64,000 bases of DNA from Chrysomallon squamiferum (lineage: Eukaryota > Animalia > Mollusca). Under the pieces are notes generated by a model, which worked only from the letters and a program-made list of their open reading frames with translations, was not told where the DNA came from and ran no database searches. A program made the translations under genes and the position numbers. The DNA lies in assembly GCA_012295275.1 (NCBI GenBank), contig CM022675.1:5208001-5272000 (forward strand), read 5' to 3'. Shown piece after piece: positions 1 to 64,000 of this stretch (the stretch's first letter is position 1; every line of letters starts with the position of its first letter).

Positions 1-17038: not shown

Positions 17039-19553
17039 CAGATGTGATTTCACATTTCAGATAAATGTATATTTGTGCCGTTTGGTGTTTAGTTTTGGTT
17101 ATTTTAGTCATTTATATACTGATAAATTTCACTGCGAGATCTCGCGAGATCTCGCCGAAAATAGTCCTACTTGGAAATCGGTGGACAAAAGCTATCATGC
17201 TGTAATGGGAGGCCATGACCATTGTTCAGTTATTAACTGCTCCAGTCGCAGAAAAACGGGAAATAAATATCACAAACGTTTGTGAGTAATCGCTTCACAC
17301 AAAAATGAAAAATATTTTAATGTTACTGCAAACACGAGGGTTTGTTCTGCACAGTTTTTAGGTGAGAAGCCAGTGAACGACAAGAAACGTGGACTATATA
17401 CCCACCCTGAATATGCGACGGGAAACACCTAGGATATGGCGTGGGAAAATGTCACAACAAAAACAAAACCGAACGAAATTAAAGACATGGTTCAGATAAC
17501 TACAGAGAACAATAGTTTCAATTATGTTCTTAATTATTCAGTCTACTGCAACTAGTTGAGTTGTTTGTTGCTTGGAGTCACAAATACTTGGTAGGGTTTG
17601 TACAAGTATGTAGGTATTTGTGTGAGTTTATGAGTAAAGGTACAATCTTCAATATAACAATTATATGTTACTCGAAAATAAATTGTTTATTTAAAGAGTT
17701 TTCTTAAGCATAGAGTATTATACTTGTGTGTATTTGTATTAATTACACCTAACAATAATTGTAATTAGACAAGGTACTGGTTTTAGTCTATTAGGAAGTA
17801 AGCTGCTCACATTTCTTTTATAAACAAAAGATTTAATTAATCATGTTACTGTATGTTCTGTTTATTGAACACACTATGTGGCCATGTTGTCAGTGTTCAG
17901 TCAGAGATGTGTCTGCAACAAATAAATACTCTGACTGTAAATGACATCACTACAAAGACTTGCTGAACAAACAAGTTATTGCAAATGTTTGTAGTAATCT
18001 GTGGGGGATGGGCACCTGCTACACCCTGATCTGGACTTGAATTGTTTTGAGAGGTACTTTTTCAATTGTACTGTCTGTGCGAGTATGTGTGTGTGTGTGT
18101 TTGCGTGAGTGTGTGTGTGTGTGTGTGTATAAGCATACAGGCTCCCATTCTTTTAGGTAGATGACAGGCTGGATAACAGCATTTATATTAATATGATGTG
18201 TGTATATATATATATACACACATAGATAAAGAAAATATTATATATACATGTATATGTACACACACATAGAGAATACACTGAAACGCACAAATACGTCCTC
18301 ATTTTGACATGCGTGTATTTACAATATTGATGCATACATGTGTTTCCAGTAAAGAAATTAAATATATCCATCCGAGAAATATTTATAACTTTTCAAACTT
18401 TTGAACGCTCGTATGGAATCCCTGTGAGATGTTTTGTTTGTACTTTTTACAAGATCGTGTTTTAACCTGACCTTATGAAAACACATGTGTACCAGAGCAG
18501 ACTTTGTCCAAGTTGTTGCACTAGTTTTTAATTTGAACCATTCCACTGTAAATTTCAGTGGACCGTTTTCTACAGACATTCTACCATCTAATTAGAAATA
18601 CATACATGTTAGAAATATGTGCATGTTAGAAATACGTACATGTTAGAAATACGTACATGTTAGAAATATGTACATGTTAGAAATATGTACATGTTAGAAA
18701 TACATACTCGTTAGAAATATGTGCATGTTAGAAATATGTACATGTTAGAAATATGTAATGTTAGAAATACGAACGTGTTAGAAATGTGTACATGTTAGAA
18801 ATATGTACATGTTAGATATACATACATGTTAGAAATACGTACATGTTAGAAATATGTACGTTAGAAATACGTACATGTTAGAAATACATTACATGTTACG
18901 TTAGAAATACGTACATGTTAGAAATATGTACATGTTAGAAATATGTACATGTTAGAAATACGTACATGTTAGAAATACGTACATGTTAGAAATGTGTACA
19001 TGTTAGAAATATGTACATGTTAGAAATGTGTACATGTTAGAAATGTGTACATGTTAGAAATACGTACATGTTAGAAATATGTACATGTTAGAAGTATGTA
19101 CATGTTAGAAGTATGTACATGTTAGAAATATGTACATGTTAGAAATACGTACATGTTAGAAATACGTACATGTTAGAAATACGTACATGTTAGAAATACG
19201 TACATGTTAGAAATACGTACATGTTAGAAATACGTACATGTTAGAAATACGTACATGTTAGAAATACGTACATGTTAGAAATACGTACATGTTAGAAATA
19301 TGTACGTGTTAGAAATACGTACATGTTAGAAATGTGTACATGTTAGAAATACTTACATGTTAGAAATGTGTACATGTTAGAAATGTGTACATTTTAGCTG
19401 CCTAAGTTTAAAGTCTTCTACGAAGCTATTCATGTCGCCCATAACAACCTGTCTGTCACGCCCCTCAATTTGTAAATAGACTAGTTTCAGTCTAGCTTGT
19501 CAAGGGACGCTACTCTTCGGCGGCATTCACAATAGGAATGTGAAATACATCTG
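17039..19553 (+). mobile_element. Non-autonomous TIR DNA transposon with a THAP-domain remnant (P-element-like)
   Basis: Left end CAGATGTGATTTCACATT and right end AATGTGAAATACATCTG form an imperfect TIR. ~17205-17412 encodes MGGHDHCSVINCSSRRKTG..., FNVTANTRVCSAQF and DYIPTLN, the THAP CxxxC / VCSxHF / xPT signature, with breaks. No clear TSD. Confidence 0.7.
18592..19395. repeat. 17-bp minisatellite (GTTAGAAATACGTACAT)n, ~47 units
   Basis: Directly visible tandem units with point variants and no spacers. Confidence 0.95.
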
Positions 19554-20015
19554 TTGTCGTAAAAATGATCTCTCTCATCTAAAAAGTATTACACAAATAA
19601 AATTATACCATTTAAGGCTTCAAATCTTTTCACACGTAACCGCTGACAAGTGAAAAAAAAAGTGGAGAAATGACAAAAATGTGTATAGCATACTAACACA
19701 AATTATGTTTTATGTGTGCATTCAGGACTGAGAGTGTGAGTGAAGGTATGTGTATGATGTAATGGAGAAAGGTGACGACAGAGGAAAGGACATAGATACA
19801 GTTAGAGACACAGACTGAGCTAGAAAGACAGATACAGACAGAGAGAGACAGAGATAGATTACATAATTAACTTATTAGTAACTTAAAAATATAACAGTCT
19901 CTTTAGTTCTTTTCTTGTTCCATATCTCTAGACAAGACACACACACACAAACGCACACACACACACACACATAAAAATGTCCTTGATTATAACAATTAAT
20001 GTAAAATGTACTTAC

Positions 20016-20088
20016 TTAATATTTCTGACTGGGTAGGTGACATACAGAAGAAGAAAATAATAAAAATATTGACAACTGTAGACAACAT
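20016..20088 (-). CDS. Second, intact signal-peptide exon of the CTL/WSC family (MLSTVVNIFIIFFFCMSPTQSEIL)
   Basis: GCCATG start, 73 nt (phase 1), GTAAGT donor. In phase with paralog B exon 2 at 15817. Flanks are homologous to those of the exons at 16527 and 27502. Confidence 0.7.
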
Positions 20089-20451
20089 GGCGGATTGTAC
20101 ACTGAACATCTGACTTGGACCAGGAAGAAGATAACAGAGTAAAAGATAGTTGTTAGATGATAACAGGTTTTACCTTCCCTTGTTTACTTAGTTACAGAAC
20201 AGTGTAGTGTATTTGTGTCATAAAAATAAAACTTGCTTTAGATAAACTCGCGCAGGACAAAATCTACGGCAAAATAGAGTACATGACCCAATAGAAAACT
20301 AAATAAAATATAGTATGTGCGTTTTCGAGCGTGCGTGCGCGAGTGCGTGTGTCTGAGTGTGTGTGTGATAGATGATCTGATAGTGTGTGTGTAAGAGATA
20401 TGGAGAGAGAAAGAGATAGAGATAGAGAGAGAGAAAGAGAGAGAGAGAGAG

Positions 20452-20507
<56 letters not shown>

Positions 20508-20949
20508 TAGAGGAAGAGATATATAGAGAGAGAGGTAGAGACAGAGATAGAGAGAGAGGTAGAGAAAGAGAGATAGAGAGACAGGTAGAGAGAGAGATAG
20601 ACAGAGGTAGAGAGGGATAGAGATAGAGAGATAGAGAGAAAGGTAGAGAGAGAGAGATAGAGAGGTAGAGAGACAGAGATAGAAAGAGAGTTAGAGAGAG
20701 ATACAGACAAAAAATAGAGAGACAGACAGAGAAAATTAGAAACAGAGAGAGGCAGACAGAAAGAAAAAAATTATCTAAACACATTTCCAAATATTACATT
20801 TACCTCTCTCTCTCTTTATTTCTCTAGATACAAGGTTTTTTCTTTTCTTTATTAATTAAAAATCGAAACAAACACAAAAAACGGACAAGTTTTATTATTC
20901 TAAATTTTATTTTTTCACAAAGTTTAATATAATTTCTCAGGAGCATCTA

Positions 20950-21013
<64 letters not shown>

Positions 21014-21382
21014 GTATATAAAAATTAAAAATAAATTAACATAGTAAAAATACAAATGTTTGAAGATTTAGTTCAATATAAAATTGAACAAAGCATAATA
21101 TTAAATTAAATAGTTAATATCTAATTTTAGTATCAAAATAAAATGTTTTTAATCAACACGTCAAATGATAATATTTTCTGAGAATAAACAATGGAAATAA
21201 TTTCTTGCAGGAGAATGGCATAGAGAGGATATATATTTACCAACTATTAAATTTATAATAGGATGCATCAAATATTTTATTGATTTGCTTTGTTATTTGA
21301 TGTGAAATTAGTAGAATGAAGATAATTGGTTGATATCACTATACTGTGATTTCTAAGAATTCAAAAAATTAATTTATAAATA

Positions 21383-22482
21383 TTAAGCAGTATTTTTATG
21401 GACATCTTCGTCTTCCAGAACGAAATAAACATTTCCATCATTTTGAGAGAAATTCACTTCTTCATCTACGTTCTCACAGTTGATGTCGTCTGCTTTTAAT
21501 GAATACTGAGATGAATTTACGTCAGTGTGGTTATATAAACTGGTATCACAGAAATTTGGAACAACGGCTTCAGTTGTGTCGTAGTCGTCGACGTTTTGTT
21601 TAAGGAAGATGGTAGTACACATTCGATGTAGTTGCTGTCGGTATTTTGCTGTCTATCGTTTCGTAAACTCCAACATCAGCATTATGTTTAAGTTGATGAC
21701 GATTTTCTTGAATCGCTTCTGCTGTTTCGTAATCTGAATCATTACTAACATTCACGTTAATATTCTGTCTGTTGTCATTGGTTAGAGGGGAACAACTCTG
21801 TTTATCAGTTTGAAATAGAGTTACTGTTCCTTGTTGAATGCCTTCGTTTATTTCAATGTAATAGGGGTCACCTGCTCCTGCCAGTGTCATGTCAGAATTT
21901 ACGTAACTTGTTACAGTCTCTCTCCGTAAATCTACTTTTTGTTCTGAAGTTTTTTCTTTTGAGAAACAGAAACGTTTTGTTCTGTAATATAATATAGAAT
22001 GAAAATTGAAAATAATACATATACTTTTTATTTATTTATTTATTTGTTTATTATTTAAATATATATATACATGTCAGTGGTATCCGTATTTTCTACAATT
22101 TTTCACAAATAAATAACATAACATTAAATTATATAAATAAATGATATAGGATAATAAATAAATAGATAAATAAATAAATAAATAAATAAATCCTGTTTCC
22201 TTACCGTTTCGTCCAGATGAAAATCAAGACAGATGTTATCATAACAACAATAACAGCAACAACACTGCCGCAAATCAAAGCTAAAAATAATAAAAAATTA
22301 AAAATTAAAAATAATGTTCACCGTCTATTTGTTACAAAACTTTTCCACAGTTCAACAGTCGTACTTTAAAGTTAAAGAATCACGTCCTTTTATAAAAGTA
22401 TTTCTAAAAGAAGCCATCAGAAACGAAAAACGCTAAAAGCACAAAAGGAACAAAAAAAAAAAATAAAAAATAATAATAATAA

Positions 22483-22529
<47 letters not shown>

Positions 22530-23078
22530 TTATAAAATAAAATAAAAGACTAAAGAAAAAATTATTGAAAAGACCTGCATTGGTCCTGGTCTGGTTTGTC
22601 TGTTGTTTTCTTCGTTTTTCAAACAACGTTGTCGTCAAAACATTAAATTTCACTGTATTTTGTATTGTCGTTATCGTTGTTACCAGCGTGTTAAGTGTTA
22701 GTAGTGTGGTCGTTGGAACTGATGTAGTTGTTGTTTTATCTGTTAATGAAAGTTACGAATTGTTTGACAGAACATCTTTATAGGGAACTGTTTACATTAT
22801 TTTTATCACTATTATCAAAAGCTGTTATAATTATTTTTAATAGGACATGTTTGTGTGTGTTTACGTACATATCTCTTTCCGATTGTTCAAAATGTTTAAT
22901 TGTTAGGTGCTTTAAAAATATGACATCAGTTTATGGAAATATAAGACTACGTTAATATATACATATGACGCCATGAATGTATGTATTCTCCATGCGTACC
23001 TACATGCATTTATATTAATATATATACATGCATATATATATGCATAAACACACACACGTCTGTGTGTGTGTGTGTGTT

Positions 23079-23118
<40 letters not shown>

Positions 23119-25750
23119 ACGCGCGCTTTTCTAAAACATTATAATAAATATGCATTTGTACCTGTATCTGTCCGTTTGTCTATACCTTTGTATATCTGTC
23201 ATCCTATACGTATGTGTGTATCATATGTACATAACACATACAAAGTTGACAGATAGCTGATAATTCCGTCAAAGAATTTCTTGGAAATTTCTGAAAAGTG
23301 TATCTGTTTCTGTACCACGCAATACTTCCATGGAAATTTGTCCAGTGTGCGTTATTCTGGTCTTAACACGGTTTCCTTTACAAGAAAAAAGAAAACAAAG
23401 GTATATATTTATATATTAGTGAAATTGTAAACGTGTATCACTTACATGTATATATGTGTGTGTGTGTATTTGTATCTGGGTATGTGTAAGAATGATTTGA
23501 GTGTCACGTGTATGTGTGTCTGTATATATGTGTCACGTTGCCAGTGCCTAAAGTGTTCATTATCATGTCTAGGGGTTTAGTTAGTACAGATAAAAGAAAC
23601 GTATCACAACTTCACAGATAACTGGGTTTTACGTTAAACAAAGACGAGATTATCTCCCTTCGTTACGAGTCTGTTCTCTTACCATCAATCCACCTCCATT
23701 CAATGTTTCGTTTCAGTCCAATCCAGTAATTTTCCCACCGTCTGTAATAACCGTTAATCAGTGTTTTCAGTTCTGACTCTGCTGTGTCTGTCAGTTTTGA
23801 CAAATTTCCACCACACTGTACTCTAGCGTCATTCCAGTCAAAGTGCTCCGTCAAAATACATATTGTGTTTCTGCACATATTTGTCATATAGGTTTTAAAG
23901 CTTTTTTCTGAAACGTAGAACAACAGTCAGTGAAAGTTCTGTACAGATTTATACAAATCAGCTTTCGATTGTTATTTTTTAAATGAACTAATGTTAGCAT
24001 TTTGCAATTAACAAAAATAGTTTTAGTTAAAAGCACACAAATTAAAACATACAAACATATCACTCATGCATTAAATTATATGGTGTCAAAACGGTGACAC
24101 ATAAAACAAAAAGAAAGAAACAAAACGAATAAAATGAACAAACACACAGAAACAAATAAACAATAGAACGAAAGAAAAAACCAAGCAAGCAATCCAGCAA
24201 ACAGAGAAATAAATAAACAACATACTTGGACAAACAGCTGACGTCCACTGTGTATTACAGTCTGCAAATCGAAGGGTGATTTTGTTGTTTTCATATTTGA
24301 CGTAGCCGCAGTTGCTGTTTTTACTTGTTCTGCTTTTTATATCTACAGAAACAGGCAGATCTGAAATAAAATATTTCTTTAATATAAAAACAGTGTCTGT
24401 GTGATACTACTACTACTACTACTACTATTACTACTACTACTACTATTTTTTCTTCTTCTACAACTACAACCACAACCACAATAAACACTACTATTTCTAT
24501 TGCTGCTACCACTACTAATGTAGTATTACTTCTCCTCCTTGTGTTACATCAACATCTACAGCAACAACTACTACGTTACTATTAGTACTGTTAGTTCTAC
24601 AACCATTACGTCTACTACAATTTCTACTATTTATACTGCTTCTAATACTATTAGTTATACTACTGCTACTACAGCTATTGCTGCTATTCTTTCTACTACT
24701 ACCATAACAAATACTGCTACTACTTCTGCTACTACTGCTACTACAACTACTACTACTACTACTACTACTACTATACTATTGCTATTACTATTACTTCTAC
24801 TACAACAGCTTCTACTAAAAACTAATTACAACACGAATTACTGCTATTACCATTGCTACGTTAAGGATCCGAAAAGAAAAGAAAAAAAAAAAAAACACAA
24901 TAAAAACCCAGAAAAAGAAAGAAAAAAAGAAAAAAAAAGAAAGCTTACATTTCTGCTACCTGTATATTATCAAAATAAAATTCTTACCTAATTCATAAAC
25001 AGAAACAATGTCCGCACCACCACAGTACTCGTCATAGGTCCCAGGACAGCGTACTTTGTTTACTTTCTTGAACGTTGTATCTTTCTTAGAGTTTGTTTTA
25101 TGTTGTGGAAGACTGCAGAAACATTTTCTTCCCTGCAATACGACACTATGTAATTTAACTTTTTTTTTAGTATTAATTTTATTATTTCTTATACAGATAG
25201 AGATGAACGCAGAGATAGATAGGTAGATAAACAGAGATAGATAGATCGACAGAGAGAGATAGACAGAGAGAGAGAGAAAGAGATACAGAGAGAGACACAG
25301 GATAAGGGAGAGAGACAGAGAGAGACAGCAAGAAATTGAGAGAGAGAGAGAGACAGAGAGAGAAGGAGAGCTATCAGAGTGTTATAAATAAATCTGAAAT
25401 CGTGAACTTTAATCAGAAGGCTTGTATCTCTCTTTTTAGATTTAATATATTTTTTCGTATTTTTTTTATATATCGTCCATGCACATTTTAAATTGAGATT
25501 TCTGTATTTATATTTTCAACTCTGCATTCCTTTTGAAAGAATAGATTTATCGAAGAGTTAAAAACAAAACAAAAAAACACACATACAAAAGTCACCTGTA
25601 AACCAAATCTTCTCTTTGTTGTGTTACACCTCTGGAAACATTTAAACACACTGTTGTCATCAATAGTAACAAGACTGTTTGACACAGTTTGTGACACCAG
25701 TATATCTTCAACAAATTTAAACAGGGTTTCATTTGTTTCTGAAAAATAAA

Positions 25751-25822
<72 letters not shown>

Positions 25823-27256
25823 GTAATAATAATACCAACAACAACAATAAAAGCAACAACAACATTAATAATAATAACAACAACAGTAATAATAATACTG
25901 ATTGCAATAATCATAATAAAATAGTAGTTCTACTACTACTACTAACACTACTTTTAATAATAATAATAAGCAAACAAACAAACGACTAAATAAATAAGTA
26001 AATAAATAAAAGCTTATGTTATGTACATTTAATTCTAGGACAACCTCTTTCCACACACAGACACAAATATTTAATCTAATAATATAACATACCTGTCCAT
26101 ATCCAAGGAGTGTAAGTTTCTGTGGCACCAACCCAGTAAGTTTCATTTGGTTTCATTATTTTCCAGACATTAGACACAGATATAGAGTTTGTAACAAGTC
26201 TTCCTCCCTTTGACTGACAGCCAGAATAAACAGCAGACCACCACGACTGGGTCTCATTCAGTATGACGTAACTGTCTGTCATGGCGTCATCCGATACGTC
26301 ACTCCAGGGACCTACGTATTGAAAAATATACTGAGCAAAAACATTTAGGGTATTACAACGAGTGATCAGCTTTTAAGTGCGTTATACTTCGACATATTAG
26401 CATCAAAACATTGTTATACTTTGTTATACATTTAACATTTTCAGTGTGATTTTACTGGAGTATACAATGACTTGTATGTACAACGTAAACTTATAGAGAT
26501 TTTATAAAGTTGATACCGTCAGTTTATTTTATGTTAAAAAAACAAAATTGCAAAATACTTAAGTCAAGTAGATATTGTTTTCTTTTTTAAATTATTATAT
26601 TCATCATCATCATCATCATCATCATAACTGATCTTGTTGTTATTTGTTTGTTTATTTATTTAATGATTTATTTATTAAACATATTTAATTTTTATTTCTT
26701 TTTAATAATGTGCTTTAAACTTGTACGCTACAAAATAAAAAAATAAAAAATAAAAAATAAAATAAAATAAAATAGGAAGGAAACAGAAAAAAAGAAGACA
26801 AAAAAATCATATTCCAATAATTATAGATCCTCTTTTGCGCCTGAAGCTTAAGATTTCATCCAATATAGTATCTTCTGATTTTAAAATAATTATCAGTTAA
26901 ATGTGTTATCTGTTTCTTTCTTTCTTTTTCTTCTTCTTAATGTTATATATATGTAAATATTATTAATTATAAATTTAATTAATTTATTTATTTTATAATT
27001 GCTTTAAAATAAAATTATAGGCGTCATACCTTTTCATCTGTAATCGCTGACAAGTGAAAAAAAAAAGTGAAGTAGTAAGAGTAAGATATCTACAAAAATG
27101 TGTGTAACATACTAACACAAATTATGTGAAAGTATGTGAATGTAATGGAGAGAGTGAAAGACAGAGAAAGGGACACAGATTAAGATAGAGACAGAGACTG
27201 AGATAGAAAGACATATAAAGAAACAGAGAGAGAGAGAGCGAGATAGAGAGCGAGAG

Positions 27257-27343
<87 letters not shown>

Positions 27344-27502
27344 GTATATTTAGCTTATTATTAACTTAGAAATACGTTAGTCTATTTCGTTCTTTTACGT
27401 TCGTTGATTGTAACAATTAATGTAAAATTTACTTAATATTTCTGACTTGGTAGACGTACACAAAAATAAAATAATAAAAATATTGACAGCTGTAGACAAC
27501 AT
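21383..27502 (-). CDS. CTL/WSC type-I membrane receptor paralog C (best preserved; possible frameshifts)
   Basis: Signal exon 27433-27502 (MLSTAVNIFIILFLCTSTKSEIL), then exons near 26092-26310, 25596-25738, 24988-25132, 24226-24360, 23683-23907 (WNDARVQCGGNL...YWIGLKRNIEWRWIDG), 23240-23375, 22575-22739, 22205-22280 (TM) and 21383-21981. There is a +1 frameshift at ~21601 in the tail. Exon 7 stays in frame only with a nearby alternative acceptor. Confidence 0.8.
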
Positions 27503-27734
27503 GGCGGATTCTACAATGAACATCTGACTTGGACCAGGAAGAAGATAACAGAGTAAAAGATAGTTGCTAGGTGACAACAGATTTTACCTTCCTTTGTTTA
27601 CTTAGTTACAGAACTATTTGTGTGATAAAAATATAACTTGGTTTAGATAAACTCGCGCACGACAAAGCCTAGAGTACAAGACCCAATAGAAAACTGAATA
27701 AAATATAGTATGTGTGTGTGTTCGTGCATGTGTA

Positions 27735-27765
<31 letters not shown>

Positions 27766-27932
27766 AAGTGATAGTTAGATAGACATATAAAAACAGAGAA
27801 ACGGAACAAAATGCACAAACACATTACTACTACTTCCTTCTCTCTCTGTGTCTCGCTCTGTGCGTGTGTGTTTGTATGAGAGATAGATAGAGAGATTAAA
27901 AACAGAGAAACAGAGAGAGAGATAGAGAGAGA

Positions 27933-28002
<70 letters not shown>

Positions 28003-28136
28003 TAGAGAGATAGGGAGAGAGATGGAGAGACAGAGATAGAGAAAGAGATAGAGAGATAGATGAAAACAGAGAGAGAGACAGAGAGATTAAAAACAGAGAG
28101 AGACAGACAGAAATAAATGTACAAACACATTTCCCG

Positions 28137-28190
<54 letters not shown>

Positions 28191-28384
28191 TATAAAAGGT
28201 GTCTATTATTTAAAAAATATTACATTTATGACAGTGTGTTTATTTCTCTAGCTACAAGGTTTTTTTCTTTTCTTTGTTAATTGAAAATACGAAAAAACCA
28301 CAAAAAAACGGAAAAAGTTTGATTATTCTAAATTTTATTTTTTCACAGAGTTTAATATAATTTCTCAGTAGCATCTAAATAATA

Positions 28385-28453
<69 letters not shown>

Positions 28454-31230
28454 GTATATAAAAATTAAAACCAAATTAACATAATAAAAATACAAATGTT
28501 TGAAGATCTAGTTCAATATAAAATTGAACAAAACATAATATTAAGTTAAATAGTTAATATATAATTTTAGTATCAAAATATAACGTTCAGATGTCAAATA
28601 TTTTTTAATCAACACGTCAAATGATAATATTTTCTGAGAATAAACAATGGAACTAATTTCTTGCAGGAGAATGGCATAGACACGATATACATTTACAAAT
28701 TATTAAATTTAAAATAAGCTGCATCAAATATTTTATTGATTTGTTTTGTTATTTGATGTGGAATTAGTAGAGTGAAGAGAATTGGTCGATGTCATTTTAT
28801 ACATTGCTGTGATTTCTAAGAATTCAAAAAATTAATTTATAAATTTTAAGCTGTATTTTCATGTGCATCTTCGTCTTCCAGAACGAAATAAACATTTACA
28901 TCATTTTGAGAGAAATTCAGTTCTTCATCTACGTTCTCACAGTTGATGTCGTCTGCTTTTAATGAATACTGAGATGAATTTACGTCAGTGTGGTTATATA
29001 AACTGGAATCACAGAAATTTTAAACAACGGCTTCTGTTGTGTCGTAGTCGTCGACGTTTTGTTTACCAAGATGATGGTACACATTCGATGAAGTTGCTGT
29101 CGGTATCTTTCTGTCTGTCGTATCGTAAACTCCATCATCAGCGATGTTAATGTGCATCTTCGGTGTGTTTGTCTTCATTCTTTTCCCGTCTGTTTTGTCG
29201 AAATCGCCACCATTATGTTTATCTTCAGTAACATGACAGTTTTCTTGAATCGCTTCTGCTGTTTCGTAACCCGAATCATTACTAACATTCACGTAAATAT
29301 TCTGTCTGCTGTCAGTGGTTAGAGGGGAACAACTCTGTTTATCAGTCTGAAGTAGAGTTACCGTTCTTCGTTGTTTAACTTTGTTAATTTTACTGTAATA
29401 GTCGTCATCTTCTTCTTCGCATGTCACGTCAGAATTTACGTAACTTTTTACGTCATTAGACAGATTCTCGATCATCGTTTTATTAATTCTCGCTTTAACA
29501 GGTTGTTCATATTCAGTCTGCAGTTTCAGTGTTGTAACTTTTGTTTATGTGACCTTTGTTTATATTCTGCTGTGTCTTTTCTTTTGCAAAACAAAAACGT
29601 TTTGTTCTATAACATAATAGAGAATGAAAATTGAAAATTATAATAGATACACTTATTTATTTATTTATATTGGTATAAATAAAAGCAACAACAACAAGTC
29701 AAAAAAACAAAACAACAAGAAAAAAAAAAAAAAAATAAAAAAAAAAAATAACAAAAAAAACAACAACAAGAAAATAAAAAAAAAAAGAAAAGTAAAAACA
29801 ACGTAAAACAACAAACAAGAAAAAAGAAGGAAATAAAGAATTTACTGTTTCATAGCACCTCAAATGTTTTAATACATTCCAGTACTGTCGTTATATTCTA
29901 CAATTTTCGCCGTTTAAGCAACAAATATACAGTGAAATAAAATAACATTAAATTATATAAATATATAATTAAATAAATAAATAAATACATTAATAAATAA
30001 ATAAAGTTCCCTTACCGTTTCATCCAGATGAAAATCAAGATAGATGTTACCATAACAACAATAACAGTAACAACACTGCCGCCAATCAAAGCTAGAAATA
30101 AATAAGTTATAAATATTGTTACCATCTGTTTATTTACCTACCTGTCAACTTGTTAAAAACTTTTAACATCATTTATCCAGAATTCAACAGTCGTAATTTA
30201 AAATGAAGGAAACAGACCATTTGTGATCTTTCTTTAAAAAGAAAACAAGCCATAAGAAAGGTAAAACGATGAGAAAAAAAAAAAAAAAAAAAAAACTAAA
30301 AATAAAGGAATAGAATAAATATAGATATATAACTATAATAATAATAATTAGTAATCATAATATTAATAATATGATTTAAAAAAATAATACTAATAAGAGG
30401 AAGTAAATAAATAAAATAAAATAAAAGACAAAATAAAAACAAAGAAAATAATTAAAAGACCTGCGTTGTTCGTCGACTGGTTCGTCTGTTGTTTTCGTCC
30501 TTTTTCAAACAACGTTGTCGTCAAGTTAAATTGTGTTGTTGTGAAGTTCACTGTTTCTTTTGTTGTCATTGTCGTTGTTGTTACCGTCGTGAACAAGTCA
30601 AACTGTGTTGTGTGGTCCACTGTTTTTTTTGTTGTTGTTGCCGTTGTTACCGTCGTGTTAAGTGTTAGTAGTTTGGTCGTTGGAACTGATGTAGTAGTTG
30701 TTTTATCTGTTAATAAAAGTTACATGATTTTTAACAGAAAATCTCTGTATTGAAATGTATCGTCTTTATCATTATTATCTATATTATCAACATCATCATA
30801 TTTCTTCTCAAATATCACTATGATTATTTTTGATTTTAGATCCTAATGTGTGTGTTTCGTTTCCGATTATTTCACAATTACTACTACTTCTACTAGTACT
30901 ACTATTACTTCTTCAACTACTACTAGTACTACCACTATTGTTAATTTCATTTAAAAATAATATTTGTAAGAAGTAGACCAGAGACAGACAATAATATTTC
31001 TGTGATCGAAGTTTACTTTTCACTGAAAATATTCTTTTTATACGTTAAAAACACTAATTTATAGAAATTAACTGGTATTACATATATGTATGTTTGTGTA
31101 CATATTGTGCATCTAGTATATTTTGCATCTATTTATTTATCTAACCACGTATCTGTGATTCTGTATGTCTGTGTACTGCTTTCAATAATAGTTTCTTGTT
31201 TTTAATCAAAAACTCTCTCTCACACACAGA

Positions 31231-31286
<56 letters not shown>

Positions 31287-31692
31287 ACTCACAAAGTTGA
31301 CAAACAGCTGAACATTTTGTCGATGACTTTTTAGGAATGTTGTAATTTCTGTTTCTCTTCCATGCAATACTTTTATGAGCTTTTCCATAAGTGTTGGGAG
31401 GATCTGTAACAAGGTTTCCTAAAGAAAAAAAAAAAAAAAAAAAAAAAAAAAGAAAGAAAGAAATAAAAACTATTTTCATTAATAAGGTGAAATATTTGTA
31501 ATGTAGCGACATCATACATCATTATATAATCGTGTATATAGTAAGGGATGTTAGTAGATCGATAAATAGTTGGACAACAGAGAGATTGAAGTTTTCTACG
31601 TGTCTCTAAGAGTGCAGGTATTTCTGTGTGTTTGTGTATTTCATATGTGGCTGAACATTTAGCCAATGAACATGTGATCAGGAAAGACATAT

Positions 31693-32391
31693 TTGTGTAT
31701 GTTTGTATGTATGTATGTTTGTATAGATGTATGTTTGTATATATGTATGTTTGTATATATGTATGTTTGTATTTATATATGTTTGTAAATATGTATGTTT
31801 GTATATATGTATGTTTGTATTTATATATCTTTGTATATATGTATGTTTTTATATATGTTTGTGTATGTATGTATGTTTTGTATTTATGTATGTTTGTATT
31901 TATATATGTTTGTATTTATATATGTTTGTTATATGTTTGTATGTTTTTGTATTTATATATATGTTTGTATTTATATATGTTTGTATATATGTATGTTTGT
32001 ATATATGTATGTTTGTATTTATATATGTTTGTATATATGTATGTTTGTATTTATGTATGTATGTTTGTATTTATGTATGTTTGTATTTATGTATGCTTGT
32101 ATTTATATATGTTTGTATATATGTATGTTTGTATTATGTATGTTTGTTTGTATTTATATATGTTTGTATATATGTATGTTTGTATATATGTATGTTTGTA
32201 TTTATATATGTTTCTATATATGTATGTTTGTATATATGTATGTTTGTATTTATATCTGTTTGTATATATGTATGTTTGTATTTATGTATGTTTGTATTTA
32301 TGTATGTTTGTATTTATATATGTTTGTATATATGTATGTTTGTATTTATGTATGTTTGTATTTATGTATGTTTGTATTTATGTATGTTTGT
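31693..32391. repeat. 16-bp minisatellite in intron 6 of paralog D
   Basis: Same unit and same intron position as 12603-13200. Confidence 0.9.
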
Positions 32392-47450: not shown

Positions 47451-47885
47451 CTGTTGTGTACAAACACATAAATGTATTGTTAACATAGCACTTATATATC
47501 AAAACATCGAGTGGACATATACCTCTTCTGTCAGTACTGAAATATGTTATATATCTCTGCCTGTGTTTCTCTCTCTCTCTCTTTCTTTCTCTCTCTTTAT
47601 CTATATAAAAATAGTAAACAGACAGATAGAGAGACACACATTATAGATATATACATTTGAATGTCTGAAAATTGAGTAAATATATCTCATATCTGATTCA
47701 TTACATACGATGGAAACTACATTTTTTTAAACTATTGGTTTTCTCATCAGAATAATTTCATGTTTTATTCTTTAATATATTACCGTTTACTTTAGTGATA
47801 TGTTTCAATTTATTTATTTACAGTGTAATATTTTACATAAATATGATGTTTCCTTTCACATCCTTGATTTTGCACACACACACTG

Positions 47886-48206
<321 letters not shown>

Positions 48207-48536
48207 GAAAGAGAAAAAGACAGAGAAAGAGAGAGAGTGAGTGTGAGTGAAAGAGAAAGACAGAGAGACAGAGAGAAAGACAGAGAGAAACAGAGATAGA
48301 AAGACAGAGACAGAAAAAAAGAGCTAGAGAGAAAGACAGACAGAAAGAGAGAAAGAGAAAGAGAGAAAGACAGAGTAATAATAATAATATTTCATAAATG
48401 TTTATAATTTTATATATATATATATAAAATTAAAAACATTAGGTACAGAAATACTGAGTTGTAGAGAGAAACAGAAAGAGTGAGATATATTGGTTTTTGA
48501 TTTTTTTTTTTTTTTTATGCACACATACTAAATTAA

Positions 48537-48615
<79 letters not shown>

Positions 48616-48837
48616 TACGATGATGATGATGATGAAGTTAGTTATGAATACACATACAATTCATTCATGATGCAATACTTTAAAGCAGTTATTCATTGGA
48701 CAAGATGGTTTCTTTGTCCTTACCATATAAATACATCGTGAGATGTTGTGTTTTATTCTAAACACGTCAAACTGTGTGAGGACAAAGCTTCTTTTTTGAG
48801 TGTCATAAGAAACAAGGTAGGTTCACGCTATATTACT

Positions 48838-50415
48838 TCAGTTAATATATTTGTAATCATTTTTGTACGTTTGCTTGCAGCTGATTTTGACAACAGAAGC
48901 CAATTCCCTGGCTTGAAGGCAACTTTCTTGTGTTGCCACTGCGATATATCTCTTCATGGAAGGCGTGTCTACTTGCCGCAGGTATTTGATGGAAGACCCG
49001 AATGTCTTCTTTTCTATGGAGGTAAGTATCTCCTGCACAACTCTGTGGTAATTCACACTGATTTTAAGATACTTAAAACCTCCTAATTTACCACGATCGG
49101 TGCTACCGCATATTTTGTCCGATTTGTCTTTATTCGACAAAACCCATTCCACTCATTGCCTTTCGTTCTTTGCTTCACTGGTCGTGATCAGAGTCTCTGT
49201 AACATCTGTAAACTTACACAAGTTTTCGTTTAGTTTTAACTTCTTTTGCTTTTGTTTTGGTTGCTACGTGTCCTCGTCGTCCTCGGTGTCTCTTGCTCTA
49301 GACTCTTGTTAATTCTGCAGACCTGACTGATTCCTCTCGTTTCAGCCGTCGCAGGCCTCGACTGTCTCTCTCCGGTGTCTCATTCATTTAACCAGTAAGC
49401 TTCTGAACCCGGAACACGTTTTTATAGACAGGTGCATGAGAAGTCATCAACGGTTGAGAGTTTTCCCATGGATCGTAAGTTTGCGTGAACTGACTGACGG
49501 GCGTTGTCTGCCTCGACGTAGATGGTATCGCTTCTGTAGACGTACATCTGAAACGACTTTGTCTTGTTAAATTAGTTGGTCGTCTGAAGTGTTGGTCTTG
49601 ATCATCATCATCTAGAAATTCGTTCACTGCACGTTTTTGAGTGAAGCCTTTCGGAGCAGGAGGCATCCGTGCCGTCCTGTTCCAAACGTCTGGCTTTCCC
49701 CAAACATCTGCCTCTGTCATGATCGCCACGCCTGACACGTCTTCTTGTAGGAGATCGTCAATTTTAGTAGATTTCTCTGTGTCCGAGCAGTCTGGAGGTA
49801 GCTGTATCCATATTTTGCCCAAGAATTTTGAATTGCTACCTAAAAATATGTACCCTTTGGAAGGCCTTTTTAGATAACGCAGGTAATCTTTGATGTTTCT
49901 TATCTTTTGGACCCTAACACGGTAACAGCTTTCTCTGCTGCGTTGACGACGCAACCGAGTTCTCTGTCGTGTACCGTGTGGCACATTCCCGTCTTACTGA
50001 GGACTGCGTGAAGGTGCTGGAACGGCGTGCAAGAATCGGGAGACCTGTCGGACGAGTGAACGACTAACAGAGACTGTCTTTTAACCATTTCGTTCAGGTT
50101 GTAGATGTTTTCGTTATAGTTGCTGCCACTAAAGAAGGTGTTCACTTTGTTCAGATACTCTTTGATTTCCATGGAAGAATTTGAAGGAATTCAATCTTTG
50201 TGGACCAGCGTGTCACTATCTTATATTCTAATTCACGAGAATCGGCGTAAATAGAAAAAAAGTCTGCCGTATTTGTCATATCTGTTGTTTAGGGATTTAT
50301 CCATGGGAGAAATATATCTTCCATTGAATAGTTGTTCAAGTTCTTCATTATACTCCGCTGACAAACCATTAACTTGTAATATTATACAACACCAATGTTC
50401 GTTAAGATTATCCAT
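48838..50415 (-). pseudogene. Rep/NS1-like HUH endonuclease, frameshifted and 3'-truncated
   Basis: Successive ORF pieces 50233-50415, 49900-50172, 49388-49984 and 48838-49152. HUH motif LVVH...QHLHAVL at 50008-50016, followed after one frameshift by the Tyr motif KDYLRYLKRP (~49865-49890). No Walker A / SF3 helicase motif is visible. Confidence 0.7.
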
Positions 50416-50569
50416 GACTATTTACCAATGAACCGATACTCGGTGACGTTGATGCTGATGATGATAATATGAACTTAAAATAAATGCGATAGGATTATGA
50501 AATATGTCCGTTGGCTGGTTATGCTTCTTTATAACGTTTTCTTAATATTGTCTTCTTTTCTATGGCTTT

Positions 50570-51566
50570 ATTTCTGGAACAAATACAAGTAGGAGCAGTT
50601 AATCTTTTATACGGAAGCGATTTTTCTGTATCGGATTCGATTTTTTGTTCTTATTTTCGTCGGAGGTTAACATGTCCTCATCGAATCGATAGTCAATGGG
50701 ACACAACTGTTTTATTCTGCCTCCTTCGACGTTTCTACCCATCCCTAGTTCTATGCAATCATAAGGATCTTTGTCTTCCACATGAAAAGAAGGATGGGTC
50801 GATTGATCTTTGTCGTTGTTTCCAGAAAAAATTCCAGCCAACGATCTAATTAAAAGTATATCACCTTCTGTAAGGTCGTAGCCCAATAGCAACCATCGCA
50901 TAATTTCATTCAATGCATACGCGAACGGTTATCGGGCACAGTATTAAAATGAACAGACTGATTAAATATTTTGTTATAATCTGTGACGTGAGGATCGACG
51001 ACTCCTTTATCATCAGGTATTCTATCTTGGTTATTGATTAACAGCCAATATATATACTGAGGTAGATCGTGAGCTTGCTTTTTAGGAATTATCTTATATT
51101 GATTTAAGTAATCTTTCTTAACGACATTAGGATCAGACGTAGGAGACTTAAATACGCGGTTAAAATTTTGCATAGTGATATTAAATTCAAAGACTTTCTT
51201 CCATTTAGTAAAATCTAGAAACACACGAGACAACCACGTCTAGACTTGGTTTCCGTCTACAGACCAAAGCCAAACGTTGCCCGAATCGTTTGTTATTCTA
51301 TCATCGTCTAAAAAGTGGACGATGTCGCATCCGAACAAATCTGTTTTAACGTCATGTTTAAAATCGAGACCAGGAAGCGTATTTCTAGTTTTAAACAGAT
51401 CGAATCTCAAACTCTTATATTCTAATATAAATTCAGATATATTTTGTTCATTGTTTCTAGGAATTTCTGGATAAATGAGATCTATATTGGTTAGACCAGG
51501 TTGATATACACTACGTAACATATCTTCGTATCTCTACTTCCAAAAATAAACATTTGATTCACTCAT
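50570..51566 (-). pseudogene. Uncharacterised viral ORF(s) between capsid and Rep
   Basis: The ATG at 51566 overlaps the putative capsid stop (ATGA). 51566-50910 is one frame broken by two TAGs (51534, 51240) and abuts ORF 50599-50913. No family recognised. Confidence 0.6.
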
Positions 51567-52793
51567 TTCGGACGAGGCGAAGGGTGAGGATGGTAACGGT
51601 TTGAAGAAGCAGAGCCAGACACTGTGCCACCAGGAGGTGAGTATTGACGAGGCTCCGTGGTGCTTCAGGCGCGTATTCTCCTGTTGCAGGGTTGGATGAC
51701 GGTTCGTTTCCGTGGTCAGTTCGAGTGTAAACCATCCTGTTTTGGAAACGATATTTTCTCCTACGTTTGGGAAATGCAAATTTAGGATTGACTGCGTAAC
51801 CGGCTACTTCTCTAATCTTAGATAATTCGCGATACATGTAATCGAACGTCTAATGAATTCGAAAGTGATAAAACATTTTACGAAAATGCACGCCGCTTGG
51901 ACCACCGGACTATCTCTACCGCAATAGAGACAAGAGTTTGATTAAAAACTTTGTACAAAGACTTCGTACCACCAAAAGATTTTCCTTTGAAAATGTCTTC
52001 TAACGTTCCGATATCACTGATATCGTAGTCTTTAATATTATGCAAGTAATGACAAATGGGATAAAAATTTCCGTACATTCCCAAGTATGAGTAAATTTCG
52101 AAGTCATGGTATTAATATCGCCGATGAGGAATAAAAATACCTCTTGGAATTTGTAATGAATGTCCAACAATTGACATTGGTTTTTGTTAAAAAAAAACGT
52201 CTGGTAGTTTTAATACTACTCTGGGCAGAGTAGGATTTTGTTGATTGACTGCCCACTGATTGGTGAAATTACTACTGATATCGAACCTTTTGTTGTTTTT
52301 AAACTTATCGACAACGAAATCTCCCCATTCGTGATTATAATCACAAACAGAGCAGCTCGGGTTCGCGTACGAAATCCGTGCGCATCACTTGAATGTCACT
52401 TATGGAAGTGACTTCTTCGGTCGTTAAAGTACAATCTAATATTTCGAAACCTATATTAACGAGTCTGAAAGCTTGAGCTTCTTGCCACTGAATGGGAATT
52501 ACGGAAGCTTTAGGATAGTCGTAAGGTAAAATTTGAAAACCTTCGTCCACTGTTTTATTAGTTTTATCGTAATAAGTGGTAGTTTCGGCATTATCGTGTA
52601 CATACCATTGAAATATCCGATGGAATGTCTTCCGAAACACTCTGTCTTGATCTTTGTTAAACAGTGGTCCTTGCGGCATACATTCCGTGTTAGGAACAGA
52701 AGTAGTTCTATTTTTACCATCGTTAATTCCTTCGCTCCCCCAGCTACTACCGTTACCGCTACTGGTTCCTTCAGCTCCACTACCTCCCGACAT
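51563..52793 (-). pseudogene. Parvovirus-type single jelly-roll capsid protein (VP), frameshifted
   Basis: Gly/Ser-rich N-terminus (MSGGSGAEGTSSGNGSSWG), then RKTFHRIFQW, GFQILPYDYPKASVIPIQWQE (cf. parvoviral PW...SPxDWQ) and FRLVNIGFEI. After frameshifts come FLIKL and CIFVKCFITFEF (late beta-strand-like) and a basic C-terminal stretch PKRRRKYR. Confidence 0.75.
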
Positions 52794-52855
52794 TTCAAAA
52801 TTTCAGTTAACACAGACTAAACAACGATACTTACTACAACAATCGCTTACATGCA

Positions 52856-52960
52856 AAGATGGCGAATTTAAAAATGTCTGCCTATTTATAAGATTTGTCA
52901 CGTGACTGCAAATCACGTTCTCGCAAGATCTCAGTTTATATCGCATATGCGAGAAATAAA
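52856..52960 (-). promoter_or_regulatory. Putative Pol II promoter of the viral element
   Basis: On the minus strand: palindrome TCGCATATGCGA, E-box GTCACGTGAC (52897-52906), TATAAATAG (52882-52890) and YY1-type CGCCATCTT (52856-52864), all upstream of the capsid ATG at 52793. Confidence 0.65.
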
Positions 52961-53170
52961 AAGAGAAGCGAGCGTAGCGTCATTCATATGAACAATTAAC
53001 AGTTTAGATTAAATTCGAGACTTTAAATCACACTTTTATGTACTGCTTTTAAATCTTATTTTACTAATACGGCAAGCGATCGTACGGGCAAGTGTTAAAG
53101 GTCGATTACACGCAGGCTTAGTGAATGACCTAAAGCACACAGTGCTTTTCGTATGGTTCTGGTACCTCTG

Positions 53171-53313
53171 TAGTGTATAAATATATATTAAATGTATAAA
53201 TATATATTAAACAGCGAGATAGAAACAAAAACATATATGTATATAGACAGATATATCTGACAATCTACCTTTTTATTTGATTAGCTTATTTTAGTTCATT
53301 TAATCATTTAATG

Positions 53314-53369
<56 letters not shown>

Positions 53370-53862
53370 GTTATTTTTTTATAATTATTATTATTATTGT
53401 TGTTGTTGTTATTGTTGTCGTTGTAGCACTTACTAATATAATAAAACGAGAAACACGTTGTGGACGGTGACTCTTCCAGTCATTACAGAGGCTCGCTTAC
53501 CCAAAGCTGCCTGTGTATAATAACTGGGTATGTAACAAATGTTAATAGTTCTCACGTGTTTAGTATCTTTTGTTAGACGGACTGAAACAGGTTTCTTCGT
53601 AATGTGACAAGTTGTCATCGCTATAAATGATAAATACAGAAATAAACTTTTATTAAAAGACGGGGTTGGTCTGATATTTAGTAATAAACATCACTTGGAA
53701 CAAAATTGGCAAAACGCAATCATTTTTGATGCTAACAGCCACCCACGTATTTAGTAACATTTTTCTTTCAGCTTCCACTCCATATAATTTAATATCATGA
53801 AAACGATCAGTGTTTCTTCTACAACCATTGTTTAATACGAAACACGTAAATAATAATACTAA

Positions 53863-53898
<36 letters not shown>

Positions 53899-54991
53899 AA
53901 TACTACTAATAATAATAATAATAGTAATAAATGTGTATAGGCACCACTTGGAATTTGACTTCAGCGTGCTGTCAATGTCAACTGAAAGTAAAACATAGAC
54001 AGACACAAAAGCAATTTCTTTGAGCCGAAAAGTTTATATTTTCTTTAAAGTAAATTAACAAAAAAAATAACAAAACATAATCATTATTATCTTTAGTAGC
54101 GGTAGAATTAAAAGGATATGTGGTGGTTGTAGTCAGTGGTAATAATGGCAACTGTTATTTTGTATCATTATTTTCTTTTTTGTTATTAATATGTTGGTGA
54201 TTTTTTTTTTGTATTTTTTTTCTTATTTTTTTTTCTAATTGTGGACAACATAATATTTCTCTTCACAGATTCAGAATGTCTTCTGTTGGTAGCAGTGTCA
54301 CTAGTAGGAATGTATGGAAGTATGACGTTAAGTGTGACGGTTTGGAACCTGCTCTTCATCACTGTCTTCTGAGAGTTTACATCGTGTTCTAATTATAAGC
54401 TGTTCAGGTATTTATGTTAAAACTATTAGTTTAGTTTCCAATAAATTGATAGTTTAATTAATAGTTTTATTTAATAAACACAGGGTTTTTTTTTTTTTTT
54501 TTTTTCTAGTTGTGTTTTACACTCTGGTTCGTAATGTTGCATGGAATCACATGATATATTGCTTACAAAGAGAAAACAGAAGAAAACAAAGGTTAATGTT
54601 TTACTATTGTGATTATTATTATTAGTAGTAGTAGTATCAATACTATTGTTAGTAGTAGTAGTAATAGTAGTATTTATATAAAAACTTGAAGGACACCCTA
54701 ATAGATATCATTTCAGGCACTATTTAAATAAATAAATAAATAAGTTAATAAATTAATAAATAATAAAAGAAGAAAACAAACATCAGCATTTCACTTGTTT
54801 TATCGCGTGAGAGAATGTTGTTCATTAGTTGGCTGTAGTAGGCTGTCAAAATGAAAAAAAAAAAAAAAAAAGAAAAAGAAATCTGCAGAAAATTAAAGTT
54901 AAATGATAAAGGAATATCGATATTTTATGACATTCTACCCCGTAACTTTCATTGATGTGCTGACTTTTCTTTTTCATCATCATTATTACTT

Positions 54992-55077
<86 letters not shown>

Positions 55078-56277
55078 TTTATTGTTATTATTTTTATTGT
55101 TCTTCTTTTTCTTCTTCTTCTTCTTCTTCTTATTATTATTATTATTATTGTTATTTTTGTTATTGTTATTATTATTATATTTGCTTGCTTGTTTTGCTAT
55201 AGTAAAGATTGTTTTTTTAGGTTTTTTTTGTTGTATTTTTGTATTTTCTCAAAAACGTGTTTGGTTATGTATTGATTAATATTTTATATTGAGTTTCTTT
55301 ACTGAATAAAGCTTGTAGCAATGACTCTCCTGTGATTTGTTTTATTTTATAAGTCGAAATTATTACTTGCATATTAATTCATGTTTACGTAATTATTGTC
55401 ATTACTCTATGCTGGAATACAAATTACCTCTCTGTTTTGCTCTTCCTGTGTGTTGTTATTTATTTTCTTCTCATTTGTGTTTCTGGACATTCTGGAGGTT
55501 CGGTAAAAATCCGTGGCGGAGGAAAAGCTTTCGAATTTCCGTCGTCATTATTCGTGGTGCTATTTCCAAGATGGAGGATCTGCTTTAACTGTTGCTATAG
55601 TTTCATCACACACCCATCTGATTAACAATATATATATTTTTTTTAATTTCTCGTGTCGATTATTTGATTATTAGTCCTTATTTTTTCAATATTAAATATA
55701 TTATTATTATTGTTATTTTTATTGTTATTGTTATTTTATCATTATTATTATTATTTTCTTATTAATATTCTTGGTATTGTCGTATACAAAACAACTATAA
55801 CTCAACAACATTATAATTATATATATAGAAAGTGTTACAGAAAAAACTAATGCGAACATTTGCTGAATTTTTGATGGCATCATAGCACGTGACAGCACAA
55901 CCAATCAGCAAGGATTACACATCATCACTCGATATCTAGTGATAGAATTTCATATCGTACATCACACCTCAATTTCTTATCACTAAACATTCTTCATTCA
56001 GTAAAATCATACTTCACTTCATGGTAATGGATGAAGAACACTTCTTCAAAATTTTCACTATACTTGTCTGCAGTGACTGAATAGATGCATTGAAAATATT
56101 ACACAGGGAGAAACAAATAAGTTGAAAAACCAGAGAAAAAGTAACAAGAAAGAGAAAGTTCCTTTCATTTTAAAACAACTTGTAACTGTAATGAGAATTA
56201 TTAACATGTCATTCCAATACGGTTGATCAAATCATATAAGAATATTTTGCGATGATTTATACTTATGACGTTACAAC

Positions 56278-56375
<98 letters not shown>

Positions 56376-57001
56376 CATAACGATAATGATGATACTAATT
56401 TTAATATAATAATAATAACAACAACAACAAAAAAAAAACAATAACACTAACAATAATATTTGTCTGAAAGAAGTAAATAGGAATTAGTTTAATATTTTTA
56501 GTTTTAATATTTGTAAAGAGAGGCGAGTGACGTATTTCATAAATCCATGATGTATACCGCAAGTAATTCTCTATCAGCAGCAGAAATTAGACAAATTAAT
56601 GAAAATGTCCCGAAAAGTAAAAACAAGAAAGAGACAGCTTCGTTCCTTCTACCTGACCTTTGTGTCATTTACAGCCAGTATCTCTCTTTTACAAAGAGAA
56701 ATTAGACAAATAAAACAGAATAAAAAATCAAAAAGAGAGATAACTTAATTTCTTCCCACTTACCTCCCTTGTTGTAATTAAGTACTCACTGCGTAATGGT
56801 TTGGTTATCAACATGTAATATTACAGTTTCCTTCAACTATCAATATTTAGTGATTTGACGGCGTATTTCATCACCTCGATCATGACTCTGTAAATATTAT
56901 TTATTTATTAATTTATTTAATAATTTATTTAATTTAATATGTCTATCTTTTATTCATCTTGCCGACATCATGTGATAACATTAAAAACTTAATAAATGAT
57001 C
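53171..57001 (+). repeat. Segmental duplication unit, copy 2 (carries SRCR pseudo-exons)
   Basis: Direct near-identity to 776-4817. Confidence 0.95.
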
Positions 57002-57201
57002 NNNNNNNNNNNNNNNNNNNNNNNNNNNNNNNNNNNNNNNNNNNNNNNNNNNNNNNNNNNNNNNNNNNNNNNNNNNNNNNNNNNNNNNNNNNNNNNNNNN
57101 NNNNNNNNNNNNNNNNNNNNNNNNNNNNNNNNNNNNNNNNNNNNNNNNNNNNNNNNNNNNNNNNNNNNNNNNNNNNNNNNNNNNNNNNNNNNNNNNNNNN
57201 N
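57002..57201. other. Assembly gap (200 N) at the axis of the inverted duplication
   Basis: Run of exactly 200 N. Confidence 1.
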
Positions 57202-57983
57202 ATACATTATTTTATAAATTCAGCGATGTTTTATCTTTACTATTTAGACGTACATTTTTTAAACTTTTTTATTATTTTTTTTTTTTGTGAGTTGAGGGGT
57301 TATTATGTTTTCCCCTGGATTTGATTTGTGATCATTTATTAAGTTTTTAATGTTATCACATGATGTCGGCAAGATGAATAAAAAATAGACATATTAATTT
57401 AAATAAATTATTAAATAAATTAATAAATAAATAATATTTACAGAGTCATGATCGAGGTGATGAAATACGCCGTCAAATCACTAAATATTGATAGTTGAAG
57501 GAAACTGTAATATTACATGTTGATAACCAAACCATTACGCAGTGAGTACTTAATTACAACAAGGGCGGTAAGTGGGAAGAAATTAAGTTATCTCTCTTTT
57601 TGATTTTTTATTCTGTTTTATTTGTCTAATTTCTCTTTGTAAAAGAGAGATACTGGCTGTAAATGACACAAAGGTCAGGTAGAAGGAACGAAGCTGTCTC
57701 TTTCTTGTTTTTACTTTTCGGGACATTTTCATTAATTTGTCTAATTTCTGCTGCTGATAGAGACTTACTTGCGGTATATATCATGGATTTATGAAATACG
57801 TCACTCGTCTCTCTTTACAAATATTAAAACTAAAAATATTAAACTAATTCCTATTTACTTCTTTCAGACAAATATTATTGTTAGTGTTATTGTTGTTTTT
57901 TTTTTGTTGTTGTTATTATTATATTAAAATTATTATTATCATTATCGTTATGATTATCATTATGATTATCATTATTATTATTA

Positions 57984-58056
<73 letters not shown>

Positions 58057-59243
58057 GTTGTAAGGTCATAAGTATAAATCATCGCAAAATATTCTTATAT
58101 GATTTGATCAACCGTATTGGAATGACATGTTAATAATTCTCATTACAGTTACAAGTTGTTTTAAAATGAAAGGAACTTTCTCTTTCTTGTTACTTTTCTC
58201 TGGTTTTTCAACTTATTTGTTTCTCCCTGTGTAATATTTTCAGTGCATCTATTCAGTCACTGCAGACAAGAATAGTGAAAATGTTGAAGAAGTGTTCTTC
58301 ATCCATTACCATGAAGTGAAGTATGATTTTACTGAATGAAGAATGTTTAGTGATAAGAAATTGAGGTGTGATGTACGATATGAAATTCTATCACTAGATA
58401 TCGAGTGATGATGTGTAATCCTTGCTGATTGGTTGTGCTGTCACGTGCTATGATGCCACCAAAAATTCAGCAAATGTTCGCATTAGTCTTTTCTGTAACA
58501 CTTTCTATATATATAATTATAATGTTGTTGAGTAATAGTTGTTTTGTATACGACAGTACCAAGAATATTAATACGAAAATAATAATAATAATGATAAAAT
58601 AACAATAACAATAATAATAATATATTTAATATTGAAAAAATAAGGACTAATAATCAAATAATCGACACGAGAAATTAAAAAATATATATATATATTGTTA
58701 ATCAGATGGGTGTGTGATGAAACTATAGCAACAGTTAAAGCAGATCCTCCATCTTGGAAATAGCACCACGAATAATGACGACGGAAATTCGAAAGCTTTT
58801 CCTCCGCCACGGATTTTTACCGAACCTCCAGAATGTCCAGAAACACAAATGAGAAGAAAATAAATAAAACACACAGGAAGAGCAAAACAGAGAGGTAATT
58901 TGTATTCCAGCATAGAGTAATGACAATAATTACGTAAACATGAATTAATATGCAAGTAATAATTTCGACTTATAAAATAAAACAAATCACACGAGAGTCA
59001 TTGCTACAATCTTTATTCAGTAAAGAAACTCAATATAAAATATTAATCAATACATAAACAAACACGTTTTTGAGAAAATACAAAAATACAACAAAAAAGC
59101 CTTAAAAAAACAATCTTTACTATAGCAAAACAAGCAAGCAAATATAGTAATAATAACAATAACAAAAATAACAATAACAATAATAATAATAATAAGAAGA
59201 AGAAGAAGAAGAAAAAGAAGAACAATAAAAATAATAACAATAA

Positions 59244-59302
<59 letters not shown>

Positions 59303-60362
59303 TAATAACAATAATAATACAAGTAATAATGATGATGAAAAAGAAAAGTCAGCACATCAATGAAAGTTACGTGGTAGAATGTCATAAAATATCGATATTC
59401 CTTTATCATTTAACTTTAATTTTCTGCAGATTTCTTTTTCTTTTCTTTTTCTTTTCTTTTTCCTTTTTCATTTTGACAGCCTACTACAGCCAACTAATGA
59501 ACAACATTCTCTCACGCGATAAAACAAGTGAAATGCTGATGTTTGTTTTCTTCTTTTATTATTTATTAATTTATTAACTTATTTATTTATTTATTTAAAT
59601 AGTGCCTGAAATGATATCTATTAGGGTGTCTTTCAAGTTTTTAAATAAATACTACTATTACTACTACTACTACTATAATAATAATAACAATAGTAAAACA
59701 TTAACCTTTGTTTTCTTCTGTTTTCTCTTTGTAAGCAATATATCATGTGATTCCATGCAACATTACGAACCAGAGTGTAAAACACAACTAGAAAAAAAAA
59801 AAAAAAACCTGTGTTTATTAAATAAAACTATTAATTAAACTATCAATTTATTGGAAACTAAACTAATAGTTTTAACATAAATACTGAACAGCTTATAATT
59901 AGAACATGATGTAAACTCTCAGCAGACAGTGATGAAGAGCAGGTTCCAAACCGTCACACTTAACGTCATACTTCCATACATTCCTACTAGTGACACTGCT
60001 ACCAACAGAAGACATTCTGAATCTGTGAAGAGAAATATTATGCTGTCCACAATTAGAAAAAAAAAAATAAGAAAAAAAATACAAGAAAAAAAAATCACCA
60101 ACATATTAATAACAAAAAAGAAAATAATGATACAAAATAACAGTTGCCATTATTACCACTGACTACAACCACCACATATCCTTTTAATTCTACCGCTACT
60201 AAAGATAATAATGATTATGTTTTGTTATTTTTTTTGTTAATTTACTTTAAAGAAAATATAAACTTTTCGGCTCAAAGAAATTGCTTTTGTGTCTGTCTAT
60301 GTTTTACTTTCAGTTGATATTGACAGCACGCTGAAGTCAAATTCCAAGTGGTGCCTATACAC

Positions 60363-60396
<34 letters not shown>

Positions 60397-60871
60397 TACG
60401 TGTTTCGTATTAAACAATGGTTGTAGAAGAAACACTGATCGTTTTCATGATATTAAATTATATGGAGTGGAAGCTGAAAGAAAAAGGTTACTAAATACGT
60501 GGGTGGCTGTTAGCATCAAAAATGATTGCGTTTTGCCAATTTTGTTCCAAGTGATGTTTATTACTAAATATCAGACCAACCCCGTCTTTTAATAAAAGTT
60601 TGTTTCTGTATTTATCATTTATAGCGATGACAACTTGTCACATTACGAAGAAACCTGTTTCAGTCCGTCTAACAAAAGATACTAAACACGTGAGAACTAT
60701 TAACATTTGTTACATACCCAGTTATTATACACAGGCAGCTTTGGGTAAGCGAGCCTCTGTAATGACTGGAAGAGTCACCGTCCACAACGTGTTTCTCGTT
60801 TTATTATATTAGTAAGTGCTACAACGACAACAATAACAACAACAACAATAATAATAATAATTATAAAAATA

Positions 60872-60904
<33 letters not shown>

Positions 60905-61040
60905 TTAAAAACATAAATGATTAAATGAACTAAAATAAGCTAATCAAATAAAAAGGTAGATTATCAGATATATCTGTCTATATACATATATGTTTTTGTT
61001 TCTATCTCGCTGTATATCTATTTATTTAATATATATTTAT
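57202..61040 (-). repeat. Segmental duplication unit, copy 3 (inverted)
   Basis: Reverse complement of 776-4945 / 53171-57001, with scattered substitutions. Confidence 0.95.
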
Positions 61041-64000
61041 ACACTACAGAGGTACCAGAACCATACGAAAAGCACTGTGTGGTTTAGGTCATTCACTAAG
61101 CCTGCGTGTAATCGACCTTTAACACTTGCCCGTACGATCGCTTGCCGTATTAGTAAAATAAGATTTAAAAGCAGTACATAAAAGTGTGATTTAAAGTCTC
61201 GAATTTAATCTAAACTGTTAATTGTTCATATGAATGACGCTACGCTCGCTTCTCTTTTTATTTCTCGCATATGCGATATAAACTGAGATCTTGCGAGAAT
61301 GTGATTTGCAGTCACGTGACAAATCTTATAAATAGGCAGACATTTTTAAATTCGCCATCTTTGCATGTAAGCGATTGTTGTAGTAAGTATCGTTGCTTAG
61401 TCTGTGTTAATTGAAATTTTGAAATGTCGGGAGGTAGTGGAGCTGTAGGAACTAGTAGTGGTAACGGTAGTAGCTGGGGGAGCTAAGGAATTAACGATGG
61501 TAAAAATAGAACTACTTCTGTTCCTAACACGGAATGTATGCCGCAAGGACCACTGTTTAACAAAGATCAAGACAGTGTGTTTCGGAAGACATTCCATCGG
61601 ATATTCCAATGGTATGTACACGATAATGCCGAAACTACCACTTATTACGATAAAACTAATAAAACAGTAGACGAAGGTTTTCAAATTTTACCTTACGACT
61701 ATCCTAAAGCTTCCGTAATTCCCATTCAGTGGCAAGAAGCTCAAGCTTTCAGACTCGTTAATATAGGTTTCGAAATATTAGGTTGTACTTTAACGACCGA
61801 AGAAGTCACTTCCATAAGTGACATTCAAGTGATGCGCACGGATTTCGTACGCGAACCCGAGCTGCTCCGTTTGTGATTATAATCACGAATGGGGAGATTT
61901 CGTTGTTAAGTTTAAAAACAACCAAAGGTTCGATATCAGTAGTAATTTCACCAATCAGTGGGCAGTAAATCGGCAAAATGCTGCTCTGCCCAGAGTAGTA
62001 TTAAAACTACCAGAATTTTTTTAACAAAAACCAATGTCAATTGATGGGCATTCATTACAAATTCCAAGAGGTATTTTTATTCCTCATCGGCGATATTAAT
62101 ACCATGACTTCGAAATTTACTCATACTTGGGAATGTACGGAAATTTGTTATCCCATTTGTCATTACTTGCATAATATTAAAGACTACGATGTCAGTGATA
62201 TCGGAACGCTAGGAAAACCTTTTGGTGGTACGAAGTCTTGTACAAAGTTTTTAATCAAACTCTTGTCTCTATTGCGGTAGAGATAGTCCGGTGGTCCAAG
62301 CGGCGTGCATTTTCGTAAAATGTTTTATCACTTTCGAATTCATTAGACGTTCGATTACATGTATCGCGAATTATCTAAGATTAGAGAAGTAGCCGGTTAC
62401 GCAGCCAATACTAAATTTGCATTTCCCAAACGTAAGAGAAAATATCGTTTCCAAAACAGGATGGTTTACACTCGAACTGACCACGGAAACGAACCGTCAT
62501 CCAACCCTGCAACAGGAGAATACGCGCCTGAAGCACCACGGAGCCTCGTCAATACTCACCTCCTGGTGGCACAGTGTCTGGCTCTGCTTCTTCAAACCGT
62601 TACCATCCTCACCCTTCGCCTCGTCCGGAATGAGTGAATTAAATGTTTATTTTTGGAAGTAGAGATACGAAGATATGTTACGTAGTGTATATCAACCTGG
62701 TCTAACCAATATAGATCTCATTTATCCAGAAATTCCTAGAAACAATGAACAAAATATATCTGAATTTATATTAGAATATAAGAGTTTGAGTTTCGATCTG
62801 TTTAAAACTAGAAATACGCTTCCTGGTCTCGATTTTAAACAACGTTAAAACAGATTTGTTCGGATGCGACATCGTCTACTTTGTAGACGATGATAGAATA
62901 ACAAACGATTCGGGCAACGTTTGGCTTTGGTCTGTAGACGGAAACCAAGTCTAGACGTGGTTGTCTCGTGTGTTTCTAGATTTTACTAAATGGAAGAAAG
63001 TCTTTGAATTTAATATCACTGTGCAAAATTTAAACCGCGTATTTAAGTCTCCTACGTCTGATCCTAATGTCGTTAAGAAAGATTACTTAAATCAATTTAA
63101 GATAATTCCTAAAAAGCAAGCTCACGATCTACCTCAGTATATATATTGGCTGTTAATCAATAACCAAAATAGAATACCTGATGATAAAGGAGTCTTCGAT
63201 CCTCACGTCACAGATTATAATAAAATATTTAATCAGTCTGTTCATTTTAATACTGTGCCCGATAACCGTTCGCGTATGCATTGAATGAAATTATGCGATG
63301 GTTGCTATTGGGCTACGACCTTACAGAAGGTGATATACTTTTAATTAGATCGTTGGCTGGAATTTTTTCTGGAAACAACGACAAAGATCAATCGACCCAT
63401 CCTTCTTTTCACGTGGAAGACAAAGATCCTTATGATTGCATAGAACTAGTGATGGGTAGAAACGTCGAAGGAGGCAGAATAAAACAGTTGTGTCCCATTG
63501 ACTATCGATTCGATGAGGACATGTTAACCTCCGACGAAAATAAGAACAAAAAATCGAATCCGATACAGAAAAATCGCTTCCGTATAAAAGAGATTAACTG
63601 CTCCTACTTGTATTTGTTCCAGAAATAAAGCCATAGAAAAGAAGACAATATTAAGAAAACGTTATAAAGAAGCATAACCAGCCAACGGACATATTTCATA
63701 ATCCTATCGCATTTATTTTAAGTTCATATCATCATCAGCGAGTATCGGTTCATTGGTAAATAGCCATGGATAGACTCCGAAAGGCTTCACTCAGAAACGT
63801 GCAGTGAACGAATTTCTAGATGATGATGATCAAGACCAACACTTCAGACGACCAACTAATTTAACAAGACAAAGTCGTTTCAGATGTACGTCTACAGAAG
63901 CGATACCATCTACGTCGAGGCAGACAACGCCCGTCAGTCAGTTCACGCAAACTTACGATCCATGGGAAAACTCTCAACCGTTGATGACTTCTCCTGCTGC
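61041..64000 (+). mobile_element. Endogenous parvovirus-like element, copy 2 (inverted; runs off the window)
   Basis: Reverse complement of 53170-49430. Capsid remnant 61424-62633 has an extra early TAA, the unknown ORFs span 62630-63628, and a ~750-bp deletion at ~63773 removes the HUH region. Confidence 0.85.
61262..61361 (+). promoter_or_regulatory. Putative viral promoter, copy 2
   Basis: GTCACGTGAC 61311-61320, TATAAATAG 61327-61335 and CGCCATCTT 61353-61361, all conserved with copy 1. Confidence 0.65.

What the first reader, a model, noticed from the sequence alone, without database searches (positions are those of the whole stretch)
48700..53170. Endogenous parvovirus-like virus with a capsid-first gene order and extra unknown ORFs
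Seen: a compact intronless island ordered TATA promoter > capsid-like ORF > ~1 kb of unassigned ORFs > HUH Rep-like ORF, all on one strand. Established: monosense Parvoviridae place NS1/Rep upstream of VP, and ambisense densoviruses put them on opposite strands. Inference: this is either an integrated circular or concatemeric, permuted intermediate, or a fossil of an unclassified virus lineage pairing a parvo-type jelly roll with a HUH Rep in a different layout. The proteins are very divergent from textbook parvoviruses.
Basis: partly seen in the sequence, partly recalled or inferred. Interest (0 to 1): 0.85.

Follow-up and report, generated by a model that had tools for sequence, protein, structure and literature searches.

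The report
Fossil of a capsid-first parvovirus lineage
This is a decayed virus copy in what is likely an invertebrate genome; its capsid gene lies ahead of its replication gene, as it also does in intact free-standing relatives, so it likely records an undescribed parvovirus lineage with the usual gene order reversed.

Summary
On the minus strand lie a TATA box (52890), a broken capsid gene (from 52793), about 1 kb of unassigned frame, and a broken HUH-nuclease gene (from 50415). A profile of the capsid family matches the solved chapparvovirus capsid 9NEK (E 2e-13). All 9 confirmed free-standing metagenome contigs (2.2-4.6 kb, two assemblies) show the same order on one strand: VP > variable ORF2 > NS1. 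Five carry a whole NS1 with HUH and SF3 helicase. The window matches their VP (E 1e-12) and their NS1 HUH motifs (0/300 and 3/300 shuffles). So the order is native, not an integration permutation. Against a simple picture: the window copy has no helicase, its ORF2 and 3' 0.55 kb match nothing in the relatives, no terminal hairpins were found, and linearity is inferred. The two window copies differ without sign of selection (8 synonymous, 21 non-synonymous). Ten literature searches found no capsid-first monosense parvovirus, but figures and supplements were not seen. Verdict: new variant of a known kind; interest 0.72.

The parts
48650..53170 (-). Whole endogenous viral element, copy 1 (about 4.5 kb; left edge uncertain, 48640-48700)
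   Evidence: Composition; contigs of 4 runs laid; homology of parts
52885..52904 (-). Likely capsid promoter: CACGTG box 111 nt and TATA box 97 nt above the VP ATG
   Evidence: Motif scan; 5 of 5 relatives examined have a TATA box 72-94 nt above VP. Function not tested
51563..52793 (-). Capsid (VP) pseudogene, parvovirus-type jelly roll, broken by several frame switches; 3' end placed by eye at a TGA overlapping the next ATG
   Evidence: phmmer hits at E 1e-13; family profile to PDB 9NEK, E 2e-13; tblastn pieces; profile from free relatives only, E 1.1e-12
50599..51566 (-). ORF2 pseudogene, unassigned; same position as the variable ORF2 of relatives, homology not shown; two in-frame TAG stops and a frame switch near 50920; true end may lie near 50530
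   Evidence: no Pfam hit; no match to the relatives' ORF2 profile
50528..50572 (-). AATAAA followed by TATAAA: candidate poly(A) signal of the VP/ORF2 unit and candidate promoter of the NS gene
   Evidence: Motif positions; consensus matches only
49388..50415 (-). NS1 pseudogene, N-terminal part: HUH motif II region 50082-49996, motif III region 49921-49820 in another frame, then an acidic, S/T-rich stretch; no helicase
   Evidence: Profile of lineage NS1: motif III 14.4 bits, 0/300 shuffles; motif II 1.2 bits, 3/300; best NS1 hit among 1710 whole-window tiles, E 8e-4
48841..49388 (-). Unassigned broken frames: either a diverged NS1 helical region or a small 3' gene
   Evidence: no significant match to the NS1 helical part or to the relatives' ORF4
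48752..48757 (-). Candidate 3' poly(A) signal AATAAA
   Evidence: consensus only
61047..64000 (+). Copy 2, inverted, 98-99% alike over ungapped arms, sharing about 3.7 kb of host flank; lacks the HUH part; cut by the window end. Paralog or second haplotype

Best explanation
The island is a broken, likely germline-integrated copy of a parvovirus-type virus whose capsid gene lies upstream of its replication gene on one strand, an order shared by intact free-standing relatives and therefore likely native. Shown: the VP family is related to the chapparvovirus capsid; relatives carry NS1 with an HUH domain and an SF3 helicase; their order is VP > ORF2 > NS1, with a small 3' ORF in the longer contigs. 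Inferred for the live virus: a linear ssDNA genome of about 4.5 kb copied by NS1 nicking and unwinding, as in other parvoviruses, and a T=1 capsid of a ~400-aa VP without PLA2. The upstream TATA promoter would make a VP/ORF2 message, with ORF2 started by re-initiation next to the VP stop. NS1 would come from an internal promoter or a spliced message. ORF2 varies far faster than VP or NS1 and is likely a host-interaction protein. Inferred for the fossil: it integrated between host repeat blocks, lost or never carried the helicase half, decayed, and was then duplicated with its host flank. It cannot make virus.
For: Link to the family: window VP half to 8 proteins, best E 1e-13; their profile to 9NEK, E 2.2e-13, then AAV-type capsids; Parvo_coat E 5.5e-4 for P0003, below cut-off. 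Order: of 48 pattern matches, 9 were confirmed relatives, and 9 of 9 read VP > ORF2 > NS1 on one strand. Their VP stop is 2 nt from the ORF2 ATG in 8 of 9 (8-nt overlap in L008), and ORF2 overlaps the NS1 start in 9 of 9, leaving no room for a telomere. The window has a 4-nt stop/start overlap at the same junction, with the VP end placed by eye. Their VPs are 33-92% identical, so several distinct viruses keep the order. NS1: Parvo_NS1 E 1e-14 to 1e-18 in 3 of 3 scanned. HUH-domain model pLDDT 83.6, best matches the NS proteins of unclassified Parvoviridae, TM 0.73-0.74, E 1e-15 to 7e-13. Decay: 8 synonymous and 21 non-synonymous differences in 605 codons between the copies. The stretch is held by runs of 3 studies of organism A.
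Against: No SF3 helicase in the window, so the standard classification marker is missing. Window ORF2 and the 3' 0.55 kb match nothing in the relatives. In the window a spacer separates ORF2 and NS1, whereas they overlap in relatives. The window VP groups with P0016/P0022/P0015 (97/95, on a long branch), whose gene order could not be seen, and is only about 25% identical to L001. The 9 contigs come from two assemblies, 8 from one, and 4 have fold-back ends typical of amplification artefacts. No terminal hairpin folds better than shuffles. Against solved structures the HUH match is weak: Foldseek best E 0.07 (AAV2 origin-binding domain); VIA Z 5.9 at best. The motif II match is marginal (3/300).
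Confidence: 0.85

Rival explanations
1. An ordinary NS-VP parvovirus integrated as a concatemer or circle, so the VP of one unit precedes the NS of the next.
For: Fold-back and concatemer intermediates are usual for parvoviruses (established knowledge, recalled). The helicase end of NS1 is missing, as a cut through a permuted unit could give.
Against: 9 of 9 free contigs have the same order with abutting or overlapping genes. No repeat or hairpin stands out inside the island.
Confidence: 0.04
2. The lineage has circular genomes, so 'capsid first' only reflects where the circle was opened.
For: No terminal hairpins were found. The genome ends of the relatives are incomplete.
Against: No terminal direct repeat in 9 of 9 contigs. 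All 9 begin within about 340 nt above the VP start or in its first codons, and the fossil begins about 375 nt above it; random opening would not give this. NS1 is of the parvovirus type.
Confidence: 0.07
3. After integration the helicase-less element spread in the host by its own HUH nickase, working like a Rep-only rolling-circle transposon that still carries capsid remnants.
For: Many variant contigs per run (126-302 records in the three DNA-type or unlabelled runs, spread over all identity classes). All three reach the same left end, and one contig there has a different flank.
Against: The two window copies share about 3.7 kb of host flank, which points to segmental duplication or two haplotypes. 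Differences look neutral, and copy 2 lacks the HUH part. Contig depth is not a copy number.
Confidence: 0.1
4. A free virus was mis-assembled into the host scaffold.
For: The scaffold is gappy, with an rRNA fragment and an inverted duplication around N gaps.
Against: All genes are broken. Both copies join the same host flank. A 1864-nt contig of run X1 matches the broken form with 4 other letters and 2 gap letters, though X1 may be the source sample.
Confidence: 0.03

Closest known systems
Chapparvoviruses (Hamavirinae; Syngnathus scovelli chapparvovirus, PDB 9NEK; PMC12115719, passages seen)
   Same: Best capsid match in the PDB (E 2e-13); short VP; no PLA2 family hit in 2 of 2 relatives' VPs scanned; genome about 4-4.5 kb; endogenous copies known in invertebrates (PMC6631224, passages seen).
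   Different: Chapparvoviruses are NS-NP-VP (PMC6631224); here VP is first. Their VP starts at the jelly roll, while this family has roughly 35-45 profile positions before the 9NEK-aligned part. ORF2 and the 3' ORF have no family hit.
Unclassified 'Parvoviridae sp.' NS proteins A0A7D3UWE9, A0A7D3UD78, A0A7D3UI69
   Same: Closest predicted fold of the lineage's HUH domain (TM 0.73-0.74).
   Different: Only 18-20% identical; their gene order could not be seen with these tools.
Swazi bat megaparvovirus lineage (PMC13426907; sections 1 and 4.2 and passages seen)
   Same: Unclassified, hama-like capsid, extra cassettes, complete endogenous copies that point to the host group.
   Different: Its order is PLA2 gene, unknown gene, NS1, VP (6.4 kb): NS1 still precedes VP.
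Acheta domesticus segmented densovirus (PMC10267136, search listing and start of abstract only)
   Same: A parvovirus that departs from the standard layout.
   Different: It splits NS and VP onto two segments; here both are on one molecule, reversed.

Membership tests
Parvoviridae | NS1 with an HUH endonuclease domain | tested here: met
   Window motif II and III regions match the lineage NS1 profile. The lineage domain folds like NS proteins of unclassified Parvoviridae. PDB support is weak. The fold was shown on a relative, not on the window piece.
Parvoviridae | SF3 helicase in NS1 (window copy) | tested here: not met
   No SF3 match in the island or the whole window. Copy 2 runs off the window before this point.
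Parvoviridae | SF3 helicase in NS1 (intact relatives) | tested here: met
   Parvo_NS1 above cut-off in 3 of 3 scanned; AAV Rep40 E 9e-16.
Parvoviridae | Jelly-roll capsid protein of parvovirus type | tested here: met
   Profile to 9NEK, E 2e-13, and to AAV-type capsids. Sequence evidence only; VP was not folded.
Parvoviridae | Linear ssDNA with terminal hairpins | tested here: inconclusive
   No significant fold at 8 ends or near-ends tested or; contig ends are incomplete; no sign of circularity.
Parvoviridae | NS cassette on the left, VP on the right (PMC11357303 section 1.1.1) | tested here: not met
   VP is upstream of NS1 on the same strand in the window and in 9 of 9 relatives.
Parvoviridae | Genome of about 4-6 kb | tested here: met
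   Element about 4.5 kb; six contigs of 4.1-4.6 kb, some with fold-back ends.
Hamavirinae (chapparvoviruses) | NS-NP-VP organisation | tested here: not met
Hamavirinae (chapparvoviruses) | Placement in an SF3 tree with classified members | not testable with these tools
   No reference NS1 set could be fetched; the window lacks SF3.
Circular Rep-encoding ssDNA viruses | Circular genome | tested here: inconclusive
   No terminal direct repeat in 9 of 9 contigs, but the contigs are incomplete.
Helitron or Rep-only HUH transposons | Defined ends at several unrelated insertion sites | tested here: inconclusive
   One contig with another left flank; the two window copies share their right flank. No Helitron Pfam hit on the pieces scanned.

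The most novel reading that the evidence does not exclude
An undescribed subfamily-level lineage of linear parvoviruses has swapped its cassettes, capsid first and NS1 second, and carries a fast-evolving second gene coupled to the capsid stop that acts as a host-range or capsid-associated factor. It exists as free viruses and as multi-copy, helicase-less fossils in invertebrate genomes, including a bivalve.
Probability: 0.55. Interest if true: 0.82.

Novelty: new variant of a known kind. Interest (0 to 1): 0.72.

Why it matters
A 2024 review states that all parvoviruses carry NS on the left and VP on the right (PMC11357303, section 1.1.1). A monosense lineage with the order reversed breaks that rule. 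It raises a testable question: how NS1 is made early when the capsid holds the upstream promoter. The fossil ties orphan metagenome contigs to an animal-type germline, and the VP homolog in the Mactra antiquata genome suggests molluscan hosts for part of the family. The variable ORF2 is a candidate host-interaction gene with no known family.

Tried and rejected
No whole genome is held, so no empty site or copy count could be had; the third flank copy (776-4946) abuts an N gap. Window pieces alone found nothing useful in Pfam, PDB by phmmer, the word-index search, IMG/VR or the Atlas. Profile scans of IMG/VR and of prokaryote genomes confirmed no relative; a further scan had no usable pattern. 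The single-sequence fold of the window HUH piece was useless (pLDDT 33). The HUH profile found no PDB sequence match. By-eye ideas that failed shuffle tests: a Walker-A lead-in near 48715-48780, the NS1 helical bundle in 49390-48840, ORF4 homology of 49152-48841, and N-terminal ORF2 homology. The Atlas gave no hit for a relative's ORF2. Contig depth (350 to over 1000) was not used as a copy number, and no control stretch was laid. RNA run X7 covers 24 of 30 bins, but these are contigs, so transcription is not shown. Four look-ups in earlier scan findings returned nothing. Literature searches; none returned a capsid-first monosense parvovirus.
Full report
1. Observation. The stretch 48700-53170 is a compositional island (GC 0.39, CpG obs/exp 1.19) in an AT-rich, microsatellite-rich eukaryotic scaffold (GC 0.30, 0.76 over 1-48000). 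All coding traces are on the minus strand. In reading order: a CACGTG box and TATA box 111 and 97 nt above ATG 52793; a capsid-like gene; a second gene from ATG 51566; AATAAA (50572) and TATAAA (50533); an HUH-type gene from ATG 50415; unassigned frames at 49388-48841; and AATAAA at 48757. Every gene is broken by stops or frame switches. An inverted second copy at about 61050-64000 shares about 3.7 kb of host flank, lacks 49657-50408 and leaves the window.

2. The capsid. The 150-aa N-terminal piece found nothing in Pfam, PDB, IMG/VR, the word-index search or the Atlas. A full HMMER scan of 1.84 billion representatives gave 8 hits, the best two at E 1e-13. They come from ENA and Logan contigs and from the Mactra antiquata genome. 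A profile of these matches PDB 9NEK at E 2.2e-13, with AAV-type capsids next at 5e-4. 9NEK is the Syngnathus scovelli chapparvovirus capsid (PMC12115719, passages seen). The full-length relative P0016 and its kin map onto the window in three collinear pieces, including the last strand region at 51914-51843. VP itself was not folded.

3. The gene order is native. A scan of the metagenome collection gave 48 pattern matches, of which 9 were confirmed relatives. They are host-free contigs of 2.2-4.6 kb from two assemblies, 8 from one. In 9 of 9, VP (about 370-400 aa) comes first, then ORF2 (222-321 aa), then NS1, all on one strand. Five have a whole NS1 of 570-602 aa, one is interrupted by a fold-back, and three end inside it. 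A small 3' ORF is complete in three. VP and ORF2 abut (2-nt gap in 8 of 9) and ORF2 overlaps the NS1 start in all, so no telomere can lie between the cassettes. None has a terminal direct repeat, and all start within about 340 nt above VP or in its first codons, as the fossil nearly does (about 375 nt). That favours a linear genome, but no hairpin was recovered. Four contigs have fold-back ends, so the assemblies are imperfect.

4. The window belongs with these viruses. A VP profile built from seven of the contigs alone hits the window at E 1.1e-12. An NS1 profile from five has its best hit among 1710 whole-window tiles at 49942-49814, E 8e-4. With eight NS1 rows, motif III scores 14.4 bits (0 of 300 shuffles) and motif II 1.2 bits (3 of 300), in the right order. 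The relatives' NS1 carries Parvo_NS1 (3 of 3 scanned) and matches AAV Rep40. Its N-terminal domain folds confidently (pLDDT 83.6). It matches NS proteins of unclassified Parvoviridae with TM 0.73-0.74. In the PDB the top Foldseek rows are AAV origin-binding domains but not significant (E 0.07), and VIA-align ranks plasmid RepB, circovirus Rep and AAV5 Rep among its top rows at only Z 5.1-5.9. In a VP tree of 14 rows the window joins P0016, P0022 and P0015 (97/95) on a long branch, apart from the free contigs; the gene order of those nearest relatives is unseen.

5. What does not fit. The window copy has no SF3 helicase. Its ORF2 and its 3' 0.55 kb match neither the relatives' ORF2, their 3' ORF nor the NS1 helical region. 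ORF2 is so variable among relatives (15-78%) that lost similarity is plausible, but homology is not shown. The window also has a spacer between ORF2 and NS1 where the relatives overlap.

6. State in the host. Eleven of 13 listed runs hold the stretch or part of it; nine are organism A, in 3 studies. Four runs were laid on 48400-53170. Each gives many variant contigs, with substitutions and indels relative to the window, so copies are several and not all broken alike; depth is not a copy number. One contig has a different flank at the left end. The RNA run covers 24 of 30 bins, which does not prove transcription. The two window copies differ by 8 synonymous and 21 non-synonymous codons in 605, as expected without selection. 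Copy 2 may be a paralog or a second haplotype.

7. Mechanism. Shown: composition, order, homologies and breaks. Inferred from established parvovirus biology: a linear ssDNA virus with NS1-driven rolling-hairpin replication and a T=1 capsid without PLA2. Inferred from motifs only: a VP/ORF2 message from the upstream promoter, ORF2 made by re-initiation at the VP stop, and NS1 from an internal promoter or a spliced message. The fossil likely arose by one germline integration, loss of the helicase half, decay, and later duplication with host DNA. Rivals: permuted integration (0.04), circular genome (0.07), self-mobilising helicase-less element (0.10, partly compatible with the main reading), mis-assembly (0.03).

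8. Comparison with what is known. PMC11357303 (section 1.1.1 and passages seen) says all parvoviruses have NS left and VP right. PMC13426907 (sections 1 and 4.2 and passages) lists six subfamilies and an atypical lineage that still has NS1 before VP. PMC6631224 (passages) gives NS-NP-VP for chapparvoviruses. PMC9896142 (one section and passages), PMC9001828, PMC6950620 and PMC11822035 (passages) mention no capsid-first monosense genome in the text seen. Ten searches found none. Figures and supplements were not seen, the library lacks most subscription papers, and the layout may be drawn without comment for the unclassified Parvoviridae. It works like a parvovirus. The intact relatives meet the NS1 and capsid criteria but fail the NS-left rule; the fossil cannot be filed by SF3.

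9. Verdict. A real endogenous element from a probably undescribed capsid-first parvovirus-type lineage. Novelty: new variant of a known kind. Confidence in the main reading 0.85; interest 0.72.

Noticed in passing
L001-L009, ORF2: ORF2 is far more variable (15-78% identity) than VP (33-92%) or NS1 (24-73%); L001 and L002 share 89% in VP but 34% in ORF2. No Pfam or Atlas hit.
   Followed up: partly
L001-L007 and L009, VP stop: In 8 of 9 contigs the VP stop is followed directly by GTATG, which supplies the ORF2 start and also resembles a splice donor.
   Followed up: no
L001, L002, L005, L006, upstream of VP: A TGACGTCA palindrome lies 164-207 nt above VP in 4 of 5 contigs examined, with an ATGCAAAT octamer in two; the window has a CACGTG box instead. 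The names CRE, octamer and E-box are recalled.
   Followed up: partly
P0016, P0022, P0012-P0015: Two VP copies 80% alike appear to sit on one 160,688-nt ENA contig, and others on contigs of 80-105 kb, suggesting further multi-copy insertions in other hosts.
   Followed up: no
P0006 (KAL4222221.1): A VP homolog is annotated as a hypothetical protein on a 37-Mb Mactra antiquata sequence.
   Followed up: no
window 45753-46046 and 42213-42347: SRCR-domain exons (Pfam E 9e-10; second hit) lie in a region of nested host duplications.
   Followed up: partly
window 66-575: A fragment of eukaryotic large-subunit rRNA lies next to an N gap.
   Followed up: no
window 50409-63772 and 776-4946: A 6.6-kb inverted duplication is centred near the N gap at 57002-57201, and a third copy of the host flank abuts the gap at 576-775; these may be haplotypes scaffolded together.
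   Followed up: partly
P0032: This distant NS1 relative has a degenerate Walker A-like motif compared with the other seven rows.
   Followed up: no
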